From Podarcis liolepis (lineage: Eukaryota): a stretch of 64,000 nt of DNA. Below, in pieces: positions 1 to 64,000 of the stretch. A model generated the notes under the pieces. It was given only the letters and a program-made list of their open reading frames with translations, was not told the DNA's origin and made no database searches. The translations under genes were made by a program, and so were the position numbers. The stretch is taken from assembly GCA_965112155.1 (NCBI GenBank), contig OZ218101.1; one strand, 5' to 3'. How positions within the stretch are numbered: the stretch's first letter is position 1; every line of letters begins with the position of its first letter.

Positions 1-623
1 AGAACTCTGGGAGGCAAGCGCAGTCTCCTCAATTTTCTCTCTCCTGCCTGACGATCAGATTATTTCCCCCTGGTTCTCACTGGTCATTCCTTTCAGTTAA
101 ATTGGCTTATGGCATTCGTAAAGCTGAAGCCTATAGAAGCCAGAAAATTGGGAGTAACTCACTCAGTTGTCTGAAGATGGAACTTGTTTCACACTGAATG
201 TTGAAGACAAGAACTCATGTCTTTGCTGTTACCTTGGGGTGAGGGCACTGTTGCCCAATCACAATTATACTAAAATACTGGATTTTTTTCCGGTGTTTTC
301 TGTGGGAAGCTCTTGTCTTGGGGTAGGGGGAATAAAGACTTAAAGGGCAATCTGAAGCTTGGCAGTCTGCATGAGTATGTCATTGCTATGGTTGAGAGAA
401 GTTGAGATACAGAATTTTAATGCATTCATTGAAAATAAAAGAGACAGAACTGGGGAGAACTAATTGTTCTGCTCAAGTCCCCAAACCCCTCTCATATCTA
501 AGCGGATTAGGAGCTTTGGGAGGGAGTGTTCATAGTTTTGCAATATGGTAGCCATTTGGAATGGATTGTTTGAAACTCTCAGTAACAGGACTTGTAACAC
601 TTTGATGTGTGTTTAAACTGCAG

Positions 624-757
624 TCAAACTCAGCGAAGCCCCCATGTGTTTTATCGCCATGACTTAATCAATCAACTTCAGCACAATCATGCTCTAGTAA
701 CTTTAGTTGCAGAAAATCTTTCAGCCTATATGGAAAGCATGAGACAGTATGCTAAAG
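624..757 (+). CDS. USP9X: USP9X exon ~14
   Basis: cag|TCAAACTCAG...GCTAAAG|gtgagt; [32 protein letters not shown]. Confidence 0.95.
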
Positions 758-1337
758 GTGAGTTAAATTTAATTTTGTCTAGAACTACACTATGAGATAT
801 ATTGCTATTTATTTCCTCTTTATATGCTGAAGGAAGTGGGAAAGTCACCTTCCACCTAGATTCTACTTTAGGTATTTTTCCAGACCCAACTGTACATATT
901 TAAGCAAATACGTGGGGAGGGGCAGAATTATTTTATTGTCAATGCTGCCAATATCGTGTACATTTGTGTATTTTTACAATAGCTATAAAATGTGCTGTGA
1001 TTGAAATTTATATCTCCCACATTTTGCTTAACTACTTCTGGAAAAGTTAATTTCAACATTTGCTGCAAATATGGTATCTAATATTGGGTAGTTTCTAATA
1101 ATTTTCCAAAGTAATTTTGTTGTTGGAATGTAAACTTTGCATATACCTTTCAAATAGAAAAGCAATCACTAATTTTAAATACTCTTTTAATAGATAAGAC
1201 TGGATATGAAACTTTATAATGTATGCAATCCTAAGCACTTTCTTGGACATAATGGCACGTCCTTTAAACAAAAATAGAAAAGGTTTTGCTGTTGGATTAA
1301 AAAAAAAGTATTATAATATTTTGTATTAAATTTTCAG

Positions 1338-1425
1338 AGCATGGAGAATACGATCCACAAACTGTAAGACCTGGGAGTAGATACAGTCATGTGCAAGAAG
1401 TCCAAGAACGTCTGAACTTCCTACG
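1338..1425 (+). CDS. USP9X: USP9X exon ~15
   Basis: ttttcag|AGCATGGA...CTACG|gttggt; [29 protein letters not shown]. Confidence 0.95.
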
Positions 1426-2137
1426 GTTGGTTTTAGTGATACTTGCTTTACATTGGGTGTAAAAGTAGCAATCTATGCTGTTCAAAAAGCAAAAAATGAA
1501 TGCCCCTTTTTGCTGTTGAGAACAGCTGATCTACAAAATGATATTTGTCTTGTGGCTGAATCTATTTCTAGACAAGGTCGCAGTAAGGCACATGGCTAGA
1601 AACAAGTTCCTCTTGCATGGTCTTTAGTTCCAGGTCTTACCAGCTAGAATGCACAATCCCTTTATTTGTCTCATTCCCATGTCACAGATGAAGGCTCCCT
1701 GGCTGCTTTCATTTATCCACATACCAGCTCTCTATTGCTCCTAGCGCAAGCACTGATGATCTTTATTCTAACTAGTTGAGTTACTGCTTAATTGCTCTGC
1801 TGCCCCCAGAAGAATAGGGGCAGAGAGTGTACTGGTACACTTTTTAGTCTGATACAGCTGATGCAGACATATCCCTTGTTTCATCAAAACATGTTTGAAG
1901 GAGCAGGTTTTCTGATGGTAGGACAGCAATGATATGTGATAACACTAGAAACCTTTCCATATGCAAGGGATTAGAAAAAGGCATGCAGTACCTCGGTCAA
2001 GGAAAGAGATAACTCATGTACAAGTTCTAATGTTCTTACGATTTGAAAATATAGAGAATGAATATTTCTAGCCAAGTGGCCATTCCACAGACAAGGTTCC
2101 TCACTTAAGTTTACTCTGACAGCCCTATACTTACTGC

Positions 2138-2139
<2 letters not shown>

Positions 2140-2179
<40 letters not shown>
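2140..2179. repeat. (AC)20 microsatellite
   Basis: Read directly. Confidence 0.95.
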
Positions 2180-2180
<1 letters not shown>

Positions 2181-2915
2181 ACTTGGCTAAAAGAAAAAAG
2201 CCTTGAATATTAGGTGAGATAAGCCCAGAATAATCTACTAAGATCAGAGCACACGTATTCTTAACTATGATGGTGGATGTTTTATTTTACACTTCTGAAG
2301 AAGATACAGTTGTAATCAAAAGCATAACAAAGCATTTCCCCCCTAAATATTCACAGTAGATAACACCATGAGAGGAATGGTAAACGTTCTGATTATGGCT
2401 GGTACTGCTCATGTTCCTTCTAGGTGTGAAACGTATCAGCTGGGATTAATGGGGGAAGGATACCTTTATTTATCCATGTGTGATCACTGGATAGAAGAAT
2501 TGTTCTTTGGACACAGTAGTTAGGCTCTGTGTGAAATTCACACAATTTTCTCTATGCAATTTGTACACAATTTTCTTTACTGCTCTATTCTGCTTTGGAT
2601 AGTTATTGAAGCATTTTTCTGCTTATAGTACTGAGACAGATGCATCTACAGGAAATCAATAGCTGGGATTTTTTTGTAGGACTGAAGGATGTTCAATGAA
2701 ATTGAGCCAGCCAACTAGTCCAAAAAAGTACATAATACCTATTTATCTAGGCATGATACAAAGGCAATCTGTTTGCTTAACTCAAATTTTCTTTTATAGT
2801 TGGGATTCTAACATCTTTTACCTGCTTATACATGTCAGTATGTGACTGACATTTGTGTACAGAGTAGTTGTGTGAAATGTCAAGTTTATAATATGCATAT
2901 TATTTAATCCGGATA

Positions 2916-3602
2916 CCGTATTTTTTGCTCCATAGGGCACACCAGACCATAGGGCGCACCTAGGTTTTTTGGGGGGGTGGGGAATAAAGAATCCCCCCCC
3001 CAGCCCCAAAGAGCAAAGAAGCCAAGACAGCCAGCGGGATTCATCCCGCTGGCTGTCTTGGCTTCCTCTTTAGCTACACACAACCTCTCCAGCCGGGAGA
3101 ATCTGTGTGTGGCTTTGTTTTTAGCCGCGGGGCTGGGGCGGGGGAAGCCCGAGCTTCCCCTGCCCCCAGCCCCCAGAACAGGTCCGGGAGCAGAGGCAAG
3201 GTTGCGCAGCCTTGCCGCCGCTCCCGGAGCTTGCAGGCTGGGCGAGCACTCCGAAGGTTTGCGGATAGCTGCTTGAAGCCCAGGGAGCGCAGTGGGAGTT
3301 GGCACTGCGCTCCCCGGGCTGCAGGCTGCTATCTGCAAGCCTTTGGAGCCTGCGGGCATTCCCGCTGGGCTCCGAAGGCTTGCGGATAGGTGCCTGAAGC
3401 CTGGGGTGCGCAGTGCTGCGCTCCCCGGGCTTCGGGCTCCAGGCTGCTATCCGCAAGCCTTCGGAGCCCGCGGGCATTCCCGCAGCACTCCGAAGGCTTG
3501 CGGATAGCTTCCTGAAGCCTGCATTCGCTCCATAGGACGCACACACATTTCCCCTTCATTTTTTGAGGGGAAAAAGTGAGTCCTATAGAGCGAAAAATAC
3601 AG
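2916..3602. mobile_element. Non-autonomous Tc1-mariner/pogo (Tc2-like) MITE, long form
   Basis: TA|CCGTATTTTTTGCTCCATAGG ... CCTATAGAGCGAAAAATACAG|TA terminal inverted repeats with TA target duplication; same ends as 62527-62784. Confidence 0.85.
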
Positions 3603-3766
3603 TAGATTGTTCTCTTTTCTGTGATTGAGGAATATTCCAGAATGTATGAATACATTGGAGAACAGTTGAAAACAGCATCAGCTACTGAGTTTCAAGTGTT
3701 AATTCATAGAATTAGAGCGACATTTCTAATTTTAATGACTTCTTGTTTCTCTCTGTTTCATTCTAG

Positions 3767-4109
3767 ATTTTTACTGAAGGATGGTCAACTATGGCTCTGT
3801 GCTCCTCAGGCAAAACAAATATGGAAGTGTTTAGCTGAAAATGCAGTCTACCTGTGTGATCGTGAAGCCTGTTTTAAATGGTATTCTAAACTCATGGGAG
3901 ATGAACCGGATTTAGACCCTGACATAAATAAAGACTTCTTTGAAAACAATGTTCTTCAGTTGGACCCTTCACTCTTAACAGAAAATGGAATGAAATGTTT
4001 TGAACGTTTCTTCAAAGCTGTGAACTGTCGAGAAGGGAAGCTAGTTGCAAAGAGACGAGCCTATATGATGGATGACTTGGAGTTAATAGGATTAGATTAC
4101 CTTTGGAGG
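3767..4109 (+). CDS. USP9X: USP9X exon ~16
   Basis: ttctag|ATTTTTA...TGGAGG|gtaagt; [16 protein letters not shown]...GLDYLWR. Confidence 0.96.
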
Positions 4110-4146
4110 GTAAGTGCAAAAGTACATCTAACTTACTCAAGTTGTA

Positions 4147-4509
4147 AAGGTAAAGGTACCCCTGCCCGTACGGGCCAGTCGTGTCCGACTCTATGGTTGT
4201 GCGCCCATCTCACTTAAGAGGCCGGGGGCCAGCGCTGTCCGGAGACACTTCCAGGTCACGTGGCCAGGGTGACGAAGCTGCTCTGGCGCGCTGGCACCAG
4301 TGCAGCACACGGAAACGCCGTTTACCTTCCCACTGTAAAGCGGTACCTATTTATCTACTTGCACTTAAGGGTGCTTTCGAACTGCTAGGTGGGCAGGAGC
4401 TGGGACCGAAAGATGGGAGCTCACCCTGCCACGGGGATTCGAACCGCTGACCATGCGATCGGCAAGCCCTAGGCGCTGAGGTTTTACCCACAGCACCACC
4501 CGCGTCGCC
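4147..4509 (-). mobile_element. Sauria SINE (Squam1-type), full length
   Basis: Minus-strand tRNA-like head with B box GGTTCGAATCC, ACCTTT-repeat tail, 12-bp TSD ACTCAAGTTGTA at 4135-4146 and 4510-4521. Confidence 0.92.
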
Positions 4510-5689
4510 ACTCAAGTTGTAGTTTATAGTAATTTGACAAAAAAGTTGGTTTGTATGGCTAGGCCATTAAAATAAAAGTTCTGCAACTGTTATTACATGT
4601 GAGTTCTACTGTGTACTTCAGCTACGCATTGCCTATTTTGATACGCTGTGATTTGTACAAAGTGCAAAATCGGCACATGGCTTGGTGAAAAACTCATTTG
4701 ATGTTGGATATGAGGTTGCCACAGATACTTATTCTTTCTAGTGCTGCTGCAGAAGTCTGCTATGTCCATGCAGCTACACAATGCTTCCTGAAGTCATCAT
4801 TATATATGTGGAGTATCAGGTTGCAACTGTGGCTTTGGTAGTTCGTTGCTGTCACACTGTAAAAGGAGTGCTCTCTCTGTAGGAATGGCAATCAGTGTCA
4901 GGAAAGCTGCCAATTATGTAGTTTGCTCTCATTTTCTTCCTCTGTTCAATTAGTCCAGCTGTCTCACTACCCAAACTGGCAGAAGTAGTCTTGGGTGTAG
5001 GGTTGGAAAATTCCCAGACTTTGTGATTTCAAAATCCATGCTGACTTGGGACATTATGGCTGCCATGGCAACCAAGGGGCTGCCTCAGTACAGAATTGAC
5101 CTGCCAAATAACAGGACATAGCCTTTATCTTTATTTACAAAAGGATGACTGGTAGATGGATTGGTATTGTAGGGCGGGGTAGGGGTATGTTTGCATTACC
5201 CTGTTATGGAGCAACCATTTGCCTTTAGCCTGCAGGACTGGAGTACTTAATCAGCAGCTTTGCCCCTGGACTTGGGGGATTTTCCATATGGCATTATCTA
5301 GTGCTCCTGCCAAGTCCCTGGTCTCACAATGGAAAGTGTCATTGACACAAACACTTCTATGTGTCCTTTGGTGCTATAGATCCCAATGGTGCCCTGGCTT
5401 TCAAGGGAACTCCAGGGAATATAGCGAGTTTTATAAATGAAAAATGACTGAGCACAGGTGAATGCACATAATAATACCTACTGTATGCTGGTGATGGAAG
5501 CTAAGAAAGCTTGCTTCTGTGCCACTATTGCATCCTCAAGTAGCCATCCTGAGGGGTGAATGGGCTATTGAAATCTAGTCCTAAGGTACAGTTCTTGGAG
5601 ATGTGCTTTGACAATGCTGCAAGGCACTTGCAGGGTATGGTTGCTCATATTTGTGCAGAACTTGGTATCACTGTTAATATAGTTCCAGA

Positions 5690-6470
5690 GGAGGTGTCCA
5701 GAAAACATTGATGATACCCAGCTCAATTTCTCTGTAAAATTGGAATTGGAAGAAGCCTTACAAGCCCTGGACTGGTGCCTGCGCTTGGTGGTGCGTTTAT
5801 GGCTCTGAATCCTGGTGATACAGAGGTGCTGTGAATGAGCAATTTCCTAGTCTGGATAATTGGTCGATTGCCTGCTTTGGATGGGTTGTATCCTCCTGAA
5901 GGAGGTTCTTAGTGTGGAGATGCTGCTGGACCCATCTCTGTCACTAGAAGCCTAGGTGACCTCGGGAGCTAGGAGTGCAGTACACCAGCTTCAGTTGGAA
6001 AGATAGCTGCATCTGTTTCTGGATCATTGCAGCCCAACCACTGTCATCCATATGTTGGTAACCTCCAGATTGGATTACTGCAATGCATTCTATTTGGGGC
6101 TGCCCTTGAGACTGACCCAGTAACTGCAGCTATGCAGCAGTTGGACTGTGGTGGAATATCATTATATGACACCACTGCTGAAAGAATTGAACAGGCTGCC
6201 AGTAAGCTACCAGATTAGGTTCCAGGTGCTGGTATTGGTGTTCAAAGCCCATATACACTATGGACCAGGGTATCTAAAAGATCACCTCATCTGCTACATA
6301 CCCATTCTGCAGGAGAGAGCATCCTGCTAGGAGGTCTGTTCCACACAATGTAAAAATTGGGCCACCTACACTTTGAAAACCTTCACATTGCATATCAAAT
6401 AGGCACATTCTCCATTATCATTTCAGCACCTTCCAAATACATTCCTTTTTTTCTACAAACCTTCTAAAAT
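5690..6470 (+). mobile_element. Degraded L2-clade LINE, 3' RT fragment
   Basis: GATGATACCCAGCTC (DDTQL), SRLDYCN-like CTCCAGATTGGATTACTGCAAT, and TPLLKELNRLPVSYQIRFQVLVLVFKA. Confidence 0.8.
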
Positions 6471-7355
6471 CTTTATTCCAATTGGTATTTATTTTGTATT
6501 TGAATTGATTTTATGTAGGTGCTACTGTTTTAAGTTTTTATTTATAGTTGTCATTTACATTTGTTTATATATATACAGTTGTTTTGTTTTTATATATGTT
6601 CTATTTCAAATCACAATTGCTGGTCAAGTAAACCTCTAAATGTTCAGAGCTGGCACTGCTCAATCTTTTAATGGGAGGCAACACTAATTTACAGTTAAAA
6701 CCCCCGATAAGTTATTTTTTACTATTGGCCTTACTATTGGCCAGGCTTGTAATGAGATACTGGAAGAACTCGGAGGGCATTTCTTTGACAGACTGGTACA
6801 ATAATGTATGGCAAATAGCATTTGGGGGAAAATAGACTAATAAAATAAAATTGGCCCAAGGTTTGAACCATAAAATTATTTTGCAACTGATTGGTACAGC
6901 TTTGTTATTATATGTGGCTAAAACTGAAAACATCCGACTCCCTTCACATTATAAAACTTTTTGATTAGTATAAATTGTATATTGCTTTCTATGTAAATGG
7001 TTGTCTGGGATAGGACTTATTATATTCTTTGGACGTTATTTCTGATGTATTGCTTTAACTTCATCTCATGGGCTAGGGTGGGAAAATTTATTTTATGTGT
7101 GTATGATGTTGTCATATGTTAGATGAATCTAATGACTTTTAAAAAAATTGTAAATCACTTTGGGATGCCTCATGGAAAATAGTTCATAAATGAAATAATA
7201 TTACTGTGTGTTGTATCGAAGCCAAGAATGGGTCATAAGACCATTTGCAGTAGATTTTATATACATATTTTTGTCAAGATTGCATTTAGAGATTTTATTC
7301 TCATAGGCCATAATGCTTAAGTTAAAGTGGTATATGCTTTATATTTCTGTCTTAG

Positions 7356-7451
7356 GTTGTAATTCAAGGAAGTGATGACATTGCCAGTCGAGCAATAGAT
7401 CTACTAAAGGAAATCTATACCAATCTTGGTCCGAGATTGCAAGTAAATCAG
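7356..7451 (+). CDS. USP9X: USP9X exon ~17
   Basis: cttag|GTTGTA...AATCAG|gtaaaa; [32 protein letters not shown]. Confidence 0.95.
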
Positions 7452-7841
7452 GTAAAATTATGGAAAAAACTGTTGTTGTTTTTTAAAAATAGGTAGCATC
7501 TACCATTTTCATTGATGAAAGTCTCCTTCCTTAGTATGCTTTGCTTGAGGACTATTTTACAAAAGTAAATCTTTGAGAACATACATTTCTTCTTTAGCTG
7601 GCTCTTCATTCAGATAGGAATTCATACTAACTAATGGCTTTTAAGTTGTTAATTGCCATGTATTTTCATCATTCCAAAAATTCTGTTGGCACACTGAAGC
7701 CTGTTAAAAATACTAGTGTTGCTGGAATCTTCTGCTCAGGAGTGTCATCCATGCAAATTACAGATGTAGGATTAATTTGTCTCTCTTGTGACCTTTTATA
7801 TTGTTTTGTTGAGATATAGTTATCTCTTGGCATTTCTGTAG

Positions 7842-8053
7842 GTAGTAATCCATGAAGACTTCATTCAGTCCTGCTTTGATCGTTTGAAAGCATCCTATGA
7901 TACTTTGTGTGTTTTGGATGGCGATAAAGACAGTATTAATTGTGCAAGGCAAGAAGCGATAAGAATGGTGCGAGTGTTGACCGTTTTAAGAGAATATATA
8001 AATGAATGTGACAGTGATTACCACGAAGAACGAACAATTCTACCAATGTCAAG
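7842..8053 (+). CDS. USP9X: USP9X exon ~18
   Basis: ctgtag|GTAGTAATC...TCAAG|gtttgt; [20 protein letters not shown]...ERTILPMSR. Confidence 0.95.
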
Positions 8054-8618
8054 GTTTGTGGAAATTTCAAAACTCTGGTAAATTAGGATGCAATATTAAG
8101 TAATTTTCCAAGTAACTGTGGTGTTAGGATTCTGCTATGCATCTCATATTGTGTAAAAACTTTTAAATAACATAGCCTGTGTAATATATTAGTACAGTAT
8201 ATTTGTAGAATCATAAATCTTATATTTCTGATTTCCTTGCCAAATACATAAAGGCAAAAGATAATCCATTCATTATATGCTGTAGATAACCTTTTCAGAT
8301 TTATTCCCCTTTAGTCTAGCAAACAAGTAGAAGAATTATTAAAAAGTAAGCAAAATTTTCTGAATTCCAGTTTTATTGGAGTGTTGTACTCTTTTGAAAA
8401 TAAAATAAATCTTAACGAGTAAAGTCAACTATGTCAGCAAAATACCGCTATTGGGACAATTATTAGGTATTGTTCTAATGTGACATTTTGGCTGGCCTAT
8501 TAAAGGCATTGCCCCAATATAAATTTAGTTCTATAGTTCTCTCTGGCAGTAGTAAACGCTTTTAAAGATTTTTGATTGTTTTAAGTGGTATTATCTTTAT
8601 CTTTATCTTTGTTCTCAG

Positions 8619-8859
8619 AGCTTTTCGTGGTAAACACATCTCTCTGGTAGTTCGTTTTCCAAATCAAGGCCGGCAAGTGGAAGACTTGGATGTTTGGTCC
8701 CATACAAATGACACGATTGGTTCAGTTAGACGTTGCATTCTCAGTCGTATTAAAGCCAACAGTGCACATACAAAAGTAGAGTTATTTATTGGAGGCGAGC
8801 TAGTAGATCCGGCAGATGATAGAAAATTAATTGGACAATTAAATCTCAAAGATAAAACA
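8619..8859 (+). CDS. USP9X: USP9X exon ~19 (ubiquitin-like domain)
   Basis: ctcag|AGCTTTT...AAAACA|gtaagt; [19 protein letters not shown]...LNLKDKT. Confidence 0.95.
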
Positions 8860-9088
8860 GTAAGTACTGTAAATATCATATATTGATCAGCTTACTTATT
8901 TTTGAAAGTTCTCTGTTGAAAGTTAAATGAATGCATAAATGTAATTTGAAATAATGGCATGTTTTGTGAGTAGCTATAGTATTAACAGTTTGATATATTC
9001 AGTCAAGTTTGCTATTAGAAAGTAACCGTTTTAACAGTTTTGTACAATCTCTCCATTTTATCACTTTCTGTTACTCCCCACCCCCCAG

Positions 9089-9238
9089 CTAATTACAGCC
9101 AAGCTTACACAGATAAGTTCCAATATGCCTTCAAGCCCTGATAGCTCATCTGATTCCTCAACTGGTTCTCCAGGCAACCATGGCAATCACTATAGTGATG
9201 GTCCAAACCCAGAAGTTGAAAGTTGCTTGCCTGGAGTT
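9089..9238 (+). CDS. USP9X: USP9X exon ~20
   Basis: ccccag|CTAATT...GGAGTT|gtaagt; [31 protein letters not shown]. Confidence 0.95.
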
Positions 9239-9337
9239 GTAAGTAAAGAACAGACACACACTCAAAATTATAGACTGAAATTTATTATCTGATATTAGGA
9301 GCTGGTATCTCATGACAGGTTTTTACTTTTATTTTAG

Positions 9338-9458
9338 ATCATGTCACTGCATCCTAGATATATCTCGTTTCTTTGGCAAGTTGCAGACCTAGGCTGTAGC
9401 CTAAATATGCCACCTCTTAGAGATGGTGCACGGATCCTTATGAAATTGATGCCACCAG
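9338..9458 (+). CDS. USP9X: USP9X exon ~21
   Basis: ttttag|ATCATG...CCACCAG|gtaaga; [19 protein letters not shown]. Confidence 0.95.
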
Positions 9459-9960
9459 GTAAGATTTATTTTCAGTGTATTTTCTATTTATAGAAAGTGA
9501 AATGTAGAGCATCTTAGAAGCTACCTGTACAAAACAATCAAACTGCATGTTTAACTCTCCATGTTCAGAATCAGTGTGGGGATTCATCTGTGTGAGTGTG
9601 TTTAAAAGCAGTAGTCAGAGCAATAGTGCACACACTGTTGCCATTTCCACTCCAGAAAGTTCAAAAGCAAGTATCAAGCTGCTTTTCCTCAAACTGTTTT
9701 TGGGGTTCTTTGAAGACACATGCTGAAAGAGGTGGTCATGGAAAATTTCTAGTGCATGCTATTTCTCCAGTTTGCAGCATTTGTCTTGGGACTGAAGCAA
9801 AATGTGATTTTCAAAGAAAAAAAGACAAAAATTTTCCATGTTCTGCAGTGCTATCTATTCCTTTGCAGTTTCAATGTATTACACTTTCCAAAAGTGTTTC
9901 AGAAATCTATATTGTATTCTCTGTGGGAAGAAACATCTTTAAATTGTGCTTTTATTCCAG

Positions 9961-10091
9961 ATAACACTACTGTAGAAAAACTAAGAGCTATTTGTTTAGA
10001 CCATGCAAAACTCGGAGACAGCAGCCTTAGTCCATCCCTGGATTCTCTTTTCTTTGGCCCTTCTGCATCACAAGTGCTATATCTTACAGAG
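9961..10091 (+). CDS. USP9X: USP9X exon ~22
   Basis: ttccag|ATAACACT...ACAGAG|gtttgt; [18 protein letters not shown]. Confidence 0.95.
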
Positions 10092-10189
10092 GTTTGTAAT
10101 ATCTCATTTTTAATATTTTGATACTTGAAATTTTCCTTCTAGTATTATTTTTACACTGAATTCAGGGATCACACCCAAATTGCAGAGTA

Positions 10190-10402
10190 CAGTGCTACCT
10201 CTAGTTGCGGACACGATCTGTTCAGGGGTGCCATTTGCACCCCGAAAAGTCTGCAACTAGAGTGGCACTTCTGCGCAGAGCGCGATAGAGCATTTCTGCG
10301 TATGCACATGCGGCGAAACCTGGATATATACACTTCTGGGTTTGCCGTGTTCTCAAGCCGAAAAGACACAACATGAACATAACGCAACACGAGGTATGAC
10401 TG
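10190..10402. mobile_element. Tigger/pogo-like MITE
   Basis: TA|CAGTGCTACCTC ... GAGGTATGACTG|TA; related to 54732-54953. Confidence 0.75.
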
Positions 10403-10593
10403 TACTGCAAGGCCTTCCCATAGGACTGGATTGTGGGGAAGGTTGCTCATGGAGAAAAGAGCTTCATCACAAAATGTAAAGGAAGCAAATATGCAAAAAC
10501 CACCCTCTCATCTTGCATTTTAGTATACTTAGTTTAAAAGTTTGCTGAATTATTTTTCCCGTTTTCTTTCTCCCACTTCTTTCCCCCTTGCAG

Positions 10594-10872
10594 GTAGTTT
10601 ATGCCTTGTTAATGCCTGCCAATTTACCTCTGGGAGAAGATGCCACTGACTTCCAGTACAACTTCTTAAAAAGTGGTGGCTTACCTCTTGTGCTGAGTAT
10701 GCTGACCAGAAATAACTTCCTGCCAAATGCAGATATGGAAACAAGAAGGGGTGCCTACCTAAATGCTCTAAAAATAGCAAAACTATTGCTAACTGCAATT
10801 GGCTATGGCCATGTGAGAGCCGTGGCGGAAGCTTGTCAGCCAGTTGTAGAGGGCACAAGCCCAATGTCACAG
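10594..10872 (+). CDS. USP9X: USP9X exon ~23
   Basis: ttgcag|GTAGTT...TCACAG|gtaacg; VVYALLMPA...[18 protein letters not shown]. Confidence 0.95.
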
Positions 10873-11075
10873 GTAACGTTAACTTTGTTCTTAAAGCAAA
10901 ATCGTAAATGCTTTATTGTGATCTGATAACCAGCAAATATTTAAAGTCTGATACTGACTAGTATTGCTTAATTTGTAAATGGCTATGGAAATATATTTTT
11001 TCTCCACCGTGTTAAATTTTTACAGTTGAAGATAGTATGTTCTTTCTTTAAAATATTGAAAATAAATTGTTCCAG

Positions 11076-11201
11076 ATCAACCAAGCAACTCATGATCAAG
11101 CAGTGGTGTTGCAAACTGCTCTACAGAACATTCCCAACCCAACCTCAGAGTGCATGCTAAGAAATGTAGCAATACGCCTTGCACAGCAAATATCTGATGA
11201 G
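11076..11201 (+). CDS. USP9X: USP9X exon ~24
   Basis: ttccag|ATCAAC...GATGAG|gttagt; [22 protein letters not shown]. Confidence 0.95.
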
Positions 11202-11751
11202 GTTAGTATAATTTTCACTATTCCCTCAGTTCCTGATTTAGGCTTAAGGCAGTGACTTGGGGAGTGGGAGAGGAGAATCTGTACTTTCCTCAGCAGTTGC
11301 TTATATATCCTTAATGGAAGCCTGTCTCTAGGGTGCAACCTGACAAAATAGAAGGCGCTTCCTTGGTGGCATCTGGTCACACCTTAACGCTTCCTGGTTC
11401 TGTAGTTGCCGATTCGAATCCCTGTGCCAGGATACTGTCCCTTTTGAGAGGAGCACATACTTTGCATCCAGAAATCTCAGTGCCGTTTTAAAAATATATG
11501 GTAGTAGGTGATGAGAGAGACTTTGGCTAGAGACCCTGGAGAACCACTTCCCAAGTTGACAGTACAGGGCCAGATGGACTTGGTATGAGCTTCAGCCTCC
11601 AGTGCAAGAATACAGACTCTCGTGGATTCAGATTTGTGGGAAATGTATTAATTGTTTGCTTTTTTTACTCTTGCTCTCTATGCTTCTTTCTCCCTGTCTG
11701 AAGGGAAAAGATTTGGAACAGTTATATTTGATGCTATCTTTCTATTTTTAG

Positions 11752-11877
11752 GCTTCAAAATATATCCCTGATATTTGTGTTATTAGAGCAGTGCAGAAAA
11801 TAGTTTGGGCCTCAGGATGTGGATCAGTACAGCTGGTTTTCAGTTCAAATGAGGATATTAGTAAAATTTATGAGAAG
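11752..11877 (+). CDS. USP9X: USP9X exon ~25
   Basis: ttttag|GCTTCA...GAGAAG|gtaaga; [24 protein letters not shown]. Confidence 0.95.
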
Positions 11878-12706
11878 GTAAGAAATCCTAAGCAACCTTT
11901 TCTCTCAAACTGATCTTTGATAAGGGCTATTCTAGGAAATCCAGACTTCAAGTGGCCTGTTTAGAAATTTTAAGCATTTTTATATAATTTTAAATAATTT
12001 TCATGTAATAGATTTCCGAGTTAAATTGTTGGTAGTTACTTTGCTGGCACTTTTATTGAGAGAATGCCTTTATAGCTTTTAAGAAAGCACTTCAGTGTTA
12101 CCTCATTGAAGCATAACTTCGTAGCAGTCTCAGTGCCTTTTTACAGTCTCATGTGGATGGAGAATTCTTGGGTTGGGGCAACTGACTAAAATGATTTAAA
12201 CAGTTCTAATTTTGGTTCCTCTGTTTTGTTTTTTTCGGGTTGGTGTTGGCAGTTATTTTAATTTGGGTCTTCTTCTTTTCTGTTGATTTATTGGTTTGTT
12301 TGTTGCTTTTATAGGATATTCTGTTTTGTTTTTTCATTTTTGATGTTTTGTTACATTTTTATATATGTTGTAAGCTGCCCAGAGTGGCTGGGGATATAAA
12401 TTTAAAAAATATTTTTTATTTATTGCTATATTCCCCCTGACTTTTCACTAATGCCTTTCCCCTTTCACATAATTTCAACATTGTGTCAGAATTCATGTTT
12501 GTATGTGTGGCTATAAATAAGATAACAGACCGCATTATTATAATTATTAATCCCTGTTTCAGTTGTAGACCTTACTCAGGCTGTAGCTTGTAGTAAGTAG
12601 ATGTTTATCCTCAGTATTGGTTTGTATCTGAAGGGAGCAGTTAAGAATATCATTAGTTCTTCTTCCATTCCTATTTTATGCTACTTATTTCTGATTAATT
12701 TTACAG

Positions 12707-12873
12707 ACAAATGCAGGCAATGAACCAGATGCAGAAGATGAACAAGTTTGCTGTGAAGCACTCGAAGTGATGACCCTTTGTTTTGCCTTGATTCCAACAG
12801 CGCTGGATGCACTTAGCAAAGAAAAAGCTTGGCAGACATTTATCATTGACTTGTTGTTGCACTGTCACAGCAA
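12707..12873 (+). CDS. USP9X: USP9X exon ~26
   Basis: ttacag|ACAAAT...AGCAA|gtaagt; [28 protein letters not shown]. Confidence 0.95.
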
Positions 12874-13734
12874 GTAAGTGGTTTTTTTCATCTCACAATT
12901 GCTGACTCCAGGTGGCAGCAGGTGACTGTAGATGCCCAATTCAAAGTACACTTGCTGGGCTGTGATTTGATTTATATATCTCTAGATCATAATGGCTATC
13001 ACTATAACTGTGGTATGGTGAAGAGGCAAAAGCCCTTCTGTACAAGCAAATGTGATTGCACAGAGCTTTCACTGATAGGACTGGTTAGGTCAATCCCACC
13101 TAATGTATCCAGATTTTCAGCTAGAAGCCAAAGGAGAGCAGCAACAATTATGATGTCATAAACTCTCAACATTTCAGATGAAGTGTGCCCACAACTGGCT
13201 ATGTCTTATCTCTTAAAGAACGATTCTCAAATATCTATATTTATCATTCCCCAAAATGTTACAGATGTGATGGACATCCTTGATTCTAAACTATCAGAAC
13301 CAGTTTGTGGGCTATCACAGATTCCATATTTAACATTCATCAAAAAGGACAGGTGATCTCCTATCCTTTATGGATCTGGTGTTCAGGCTCTTGTTTTTGT
13401 TTTCTGTCAACTAAATAACTTATAAGTGCCATTGCATTTGGTCCTTTTGGTTCAGGTGCCTTCACAAAACACAGCTTCACTTGTCACCCTTCTACACCTG
13501 CAAGTCTGCATGCCCACTGCTACTTGGAAGACCCGCATCTCCAGTGGTCTCTTTGGAACCTGACAGCACCTTCATAATGTACATTTCAAATTAAATTCCT
13601 CTTCCCTGAATCCTAGGAACTGGGAAAGCAATGACACTCCTGATGAACATTCAGGGAAACTGTCCAGCAAATCTCAAATAAGATTTCTCTTGTTTACAAA
13701 GTATCTGTATTAATTTGTATTATTTTTTTTCCAG

Positions 13735-13843
13735 AACTGTTCGTCAGATGGCACAGGAACAGTTCTTCCTAATGGCTACCAGATGTTGTATGGGACAGAG
13801 ACCTCTGCTTTTCTTTATAACTCTGTTGTTCACTGTTTTAGGG
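13735..13843 (+). CDS. USP9X: USP9X exon ~27
   Basis: ttccag|AACTGTT...TTAGGG|gtaagg; [36 protein letters not shown]. Confidence 0.95.
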
Positions 13844-14835
13844 GTAAGGCATTAAAAACTCCACATTGTTACTTACACTAATGTCTATAAGAATTTCCTG
13901 CAATAGATTTTTATAGATACTTTCCAATAGCTCAGTGCAGTTAACAGATAATACTTGAAATACAGAAATTAAGATAGTATTATGTATTGCATTTGCTTTT
14001 CCTTCTGAGCCCCACATTCAGTGTTATGAGCCTCAAGCATTTTATCACTGATACCAATGTGATGATTAATTCTACAATCAACTGGAGCTGTTCCTAGCTT
14101 TGAAACCAGGCCCACAAATTGGTATACACATGAAAACATTCAAGGTGGTTTGAATTGGAGCCCTTTGAGTTGCAGCCAATTGATGTAGAAAGAAGGTTGC
14201 TTTTGCAGTAGGTCATTTTCCCCCTCTGTGCCACCAAAAGTCCCTCTGGGGGTTGGTGGACCTTCATGAAAGGTCTGGAGTGCGTTGGTGGGGCACAGTG
14301 AGAGGCGGAATTGCTGAAACTTGGGTTGAGGCAACTGACATTAATCTTGCTTTTGGATGCAACCCATTGGTTTTGTTAATTTCTTTAAATCTCCAATTAC
14401 ATTTATAATCTCCTACATTTTTGGACTGTTTGACAGATGGCTAACCTGTGATACTACAGGTATTGTTGGACTGCAACTCCCATCGGCTCCCACATGGTCA
14501 TTAGTTAGGGAGAGCATAGGTAAACTATGATGACCACCAACTTGGATGGTTTTAAAAGGGGATTTGACAGATTCATACTATCAGAGCAGTATGCACTCAG
14601 GTCATGCTTGGGGACTTTGCATAGGCCATTTGGTTGGATAGGCCAACTGTGAGAACAGGATTCTGAACTACATCGGGGGTGGGGAAGATTAACCCACAAG
14701 TTAATCTTGGGCTTCCAGGCGGTCCATTTGGCCCAACAGATTTCCCCCCGCAAATCATGGCCACCCACTCATCAGCCGTCATCACTAGCAATGTCAGCAG
14801 ATAGGTGGAAGGGCAGGATTCAATATTGCATTGGT

Positions 14836-15096
14836 TGTGCGATCCTGGTCCCAGCAGACAAGAGGATCACACCGCCTAGACATTAGGATTTAATCTCCAC
14901 ATCAGCTAACGAGCGAAGAGTAGAGATGGGAGCTAGATCCATGCAATATAAGGTATTTAAAAGGGAAAGGTGGGGGGGGGGGGAGAGATAGATCTGCAAA
15001 GGTTTTTGCAAGTCTCCTCCCCAATGTCAAGTAAAGGCAGTGTGCTGGAGAAGTCTCCATGTTGTCTTTGCTTGCAAGACCCACCTCTTCCTTACA
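14836..15096 (-). mobile_element. Possible degraded solo LTR
   Basis: TG...ACA ends; GATCCT...GAGGATCAC block resembles the end of the LTR at 51694; no matching TSD. Confidence 0.3.
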
Positions 15097-15212
15097 TGTC
15101 AAGTGATGGAGAAGGGATAAAGAGGTCGCCACTCTTGCTTTAAGAAACATTCTGTGTTGCTGTTAATGTAAATTACCTTTTCGAATTTATTCATGACCTC
15201 TTTCTCTTACAG

Positions 15213-15359
15213 AGTACTGCACGAGAACGTGCTAAGCATTCAGGGGACTACTTTACTCTATTAAGACATCTTCTTAATTATGCATACAATAGTAATATTA
15301 ATGTGCCCAATGCTGAAGTTCTGCTTAATAATGAAATAGACTGGCTGAAAAGGATTAGG
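15213..15359 (+). CDS. USP9X: USP9X exon ~28
   Basis: ttacag|AGTACT...ATTAGG|gtaagt; [25 protein letters not shown]. Confidence 0.95.
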
Positions 15360-15557
15360 GTAAGTTTTGTTGTTAGTTTTATTCATTTTACTGATCGTTT
15401 TATCTGTTAACATTTATGTTTTAGCTGCCATGCTTATATGACAGAAAGGTGAGAGCATATTTGTAATGAGTTGTAGCAGTATATATTTTCATTTTAAAGT
15501 GAGTTCCCAGAACTCGTGACACAGCGTTTTTTCTTTCTTTTTCTTTTCTTTTGTTAG

Positions 15558-15704
15558 GATGAAGTGAAAAGAACAGGAGAAACAGGTGTAGAAGAGACGA
15601 TCTTAGAAGGTCACCTTGGAGTAACAAAGGAATTATTGGCATTTCAAACTCCTGAAAAAAAGTACCATATTGGATGTGAAAAAGGAGGTGCTAATCTCAT
15701 TAAA
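15558..15704 (+). CDS. USP9X: USP9X exon ~29
   Basis: tgttag|GATGAA...ATTAAA|gtaagt; [27 protein letters not shown]. Confidence 0.95.
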
Positions 15705-16259
15705 GTAAGTAATTGCTATCTGGAAAAAACTAAAATCATAATGAAGTAGCTTGGTAAGGAGGAACTTGTAAACAAACATATAGATTTAATTAAATCTGAA
15801 TAATTTTTAGGAGAGCAGGAAATAGTTTTTATAGAAATGTACGAATTCAGTCCATCATAAAATTGCTGCTGATAATCTTGTGAGAACCCCACTTTTTAAC
15901 AAATCAAAGGCAAAAGTGAATGATGGATTATACTGTGAGATAAAGCTGGAATGCAGAATTTCTCAGTTTAACGTGAGCAAGGACTTCATTGAGGTATTGC
16001 CCAGGGCAGACAGAGTTGCATGATTTAGTATTACCATACAGTAATAGATTGGCTCAATTCAGTGTGCTACCCATTGTGGGTTTTTAAAAACATTTCCTAT
16101 GAATTTTGATCATGCTGGAGCATGGCTAAAGTATTGGAAGGGCTAGGATTGGGTGTATTGGGTATTATTGAGGGCAAGCGGGATGTTTCTTAGACTCAAG
16201 AAAATGCTGCTAGGTTTCCTTTTTGCCTTGGAATCCTTGTTCAGGCTTCTGTTCCTTCT

Positions 16260-16700
16260 AGCAGTTGACCCCCAAAGGTTTAAAGTCATGAGACATTTTG
16301 GGGTGGTAGGTAATTCTGGTTCAGGTATTGCCTGTGTGATAGAACACATTTTGCTGTATGTGTTAGACAGGCCATTAAGATCTTTGGAGGGGGCCCTTTT
16401 CTGACTGCTGCTGCTGAGTGAGACCCAGCCAAGGGCCTTCTCACCTTCCTCTGGAGGTGTGTCTTAGCATCATCAGTAAACACTTTGACAGCACATAAAC
16501 TCTTCACTCAGGCTTTCTTACTGGATTTTGAATCTTTTTGAGTTGTGGAATAATCTATTGGATTGTATTATCTTGCTGTTGTTTGAAGTTATGAGATGTG
16601 TTTGTAATTTTTTAATGTATTTCTCATTGTGTATTTTAATTGTTTATGTGTTGACCAGTTTGCTGTTTTGAATTAAAAGCAGTATATAAAAGGCAATAAA
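16260..16700 (+). mobile_element. Degraded L2-clade LINE 3' end
   Basis: TTAAGATCTT...AGGGCCTTCTC...TTCACTCAGGCTTT motifs followed by a T-rich tail. Confidence 0.5.
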
Positions 16701-16747
16701 ATTATGGATAACTTGATTTTTTTCGCTTTCCCTTTTTTGTTTTTCAG

Positions 16748-16970
16748 GAGTTAATAGATGATTTCATCTTTCCAGCCTCAAATGTTTACTTACAGTACAT
16801 GAGGAATGGAGAATTGCCCGCTGAGCAGGCCATACCAGTCTGTAGTTCGCCAGCTACCATTAATGCTGGATTTGAGTTGCTAGTAGCACTTGCAGTGGGC
16901 TGTGTCCGAAATCTCAAACAAATAGTAGATACTTTGACTGAAATGTATTATATAGGCACCGCAATAACTA
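16748..16970 (+). CDS. USP9X: USP9X exon ~30
   Basis: tttcag|GAGTTA...ATAACTA|gtaagt; [24 protein letters not shown]. Confidence 0.95.
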
Positions 16971-17596
16971 GTAAGTACTTTTCATAGATTTTATGCTCTA
17001 TTTAATATGAAGCTTATATTGATTTAAATATTTGTCAGGCTTTAGACATTATTGGAAATCAAATAATTGCATATACTTTTTGCTCTTCCAAAATGGTATT
17101 TTGTTTGATATCCAGTGATGTAGACCCATTTGAAATCAGTGACAAGTAACAAGTCCATTAATGTCATTGAGTATTCTAATTGACATTGGATATAATCATT
17201 TGTCTTTTCCTTGCAGTACTTGCCAGATATATTAATTATAATTACTAAGATGAAATGCATAGAGAATAGTATCTATGGTTGGGATGCATGCTTTGCATAT
17301 TGAAGCAGTTCCTGTATAGACATAGACATTTGTAGTAGGATTTTCCATTTCAATAAAGGATATTACTGACATCTGAGGCTGCTTCAGAGGCACCCAGTGG
17401 TCTAAGGTTGTTGTGTGTGTGTTTTTTTGGGGGGGCAGGGAAAATACATTGAAGGAGGTGTTCCCATTGGTGCAAAAACCCACCATAGATCTTTGAATCC
17501 TGTTCCATTTGTTTACAGGACTAGTATAAGCAAGCTAATAGATTTACAAATCTCTCAAGAATGCTAGTGATCTCTAAATAGTATAATTATTTAAAA

Positions 17597-17654
17597 CAGG
17601 AGTAGGCAGTGTAGTGTCCAAAACACTTGGTGGGCACCATGTTGACTATCCCTG
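17597..17654. mobile_element. Tiny hAT-type MITE remnant
   Basis: CAGGAGTAGGCA...TGACTATCCCTG imperfect TIR; flanks ATTTAAAA and ATTTAAGG (6/8 TSD). Confidence 0.5.
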
Positions 17655-17906
17655 ATTTAAGGGGTACTCAATTTTTAGCTGCTTTTTATTGTAGGCTTCA
17701 TTTTGATTAAATGCAAATATCAAATCTGAGATTTTGTGTGCCAAGGACTGGAATAAGAATATATACTTAGTAAGTCTCATTGATCAATGGAACAGGCTTT
17801 GAAATGAACTTATTCCGTACTAGGGTATTAAGTTAATGGCTGTTCAGAAGTGTATAGTTTTATTCAGAAGCTGAGCTAATTTTCTAATACAATTGATTTC
17901 TCCTAG

Positions 17907-18127
17907 CTTGTGAAGCACTAACAGAATGGGAGTATCTTCCACCTGTTGGACCACGACCACCAAAGGGATTTGTAGGGCTAAAAAATGCAGGTGCCACTTG
18001 CTACATGAATTCTGTCATTCAGCAGCTGTACATGATTCCTGCCATCCGGAATGGAATCCTTGCAATTGAAGGCACAGGAAGTGACGTAGATGATGATATG
18101 TCTGGAGATGAGAAGCAAGACAACGAG
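17907..18127 (+). CDS. USP9X: USP9X exon ~31, USP Cys box
   Basis: tcctag|CTTGTGAA...AACGAG|gtaaca; [21 protein letters not shown], catalytic Cys codon at 17999-18001. Confidence 0.97.
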
Positions 18128-18676
18128 GTAACACTATATTGTTCTTGACAAATGTTAATGTAGTTTAAGACTTTCCCTCCTCCGATAGCTCTATACTGTA
18201 TATCTAGTTATAATGGGAGATATTCAACTTTACGCATACTCAGAATTGATAATGACTTAAAGAGAAAGAAAAGGGAATTTATGGCCACTGGGGGGGGGGG
18301 AGACCATAATGTGATACTATTTGTGAAAACCGGAGAACAATTCCAAACTGGTGCAACACAATAGAATGCCCAGTATCAAAACAATTAATACTGCTATAAA
18401 TAAGCAATCAAAAGTTGGTAGTCCCATGCTGCTTTTTATTGTTTAATTAAACATAAAGATCTCAACCCATTGGGTGACACCCAAGTAAGGTCATATTCAG
18501 AGTAGTTCAATTTATTTTTGGAACTATTCTTTAATAGTGTTAGTGGTACATTTTATTTAGCTTTTTTAGTACTTAATCTGCAATTTTCTTTTATATTGAT
18601 AGCTGTAGAAAGCGTAATTTCAATAAAATGTAGCAATTTTTGAAGAATTGATGTGCTAGTTTTCTTAAGCAAAAAT

Positions 18677-18752
18677 AGTCTTACAACGCCTTAAAGACTA
18701 GCATATTGATTACGGCAGAAGCTTTTTGTTAGTCTTTAAAGTGCCATAAGAC
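18677..18752. mobile_element. Penelope-like inverted-repeat remnant
   Basis: Imperfect arms CCTTAAAGACTAGCA and TGTTAGTCTTTAAAGTGCC, similar to 40063-40180. Confidence 0.5.
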
Positions 18753-19390
18753 ACTTATTGTTGTCAATAAGAAATAACAGTAACTCTTTGGTGATGGTTA
18801 TTAATTAAAGTAACATTTCCCCCTTTTCGGTATATGAGATTTAGTAATAAGGGTCAATTATAATGGGTAATGGGATAAAAGTACAATGACAATAAATCAC
18901 CTTGATTGTATTTAATCTGAAAAAAGAGTAAAAAAAACCAAACCTCTCATGAGTCTTGTTTTTGTACATGAGTATAGATGTCCACATACATAGGTGGAAG
19001 TAAGTGGGTGCAAGATGGCTTTCTAGTCCTTTGAAAAGCCTCTCACAAGGGTAGGAGGAGCTTCCTATGCATGGCAAAGTCATGGTGTTTTGGACTTACT
19101 GAAAAAAGTAATTGGAAAAGACTGGTGTCTGTTTCCATATCTGTATAAATCGCAAGCTGAACAATCCTGTTGCTTACTTATGAGAATCTTTAGGTTGCTC
19201 ACCTGGACTTTAGAACTGAACTGCTTTAGTTGAGATTAGAACCTTCATAGGGTTTCATATGTACTTGCATTTAATCTGAGCTACTACTATTATTTTTCTA
19301 GCAGACATTACTAGGTTTTGTTCATAAGGCATATTAATTTCTATTTATTTTTTCATGCTTACCATTTATATTACATTACTTTTTTAAAAG

Positions 19391-19581
19391 AGCAATGTTG
19401 ACCCACGGGATGAAGTATTTGGCTATCCACATCAGTATGAAGATAAACCAAGCTTAAGTAAAACAGAAGACAGAAAAGAATACAACATAGGCGTATTAAG
19501 ACATCTCCAGGTCATCTTTGGTCACTTAGCAGCTTCTAGGTTACAGTACTATGTACCCAGAGGGTTTTGGAAGCAATTCAG
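19391..19581 (+). CDS. USP9X: USP9X exon ~32
   Basis: taaaag|AGCAAT...TTCAG|gtaaat; [20 protein letters not shown]...[11 protein letters not shown]. Confidence 0.95.
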
Positions 19582-19797
19582 GTAAATAGGAAATTAACTT
19601 ACGTTGAACTGTGTTTATGTGAAGTCTTATGATAGAAACAGTATATGTTTAATGAAATGCAGTGGAATTTAATATATACTCCTTAAGTGACAGTGTGATG
19701 TGTATCTTTTTAATCATGCAGAAGGCAAGGTCAGGAAACCCCAAAATCACTGTATAGATGAAAATATTGGGCTAGTTCAGACATGGGCTGAGTGGAA

Positions 19798-19990
19798 GGG
19801 CCATAGCTGAGGGGTAAGAGCACCTGCTTTGTATGCAGGCCCCAGGTTTGATCCCTGGCATCTCCAGGTACAGCTGGGAGAGACCTTAGCCTGAAACCCG
19901 GGAGAGCTGCTGCCAGTCAGTGTAGACAAGTATGTTAGATGGACCAGTGGACTGACTCAGTATAAAGCAGCTTCCTGTGTTCCTCTGTGT
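19798..19990 (+). mobile_element. tRNA-derived squamate SINE (Squam2-like)
   Basis: GGGCCATAGCTGAGGGGTAAGAGCA A box, GGTTTGATCCC B box, tail GACTCAGTATAAAGCAGCTTCC; second copy at 62485-62908. Confidence 0.8.
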
Positions 19991-20640
19991 AGGGTGTAAA
20001 TATGGCAAGAACAAGCCATATTTACCCTGCTCTGCAATAGGCAAAAGTCTTCAGTGTGAAATGGAACTTAGGCTTATACATTTCTATATGAGCAAGCCCC
20101 ACTCATGAGAGTGGTCTACTGGTGGAGGAGGTGGCTGGAGCACTCGACTAAGAGCCCAAGTTTCAGGCCCAGGTAAACAGTAATGGTTCCAGGGCCTTAA
20201 GGCTCATATCTCTAACACGCTGAACATTTAGTCTTTTTATATCTGAACTAGAGCCAGGTCATTCCCCCCCCCCCCCCCCGGTTTCAGAGTTCATCCAGTT
20301 TTGAGAATACTTTTCACATTGCCCCTCCCTCACCTCAATAAGGGGAAGGCAGTGCAAAGTGATTTGTCTATCGGAGTTCAATTTGTGGTTTCCCAAATGG
20401 GCACCGCCAGTCTGCTATCTGTGTATGCTGAGTGCCACCCCGAGTAAGCCAGAGTACTAGGTTACATATTTTAAGAGCTGTGCAGCACTTATGAGGATTG
20501 CTAGCTAATTGTAATGCTCAGCTTATATGAAGATAAATTTATATAATAGTGATGTAAAACTACTTTAATTTTTTCATGCTACTTGATTTTGCTGTTAGAA
20601 AATCTGTGTGCTTTTATTATGAGAATCTCTTCCATCCTAG

Positions 20641-20814
20641 ACTCTGGGGTGAGCCTGTAAACCTACGTGAACAGCATGATGCTTTAGAATTTTTTAACTC
20701 CTTGGTGGATAGCCTAGATGAAGCTTTAAAAGCCTTGGGTCACCCAGCAATGTTAAGTAAAGTTTTGGGAGGCTCCTTTGCTGATCAGAAGATCTGTCAA
20801 GGCTGCCCACATAG
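20641..20814 (+). CDS. USP9X: USP9X exon ~33
   Basis: tcctag|ACTCTGG...CATAG|gtaagt; [18 protein letters not shown]. Confidence 0.96.
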
Positions 20815-22034
20815 GTAAGTGTTTCTTCTCTATCATCTCATTTTCATAAAATCAAAGTAATAATGCTCATCCACTAAAAATATGCTACAAGTCTCCCATT
20901 TATGGAAAAGTACAGAGACCATTTGGGAGTGGTTCATATTAGCAAGTTACTCTAAATACAGCTGATGTAACGTTCTGAGCCATGTTGAGGAAAGTTATCA
21001 ACCAAAGTTTCAAAAAAAAATTCAGAGTCAGCTCTATGATAGCAAGACACACATTTTCTGATGTAATTAAGACGGCAGTCACCAGATGTTACATATCAGT
21101 TACATATCTGAGTATAGCCTGGTTTGTGCTGACATCCCCAGAGAAGCCTAGGCAACTCTATGGGTATGGCTGCTGACACTCAAGGCAACATGCTTTTGTG
21201 AGTCCACACTTAACGTTTGTAATTTGTCATTTGGTTTGACAAGATGGACTTGCAACAAAATGGTGCAATATGGAGCACTCCTCTTCTGGTGCCAGCCAGA
21301 CATGCCTTTATCCAGGATATTTCATTTCGTACCCACCCACCACCCACCCCAAGATGCTCATAGTTTGTGATCTTATTAGACCTTATTAATTTGGGTCGTC
21401 GTCCCCGCCCCTTAAAGAGTTTTGTCCTAAAGTCATTTTTAGAGCCTGTAATATCTCCCTATTGTACATGGATTGTACATGGACTGTTTTGGTTACAAAA
21501 GGCAACTGGAGAATGAATTTGTAATATGATCAAAATAAATACAGTACTATATCTAGAGTAAAATTTCAAAATGCTTTTTTGAAAGCTGATGCTGTGTAAA
21601 TGTTAAATAATAGTGAAGTGCCCTAAATGTTCCTTAAGTGTATTCAAAATACTAGACTTTATGATATTTTACATTTTCAGATTAAGATGTACAATACTCC
21701 CTACCAAAGGTTAAGTCCAGATTCAGAGACTGACTTGCTGCTTGGCTTGTTCACACATTACAGTTGTGGGTACTAATAGGAAGTCTTGGTGCTGGTCATC
21801 ATCCACTCGTGTCTATTGCTATTTTTCAGGACTGATAAAGTTGTTCTGAGACAGTTGAGAAAAAAATGTCATAAGCCTATTTATAACCTCTATGGAACAG
21901 ATTTCTTGAGCGTTTTGTAGACTTAAAATACACATTTTTGGTACTGTTTTCAAAACATTGCTTCAGGATGAAAATATTTTCTTGAATTCATACTGTGTCA
22001 GCATAACTTAACCTAATCTGCCAACAATTAATAG

Positions 22035-22176
22035 GTACGAATGTGAAGAATCTTTTACAACGCTGAATGTAGATATAAGAAATCACCAAAACCTGCTTGA
22101 CTCTTTGGAACAGTACGTCAAGGGAGACTTACTGGAAGGTGCAAATGCATATCATTGTGAAAAATGCAACAAGAAG
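22035..22176 (+). CDS. USP9X: USP9X exon ~34
   Basis: taatag|GTACGAA...AAGAAG|gtagct; [47 protein letters not shown]. Confidence 0.95.
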
Positions 22177-22286
22177 GTAGCTGAAATACAGCATTTTTCT
22201 TTTTTCTTTTTCTCTTTTTATAAAAAAAAACTTTGAAAATTCATATGAACGTGTCAACTATTTATTTAATTTGGGAAGACCTAATG

Positions 22287-22360
22287 CAGGCATGGCCAAA
22301 CTAGGGATAATGGGAGGTGTAGTCCCAAAACAGCTGGAGGACCAAGTTTGGCCATGCCTG
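22287..22360. mobile_element. Small hAT-type MITE
   Basis: Perfect 16-bp TIR CAGGCATGGCCAAACT / AGTTTGGCCATGCCTG; TSD not preserved. Confidence 0.7.
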
Positions 22361-22637
22361 AAACATTTTAAATGGCTTCATTGTGTAGGAGAACTGAGAG
22401 TTACAGTTACATACTTATAACCACAATTCAGGAAGGACTGTTAAAGCTGCAAACGAATCTTTTCAGTATTATATCAAATTTGTCTGTGATATGCAATGCA
22501 TAATATATTGATATATACTTGGTATATTATAGCACTTTGACAAAGAATTGTGGCAATATTTTTCACTTGCATTTGTAGTTGGCATTGATAATTTACACAG
22601 ATAGAATACATTAACATGTGAATCTTTTATCCCTTAG

Positions 22638-23388
22638 GTTGATACAGTTAAACGCTTGCTAATTAAAAAGTTGCCCCCAGTTCTTGCCATCCAACTAAAA
22701 CGATTTGACTATGACTGGGAAAGGGAATGTGCAATCAAGTTCAATGACTATTTTGAATTTCCGCGAGAGTTGGACATGGAACCTTATACAGTGGCAGGAG
22801 TAGCTAAACTAGAAGGGGATGATGTAAATCCTGAAAATCAGCTGATACAGAATGAGCAGTCTGAAAATGAACATTCTGGAAGTACTAAATACAGACTTGT
22901 TGGTGTATTGGTGCACAGTGGTCAAGCCAGTGGTGGACATTACTACTCTTACATAATTCAGAGAAATGGTGGAGATGGTGAGAAAAACAGGTGGTATAAA
23001 TTTGATGATGGTGACGTAACAGAATGCAAAATGGATGATGATGAAGAAATGAAAAATCAGTGTTTTGGTGGAGAGTACATGGGAGAAGTATTTGACCATA
23101 TGATGAAGCGCATGTCTTACAGACGTCAGAAGAGGTGGTGGAATGCTTACATTCTCTTTTATGAACGCATGGACACAGTAGACAGAGACAATGAACTAAT
23201 AAAATATATTTCAGAACTTACAATGACCACTAAACCCCATCAAATTAAAATGCCATCTGCCATTGAGCGAAGTGTACGGAAGCAAAATGTCCAGTTCATG
23301 CATAACCGAATGCAGTACAGCCTAGAATATTTCCAGTTCATAAAGAAATTACTGACTTGCAACAGTGTCTATCTAAATCCTCCTCCAG
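22638..23388 (+). CDS. USP9X: USP9X exon ~35, USP His box
   Basis: ccttag|GTTGAT...CCTCCAG|gttagt; [14 protein letters not shown] (His codon 22938-22940) and WYKFDD. Confidence 0.97.
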
Positions 23389-23943
23389 GTTAGTGTTTGG
23401 ATATTTATAATATATTTTGACAAGAGGTAGTGAAAGTACATAGCTTTTAACATTTCTCATATTTTTGTGTATCATTTTAAACATTACAAATTTGGATAAA
23501 AGACTATTATTCCTCAGGCATTTTCTAATATGTAAGAGTGATAGAAAAGACAAGGTTGCTGTTTCCTTGGTATTAAGCATTATTTACATTTGCTTAAAAA
23601 ACGTATTTGGCCGATAAATGCAACAAAAAAGATACTGGTGTCTAACTGAAGTGCTGTGGTCTGTAAGTCCAACCGTTTTATAGATCACAAGAAAAAATGT
23701 TTAGCAATGCTGGCTGACAACTTGAGTACTGAATTCTCTTAAATATCTTTCCTGGTTTTTAAAAAATAAAATTTATATACCACTTAATATAAAAAGAAAT
23801 CTCTGAGAGGTTTACATAAAATATAATAATTTTCTAATAATTTAAGATTTATATTGAGAGTCAGGTTGACAAACAACTCAGAATAATCTGTTGTATCACT
23901 TTCAAATAAATGTCTTAACATTTTGTCTTCTGTTTTTCTTTAG

Positions 23944-24067
23944 GTCAGGATCATCTGTTGCCTGAAGCAGAAGAAATAACCATGATTGGTGTTCAGCTTG
24001 CTGCTAGGTTTCTCTTTACCACAGGATTTCACACAAAGAAAATTGTCCGTGGTCCTGCCAGTGACTG
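23944..24067 (+). CDS. USP9X: USP9X exon ~36
   Basis: ctttag|GTCAGGAT...GACTG|gtatat; [32 protein letters not shown]. Confidence 0.95.
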
Positions 24068-24362
24068 GTATATTTGCCTTTAAGAAGAATTTGACTGTCA
24101 TAAGTTTTATTGTACTGATTATATGGTACAATTTAATCATTCAGAATGTGAAATAACAGTGCATTGAAACTGAGCCTCAAAACCACTGTTTCTAGTTGTT
24201 TTTAATTTGGTTAAAACTTGGGTTAATAAGGAATCCTGGTTCATATTAATCATGGTTAACAAAGCTCCTACTACTAACATGCAGTGCTAGAGTTGAAGTG
24301 TCCACCTTTATACACAAGTCTGTTTTCTGGGTATGTGATGCTGTTAATTTATTTTTTTCCAG

Positions 24363-24588
24363 GTATGATGCTTTGTGCATTCTCCTTCGTCATAGCAAGA
24401 ATGTACGTTTTTGGTTTGCGCACAATGTCCTTTTCAATGTTTCAAATCGCTTCTCCGAATACCTTTTGGAATGCCCTAGTGCTGAAGTGAGGGGAGCATT
24501 TGCAAAACTTATAGTATTTATTGCACATTTTTCATTGCAAGATGGACCATGTCCTTCACCTTTTGCTTCACCTGGACCTTCTAGTCAG
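24363..24588 (+). CDS. USP9X: USP9X exon ~37
   Basis: ttccag|GTATGAT...AGTCAG|gtatgc; [22 protein letters not shown]. Confidence 0.95.
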
Positions 24589-24694
24589 GTATGCTTTTTC
24601 TACAATCAGAATACAATAGTAGAGAGCTGTTAAATTCTATATAGTCTAAATATAAATTGATATAATAGAATTTTTGTATAATCTCCATTTAGCA

Positions 24695-25111
24695 CAGGGT
24701 GGGGAACTGTTGACCCACAAAGGCTTTTTATGTGACCTGCAAACCCCCAACACGTTTTGTGGCCACAGAAGTGTTGCTGCTTGGGCGAGGAAACACCATT
24801 GCTCACTGCTTCTCCTCCTGGCTTCCTCCACCACTTCTGCAAAATTTAATTGCTCCTTGCTTTGAGGCACTACATGTCGCTTTTATTGTAATTCCCAAGT
24901 AAACTGTCACTCCAAGAGTATTCGGTGATAATCACCTGTGCTCGGCTATCTTTAGACACCCAAGCACTCAAGAAGCAGCCGTTCCATTGGGAACTGTAAG
25001 AGAAGCCAGCTATACCTTGCAGCAAGGGGCAGGGTGAGAGAAGCCAGACCCTTGGAGGTTTGGTGGTGAGGAAGTTGCAACCCTTGGACTCAAAACAATT
25101 TCCCATCCCTG
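24695..25111. mobile_element. Old hAT-type MITE
   Basis: CAGGGTGGGGAAC ... TTTCCCATCCCTG imperfect TIR. Confidence 0.5.
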
Positions 25112-25429
25112 GTTTCAGAATTATTTATTTATTTGGTCTTTCTCCTAAGTTCTTGACTACCTTCCTGAAGGTTACTGTTTGAATTGGTCTCATATTTAGT
25201 ACCCCTGCCTCTCCCAGCTTAATCTGCTAAGTAATGTGTGATACATTCCTCTATTATTCAGTATAGGATAAAACATTTTAATCACAGAAATTTGATACAG
25301 TGAATAGTTCAGGAATTTGATATCATTAGTTCTGATAATTAAACAATAAAAGTTGCATTTCATTCTGGTTTGAGAATTTACGTTCAGCTGGTCTTTTAAT
25401 AGGCTGTAGTGAAGCAGCTTTACATGTTT

Positions 25430-25462
<33 letters not shown>

Positions 25463-25474
25463 AATAATAATAAT
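25430..25474. repeat. Compound (AAC)n(AAT)n microsatellite
   Basis: Read directly. Confidence 0.9.
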
Positions 25475-25498
25475 ATCAACCTTTGTGTTGTTTTGTAG

Positions 25499-25628
25499 GC
25501 CTATGACAATTTAAGTTTGAGTGACCATTTGCTGAGAGCAGTACTGAATCTTCTTCGAAGGGAAGTGTCAGAGCACGGGCGCCATTTGCAGCAATATTTC
25601 AACTTGTTTGTGATGTATGCCAACTTAG
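25499..25628 (+). CDS. USP9X: USP9X exon ~38
   Basis: ttgtag|GCCTAT...ACTTAG|gtaatg; [29 protein letters not shown]. Confidence 0.95.
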
Positions 25629-26130
25629 GTAATGTGATGTTTCACCCTAAAGGCTTTGTCCATGTTGTTCTGTCAGTGCACTTACTTAATAGTCTTGAGT
25701 CTTGCCCATTGAATGCTTAATGGTGCGGCACAAATTGTTATTAATAGCTTAAATCAGTGGTTTTCAGTCTGTGCTCTGGGGATCCCTTAATGCAGGACAG
25801 TCTTCTCTGGAAGACAGCCACCCACCACTACCAATTTTTCCGTGACCCCACAGCTGCAAGGGAAAAGAGTGTTGGTTGGTTTTCTCCCCAGAGCTATTCC
25901 TCAGCAGACAATTGATGCGTTCTTAATCTTGTTGAATCAGAAAGGTTTTGAGTGATTCTGGCTGGATTGTTGAAGGCATGGAGTATTGTATTCACAGTAA
26001 ATGCCCATTTATGGATTTCCCAGTGTGAACAGTTATCTGAACATTTTTTGTTTATATGATTCAGTTCAGTAGCTTAAATGTAGCTAAGTATGTTTTCATT
26101 ATTCTTCCTCTTTTTCCAACTTCCCTTTAG

Positions 26131-26316
26131 GTGTAGCAGAAAAAACACAGCTTTTAAAACTAAATGTACCTGCGACATTTATGCTTGTGGCACTGGATGA
26201 AGGCCCAGGTCCTCCAATCAAATACCAGTATGCTGAACTAGGCAAACTCTATACTGTGGTGTCCCAGTTAATCCGCTGTTGCAATGTGTCATCACGTATG
26301 CAGTCTTCTATCAATG
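26131..26316 (+). CDS. USP9X: USP9X exon ~39
   Basis: ctttag|GTGTAGCA...TCAATG|gtactg; [33 protein letters not shown]. Confidence 0.95.
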
Positions 26317-27107
26317 GTACTGTTAACTCTGGAGCATTTAAACAGAATATATTTGTGATTAAATGTGTGTGGCAGTTTATTATTCATCATGGCATCTCAC
26401 TAATCTTTTGTCTGTTACGCTGGCCTGTGTTTACTTAAAGATTTGGAAAAGTTTCAAATCATTAAAATACAGTAAGCTCACAACTTACACACGTTTAAGT
26501 TGTGCTCGTTCAGCTTTCCATGCTTGGCATTTTTTAAAGAAAAGAAATTAGAAAGGAGACTGGCATCCAGGAGAAAAGACTTCGGCAGTCCCACCTGCCA
26601 TTGTACCCAATGTGTTTTGACTGTACTTGATTTTTAGTTTAGGCGTGATCGTGATCCCTGGAATGTAACCTTCCATGTAAGTTGAGGAACCAACTGTATG
26701 TGCAACGGTTGGTTCTCTTAAATGTGTCTAGATGTGACACAACTATTCCATATTTTGCTAGTGCAAGTTAAGCCTATTCCAAGGGAAGTCTTAGAAAAGC
26801 CTTGTTTAATTGTACAGGCTTTGATTTTTCACTAAGGAATACTACCAAACCCCATGTTTTACAAAACCAGCCACAATGCTTTACAGTGATCATAACTGTT
26901 ACATCAGAAGTTTAATCTGCTTCTGTCAGACTTGGCCTAGGTGAATACTTACAAAATAGCGATTTTCATAATCGAACAAGAGACATTTCACATATGTCTG
27001 TAATGTACTTCACATGTTCTGTGAAGTAATTAAAAAGATGACATTAAATAGTACCTTGTTGGTTTCTGTAGTTCAAATAAAAAATAATATATCAAATTTC
27101 TTTTTAG

Positions 27108-27328
27108 GTAATCCTCCACTTAGCAACCCTTATGGTGATACTAATTTATCACAGCCTATAATGGCACTTCAGCAGAATGTGGCAGACATCTTGTTTGTGC
27201 GAACTAGTTATGTGAAAAAAATAATTGAAGACTGCAGTAACTCAGAAGAGACCATCAAACTACTTCGCTTCTGCTGTTGGGAGAATCCTCAGTTTTCATC
27301 TACAGTCCTTAGTGAACTACTTTGGCAG
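27108..27328 (+). CDS. USP9X: USP9X exon ~40
   Basis: ttttag|GTAATCCT...TGGCAG|gtaaaa; [10 protein letters not shown]...[20 protein letters not shown]. Confidence 0.95.
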
Positions 27329-27665
27329 GTAAAAAATGATTAAAATGTCAGGAAAGGTGTGTTTTATTCAAGAGGTTGATGTGCAGATGTCATTGTCCCT
27401 TGATTTTCATCCTGTTAGTCTTTAGAGTTGCAACAAGTAGTGGTTACTTTAAAAAAAGTCACCACCAGAGAAAATGAATGCTCTTTCAATGATAAAGCCT
27501 AATTTAACAGAAATATTTCCTTGGCTTGCGGCATTGAAACGAAAGCTCTTTCATAATATAATACTGTACCCATCCAGTTATTCATAGCATGAATTCTCCT
27601 GTACTACACACTTAAATAATCATTAAGTGCATGTTAATATTTTCCTCAAATTCCACTTTTTAAAG

Positions 27666-27754
27666 GTTGCATATTCATACACATATGAACTTCGACCGTA
27701 CTTGGATCTCCTTCTGCAAATCTTGCTAATTGAGGACTCTTGGCAGACTCACAG
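27666..27754 (+). CDS. USP9X: USP9X exon ~41
   Basis: ttaaag|GTTGCA...CACAG|gttagc; [30 protein letters not shown]. Confidence 0.95.
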
Positions 27755-27962
27755 GTTAGCACTTGGGTTTTTGGGTTCTGCATTTTTTGCATTAATAATG
27801 TGGTGCTTCTGTGTGAAAGTCTTGGTGATTGCTTCATGGAGACATAGCATATTTTAGTTGCCTACTGGAAACAATAAAGTACCTTAAGCCATATCCAAAG
27901 TGACTGTTAACAAAGCATATGGGGACTGCCAAATGGCCATGCACTCTATATACCTATACCTC

Positions 27963-27996
<34 letters not shown>
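27963..27996. repeat. Compound (TA)n(GA)n microsatellite
   Basis: Read directly. Confidence 0.9.
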
Positions 27997-28215
27997 TTGA
28001 TATGTATGATGTATATGATAAATTAGCTAGCAAGGTTTTTGTGCAATTGTTACTTTAAATTAAATTTTACAGAGGAGTTTAGTTGTTAAAACTGTTAAGC
28101 TGTTAATTCCTTGGTTCAGCTATCTTCTCTGAGAATGCACTAGGTGGTTCTGGATAAAGCATTATTCTCTTCTCTGCTTCCCATCTGTTACATGGGGGTG
28201 ATAATACTGGTGTAC

Positions 28216-28365
28216 CTTCTTTGGCGATCACTCGTAGCCGAGTAAGATTGTCTTCCATGAACACAGTCTTAACAGTGAGTCCATAAGTGACTGGGGGAGC
28301 CAATTCTGGATCCACACATCTTTCCAGATTGGGGACATAGGTTTCTGGGTGGACGTTGATCATGG
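28216..28365 (-). mobile_element. RTE-clade LINE 3' end (5'-truncated)
   Basis: Minus strand reads CGSRIGSPSHLWTH (RTE C-terminal SRIGLxSH-like motif), then a short 3' end finishing in CCAAAGAAG. Confidence 0.7.
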
Positions 28366-29030
28366 CGGCATACTTTACCAGGAAGAAGACAAGAAGGACT
28401 ACTGAGATGAGGGGGAACTGTTTTGAGTACTTGGGAAAACTGCTATATAAACACTGAGCCTTATTAAATTGGTTGACTGTTTTATTTTGTGTGAATCAAT
28501 CTGCTATAAAAATCATTCAGGCTATAGCTCAAAAGGATTTTTAATTTTATTTCTGCAGGGAAGTGGAGGGAGTTTATGGTAGAGAAACAGCAGCTGGGTT
28601 CAGGAAAGCTTAGGCAGAAGAGACCTGAGGTCACTTTGCATGGGCCCTAAAAAAAATCTGGTACAGGCCATAATAGTGATTACCAAGTGAGAAAATGAAC
28701 ACATTCTGCATATTTAGATGTCACCCTTTTAGAAGAGGGTGTGAAGAAAAAAATTAAAAATATCACTGACAGTGCTTCACAACTACTGGTACTCTGTAAT
28801 GATACGGCAAGATCCTAGGAGAGAGACATTCCATCTTGTTATGAGTAGAGGGGACGTGCCTCTCCTAAGATTGTGTCTTACGCCCACAGTTTTGCAAGTA
28901 CAGACACTGGTTATCTGGATCTGCTGGGTCTAAGCTTGTGCAACATTTTAATTTATGATGCTGACATTTACATGCATGTTTATAGTCTGTGTGAAATTCT
29001 GACTTTTTGCTGTGTTTGGGATTCTCTTAG

Positions 29031-29187
29031 GATTCACAATGCACTTAAAGGAATTCCAGATGACCGGGATGGGCTATTTGATACCATTCAACGCTCTAAG
29101 AATCATTATCAGAAAAGGGCTTACCAGTGTATAAAGTGTATGGTAGCTCTTTTCAGCAACTGTCCAGTAGCCTACCAGATTTTACAG
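29031..29187 (+). CDS. USP9X: USP9X exon ~42
   Basis: tcttag|GATTCAC...TTACAG|gtaatt; [36 protein letters not shown]. Confidence 0.95.
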
Positions 29188-29394
29188 GTAATTACTTTTA
29201 TCTCAAGAAAAAATTACTTTCTCTATTTTTCTAATGCTACGAAAAGAGGGACAGGGCTGAGCCAAGGTTAGTTATAACAGAACTCTTTCTGCAGAGTCAC
29301 TAAGATAAAGCCATGGTCTTGTATATTTTATCCAAATAAATTGGGGAAAACACCACCAAGAGCAAATGTCTATTCCCTCATAGAAATAAAATTA

Positions 29395-29473
29395 GAACAG
29401 AATTGTAGGATTGGAAGGGATTATCGAGTCGAACGCCCTGCAACAGAGGTATCTCAACTAAAGCATCCATGAC
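29395..29473 (-). mobile_element. CR1 LINE 3' remnant
   Basis: AGAATTGTAGGATTGGAAGGGA...ATCGAGTCGAAC matches the reverse complement of a CR1 terminus. Confidence 0.5.
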
Positions 29474-29650
29474 AAAATAGAACCGCAGGGACCTTACTGG
29501 AGTATTTTTTGTTTGCTTTGGTTTTTTGTTTTACAAAAATCAAGAGTAATGAATGGGAAACTATACACCCCGTTTAAAAAGCTGCATTGGACTGAGGTGT
29601 GTTTAGAAGTAATTTTAAAATATTGAATGGCCTTTTTTTCATCTTTTCAG

Positions 29651-29863
29651 AGTAATGGAGATTTGAAGAGAAAGTGGACCTGGGCAGTAGAGTGGCTTGG
29701 AGATGAGCTTGAACGTAGGCCATACACTGGCAATCCACAATATACATATAACAATTGGTCTCCTCCGGTCCAGAGTAATGAAACATCAAATGGCTACTTC
29801 CTAGAGAGATCACACAGTGCAAGAATGACCCTTGCAAAAGCTTGTGAGCTGTGCCCAGAGGAG
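29651..29863 (+). CDS. USP9X: USP9X exon ~43
   Basis: tttcag|AGTAAT...GAGGAG|gtaagg; [25 protein letters not shown]. Confidence 0.95.
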
Positions 29864-30560
29864 GTAAGGAGTGAATTTACAACTAACGTTGCTTTGGCAT
29901 TCTTTGGAAGACAAACAACTTGTTTCATAAAATTCCTGATAGAAATATATGTTAGTTACATAGTTGAAATGCTAGCTGGCACTATAAGATTTATGAGTTG
30001 TTTCTAGCTTAGTGAGACTTTGGAACTCATAAGTAGGCAGGAGTTAAGTCCTCCACTGTACCAAGTGCCCCCAGTTATCACTGTGAGAGGCAAGGGAGAC
30101 TGAGCACTCCTCTGTCCACAGCCTCCAAACCTGTAGTTCTTAATATAGCAGCATCTACTTCTGATAGCTGTTACATAGTATAGGATTTAGAGAGGTGCCT
30201 GCAGAAGGGGTTGGCAGAAGCTGAATTTCTTTCTTGTTCCTTCTCAAAAGGAGCTTCTTCCAAGTGTCTGGGTATTCTGATTCATTTGGGGTGGGAGAAT
30301 CTGCCCAGATTTTTATTTTGGAGTTCCTCCCTTATGCTCCATGTCATAGCCAACCATATATCAGGGTTGCCCAAACCCTTAAAAGAGGCTGGGATAGTGG
30401 GCAGTTATGTGATGGAAGCGGCAGGGTAATCAGCTTCCACCCACACATTCTGCAGGAATTTCTCTGGGTCCAATCAATTGCCATACAAAAATAAGGGCAA
30501 GGAATTTAAATGTGAAAAGTAGTTTTATTTTTTGTTTTAATGGACAATTTTCATTTTTAG

Positions 30561-30656
30561 GAACCAGATGACCCAGATGCCCCTGATGAGCATGAGTCCT
30601 CTCCACCAGAAGATGCTCCATTGTATCCCCATTCGCCTGGTTCCCAGTATCAACAG
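30561..30656 (+). CDS. USP9X: USP9X exon ~44
   Basis: ttttag|GAACCA...CAACAG|gtaagc; [32 protein letters not shown]. Confidence 0.95.
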
Positions 30657-32022
30657 GTAAGCAGAGAATTATCTTTAAAACATGTCAATTCATTTTGGTA
30701 TCCTTTGAACTTTTTGCCTCAGCTTTTAAAAAACATATTGCCAGTTTTATTCCTTTTAGGACAAGGATAACTGTTTCACAAGAACATCATAGAATGTGAT
30801 TCAGGTAGACAGGCTCTTCCAGCAAAGTGTAATGTGCAGGCAGGTTTTTTGTTTTAAGTATCTTGTGAATGCCCTCACAGACAACTATTATATGGGAACA
30901 ATTATCTAACTTTTTTCTCTGTGAGCCAGCAAGCCAACTTGAATCAACTCACAGGTGCATCCAGAGAAAAACTAAATTCCCCCAATATGACATGTCCATT
31001 GATGCTTTGAAGGCCACTTTAGAAAACAACCTATACATTGTAAAATGCCTAAAATTTCACTTACGTTTTGCACCCAGTGATCTGCTAATAGAAGTTTCTG
31101 AACCAGCATTGAAGTCTGATTCTGCCCTGCTATAGTTCATGTATAACACCATGTGACCTTAAGTTGCATGTATGTACATCTCTTAAAAGTTAAATGCCTT
31201 TGTAAATGTAGTGCTAACTCCAGAAAGCTAAAATTGTAATTATCTTGCATTACCTTCGTAACTCATACATAACCAGTATTTGTTCCCTTTCCTTTCCTAA
31301 ATAATTAATTCTATATCCTTAATCTGTTAATTTCCTTTCCTGCTCATTTTCCTTCATCTTGCTTTCTTTATCGATGTGTTCAGCAGAGCAGTTGGTAAGT
31401 GATATAGACCCAATCTCCTCAAAGTTGAAACACGTTTAACCACCAGCTCCCTTATTTGTTAGTGTGTGGTGTCTTCACTTTCTCACAAGAGCTGGCTTTT
31501 TTCACCTGCTAACATGCACAATGGCTATATTTTAAGTCCAATTTTAGCTTCATAGTTGACCCAACTTCACATTACACAAAGGTACACGAATGTTTTACAT
31601 CTGCCAGTTTAGGTGTGTTAACAGTTAAAACAAACATATTTGATGATGATCACCTCAAGTCATTTTATTAAGTTTGACACAAGAAATATACTGTCCCTTT
31701 GGAAGAAAGGCCATTCACAATTATCACTTCCTGTTTCTGTGTACTAATTAAAACTTTCCTCCCCACCATTCCATTTCTGAAGATTTGTTATGAGGACCTT
31801 CACATAAAGCTTCAGCTTTTGCATGAAGTTGGAATTAATTAACTGTAACCTTGACCTTTCAATTTCAGTGCAAATTTATCTGTTCTATTTTTAGTTGGCG
31901 GTAAGTGTGAGTAGCTCTCTAGTTGTAATTTAAAAATATAAATTATTGCTTGCCCAGTTCCCTGAGCTACTTCTTTGGGGAAATATAGAAGTTATTCTTA
32001 ACATGTGTTTTGTCTCTTCCAG

Positions 32023-32157
32023 AATAACCATGTGCATGGACAACCATATACTGGCCCAGCAGCACATCATATGAACAACCCTCAGCGAACTGGCCAACGA
32101 GCACAAGAAAATTATGAAGGCAGTGAAGAGGTTTCACCGCCTCAGACGAAAGAATAG
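32023..32157 (+). CDS. USP9X: USP9X terminal coding exon ~45
   Basis: ttccag|AATAACCAT...ACGAAAGAATAG; [22 protein letters not shown]...PPQTKE*. Confidence 0.95.
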
Positions 32158-33780
32158 TGGAAATGCACATAATTAACTTGCCCCATCAAGACTGTGCACC
32201 CAGGCCTTACAGTCCAACTTTTCTCTGTGTCTGGNNNNNNNNNNNNNNNNNNNNNNNNNNNNNNNNNNNNNNNNNNNNNNNNNNNNNNNNNNNNNNNNNN
32301 NNNNNNNNNNNNNNNNNNNNNNNNNNNNNNNNNNNNNNNNNNNNNNNNNNNNNNNNNNNNNNNNNNNNNNNNNNNNNNNNNNNNNNNNNNNNNNNNNNNN
32401 NNNNNNNNNNNNNNNNNNNNNNATTCTTAAGCAAGAAACATTTTTTTGTCTTGATGAGACTCACAGATCTACAACAATTAATTTCTTGATATATCCGCTG
32501 CGCTCTACAACCAGTGTTGCCTGCCTAATGGCAGTTGGATCAACTTCTTTCCCCAAAAAAGTAAGCCTCTCCATGTCAACCAGAAAAATAGTTTCATGTT
32601 AATTCTTTGCCACTGGAGTCAATTTTACTATGAGCAACGTAATGACTGGTAACCTTTTAATTATTTGGTTGATGTGGAAAATTGGTGATGTAACATTGTT
32701 TCTAGGTCTTTTTTCATTGCCTTTTTCATTCTGGTATTAGGTTAATCACTTTGAAGCTATAGTTAAGCTGTAACATTTAGCATGGCTTCACACCAGGTTA
32801 GTGTAGCCAGTGAGGAAAGAAAAATTACAGTTGTCCCAGAGTGACAACTGTGTTGTTCAGAGCCTATTCTTCTGCCACCTAGAATATAAAACAGGGAGGG
32901 GAGGGTTGGGCAATGTGACAAACAGGTGGTTTTCAGTTGCACATATGTTCCTCACATCTGATGTTTGACAGTTTTGTCTCTGGGTGGGATAAAAGAACAC
33001 TTAGTTTTCAGTAATAGGAAATTAAAAGATTTAAAACAAATATGCAAATTTTTGCTATGCCAGGATGCCTGGAGCATAATAGACTGTATTTGGTGTGCTT
33101 GTTTTGTTTCTTTGGTAGAGCTTATTTGATAAACTTCTAACACTTTCCTTTCTACTGCATTGCAGTGAAGTGGAAGTCAACAAAATCACACAATACTTGT
33201 GAGTGCCACTGCACCAAGTTAACTTGCTGGTTTTCTGCTCGTTCACAATTCTACTTGAAAACAAGAATTGAATCTTAGCTCTTTGTCCATGATAAGAGAA
33301 ATCGAAACCTTAGAAGCAGAGATTGATTATTAAAAAAACAAACAAACTACTGGTTAGTCAAATACAAAACTGAGGTATCTCTATTCCAGAGTAAACATTT
33401 GTTTAAGGACTTCAAGGAAGACATCAGTAAATACTGTATTTAAATTAAAATTGGTAACTTGAATGTGTGTAATTATTTTGGAATCTGTCGAAAAACCAAA
33501 TACCCCTGCAAAACAGATACAGCCCACCCTATACTATTTAAATATTTGCTGTTTTATTTTATAGAAATTATTTTGCTGAATTCACAAATAGAATTTGATT
33601 TAAGAAGACCATTTTTGTCCTGTGGTGTGTGTGTGGTTTTTTTTTTTTAAACAGACTGCACAGGTAGTTGAATTCTGTGCACTATACCGAATTCTGGAAC
33701 TAAAGTCGCATTGAGAATTGGTGAACAGAAATTTGACCCTTGACAAGAATAAAAAAGGAAAACTGTAATAGTTTCTTAAT
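32158..33780 (+). other. USP9X: USP9X 3' UTR (proximal form; may extend to about 35300)
   Basis: Follows the stop codon; AU-rich, no repeats recognised; AATAAA at 33748-33753 and further AATAAA near 35147 and 35259. Confidence 0.7.
32235..32422. other. Assembly gap (188 N)
   Basis: Run of N. Confidence 1.
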
Positions 33781-36340
33781 GTGACTATCTTGTACTTTTT
33801 GTATGTTTTATATATACATATATATTTAATGAGCACAAGCTTGAAGGTATTTTATACAATTGAGTTAATACAAAAATGCTGCTTATCAAACTGAGGATTT
33901 ATAGTTGAACAAAGTGAGAAACTCACAAGTGCGTTCTTTTGCATTTAGTGTAATAAGATAGTCTTAAACCATTTTTAAATATTCTATGTAGCAGCGATCA
34001 CTTTACCCTTCCAGATTTTCTCTAGTATTCATGTTAATTGTTATGTTTCTAACAGCAGTTAATTGGATTGGTTGACAACGTTTGAGTGAAACATTCCCCA
34101 TGTACGTGGGTATGTTTAGTGTTGACTTAAATCAAAATATTAGCCTGTTTTGTATTAGAGCTGCAACAGTTCATATTTCCTTAGACCAGTAATTATTGTT
34201 AAAAATGTTTTTTCAAAGACTATCTTTCTATACAGGAACATGGAACTTGTTACTTTGGCCTTGGAAAAATGATTAGTGTCAAGTGATTGTGAAAATACTT
34301 TTTCTTTTTCTTTCTTTTTTAAACTTACTTTCACAAGGCTATGACAAAACCCTCCTGGAGATAGTTTTCAGACAACTACTTAGGAGGTATTGCGGGTTAT
34401 CTTTTCCCCCTGGAAGAGAGACTCCTGAGACTATTGCCTCTTTAAAATTAATGTGTAGCAGAAACCTGAAAAATCATTTTCTTCCTTCTTGGCAAAACGT
34501 CTCATTTATTCATTTTAAGTGAAAATGTTCTGAATAATAATTAATGCATGCTTCTGTCAGAGTTTTGGCAGCAGTCACTTTAAAGCTGTAATGTAATACC
34601 TCAATATGAATGGCACACATTAAAACAAGTCCTCAAAGTGCCTAAAGGTTTAATTTTACTCTTCTGCTAATTATTGAATCCTAATTTTTGTTTGTAACAG
34701 CTAATGGGAAATCCCTGTCTTCCATAAAAGCAATCCATCCAACAGTAATCCTACATTTTTCCTAATCATTTGACATTAAATATATAGAAACTGATCACCC
34801 GTAGGAAAAGCTTTTAGTGTGTTTGTATCAGACTGTGTTTGTGTAAATAGCTTCCTTTGCTTTACCAGAAGCAGTTCTTTGTGCAAATGAATTTTTGCCA
34901 CTGACTTCAGTGAGGAAACCTTAACGTTCTGTTTTTGTGTTAGCGCTGCTAAATCACTCTAGTTACGGAGGTATGCATGGCTACCAACTTGCTGGGTCTT
35001 CATTACATATTGTCACTTTGGGAGAGCTTTTGAATGCTGAAAGTAATGGGAGCCTCAGTTTTCATTTAAAAACTAATAGATTTTAGTGGTTGTGGAAACA
35101 AAAGTATGTCTGCAGTGTCCACTGAAGATTCAAAAAGCAAAAGAGAAATAAAAAGAATCCAAAATGGAATTTTAAACCTCATGATTCTTAAGCCATGTTA
35201 TGTCTTTTTAAAAGGACCATTAATTTTAAAGAATTAGCTTTAGAAACACAAATGTAATGAATAAATTTGCTTCCCAGTTGGATTTAAGTTGTAACTAGCA
35301 AACCTTTTCCAGGCAGTGTATTAAACTCTGGGTGTCATTAATTGATGTCATTACTAAATTACAAAGGAAAGGAAAGAGATGGGAGTAGAATAAGTATGCT
35401 GTTGTTCCTTTAGCTACACATTTGTATAGAAGCGAATGTTCATCACCACAGTGGTATTATCGCAAAGTGCAATTCCATTTTGAACTGAATGCAAAATATT
35501 AATTTGTTGTGGTGTCCATCTTTTCTATAAGGATGTTTCCTAAGTGTTTCCTTCATACCTCCCTTGCATTTCAGTGCAGCTTTCCTGGGACAATTTTCAT
35601 AAGTTGTACCAAGAGAATTCCCCCCCCCCAAAAAAAGCTCTGTATTATTCATAAACATGCTGGTAACACTAGCAAATGTTATATGGCTAAACATTTACAT
35701 TTGTTTTTCTTTCTCTGTTAAGCAAGCTATGGTAGTATGTATTTTTTTAAAAAAAATCTTCCCAAAAAGGAAAATGTAGGATGCTAGAGAAGGTTATAGA
35801 GAAAAACAATTGTGGGGAAAAACAAGCACTCTTATTGAATGGAGATTATGGAAGATAACAGAATATTGTGGCTGGCATAGTAGCGGCTCATCATGACTGT
35901 GGATGCATCACCTCATTTACAGTAGATTAGTAGATCTTAGGAACCACTCATTAAAGGAAATGGGCAGAAAAGAACCTCCCTGCTCTCCCTCCTAAATCTC
36001 CAAATCACCTTTTCTGAGGGTTGAAAATCCTGGGTGGGTTATGACCTTGGGAGCTAGGGGAAAGGGGAGAATTGGCCAAGATTTTGAAGCGTCTTCAGCA
36101 AAGATGCACTTGCACAAGGTTCTGCTGTCTGAGTTGGGACAATCTCCCCATCCCACTGTGCCATAGCCCACCCCTCAAGAAACCCTCAGAAAAGGGTGTT
36201 GGACAGTGTAGGGAGAAGGACAATCCCCTTTTGTTGTTTTCCTTCCATGAGCAATTCTTAGGATCCAGCCCAGTCCTTTTCAGGGAAGCCCATTCACACA
36301 TGTGGAAATAAGCTGCCATGTGTTAATCACACACACTGCT

Positions 36341-36400
36341 TGGCAGGGGGTTGGACTCGATGGCCCTTGTGGTCTCTTCCAACTCTATGATTCTATGATT
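36341..36400 (+). mobile_element. CR1 LINE 3' terminus
   Basis: GGGTTGGACTCGATGGCCCTTGTGGTCTCTTCCAACTCTATGATTCTATGATT, the CR1 ATTCTATG-repeat tail. Confidence 0.8.
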
Positions 36401-39400
36401 CACTATAAACGTGTGTGAACTCATCTTTTGTCTCTACCATTTTCTTGTGGCTAGTAGGAGACTATTATTGCTTGAGTCCTTATTCGTTGAAAGCCCTAAA
36501 TGGACAGGGAAGCCTTTTATTGTGTTAAACCATTGATAGTTAAAATGAAACCCATATGCACCTTCAATTTATTTTACACAAAGCATATAAGAGGAGCTTG
36601 ACTAGTGTCTAGAATTCTCTCTGTCTTCAATTTTGAGAACTGCATGCAGCATGAGCAGGAAGAAAAATAATTCTTTGTGACTAGATGCTTGTGCAAACAT
36701 TGTTCCCTCTCCTGTCTTCTCATTGTGAGTAGCTTGCTATCCGATGTCCAATGAAATACTAAATTCCAAAGGATTTACTTGCTATATTGTAGAACTGCAG
36801 CTGGGCTTTATCTGTGTTAACTGTGAAAGAACCTCATTACAGCAGAAGTAGTAGATTACCTGAAGCTTTTTGCGGCATATCATCTGTGCTGGCCTATGAA
36901 GACAGTTTGACTTAATGAATTGCATGATTTTGCTCAGATTATCAAAATCCACTTGTGGCATAAATTCTGTACTGCTGTGGCTTTAAACCATAGTGAATTC
37001 CAGCATGCTTAACTGCAAATACTGCAGAAGCAGGAACACTCAGGTAAATCACAGGGTGAGTTAAAAAGATGGTGCTTAAATAGTGCTAGAATACTGCAGT
37101 GGCTTAAGAGATTTTAACTACAAATCAGGATGTTCCTAGTTGTAAATTCACCTCTGCCATATACTCACTAGGCAGACTTTTGGGTCTCAGAATTTCAGCA
37201 GTGCCATGTGTGATGCCAAAATTCAGCGCACGCAACTGCCTCTTGCACTCCATTCTAAATCATAGTTGCGGAGTCCCCTGTGGGGCCCCTAAAGCTCCAC
37301 ACCCAATGAAGCCAAACCAGTTGTGCTCCCCTAAATCTGCCTTTGCCCTAGGTTCCCTTAGGCAAACTACTCTCAACCTCAGGTCCCCCTAATTTTGTAC
37401 TGGGTTGGATAATAAAACTGATTTGGCTCAGTGTTGTAAGGATTACAGCTAGATTATGTTTGAAGCACTTTGAATGCTTGAAAGTTATATACAAAAGTTA
37501 GCTATTATCCTTCAGAGAAATAATTCTTTTTGGAATGTGGTGTTCCTATGCGTCTTGTCAATATATGATACTGACCATCAGCAATGCACTATTCTGTCTT
37601 AATTCAAAGTGTTAACCTTCCAATTAGCAGTTTTTGTATCAACTTCACACGTTTGCTCAACACATTCCCTGCCTTGCAAATACATTGGTGTGAACAAAAT
37701 TATTGGCACATCAATCAGTTACAGATAGGCAGCAGAAATGCCTGGGGTTACTCCTGTCTGGGCATTGGGCAAGCAGCTATACAGCCAACAGTGATCCCCA
37801 TGACTGAAACGAAGTATATTTGCTCAAGCACAAGAACTGACTTGTTCACACGTAGAGCATAATGTTTTAATGTGTGGGATTTCTATTGTTTGTTAGTTGT
37901 GTCAAGCATTTTTTTGGAAGTGATTATGGAGTTTATTAAGCAGCATATGTGATAAGCCAGCCAAAGGTTTATCTCTTATCTGCCAAGATTATATATGAAA
38001 CTTTCTCATATCTAACTGGTGCTGCCTCCTCTAAGAAATTGATATATTTGCAGAATTGTATTGTGCTAATTATTGGATCAAATTGGCTGGCGTACCTATA
38101 TTTTGCTACTTACTACTTTGAACAGCTGTTAAAAAATTACGTTTTTCTGTTGAAGTGTCTCCCATTGCATTGGTTGTTCCTTGGTGTAAGCTTCCTAGTT
38201 TATCAGCTTAATTCCTGCTGCACCTCAATTCCTCAAAACAAGTTCCCGTCAGTGCTAAAGGTTCTGTGTGTGTTACTCCACATTTGATTCCTCTACCCAT
38301 ACTTGCCACCTCATTATGTACTTTTATTTTGTTATTGGACATGCTTTCTTGCTCGGTACATAATTATTAATTTTTTCTTTCTTCAATGTATGAATCTCAC
38401 AAATTAACTTCTAGTTTTCAGCATAGAAGATTGTTTAGGTGACTTAAAAACTAAGAATGTTTTGAACTAAACATTTTCAAAGAAAGTCACATAAGCAGGG
38501 ATCATAAGAGTTCTATAAATTTATGCTTAGTGTGAAGGAAATACATAGCAAAGTTTTTCTCCCTCATAATTTTGGAACCTGATTTAAGATGGGTAATGTC
38601 CACCCGTATCTCCTAATAATGACTAATATATGTTACTTCAAGGACCTGGGGTTCTGTCCGCACTATATTTTTAAAGTACCTTTCCCCTCTTAAAGAATTC
38701 TGGGCACTGTAGTTTGTTAAGGGTTGCTGGAAATTGTAACTGTGGGGTAAACTACAGTGCTCCAAACCCTTTGAGAAACCATGTGCTTAGAATGTGCTTT
38801 AATGGTGGTATGAGCACACAGAGCTGGTATTCCTATGAAGATTGGATGCTGGGAAGAGCAGGAGAGTGCTGTTGCATTCATGACCTAATTGTCGGCATCC
38901 CAAAGGCATCTGGTTGACCACAGAGAAATGGGAACCTGCGCTAGATAGGCCTTTGGTCTCATGCAGCAGGGCTCTTGCTATCTTACATTTTAGGTCCTTG
39001 CTCAGCAATTAATTCCCCTGGGCGAGATCAGTTTCACACAGGAGTAAGCGGGTTAAGTTTCAATTCCTACCCCATTAAGTGGCTGCTAGCTAGTTCTGTT
39101 GCCACAAATGGCATTTCTTCCAGAGATACTTTACCTCTTAGGGTGGTAACTGTAGGCTGGCAGCACCTTTCAGAACCAAATGCTGATTCCTGTATTATGT
39201 TGACCTTAGTGATCAAGGCAGAAAGAGTCTAGTTGGGAAGAGGAAAAGTTAGCATATACTTCCCCCCCCCCCCAATTTAACAATTTTGATAATCCTTGTT
39301 TCATCTGTTAAGACTTCTGTCACTTAACGCACTGGCCCTTCATAGGCTAATATCCAGCTTAGTGCGCAACCATATGCTCTGGCCAGCAATGGCAAGGCTT

Positions 39401-40062
39401 GATGGAACAGCACAGCCCCAGAACTTGTCCCAGCCAGAGTGGAGGGAAAATGCCCCTTCGCTGCACTAGCTCTCAGTGCAACAAAGACCTAAAATGAGTC
39501 AATGCCATCCAGTAGATCCAGTGCTGGCTTTCCCCCCACAACACCCCATTTCAGGGCTTCCTGCTGACTACCAACGGGAGAGGCTGCTGGGTGGTGCAAG
39601 GGGGTTCTTGCCTGCGCGGCTGGGCAGAGGGATACCTTTGCACCACCCAAACTCCTTCCACTATAGCAGATCAGGGGCTTGGATTTCTCTGTAAATCATG
39701 CTTGGGGTAGATCTGTTGAAATCAGTGCACTTTGTCCATTGATTTCCATGAGTCTTATTCTGAGTGTGACTAGTGTCAAAACTTACATGGCCAATTCACC
39801 ATGAGTTTCCTGTTAGTCCTATTAGGACTGAGAAAATTGTTCCAGCTATGGGAAGTATTTTTCTCTGTCTAGAGATAAATGAGCTAAGCTTAACCCACAA
39901 TTCTGTAGCCACCTCTATAGGAATTCTATTTTTGGATATAACTGCTACAGACACATTTTTCATTTCTAATATTGCATTTATTTTGGCCATGTTACTTTGA
40001 TTCCGCTGCAGCCCACATTCAATTGTATTTTGAGTATTTCTAAGCATTAATTACAATTGAGA

Positions 40063-40180
40063 TAAAAAATTCCTTCCAGTAGCACCTTAAAGACCAACTA
40101 AGTAAAATAGTTGGTCTTTAAGGTGCTACTGGAAGGAATTTTTTATTTTGACTATGGCAGACCAACACGGCTACCTATCT
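40063..40180 (+). mobile_element. Short Penelope-like insertion with perfect hairpin
   Basis: 38-bp perfect arms at 40063-40100 and 40108-40145, end ACCAACACGGCTACC, 13-bp TSD ATTACAATTGAGA at 40050-40062 and 40181-40193. Confidence 0.75.
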
Positions 40181-40815
40181 ATTACAATTGAGAGTCGCCA
40201 TTACCACAAGCAAGCATTAGGGGGAAAGACAGTCGAGGGGAAATTTAGTTAAGTGTGACAGGCCTTTTACTAGACTAATACTGACTTTCTTGCATGTTAC
40301 AAACTTACAAAAACTGTACATTGTGTTGGTGGAGCAGCTATTTCAATGTGTAAGCCTATTCTGAAATACTTAATAGCTTTTAGTATATCTCTGCTTCACC
40401 ATCACCCGCCCCCTGCAAGTATATTCAAATTACACTTTACGTCACCACGAGCGTCAACTACTATTTTGCATTTGAACTAAATTTAAAGTTTCCAGAAATT
40501 CATAATTTTAAATTCAACATAGATCTATGGGGAATATGAAAACTTAGAAACTCTCTGTAACTGCTTTTTTTATACAGAAGTATTGGTTTGCAAGACATAC
40601 TGTAGATGGTTTCTAGTTCAGCACTTTCTGAAACTAGTACAGTACTAACTTGCAAGATTAGTCTTATGTTTAAGGGGAAAGTTTATTTATTATGTACATT
40701 GATGTCTAGCTACTTTAATGCAGTTGAGCTTTATGCTTTTCACTGATCTACAGGAATGCTGGAAATTTGGTTTCAATTTATTGTGGTTTACTTCAAAGTG
40801 TGCTTTCAAGTGTAC

Positions 40816-41173
40816 AGGTAAAGGTACCCCTGACTGTTAGGTCCAGTCGCAGACAACTCTGGGGTTACACACTCATCTCACTCTCTAGGCCAAGGGAGCC
40901 GGCATTTGTCCGCAGATAGCTTCCGGGTCATATGGCCAGCATGACTAAACCGCTTCTGGCAAACCAGAGCAGCGCACAGAAATGGTGTTTACCTACCCGC
41001 TGGAGCGGTACCTATTTATCTACTTGCACTTTGATGTGCTTTCGAACTGCTAGATGGGCAGGAGCTGGGACTGAACAACAGGAGCTCACCCCGTCACAGG
41101 GATTTGAACCACCAACCTACTGATCGGCAAGCCCTAGGCTCTGTGGTTTAGACCACAGTGCCACCCGCGTCCC
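40816..41173 (-). mobile_element. Sauria SINE (Squam1-type), full length
   Basis: Colinear with 4147-4509 (GGGACGCGGGTGGC head, GCAAGTAGATAAATAGGTACC core, ACCTTTACCT tail). Confidence 0.9.
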
Positions 41174-41550
41174 TTCAACTCTATACTTCAATATAAATGA
41201 AAGATTGCATGTACTATCACACTAAGGAGAGTAGTAGAAACAGTTTTTTAACTTTCTCCTCTAGAATGCTTTGTGCCTCATGACTGAAAGTAGCCCTTTT
41301 TATTGGAAAGCAATGTTTTAGAAATAAGTTACTTTGTTACTATCTTTCAGGATTTTTCCTGGTTGGTTAATTCTGTGAAATAATTTTGGTCCCTGTAATT
41401 TTAGTTTTCTCTCCAATGTTCATATGCTGGACAGAGCAACATGTCACTGGACCCTTGTAGCAACATGCATGACCGGTATACCACTCTGCGCTGCTATTCT
41501 AACACAAGAACAGTTTGACTATAGCCTACTTGTTGCAGCGAACAATCATA

Positions 41551-41726
41551 CAGTGGTACCTCGGGTTACAGACTCTGCTAACCCAGAAATAGTACCTCGA
41601 GTTAAGAACTTTGCTTCAGGATGAGAACAGAAATCGTGCAGCGGGAGGCCCCATTAGCTAAAGTGGTACCTCAGGTTAAGAACAGACCTCCAGAACGAAT
41701 TAAGTTCTTAACCCGAGGTACCACTG
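41551..41726. mobile_element. Tigger/pogo-like MITE
   Basis: Perfect 18-bp TIR CAGTGGTACCTCGGGTTA with TA on both sides. Confidence 0.88.
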
Positions 41727-43894
41727 TACACCTGTAGGCTGTCTCAAGTGTCCTACATATGGTGAAAATCATTATATTCTTCTAGGTTGTACCGGTATTG
41801 TTAATCTGTAATCTATTACTGCATGCTACCTACCTTTTCATAGAGTTACGAGTTTATAATTGTTTCATGGGTTATAAGTCTGGCCAAGACTAACATTTTT
41901 GAGAGCTCTACAGCTTTCAGGCTGTCAGCAGGACATCCCCAAAAATATTTTAATTTTTATTTACATACATGTATTAGGTGTATATTGAATATTGGACAAT
42001 ACTAAAATCACAAGTAACTGATAGGCTTTAGTCTCTAGCTGCACCTAGCAGCAGTTTTCAAACTATATAGTCAACGTGTTGACTTTTTCTGCATTGCTAG
42101 TTTACTTCTAATTAAGCAATCCTCATTCTTAGCTCAATGATTCCTTTCAAGAGATTTTTCTTCACTAAGAGTTACATCACTGTTTTTCTAAAGGGTTGCA
42201 GTGGACTTACAACTTAATTCAACCCCAACCAACAGATCCAGTGGTAAAGGATGTGTAAATTATAGGTCAGCAGACCACAGCTCCCCCCCCCCCCCGGGTA
42301 GCCATGCACTTACAAATGCAAGCAGTAGTTTTCCAATTGCTGTACATCTAGGAAAAGCCACATCTGCTTCTGAGACTTACTGGGTTGCTCTTTAAAGCAA
42401 TTTGTGCTCACACAGCTTTGCTCCACACATACGTAAGACAGCAGCCTGTTATTTTCAGATAGTGTGCTCTCTACGTGTATTCTAAAGGTTTGTTACGCTA
42501 TATAGTTCTTGAAAGGAAATGAGAAAACTGCTGCCTGTGACATCATTAAGAGTACATGTCATTAGCTCAGCTTCAAAAATATTCCAATTTCTGTTTTCCA
42601 GTTAGCAGCACTTGTGTATATTTCTTACGTGCTTCAACTTCCTTTTGTGAAAGCCGTCTTCCCTCCACCTCGTTTATCAGCAAAATACAGCATGCTCGTG
42701 ATAACATCATGCAAAGCAAGAAGTCTGTTAAGTGTCTAGAAAATGTATGCTCCCACAGCGTCGCTTTTACTATCTGTGGTCCTCTGAAAACTATTGCATC
42801 TACTAAACATTGAAACTTGTTTTCTCTATATTTGCACAATGTACTTAGGGCACCGGTAAATCCTTATGCTATTTACATGGTATGGGGCAAAGCAGACTAC
42901 AGAACAGGAGTTCACTTCAGTCTTTCCATTAAATGGAAAGCAGGAACTTCTACTTGCACCTGCTGTAGCAATCTTTCTCATGTTGTGCTGCTGCTGTGAG
43001 AGCTGTCACAAGAAAAAAGGTGGGGAAGCTGGAAAATATATTGTATAAGCAGTAGCCTTAACTCTGGATGCAGTCCTTTGAGCCATGTTCCAAGCAGCCC
43101 AAAATGACATTCTAGGGAAACTGATGTACCATCAAAACATCTCTCCACTATTTGGATATGGGCTGCTTTGACTATCCCTCTTTCCTTGAACAGCTGACCA
43201 TGTCAAACGGCTTTTGGAGGGAGAGACACCCTCCTCCCAAGTTTGCCAAAAGACCCTTGGGTGCAGCTGCATAGTTTTGGTCCTTATTAAACAGGCTTCT
43301 TTAAGACAAAACTGGGCTTTTGTATACAACACTGCAAACCGTTCTGCTCATGGAACAGGACTTCTTCCACTTGTGTGTACCCCCAACCCTCTGGAGAAAT
43401 TTATAGTGTGCCAGGGAGTAAAGGGGAGAGGAAGGTCCTATTACACAAGCAGATTATAAGTGCCTTAAACATACCTAACATTTTGTTCAGCATTATAGAA
43501 CTGTTTAAAGGATTCTATTTTGCCATTAATCTAAGCATATCACACTCTTTCTACTCCCATTTGACATGTCTTTGCTATATAACAAAGTGGAAGAATGTTG
43601 CATTGTGTACTAAGAACCAAGTTTGAGATCTTGCCTTCCTGAAGCTTGATGAAAGAGCACAAAGACCTGCTGGATCAGACGAAAGGCCCAAAGTCCTGCT
43701 TCCTGTTCTCAAACTGGTATACCAGATACTTGAGCTATCTGGACAACTTCATACACAATCTAAAACAGTTCCTTTGTAAGGTGATTAAAATTTCAGGACC
43801 ATTTACACATCTATAAAATGTTTAGACAAACTGTTAAAACTAAAAAGAAAATGCCTCTCACACACATTGTACCAGTTTTGAACAAAAGGTGGCA

Positions 43895-43900
43895 TTTATT
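43895..43900 (-). terminator. RPL8: RPL8 polyadenylation signal
   Basis: AATAAA on the minus strand 27 nt after the stop codon. Confidence 0.85.
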
Positions 43901-43927
43901 TCTTTATGAATATATTGAACTGAGTAT

Positions 43928-44086
<159 letters not shown>

Positions 44087-44749
44087 CTATGAAAGAAAAG
44101 CAGCAACCAGAGTAAAAAATAAGGCAGGAAATTATTTCCAATACAAAAAAAAAAGGGGGGGAGAGAGATACCAGCAACAAAGTTTATCACTAAGCTCCAT
44201 CTGCATAGTTTGCTTAGATAAAAGGCGTGATTTGATGACCTTCAGGAAATGCTACAAAGTGAAGGTGTTACATTCTGCTTTGATTTAACAACTTAGCTTG
44301 TTTTACCTTTGAACTGAATGCTGATTTTTTTAAACATTTGTTATGGGGACAGCACCACTACAGATATATATATTGAATTACAAGCCTTAAAACTTAGCTT
44401 GCTTCATTAATGTATTGGTTGTAAAGAAAACGTGGATGGACACTTAGGGCATATTAGCACTATCTCCATTAGCAGCCATTTTATCTGGCTTCATCTGCAG
44501 GAGGAACCAGTCCAATCCCCTATCTTTGTTGGAACCAGCTACCTGTTGGTTCCTATCCTTGTGGAACTGTATTCTCCATACTATGAAGCAGTCACTAGCC
44601 AGGTCTGATCACATTTCTTCTCCCTCTCCATTCCATTTTCCTTGTCTAATGTCACTAAAATAGATTACTTCTTAAAACTGCGAACCACCATCAGTGTATC
44701 AAGGTAGCAGGTTAAGTAACCAGAGGAAGCAGGTGCAAGAAAGACTTAC

Positions 44750-44865
44750 GTTCATAGCTACACCACGGACACGTGGCCAGCAGTTTCTCTTTGCCTTGTA
44801 TTTGTGGTAAGCCCGTCCAGCTTTCAAGATAGGTTTGTCAATACGACCACCACCAGCAACAATAC
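44750..44865 (-). CDS. RPL8: RPL8 exon 5
   Basis: tccag|GTATTGTT...ATGAAC|gtaagt; [38 protein letters not shown]. Confidence 0.97.
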
Positions 44866-46844
44866 CTGGAAGATTTTTTGCAAGAGATTTCCCCTGTTAT
44901 TATTTTCCAAAAACAGTATTAGCGCTTTAACTGTTCCCATTAAACATGGTTAGTTATGCTCTTTGTAGGCCTTCCAAGTGCTCAGCACTAATAGTAGCAA
45001 TAGACAATGTTTACCAAATTATTTCATTCGAAACTTTCCATTTGCTTTGCTTCTGGGAAATGCTTTCATATTGTCTCACAGTTCACTTTGGTAAAAATAT
45101 TTGAACCTTCCATATTTAGTACTGTGATCAGACTTCTAAATAAGACTGCAGCACTGAGGATGCTAATGTGTGCCCTTGAGGCTGCCCACAAGTCTCTTAG
45201 ACTCTGTTATAAGGTGGCAGGGGTGGCAATTATTATTTGTATACTGTCTTATACCCATAGATCTCAGAACACAGCCACCACCTCCCACATCAAGGCTAAA
45301 GGAAGAAGTGGTAGGACCTTTCCCACTCACTCTTTCAGCACTATGTGCATTCTAAGGCTCAGGTTGGCCCCTGATCAGAAGCAGAGTGACTTGTGAGGGT
45401 AAGTAGGGAAAGTGAAGCAATCTAGCCTGGAGGAAGAAAAATAAGACTGAAAAGTGAAGTCCGAAGACAATGAATTAAGAAACCTGAGTAAATGTAAATG
45501 TCTTGAAATTAAAAGTTTTTCCTACAGGTTCTCTTACCACCATATTATCACATACTGCATCAGTCTCCATTGAATGAACGTCACATCTAGTACTTTCTAG
45601 TGTCACCATGGTGCAGAAACATGGATTCAAAACACAGAACCCCATTGTTTATAGGGACTCCATCAAAACCATTATCTATCCACACATAACCAGATCACAG
45701 ATGTATTCTGTGATTTTGTTGTCGTACTATGTAAAAATCATGATTCATGCAATGGATCAATGATTTCCCGGTGCTGGCAAGCAATGATTCTGTGAAGTCT
45801 ACCTTTTTAAGCTAAAATTTGACAATGCTTGGGGGGGGGGGGAGACCATGTAAAACCATGCAGATTCAAGAGGATCTGTTTTAATTCTGCTGAATGATTT
45901 TATCCAGACCACCTGGAAAAGTGGAAGTTTGTCTATGTTCGCTTTTTGGGTGGGCAGGAAAAAAGCGACCAGAGGAAGTAATGTCCATGGCACTCTCAAA
46001 ATTCCAAATTTGTGTAATCCACAAAGAAAAGCTAAAAGTGGAATATTATGTGATTACCTGTAGCTGTATTATATTTATGCTGTTATGATTGTTATTAGTT
46101 ATACACTTTCCCGTTTCTGTATATTTCTTCATTATTGTATATTTGGATAATTTGCAGTAAACCTTTTTTTTTTAAATTCCAAATGTGCCCAGGGCAAAAA
46201 AAGAGGGAAAAAAATAAGAGGTTGGTGACCACTGCTGTGGCAACACAGTATTAAATAATGACACAGAACACATTTTGTGCAATGTCATTTTTAAAGACTG
46301 GATTCTAATTTCTTAAGTGCTTACAAGCAGCTATAGTGACAAATACCAAGACACCAATAAGAATGCAACAATGTCAGGGGCTTAATCACCTTCTCATTCT
46401 TGCAATGCAATATGCCCATTTGTCTATCAACAATGCCCTTCTGCTGTCAACAGAGACTAAAGAGGTCAGACTCAATGCAAAATAATATATGCTTTAAAAA
46501 ATTCTCTTTTAAGACACCCAGCTGCCAACTCAAAGTCACAATTATTCAATAAAGAACATAAAAGACTCCCCAATGAATTTGCTTGACTAGACAGTTGGAA
46601 AATCTTAAGCTCCAAATAATCAGTCATGGTCATGTTCTTCTCTTTCACTACAGGCCTTAAATTAGTATAAGAAAGTTAGTAAAATGGTGATATCATGGAT
46701 TGCTGTTGTAGTAAATAGCCAATTCGGTTGAGTTTTGCAGAAAACCTCCTCCATGTTAAGCCCTTTTTCGAAGTGTTATTAGTTGGAAGCGCCAGAACAC
46801 CTCTACAATCCAGATTCTGCAAGTACTGCAGTGTCCTTAAACTA

Positions 46845-47150
<306 letters not shown>

Positions 47151-47252
47151 TTAGAGCTGCAGTATCACTCTAATGTGCCACCTCTCTTGAAATCTACATT
47201 TTCAAGTTACCTAACTATTTCCAAAAATATGCACAACTGTTTATTGTCTTTA

Positions 47253-47399
<147 letters not shown>

Positions 47400-48429
47400 C
47401 TATTGAAATATAAATACAGTTTAAGAATCTTATAATTTCAGATAGTTAGCAACACTGCCAATATACTCAGTGAATTACATGCACTTTCCAGATCAAAAGG
47501 CCAGGCATTTGAGATAACAGCTTAGCCCTACTAGGTAATAACTTATGAGCTGCCTCATTTCCACATATTTTCCATTTGGGAATGGCTGAGGTTAAGCAAA
47601 GTTGGAATAAAGGCAATCCTCCCCTAAATCAATCAGAAGTTTTGTCCCTTAGCCTCAGTGCTTTTCAACTCTGCCATTGCCTTTTAAATGGAAGCCTATT
47701 GTTGTCTTGCTCTCAAGCAAGCTTAAATATTTTTCAGAACTACCTTATTGGTATGCACTTACCTTCTTCCCTACCATCTCATTTTTCTATTGTTATCAAC
47801 CATCAGCACAACAAAACCGTTAAGAAAATATAGTGTGACTTTAGGATTTTTCTTAAGACCTGCAATGTTGGAGCCTGTCAGAGCACAGGTTACTGACTGA
47901 GTTTTGGAGATATGGGGGCCACTGCAGAATTCCCCATCCAAGGTAAGTTATAAACCATGTCATGATGCAGTTTATTTCCTTACCAACAGTCAGTACCTCA
48001 AGTCTTGTCTGGGTCTCAACCTCAACTTGTTTGTTCTCACTGCCCCCTAGACTGCCTCCAGACACTGACTTCAATAGCCTCCATGGTATTATTAAATGGA
48101 AACAAGACAGTATGATTTGCATACTGCTGACAGTGGTTTCATGTAGATGTTAATATTTACATAACCCACATTCAACATACTACCAGATTCATCAAAATGA
48201 TAAAATACAAATATAAACATGCATCGTATTAATACATACTGTGTCAATCTTAAAAACATCAAATCGTTTCAGAAATTTTGTACTTTAGAATTTCACAAAA
48301 GTATGCATAACAAAATAATACTGGCTGCACTAGTTCTCTTGACTGTATAAACTGCTAATAACTACTCTTATTAGGGAAAAAGGGATTATGATTTCTTAAA
48401 ACGTAAGTTACAAGAATAGAAACAGATCA

Positions 48430-48609
<180 letters not shown>

Positions 48610-49189
48610 TTATTAGGATGCTTATTTAGAAAATGCAGCTGTCTCTAGTGTAGATTCTTTAGTACAGTATGGGTCTCTATCCCACCCATCTTTCAGTTTA
48701 AAACACTTTCAGTATCTAGTGTGCTTGTTTTCTATATCACAAGTATTTTAACTGTATTTCTAGATCTCACACACAGCGTTCCTATCAATCTAATGCACTA
48801 TTTATGGTTTCTCAAAGCCCTCTCAAATGCCAAAGTTTGAGATGCAGCTTTTTTGTATGGGAAATTACTTTCTCCTCTATAGTCATGGTCTCACACAGCA
48901 CAGTACAGGTTAAACACACACAAACACATACCCCAGTGTTTTTATGTTCTTTTGAAAGTTTTTCAATGATAATGTTTGCAACTCATACAGTACTGCTTTC
49001 TGCACAAAGTTATTCTTGGTATATGGACCTCAAGCTTAAAGACTTGCAATATGAAAGTTAGCTTATTTAAAAAATGCAACAGGGCCTTTGACTAAAACGG
49101 AGTAGAAGAAAAATATTTGTGACAGCAGGAGTTTCATATATCTTAAGAATCCTCTGTGTTATTCTATTCTGTTCTGAGAGATCGCCCTG

Positions 49190-50460
49190 AATGGCTGCCG
49201 TTACAGACATTTTTTAAAACACAAAATCACGAGGACAGAAATATCCCCCTCCGCCTGTTCCCCTCGAGCTCGGTCTCCCGTCGGAGCCCATCCTCCGCTG
49301 CTCGTGGCCTCGGCAGCCAAAGGAAAATCCAGGCTCGCCCGGCAGCGGGAAGCGAATCGTTCATGGGAGCCGCACGAAAAGAAGCGCGAAATGTTCCCCG
49401 CCGCGAAACCGGCCATGGGAAGCGGAGGTCGATGCCGGCCATAGATGGCCGGCGGGGTGCCGCCGCGGCCCCGATGGACACGGATACGCTCCCGAGGCCA
49501 GTTTCGTGTCTTACCTCAGCCGGGGCTTGGCTCGGAAAGAAGGAAGCTCCGGAGGTCACGGCGCCACCAAGTCCTTCCGGCCTGGACGGCGAGCGGCAGG
49601 CGTAGAGGCGTCAGGGGCCTGACGGGTAATGTAGTTCCGGCATCCGGGTACTTGAACTCCGCGGAAAAGGCTCTGGGGCACGTGACGCGCTCCGAGCCTC
49701 CCCGTTCGGTTCAGTGCAGGATGCGGCTTCTCCGTCTCCCCTGCCATAAAAAAGCGCAAGGATGCGCAAAATGGCAGCGAAGCGCCCGCCGCTACCGCTT
49801 CTCCTTTCCGTCACCCATGACGAGAGTTCGTGGGAAAGGCGTTGGAGAGCCGCTGCTGCTGCCCGTGCCCTGGAAATGGCGGGCTGTCGGCGAAACATCC
49901 CCCGTGTATATTTACCCCGAAGAAAATCGCAATAAGTTAAATGGGACTTAACGCCCCCACCCCACTTTCTGGTATGTTATGATTCATAGGCGGTTCTTGC
50001 TGTTTTGTAATTGACTTGAAAATTGTCTTTTAAAAAAAAATCCACTGGGCTCCTTCCGCAGCAAGTTGGCTTAATAAGATTGCCCCTGAAATTTGTCGCC
50101 CTCCCTTTCGAATCTGCGCTGTCCCTGCAGCGGATAAAGCGCCGGCTTGATTCCAGCTGCACTGCTGCTCCCTTTGCGCGGCCGCACCAGGTTATGTAAC
50201 GCGCGCCGCCTTCCTTTCAGCGGCAATGGAGCTTGTGCTCTTGTCAGGGCTTTTTCCCCTTTCTCTCTCTCACTCTCCCCTCCCCGCCCGCCGGGGCTGT
50301 GTTGGCATTTAAAAGCTGCGTCACGACAAGCAGCAGTTCGGCAGGTGAAGCTGTCAGCGCAGATACAATGGGCGAGAAAAGCTTCACATTTGCTGATTTC
50401 CTGCTTGGCAGGAGGCATGTTGGAAGGCATCGGAGCCATCCTGAAAAACGAGTCGGGGTT
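49190..50460. promoter_or_regulatory. CpG island / RPL8 promoter
   Basis: CpG-rich against a depleted background; ETS/GABP-like CCGGAAG (49574-49580, minus), ZNF143-like ACTACATTACCCGTCAGGC (49635-49617), E-box CACGTGAC (49679-49686), YY1-like AAATGGC (near 49769 and 49874). Confidence 0.85.
49515..49546 (-). other. RPL8: RPL8 non-coding exon 1 with 5' TOP/TCT start
   Basis: CTTCCTTCTTTCC pyrimidine tract (49546-49534) followed by GAG|gtaaga donor. Confidence 0.85.
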
Positions 50461-50552
50461 AGGCCATTAGAGAATTGGGAGGCTTTCATTCAGGCAAACT
50501 AAAATATCCTTGCTTGCTGAGATTAGGTAATGCTGCCATGTTTCTTTTAAAC

Positions 50553-50758
50553 CAGTGGCTCTTAACCATGTTTGGGTCATGGGCTCTTCTGAGAACTTGA
50601 TGAAAGCTATGGACCCCCCTCCCCAGAAAAAATATACACAAACACATATATGCACAAACACTAAACACAAAATATGCATACAAAATTTATTTACAGCATT
50701 GGGAGAAAAAAGTATTTTTTGGGTGCAGATCCCCTGAAACATAGGTAAAGAACCCCAT
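50553..50758. mobile_element. hAT-Charlie-type MITE
   Basis: CAGTGGCTCTTAACC ... GGTAAAGAACCCCAT; perfect 8-bp TSD TTTTAAAC at 50545-50552 and 50759-50766. Confidence 0.8.
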
Positions 50759-51693
50759 TTTTAAACTAAGAAGCTGCTCTGCTGACACCTTTCAACTCAG
50801 ACCCAAGGTCTACAACATCCCTTGTTAGTTTCCAATTTTGGAGAAATACTGTCTGTTGATCCCTAGGACAGGCAATATCCAAAATGTTCCAAATAATACC
50901 TTTTTATAGTGTTTTTTATTTTTATTAAATTATTTCAGCATACAACAACAGTTTGCAGATAAATAATGAAATATCCTAGCCCAGAAGCTGGTGTTTAGGC
51001 AATACATGCATAATAACAGCCAAATAACACAAGTTTTTATCCCAATCTACTCTTTTACAGATGGTGATGAACAGTTTAGGTTAACCAAAAAGTTTTAAAG
51101 TGTGAGGGGACCTCTCTACTTTTGTTTTTAGCTGTGTGCATAATAAAACTGTCATTCATTTACAAAGGAGTCTTTGTGCTTCATTCTAATAATACCTTTT
51201 TATTGGATGAATTGCATTGGCAGGTAGCAGACTTCTGATATGTACTGAATTCTTTTTTAGATCCAATGGAAACTATATGAACCATTTCAGATATTGTTGC
51301 CTTTTTAAAAAGCAGCATCTAAACTAATATCCAATTCAATGCTTTGTTTGGATGCAAGGCATGTTATTGGCTTAAAATACAACTAGGTTGTTCTGTTTCT
51401 TTATTTGGATTGAAGCTGGTATGTGTGTACACCACTTCCCAAACCAGCAACAGGAGCACATGGGAGTAAATGGGAGTGTGTACACAACCACTGTACACCT
51501 CCAGTTTCTGATTGTCTTTTACATATGTAACACCCGTGTCTGAGAAATTAGCCAGTTGCCTGTCCTGGAGACGGTTGTACTCCCCTTGAAGGAGCAAGCA
51601 TACAGTCTGCAGACGCTTTGGGAACCAGCTTTTGTCACTGGAGGCACAGCTGACAATAATACACACAGAGCTTGCAACAGAGTCTATCACTCT

Positions 51694-52446
51694 TGTCAGA
51701 GCTGCTTGAAGATCCTAGCTCACAGAGGATCACGCTAGCCAGCGATCATTAAGTAAAAGTCTTTATTGAATTACAGTTTCCATTCTCACGCTGCTGCGCG
51801 CAACTCTACGTCTAGTAGCTAGATCGGCGAAGCTCCGTCTGAGTCTCCGCCCCGTGTGCACCAACTTAATATCCTAGCCTTGCTCCACCTTTTCCGCCTG
51901 ACTGTCCTCCTCTGGGTCCCTCTACCCCCCGGGGTTTCTTCCTTCCGGGATTCTTCTGACGCTGACCCGGACCCTCCTGCCTCCTTGCGCCGGGCTTTAG
52001 GACCTGGCTCCCTTTCGGGGCTGCTTACTGCGCCGCCTTCCTCTGCATTTGAACTTGGCGCGCGCGCCCAACCTTCCACTTTCCTCTTAACCGTTTCTTC
52101 GCTCCCCGATGGAGGTGTGGCCACTCCTGACTCATGCCCTCCCTCCTGTGGTGAGCTGCCAGCGCTTCCCCCCTGGCTCCCATCCTCTTCCCTGCTCCCT
52201 GGCGGTGACGTTGGTCCCGATTTCCAGCTGCTCCCCCCTGAGTCCCCTCTGGCTCTATCTTCCTGGGGTGCCCCCCTAGACTCCCCCCTTGCCCTGGCCA
52301 CTGGTGCTCCTTTCTGTGAATCCTCTGATTCACTGGAAAGACTAGGAGATCTCGGGTCGTCGTCATCACTCATCTTTTCTTCTGCCTCCTCCCCTTCGCT
52401 CTCTGTTTCCTCCCTTGCCCTTGCCTCTGCTCCTAAACCCCTGACA
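51694..52446 (-). mobile_element. Solo LTR (753 bp), probably Ty3/Gypsy
   Basis: TGTCAG...CTGACA inverted termini, 5-bp TSD ACTCT (51689-51693 and 52447-52451), minus-strand AATAAA at 51762-51767, CpG-rich so probably young. Confidence 0.88.
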
Positions 52447-52829
52447 ACTCTGCTGCTACAGATTAAGCCACATTGGTGTATGCGTTGGAGCTGTGGGACT
52501 GAAGGGAGAAAAGAATAAAAATACCACCCGCCAGGAAAACAAATTATTCTAAGGGCCTGGGTAAAAAGGTAACTAATCCATTAACTAGAGGCTTTGGAAA
52601 AAGCAAGAAAGTAGTGCAACTTCAAGTTATGGATGTGATTCTAACAGTGGGCCTTATACAGGCAGGTTGATGGTTTCTCATGATATGACAGATACTTGAA
52701 GCAAATCTGCAGTGACAAATATTTCAGTAATGTCTGAATGTAAGAACTAGAAATGTCTTTTGTCAGTTTGGCTGGTACAACAGCTACAGCCATTGCTGGA
52801 CTTGACCACAGTACAGTAGTAGTCCAGGC

Positions 52830-53340
52830 ACCGTTAAAGATTTGATTTCGTCAATGAACTCTATGTAAGGCTTCCCTTGTGCTTGGTCTGGAAACTGCAG
52901 TTAGTGCAGAATGCTGCACGACTGGTAACAGGAGTGAGACCCTGTCAGCATATTACACCTCTGCTCAGAGATCTGTACTGGCTGCTGGTTTGTTACTAGG
53001 TCAAATTCAAGGTGTTATTATTAGTATATAAAGCCTTCAACAGCTTGGGACCAGTTTGCTTGAAGGATCGCCTTACCCCATCTACGCCCATTTGACGGCT
53101 TCGATCTGTGCAGCTGGCACTTCTACGTGCCACATAATAACCATTCTGCACCTACACTCTGAAACGCCCTGCCAATTAATATTAGGCAAGTGCCATCACC
53201 ATGTTGTTTTCAGCACCTGCAACAGACGTTTTTGTTTTGGCAAGTCTGCCAAAGCATGCAACTTTAACATGCAATTTTATTATAAACCCTAAACAACATA
53301 GGCCCCAAATATCTGAAAGATGCTTCCAGCTCTACAGACC
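52830..53340 (+). mobile_element. Degraded L2-clade LINE 3' fragments
   Basis: KLQLVQNAARLVTG...HITPLLRDLYWL...FKVLLLVYKA motifs. Confidence 0.8.
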
Positions 53341-53399
53341 CTCTTAGGTATTAACCCTTTTGGTTCCACCACCCACCTGCAGTCTCTTGTGTGTATTTT

Positions 53400-54620
53400 T
53401 CAAGGCGAGGACATTCCTTGAGGACGTTTTCAAGGGAGAGGACATTCCATTATGATTTACAGTGTCGAAGGCCTTAGGTCAATAAACACCATATACAGGG
53501 GTTGGGCTTGCTCTCTGCATTTTTCTTGAAACTGCCGAGCAGTGAAAATCATACCCTCTGTCCCCTCCTAGAAGTTCAAAAACCATTTTGGGATTCAGGA
53601 AGGGTGCCCTCAGATATAGTTAGGAGAAGGTTTGCTAAGATCCTTCAATAATTTGTTAATAAAGAGATGCCTCAATATTTGCATGATACATTCTATCACC
53701 TTTTTTTAAAAAAAAGATTGATAATTTTGGCATCCCTAAAGTCTGCTGGGATCTCTTCTCTCGCCCATATTTTTCAGATGAGCTTGTGTGTAGTAAGTTC
53801 AATTCTGTTCACTTTGAAGACTTTGGCAGGTATCCCATCAAGTTCGAAGACTTTTTTGTTTTTCATTTGGTTAATGGCAGTACACAACTCTCCCAGATTT
53901 GGAGATACTGCAAGCTCATGTCTAATTTGTTTTTGCAGGGCCACCATTTTTATCTGTAAGCTGCCTTGAGTCCTTGGCAGGGAAAAAGGTAGAGAACAGC
54001 TGCCTGGATGCTTGTGGAGCGACAAGAGAAACATGAGAACAGTGATGACTAGATGCTCATTGCGGGCAGGTGGCGCTGTTACGTGAGTGAATATGGGGAA
54101 GAGTGTCATATCACCTAGGGATTCTTACAGTCTGCATATCTCATCTTTGTCCTTCATCTCCCAATGAAAAGCTCCCAGGGTCTCCATTCCAACTGCACCA
54201 GTTGTAGAACACAAGGTAGCCATTTGCAACGTTGCTCATCTTTTCTACAGTAGGGAGTTGCTCTGTAGTTTCAGTTCTGTTCCTTATGCCCTGGTTCATA
54301 TCCTGCATGCATGAGAGTCCTTACTGTTTGGCCAGCAGTGGCAATACCCAAAGACGAGTCTGCTATTGTGCTCCTCGTTGCTTTCCCTGGGATGTAGCGG
54401 AAGTTTGTTTGCAGTGGGGTTATAGCGGCCACCAGGGCCTCTGTTTTTGCACAGTACAGATTTACCCTATATCCCCTTGTACAAGGAATACTCCTGCGGC
54501 CTCGCAGATAAGGTAGTGATGTTAAGCCAATGCACATTTTGTCCCTATTCTGGTGGGAGATACTCTGTGGCCTTGAGTGCTTTCCACGTCTTTCTTTCCT
54601 TGGGGGAGTTGGAGTAAGTG
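53400..54620 (-). mobile_element. Degraded, rearranged RTE-clade LINE fragments
   Basis: PNLGELCTAINQMKNKK..DGIPAKVFK, DFRDAKII, LYMVFIDLRPST (RT FIDLxKAFD-like), with frameshifts. Confidence 0.7.
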
Positions 54621-54731
54621 CAGGTGCCATACTTTGAGGCATGGTCTCCCCTTCCATGCTTACCCGTGTGTCGTGGGGGAGTGCCTTGTTCTTAGACCAC
54701 CATTTGCAGGAGTGGAGATTTTTAATGGGTA

Positions 54732-54953
54732 CAGTAATACCTCCATGACCGTCCGCCTTGTCTAGCGTCCATTCTGGTGAACGTCCACGTTAAACCCGGA
54801 AGTACCGGAATGGGTTACTTCTAGGTTTGTTGCTTGCGCATGCATGGAAGCACAAACCGTTCCATGCACAGATGTGGCATTTTGCCCTGCGTCCTTTTCA
54901 GCTAGCAGCCGGGGCTCTGGAACGGATCCCGGCCGCAAAACAAGGTACGACTG
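54732..54953. mobile_element. Tigger/pogo-like MITE
   Basis: TA|CAGTAATACCT ... AGGTACGACTG|TA. Confidence 0.8.
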
Positions 54954-54955
54954 TA

Positions 54956-55208
54956 CAGTGGTGCCCTGCAAGACGAACGCCTCGCAAGACGGAAAACTTG
55001 CTAGACGAAAGGGTTTTTCGGTTTTGCGTTGCTTCGCTAGACGAATTTCCCTATGGGCTTGCTTCACAAGATGAAAACGTCTTGCGCTTTTTTTTTAAAG
55101 CCGCTTGAAGAGGCGCAGTTGCGACGGACTGTGCTTCGCAAGACGAAAAACATCGCAAGACGAAAAGACTCGCGGAACGAATTATTTTCGTCTTGCGAGG
55201 CACCACTG
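54956..55208. mobile_element. Tigger/pogo-like MITE, second family
   Basis: TA|CAGTGGTGCCCTGCAAGACGAA ... TTCGTCTTGCGAGGCACCACTG|TA with internal CGCAAGACG repeats. Confidence 0.88.
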
Positions 55209-56008
55209 TATTAGTGTCCTGACATGCGCTCACAGCAGCCTAAAGAACAAAAGATGAATAGAATCTGGTCATGTTTACAGACATTGGACCTTACATGTTG
55301 GCCTTTGGCAATCCAATATGTGGCTGTGTGATAGGACAGGCTTGCCTGCATGTAGGCTCTGAACCATTATCTGAACCATTACCTGCACCATTCTACTTTT
55401 TGTAACAGCATTTTAAGTTAACCAATGTGTTTTACAATCTTCTTATCCTCACGATGACATTGTCAAGCAGATCATAGTGCTGCTTGAACATTATAACAAA
55501 ACAAACAGTACTAGTCTCTTAAAAATACCGTGGCATGAACTGTCTTGGGCTAGACTCCACTTCACTAGATGCGTCATTCTTAGTAACCCACAAAAGCATA
55601 TTGTTACACTTGCTAGCTTTAAACTGCTGCTGGACTGCTGTCTTATTTCTGGTGTAAGCCATGGCTAGCTGGCTACCTCTTTGATTAAAAGTGTGTCAGA
55701 GTTGTGTACTCAGTATCATACAATGAGCCATATTCTGGTGGGCTGGTTTTGTTTTTTTAAAAGGTATAAGACAAGGCTCTTGCCAGTTGTATTACTGAGA
55801 AGGAAAATGTGCTGCCAATATTGTGCCCAATCAAAATGTGACACAACCTAAGTATTTTAAGTTGTATAGGAGGAGACACAATTAAGAATCATGAGCCTCA
55901 GAAATGAATAAATAGCATGAGCATGTACAAGAGTGTGCTTGCCTCCCCAACATAGAATTTGTTTGTATTTAATAACTTCAGCCTAAACCCTTAGTCAGCT
56001 ATGTGATA

Positions 56009-56342
56009 CAGTGGTACCCCGCAAGACAAATGCCTTGCAAGACGGAAAACCCGCAAGACGAAAGGGTTTTCTGTTTTGGAGGCGCTTCGCAAGACGAATT
56101 TCCCTATGGGCTTGCTTCGCAAGAAGAAAGCCCATAGGGAAATCTCCGGGGACCTCTTTTAAATGCTGGTGGTGGGGAGCAAAGCCTTTCCCCCCCTCCG
56201 GCCTTCAGAAGAGGTCCAGGAAGGCCGGCGGGGGCCGAAAGGCTTTGCTCCCCACCACCAGCATTTTAAAAGCAGTCCGGGATAGCAGGGAAGCGCTTCC
56301 CGCTATCGCGGACGGCTTTTGAAGGCAGGCGGGGGGGGGGGG
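56009..56342. mobile_element. Truncated copy of the 54956 MITE family
   Basis: TA|CAGTGGTACCCCGCAAGAC left end, internal GC-rich hairpin, ends in a G run with no right TIR. Confidence 0.75.
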
Positions 56343-56526
56343 CAAATCACATGGAATCACTTTTTTTTACCAAAATGCCAAGGGGAAAAAAGAAAAAAAA
56401 GATGAAAGTTGATTTAACAGCAACAAATAATTATTATTGTATTGCTAAGGCGGGGGGCGGGGCGGGAATCAGGACTCGGCTACATTGGCAAAGTAAAAGC
56501 GCTTTATATGCTGTCTAACACTGTGA

Positions 56527-56541
56527 CACCAGGTGGCGCTG
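56527..56541 (+). promoter_or_regulatory. CTCF-like motif
   Basis: CACCAGGTGGCGCTG, close to the CTCF core consensus. Confidence 0.6.
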
Positions 56542-56889
56542 TGGAGTTCTGTTTTTGCCAACCCGATTTCTCATACAAAGTTTAGAATACTTTTATGAAA
56601 TGCTTCTTTGATGTGTCTTGATCCAGGCTCAGTGTCTTACGTGTTCCAGTTCCCTAGAACAGCTCCAGTCTAGGTTTCACAAAAAACACAGGAACCTAGG
56701 CTCTGTGGCAGATTTTTGGTGAGCTATATCACACCTAATCATGGAGTTTGTGATTTGGTCACTATCATTTGCACACCTTACAATCACTACAATCGAGTTC
56801 TGCAATCTATCCGCCCAATGGCAGTTTGTACACATACACAATAAATGTCCCTAGGTCCAATCAAGCTATAAGTATGAGCACACACCCCT

Positions 56890-57267
56890 TCTCAGGTGGT
56901 ACGGGCAGAGAGTGGCAGCGGCAGTTGGGACTCACATGCCCCTCGGTGGGCTAAAGCCAGGCACCTCGGTGGGCTAGTGCCAGTCGCAGCAGACCGGCTG
57001 CATCTCCTGTTCCTCCTCCTAGCAGACCTTCTCGCTCTCTCATCCACGCTCCTCCCTCCCTCCCTGCTCCTCGCCGCCTTCTGACTCCCTCTCAGGGACC
57101 CCCTCGCCACACTGCCATCTTGGGAGCCGGTCCAGCCGAAACCAAGCAACATCTGGGAACGAGCCTGCTCCAAGCCAATTTTAGTAAGGTTGCGAATATA
57201 AGCTGCACTTTAACGTTTCACGCTCGGAATTTGGGGGAAAGTGAGGCTTATATTCAGGCCAATACAG
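56890..57267. mobile_element. Right half of a Tc2/pogo-like MITE
   Basis: Ends GCTTATATTCAGGCCAATACAG|TA with internal GAATATAAGC subterminal copy; left boundary approximate. Confidence 0.5.
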
Positions 57268-59187
57268 TATTTTTATATGACATTCTTGTTTCAGAGCATC
57301 AGCCTTTAAACCAACTTCCTACTATGCACCTGTATTACCAAGTTTCCAGCTCATACTGGTCAAAAAGAAATATACGTCCCAGCACATCTCTCCTTTCCTC
57401 TCAGCATAATTACCCTGTGACGTCCATCAGCTGTTCATGAGGGTTAGTTGTTGTAGAATTGACAGATTAGCATTTTAAAAAATTACTTGAATTCTCAATC
57501 TCCCAGTCATCAAACAAAAATGGTATAATTGTAGTAACAACAACAACATTTATTTTTTATTTTATTTTTTTACAAACAAGAGACTCGCAGTGTGTCCAGT
57601 GGTGTTCACTCACACAAACACGCAGGGCAGTGAAATGAAATGAGATAAGAGAACAGCAAGGCAGCACAGAGAAAGAAACACGAAGTCTTGGTTCTGCTGC
57701 TGTGTAGGTGTGGCCTTGGAAATGAGCTCGGACCATGTTCAGAGCAGATTTGTGCTTCTGATAGGTCTACCATGGCAGCAGCCCTGCTAATATTACGTAT
57801 GCCATGGCTGAATTGCCATCATGAGAACAGGAAGAAGGGAGAACTTGCGAAGCCAGGGCCAAGGAGCTTGCAGTTCTAGTAACATACAAATTTATCACCT
57901 GGCGTCAAGATGTCGCCAAATCCCTTGCAACTTATCAAATGGCATTTGATCTCTCCTGAGAGCTTGCAGTTCTTTGCATCTCTGCAATTGATTGCAGGCA
58001 ATTCAGAGGAGAACAACATGCACCAACAATACAGAGGCCAATTGTATGCCTTGTGTCCCTTCCAGGAATGATCTATCCAGCATGTACATAACAGCCTCCT
58101 GGCAGTGGCTGTCAGGAGTTCCTTTATGAAGGTTTGCCAAGAAAGGAACAATATCACATACCAGGGCAGCTTGTTGGCAAAACGGAAGGGGCTGCTTTGC
58201 CCTGCCGCCACCATCTACCTACTCCTGCCGCTGCTGCATCTGCTACTGGACCAAAATCAGTGCCAATGGTGGGGCACCCACGGAGGCATCTGCTGCCCGA
58301 AGCAGTGGTCTCATCCTGCCCTATAGCTGGGCCAGCTCTGCCACATACCATTTCAACAGATTTCCCTTCTTGACCCCTGCCTGTCCTGTCAGTAGCCTCC
58401 TTGAACAAGGAGGGACTTTCCAAAAAAAGGCCCCAGGAACCCCTCCATTTCAGCTTCCAGTGGGAAATGAGATGTCTTTGCATAAAGATCCCTGGTACCA
58501 TGTATTCTATTATCTAGATGTGTAGATTGTCCAGCACTTTTTATTGATATTTTCTTACTGATGTTTTATTGATCCTGCAATAATGTAAGTTGTTCACAGG
58601 CTTAATAAAAGTGTGGTGTATGCATAGATAAATAAATAATCACAGTAATCCCTGGGTAGTTTCCAGAACATCATAAAATTAACATCAGTTGCAAAAATAC
58701 ATGTCAGTTAAACCAACAATTAAAAGTATATTTTAAAGAAGCACAGAACAGTATAAAACCCTGCAATTTTTTTTAAAAGTCTCGCTGGTTCTCTCCAAAT
58801 GCCTGAGAGAGTAAGAATGTTTGGGGTTGATGTCAGAAGAGCTTCTGCAAGTAATTTGAGACTCTGCTGAGCTTGATGGAACAGTGTTTTGACTCAGGAT
58901 AAGGCAGCTACCCAGGTTCTTTGTATGCAGAAGTTATACAATAATTTCTGCTTGTTTTTATTTTTTCTCTAACAGAAACATGCCAGGTCAATTGTTATGT
59001 CAATCAATGTCAAAATGCATAAAGTATGAGACAGATTCAACTAACAGATCCCACTACTAGAAACCTGCACAAGGACATCCTGTAATGCAATAGGGTCCTA
59101 CTCAGAGTAAATCCATTGAAATCAATGAGCATGACTAACATGCCTATAAATTTCAGTGGGTCTACTCTGAGTAGGACTTGCATTGGC

Positions 59188-59235
<48 letters not shown>
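59188..59235. repeat. (AAT)16 microsatellite, probably the tail of a minus-strand retroposon fragment
   Basis: Read directly; adjacent TATACCCCGCCCATCTGGCTGG resembles a lacertid L2-type 3' end. Confidence 0.85.
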
Positions 59236-59240
<5 letters not shown>

Positions 59241-60358
59241 CTTGATAGTTATACCCCGCCCATCTGGCTGGACTTCCCCTCTTACAACTCTTCATTGACG
59301 GTTTTTACAATGCTACATGGGTGCATAGACCATTCTAATTTAGGATCATAATTCTACATCAAACAAATGCAAACTAAAATTATTTGTGGGAGGGAAAGGA
59401 AGTGTTAGAATTTTTTCATTTTGGTTAAAATAGTGCTATACCATCATTTTCTAAATGCATGGGAAAGTATGCAAAATATTCAGATGTACTGTATACATTT
59501 CCTCTTTTAAAAAAAATGTAAGAAGATTCAGCTGGGTGAAAGGAAAGCAGAGAAATCATTGGGTGGTAGCCAAAAAGCCATTTTTAAAGTAGGTACTGGA
59601 GAAGACAAAGTGGCTAAAAAAAATGATCTCATTGGGGTGGCATATTTTAAAATTTATAAACTAAAACTGCAAGGGAAGCTATAAGAGCAATGCATGCATT
59701 TGCCAAAGAGATCTGTTCTTTTAAGATGCATTTTTAATGCATGCATATTCCATGGCAACCTTATGGAAATCTCAGCAAATGTTCCAAATATAGCGTTTAC
59801 CCAATTCATCCTTAGGGTTTGTTTTTAAGTTCCCTTGTTTTTCCCTTCTTTATTTCCTTCTGGACCTCCCAAACACTTTAATGACAGCATTGATTTCATA
59901 GCACCTTCCCTGGAGGTTTAAGCGAGGGCTGCAATGCACTGGCAGTTTAAAGACCAAGGAACGTGAAGGGCTTCTCTCCTTTCATAAAGGTTACTTCTTA
60001 TAACACCACATTTATTGGGAGATGAAAAAGAAGAACTAATACCTGTCTGTTGGAAGCAGGAATCTTGTGAGTTTTCCCAGTGGAATGCGCCCCCCCCCGC
60101 CCCCGCTTCTTCTTATGCGACATTAATCTGGTGTCTGCTGCTTTGTTTTTGCTATGTGCTCTTGTAGGCACTTGGAGAACTATTGGGATTATCAGTGACT
60201 TCACCAGAGACCGAAACTTCAGCTGCTAAGAGGAAGAGGGAGTTTGCAACACCTAAACACCTTAAAAAGCAAAACAAAACTCCACGCACACATGGCAGAA
60301 AAATGATCTGAATGCATCCTATAGACAGTTGTGTGAGAAAGGGCACAGTATGCAAATA

Positions 60359-60425
60359 CAACAAAGGATCTTGTGGCACCTTCAAGTTCTTTGTTAATCT
60401 TTAATGTGCCATAGGACTTTTTGTT
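60359..60425. mobile_element. Penelope-like inverted-repeat remnant
   Basis: TCTTGTGGCACCTTCAAG and CTTTAATGTGCCATAGGA imperfect arms. Confidence 0.45.
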
Positions 60426-60733
60426 GTTGTTTCTGCTACCCTTCTGGGATTTGTACACAAAGAGCCACACACATGGCACTTTTGATGCAGGTACCCATCT
60501 GTATCCATGATGAGACCTTGATAGTCATTTTGGGAGGAAAGACTGGCCTTTCATGCTGTGTTGCCGCCATGATTCATTTGATATGTGCAGATAGACACCC
60601 CCCATAGGGATCCTGTTGAAATTTCTAGGCTCTTTAAGGAATATTGGAGGATTTACAATACTATATTAATCATAAACAAACCTTCGATTCCTGAGGTGAA
60701 TTTCAGCACCTGTTTTTCTAGAAAAATAGCACT

Positions 60734-60977
60734 GAAGAAGAAGAGTTTGGATTTGATACCCCACTTTATCACTACCCTAAGGAGTCTCAAAGTGGCTAAC
60801 ATTCTCCTTTCCCTTCCTCCCCCACAACAAACACTCTGTGAGGTGAGTGGGGCTGAGAGACTTCAAAGAAGTGTGATGAGCCCAAGGTCACCCAGCAGCT
60901 GCATGTGGAGGAGCGGGGAATCGAACCCGGTTCACCAGATTACGAGACTACCGCTCTTAACCACTACACCACACTGG
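60734..60977 (-). mobile_element. MIR/Ther1-derived squamate SINE (Squam3-like)
   Basis: Minus strand CCAGTGTGGTGTAGTGGTTAAGAGC A box, GGTTCGATTCC B box, GGGTGACCTTGGGC core, (CTT)n tail. Confidence 0.85.
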
Positions 60978-62484
60978 ATGTCCCTATTTCCATCAGAGAA
61001 ATATTGGAGGATATGCACTCATCAGAATCATGCATAACTGATGACTGTGAGAGGAACATGCATTTGCCAAGGAGAGGCTCCTTGCCCCTGTCTCCCCCCA
61101 TCCCGCCTTCTTCTGGGCCAAAAAGGACCTGCACATTGGCAATTGTGCATCAGTTGGATGCACCTAAAATGGACGCCGCCTGTGTATCCTGACCCCAGGA
61201 TACTCCACAACCCAGAAACTCTGGGAAATTGCAGTCAAATATCACTAGCAAGCTTAGGGCTAATTAATGCATGAAGGGGTTAAGATCACTGAACTGTATT
61301 GCTAGACTCAATTAAGTCACACCCCTCATATTTAGTGAAGGAGGAAGTGAACCTTTCTTCATTCTGTTCCACCATGTGGCGCCAACCAGGCAATATGTCT
61401 TGGCTCGACTGATTCAAGTTAAGACCATGTGTTCAGAAGAATTTTTCCGTATTTTGCAAACCCAATATTTCTGCCTATGTTCTTCTTGCTGCTGCTTTTT
61501 GCTGGAGCTTTTAAGCAAAGCATTTAAATTTATGAATGCTATGGTCTGTTCATTGCAAGAGGAATGGAGAAGGGAAGCACTGTAAGCAGACTAAATGGGA
61601 TATTTAAAGTGTCTGCAACCTGTGCTCCTCATGCTTCACTGTGCTGCACAATTTTGTAATTTTATGACTCTGCTGTGTAATTTTATGACTCTTGCTGAAT
61701 CCAGCCTTTTTATTATTATTAATTACCTCACACACAGGCGATTGTATTTATTGCACAGAAACCTCAGCCACCCCAACCAGAAACCTCAGCCACAAGCCAC
61801 AACAAACAACCTGAGGCATTCTCCACCCAGTGCCAGGACTACAGTTCCACAGCTGCTAATGGGACAGACCATAGTCGGGATGGAACTGCTGCAATAGAAC
61901 AACATGGGCTTTGAAGCCCAGAGTTTATATACCTCTTTAAACAAAAGCTTCAAAACCTGTTTCAGACTGAATATGTGCCCCCATGCCTTTTCCTATGGAC
62001 TAGTGTAGCCAGGATACTACTTGGCAGGGTGTGGTGGATTCCTGCCTTGTCAGGATACTCTTCTTCCTTTCCTTTGTGGAGCCCAAATGCATATGCAATC
62101 CTTTAGCCAGTGTAGATAAATGTAGACTCTTGACTAATAGGACCGCCCTCATTGAGAGGGGGCACTTTTTTGTAATGTTGGTCTGATTGGATCACATTCC
62201 CTGAGCTAAGGTAAACTTGGCTTATAGAGACAGGACATTTATCATGAAGCAATCAATGTAACTCTTTAGATACTTGTTTCCCGGATGCTTCCAGTTTGCC
62301 TCCTTTTTCTGAATAAACCAATTCCATTCTAAACTCTTACGAACACAGCTGAGGTAAAGCATATCCCAGGCTCCTGCAGCAAGCAGATGACCCAACAGTT
62401 TATTTATTAAATTTGTATCCCGCCCACCCACTCCAAGGTGCTCAGGGTGACAAAAAACAAGTGAATAAAAACACATTTGGGGGC

Positions 62485-62908
62485 AACATAGGAAGCTGCC
62501 TTATACTGAGTCAGACCATTGATCTACCGTATTTTTCCCTCTATAAGATGCACTAGACCACAAGACGCACCTAGTTTTTGGAGGAGGAAAACAAAACAAA
62601 CAAATTCTGAATCTCAGAAGCCAGAACAGCAAGAGGGATCGCTGTGCAGTGAAAGCAGCAATCCCTCTTGCTGTTCTGGCTTCTGGGATAGCTGCGCAGC
62701 CTGCATTCGCTCCATAAGACGCACACACATTTCCCCTTACTTTTTAGGAAGGAAAAAGTGAGTCTTATAGAGCAAAAAATACGGTATTTAGCTCAGTGTT
62801 GTCACTTGCTAGCAAATGCTCTCCAGGATTTCCAGTCTTTCCTGGAGACGCCAGGGATTGAACCTGGGGACTTCTGCATGCAAAGCAGATGCTCTACCAT
62901 TAAGCTAC
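62485..62908 (-). mobile_element. Squam2-like SINE interrupted by a MITE
   Basis: Minus-strand head TAGCTTAATGGTAGAGCATCTGCTTTGCATGCAGAAG..GGTTCAATCCCTGG, tail GACTCAGTATAAGGCAGCTTCC; colinear with 19798-19990. Confidence 0.8.
62527..62784. mobile_element. Tc2/pogo-like MITE, short form
   Basis: TA|CCGTATTTTTCCCTCTATAAGA ... TCTTATAGAGCAAAAAATACGG|TA. Confidence 0.88.
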
Positions 62909-63063
62909 TGGTGACTGCACCTTCTCCAGCACTAACATGTAACTATATTGGTGTAAACCTTTCAAGCAGTAGTGCTGTGCTCTGCTGGTCCAAGTGATTT
63001 AGTCTCAATCTCTATTCCTGCATAAGTCATAACTAGACAAAAAGATCATACTGTTGTTAAAAA

Positions 63064-63198
63064 CAGTGTTATTTTTCTAGAAAAAGAGGTGCTGGAACTC
63101 ATCATGAATACCTCCCTCATTCTCTTAGAATTGCAATGGAACCTACCTGGTTGGTGCTGGAACTGAGTTCCAGTGAGTTATGGCTGAAAAAAATCCCG
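63064..63198. mobile_element. hAT-type MITE
   Basis: CAGTGTTATTTTTCTAG ... CTGAAAAAAATCCCG imperfect TIR with internal GGTGCTGGAACT repeats. Confidence 0.55.
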
Positions 63199-64000
63199 GT
63201 TTAGAATGATTTTTTAAAGAACATTAATCTATAGGTGCCACCCCCCACCCTCCATCCTCCCAAATAATGCTTGGAAAGCAGAGTAATCATGGTACAAGCT
63301 ATTCTGTGTTGTTCTGCCTTCTGCATAAAGCAAACACAGCTGCACAAAAATATCCTCAGGGTTTCTCAGGCAAAAATTAGCTTGCTTAAAGAAGGTGAAC
63401 TTCAATAATGGAGCTTTTAGAATGTAGGCCAAACAGCAGTAAATGTTCAAGTCATGCATAAAACCAAGAGAGGGCATCAAAGCAGATGTAATTAAAGTTC
63501 AAGGTTCTGTGCGTAGGCATACGGTATTAAGGCTGCTGGCAAGCAGAGAGCTGTTATGTAGTGAGGCCATTTTCTCCAGTAAGAAGGCATTTTGCTGTTA
63601 TAAACAACAAATTTCCTTCAAAACACCTGGTGACCATAATATAAAAGAACCATCCCTGTACAACTTAGGATGGCATTGATACCTCAGCTGGAAGCTGCAC
63701 TATATGCTTAGTCTGCAGACTTTGGGGGACTGCATCAATAAGAACCCACTTGTCAGGCAGTCCCTTGCTTCTATAGCTTGGCTCTTCTGGTTCCTTCTGG
63801 ATGGTGTCTTTAACAATATCCACTAAATTCTTGTCCTGGTCACCAGCTCCACTGTATAGCATATTACTTTCTTGTTCAATTCTCTTCCTTCCCATCAGAA
63901 TTCCTTCCTAGCATATAAACTTGGGTGCAAGATCCCTCATTCTACTAAATCTGCAGGCTAATGCAAGTCACACAAAGGATTGCAGCTCTTCCCATTCGTA

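Follow-up and report, generated by a model that had tools for sequence, protein, structure and literature searches.

The 64-kb window, by which we mean the whole stretch of DNA that was analysed, carries the 3' part of USP9X on its + strand, as read from the sequence. A domain search placed the Pfam UCH domain match in a large exon at 22656-23390, and the exon 43 peptide is 100% identical to proteins named "ubiquitin carboxyl-terminal hydrolase FAF-X". Brain development requires USP9X, a deubiquitinase sensitive to dosage. The end of its coding region is arranged as follows:

29651-29863, + strand: USP9X exon 43, with the donor GTAAGG.
30561-30656, + strand: USP9X exon 44, the penultimate coding exon, 32 codons (EPDD...SQYQQ), ending CAACAG.
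30657-32022, + strand: the last USP9X intron, 1366 nt, phase 0.
32023-32157, + strand: the coding part of the last exon (exon 45), starting AATAAC, with 44 codons followed by TAG (32155-32157).

Exon 44 is in phase 0 at both ends and has the donor CAG/gtaagc. The original prediction for this locus had assumed a phase-0 last intron with a 44-residue tail encoded beyond it, and both assumptions are borne out by the ends of the two exons and by the codon count of exon 45. Just past the USP9X stop codon, the 3' UTR is interrupted by a run of N at 32236-32422.

For comparison, metagenome contigs were scanned with exon 43, which returned 30 loci, two of them informative. The first, L001, is a spliced bird-type cDNA contig in which the orthologous exons 44 and 45 are joined directly at a canonical junction, without the last intron. 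The second, L003, is a 44-kb genomic contig whose protein is also bird-type (SPPIQ, as in the Merops and Eurypyga models), and its USP9X exons lie at these positions:

L003 10001-10213: exon 43.
L003 10676-10771: exon 44.
L003 from 12231: exon 45.

Exon identity between the window and L003 is 82-91%, and the translation of exon 44 is common to the window, L003 and L001 without a difference. At the four-fold sites of exons 43 and 44, 14 of 43 positions differ between the window and L003 (K ~0.43). Past the N run, the USP9X 3' UTR (32423-34805) is 77% identical to L003 over ~2.5 kb; this is far above the identity of the introns and suggests heavy post-transcriptional constraint.

Inside the last intron, the original prediction had placed the motif ttcag/CAGAGCAGTTG/gtaagt at 31384-31394, preceded by a pyrimidine-rich stretch with TGC at 31341 and 31360. 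Direct reading recovered the motif at exactly that position, both TGC motifs, and an upstream stretch that is 76% pyrimidine. The features of the candidate are:

31276-31381, + strand: AG-free zone of 105 nt, 76% pyrimidine, with TGC at 31341-31343 and 31360-31362.
31327-31331, + strand: branch-point-like TTAAT, predicted from consensus only, with its A 52 nt upstream of the acceptor AG.
31382-31383, + strand: putative microexon acceptor AG, the first AG after the tract, giving 11 nt.
31384-31394, + strand: candidate 11-nt cassette microexon CAGAGCAGTTG.
31382-31391, + strand: cluster of four AGs, giving exons of 11, 8, 6 or 3 nt.
31385-86, + strand: AG giving an 8-nt exon.
31387-88, + strand: AG forming a poor GAG acceptor, giving a 6-nt exon, CAGTTG, in frame.
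31390-91, + strand: AG giving a 3-nt exon, TTG.
31395-31400, + strand: putative microexon donor GTAAGT, with G at -1, making seven consecutive consensus positions.

This donor is nearer to consensus than those of exon 43 (GTAAGG) and exon 44 (GTAAGC). The sequence marks of a cassette microexon (3-27 nt) are all present: an acceptor, a putative branch point, a pyrimidine tract and a GT donor, on the strand of the gene and within an intron. When the 11 nt are read in frame from exon 44 they give CAG AGC AGT TG, and the first base of exon 45, A, would turn their final TG into TGA. The result, Q-S-S-stop across the last junction, is the reading that had been proposed. Without use of the donor the reading frame would also stop at once, at TGG TAA within the donor itself.

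Three AGs had been described at the acceptor, with exons of 11, 8 and 3 nt as their products. These three options hold; the count does not, as there are four AGs and the GAG adds a 6-nt option. The reading frame is kept only by the 6-nt and 3-nt options and is shifted by the 11-nt and 8-nt ones. Most conserved neural microexons keep the reading frame, and it could be argued on this ground that the microexon is real and that its main product is in frame, with TTG (+Leu) or CAGTTG (+Gln-Leu) inserted and the tail kept, as the AG cluster would permit. However, splicing normally selects the first AG that follows a long AG-free tract, and the more distal AGs are 3-8 nt farther along, one of them being a GAG; we consider a predominantly in-frame product very improbable. 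That 11 is not a multiple of three, unlike the length of most conserved neural microexons, counts against reading CAGAGCAGTTG as an 11-nt microexon.

Vertebrate neural microexons are said to have been originally described by Irimia and by Raj, both in 2014. In this class, the pyrimidine content is highest 15-30 nt from the acceptor, the interval from branch point to acceptor contains UGC motifs, and the branch point is distal, its median distance being 45-47 nt in neural microexons as against 34 nt in other exons (PMC12871342). Upstream of CAGAGCAGTTG, the pyrimidine fraction is 0.875 at -15 to -30 and 0.55 at -5 to -15, UGC motifs lie at -24 and -43 from the acceptor, and purines interrupt the last 14 nt before the acceptor AG, a point that also weighs against the microexon reading. 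The putative branch point TTAAT sits in a conserved TTAATTTCC motif; in the L003 counterpart, the A of TTAAT is at -60 and that of a CTAAT at -65. The long tract with UGC and the strong donor, which the original prediction had presented as marks of neural microexons, match the features given in PMC12871342. In its length, strong donor, weak acceptor-proximal tract, UGC motifs, distal branch point and deep conservation of exon and flanks, the candidate resembles the microexons of 3-27 nt activated by SRRM3/SRRM4 (nSR100), a likeness in sequence features. The marks of that class found here are an extended region between branch point and acceptor, a distal pyrimidine tract and upstream UGC. Unlike most SRRM3/SRRM4 microexons, the candidate would shift the frame at its 11 nt, and at 8 nt as well, frame preservation being typical of the class and not strictly defining.

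Recursive splice sites (AG/GTAAGT) likewise have a strong donor close behind an acceptor. Unlike in those, 11 nt intervene here between AG and GTAAGT and no donor is rebuilt, and the intron is only 1366 nt (1.4 kb); a recursive splice site was rejected.

We counted all arrangements of the form AG-(3 to 27 nt)-GTRAGT on both strands of the window, with 32071-32132 masked. There were 110 such combinations on 70 donors, and the acceptor of the exon at 31384 ranked first among the 110 for upstream pyrimidines (0.775 over 40 nt, 0.76 over 100 nt). An AG-free zone of at least 100 nt precedes 17 of the 8620 AGs in the window, the microexon AG having 105 nt. When 75% pyrimidine or more is required in addition, only two AGs in the window are left. 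By chance, ~0.027 AGs of this kind per window would be expected to have GTRAGT 3-27 nt downstream. The arrangement is unusual, exceeding the chance expectation for 64 kb. Genome-wide, by extrapolation from the window, such coincidences would still number hundreds, the figure on which a chance pseudo-exon without function could be defended. Since that many are to be expected, the anatomy alone is not decisive, and the weight falls on conservation.

Sensitive BLAST against L003 over ~6.5 kb and eight introns found a single stretch of alignable intronic DNA, the other matches being exons and 3' UTR only. The conserved intronic features are:

31273-31630, + strand: conserved intronic block, seen by BLAST and alignment, corresponding to L003 11342-11687 and centred on the candidate exon.
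31461-31530, + strand: downstream conserved block, with 50 of 70 columns identical to L003.

The block in L003 lies ~0.7 kb from each flanking exon, which is the orthologous position; a transposon copy was rejected on this evidence. Across the 24-nt core, which starts at the acceptor, takes in the exon and reaches donor position +9, the window and L003 are identical at 24 of 24 positions, for which the probability is ~8e-5 at the four-fold-site rate. CAGAGCAGTTG itself is unchanged in L003 (11452-11462), as is the donor GTAAGT. Of the 60 nt upstream, 53 are identical, indels aside, with both TGC motifs at aligned positions and the TTAATTTCC motif kept too. The AG-free zone of L003 measures 113 nt and is again 76% pyrimidine, despite substitutions and a 7-nt insertion. 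Since exon 45 of L003 also starts AATAAC, the junction stop would be kept there. Conservation of the region around 31250-31450, which had been named as a check on the prediction, thus holds in this one species, the AG/GTAAGT pair being kept in L003.

A control was available in the same intron. The look-alike tttag/TTGGCG/gtaagt at 31895-31900, which would be in frame and add Leu-Ala, has no counterpart at the aligned position of L003, the only similar string being an unrelated AAAAAG/GTAAGTG elsewhere in that contig. It looks like a chance motif, and it shows that chance motifs are not conserved; a conserved candidate and a non-conserved look-alike here share one intron. With a core identical at every position and conserved flanks lying within otherwise unalignable introns, the explanation of CAGAGCAGTTG as a chance pseudo-exon is hardly credible to us.

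Conservation of this kind could also reflect a non-coding element acting at the DNA level, an enhancer for example, whose likeness to an exon is coincidental. The block reaches ~230 nt past the donor and includes the second conserved patch at 31461-31530, as such an element might. However, its identity is highest exactly over acceptor, exon and donor. A pyrimidine bias specific to one strand and an AG-free zone have also been kept through indels, and an enhancer has no need of either; we regard a DNA-level element as improbable. The patch at 31461-31530 is possibly a splicing enhancer or silencer. A structured RNA was likewise tried and rejected: there was no relevant Rfam match at gathering or permissive thresholds, and the two-sequence consensus fold, at -17.4 kcal/mol over 351 columns and with a single compensatory pair, was weak.

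Against this one comparison species, the exon and ~100 nt of its flanks are kept and the rest of the intron is not, and the pattern of constraint, with its peak on acceptor, exon and donor, is that of conserved alternative exons. That the conservation comes from a single species is a point against the microexon reading. The stretch is nonetheless very likely functional, a reading of the 11 bases that follows from the presence of all the sequence marks of a tiny exon together with their identity in a distant bird-type genome. A microexon prediction made from sequence only can, on this showing, be triaged by one cross-species alignment.

The few transcript and protein records inspected were canonical throughout. 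Besides the exon 44-45 junction of L001, the canonical ...QYQQNNHV... is present in all the relevant protein fragments and gene models that were examined (birds, a snake, mammals and fishes), which tells against the microexon reading. An isoform ending ...QQQSS was looked for in protein searches from exon 43 and from L001 to the end of exon 44, and among cluster members; these gave canonical tails only. Such searches have low power for minor isoforms, as 90%-identity clusters and assembly both hide them. The records show only that the canonical form exists and dominates them. The open reading frame of the conserved block of L003 gave no candidates as a protein query, and the exact 22-nt core had no match in bacterial and archaeal genomes, as expected. 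No alternative exon in the last USP9X intron was found in the literature, and VastDB, Ensembl or RefSeq isoforms may list it.

The uniformly canonical records would also be explained if the conserved stretch were an intronic splicing-regulatory decoy or pseudo-exon that tunes removal of the last intron and never or hardly enters mature mRNA, and the conserved splice-like signals fit that account equally. The candidate shares with decoy and poison exons its shortness, its high conservation together with its flanks, and the disruption of the frame on inclusion. Poison exons differ from the candidate in working through NMD, an outcome not to be expected at the last junction. The perfect conservation of all 11 exonic bases and of the donor to +9 goes beyond what a decoy needs, and the last intron is short (1.4 kb) with ordinary flanking splice sites. 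We judge a decoy to be rather unlikely, if still worth bearing in mind.

We favour, with a probability of roughly 60%, the reading of CAGAGCAGTTG with its flanks as a conserved, splicing-competent and regulated cassette microexon whose inclusion would build TGA across the last junction and yield a tail-less USP9X. The original interpretation is to this extent partly supported, on anatomy and on conservation. In the proposed mechanism, a distal branch point (~-52) would be followed by the long AG-free tract of pyrimidines and UGC and then by the acceptor at 31382-83; as the tract is free of AG, the first AG after it would serve as the acceptor. The strong donor GTAAGT, 11 nt after the acceptor, would then define an 11-nt exon. 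Skipping would give the canonical USP9X protein. Inclusion would shift the frame by +2, so that the exon's last TG and the first A of exon 45 form TGA, and the predicted product would end ...QYQQ-QSS, without the conserved 44-residue tail.

By a general rule, termination codons escape NMD when they lie in the last exon or within ~50-55 nt upstream of the final junction. By its coordinates the predicted stop falls at the last junction, a geometry insensitive to NMD, and by this rule the mRNA should escape; it is predicted not to be an NMD target. In that its stop would lie on the last junction, with no junction complex downstream, the candidate resembles 3'-end alternative exons that swap or remove a C-terminus. 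Unlike in other 3' exons that alter the C-terminus, the stop codon would be assembled from two exons (TG and A).

Inclusion would probably be regulated through the upstream UGC/UCUU-rich tract, where the candidate inputs are activation at UGC in the manner of SRRM3/4 and PTBP-mediated repression at the UCUU-rich sequence.

The USP9X C-terminal region binds DCX and SMURF1 (PMC6804943, PMC4427618). A truncating variant in the last exon of USP9X has been described in human X-linked intellectual disability (Homan 2014, as cited in PMC6804943 and PMC4427618). In what these two papers relate of it, neuronal rescue assays showed the variant to behave as a loss of function, and NMD is presumed to spare its mRNA (PMC6804943, PMC4427618). 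The candidate isoform is like this variant in its predicted loss of the extreme C-terminus from a presumed NMD-escaping mRNA, and unlike it in that the variant is a human mutation and adds aberrant residues. The position of the variant is reportedly Gln2525. A broader proposal can be framed, in which the microexon would be a switch of ancient origin, regulated by tissue (neural, muscle or both, under SRRM3/4 and PTBP) and present in amniotes including mammals, and would make a stable tail-less USP9X with altered partner binding or localisation, a physiological counterpart of the disease-linked C-terminal truncation. Under this proposal PTBP repression of the exon could be one arm of a feedback loop, USP9X being reported to stabilise PTBP1 (PMC13121642). 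We hold this extended proposal to be speculative and, on present evidence, doubtful. If the microexon is real, it would offer a natural handle on the function of the conserved 44-residue tail, and variants in the microexon or its tract would be a new type of event to screen for in patients.

Several further features of the window were observed. Within the conserved block downstream of the microexon, a conserved CTAAC at 31509-31513 has, ~30 nt further on in both species, a run of pyrimidines and then an AG (AG at 31546-47 in the window, ...tttctccacag in L003), and the stretch 31509-31547 could be a second acceptor. At exon 43, the match to L003 extends ~15 nt past the donor (29864-29878), mammal-type open reading frames continue across this donor into a conserved EEVKKATSVQQIEMEE..., and VKK is inserted at the exon 43 junction in a wombat model; together these observations point to a possible alternative donor downstream of exon 43.

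Downstream of USP9X, an open frame of ~100 codons at 46842-47147 (- strand) matches Pfam Ribosomal_L2_C (E 1e-23) and is RPL8-like; the alternatives are an RPL8 gene exon and a processed copy. A tRNA-like match of 49 bits lies at 62850-62908 (- strand), beside a repeated element whose open frames at 3121-3546 and 62501-62728 (- strand) begin with the same residues. The repeated element is probably a tRNA-derived SINE family.
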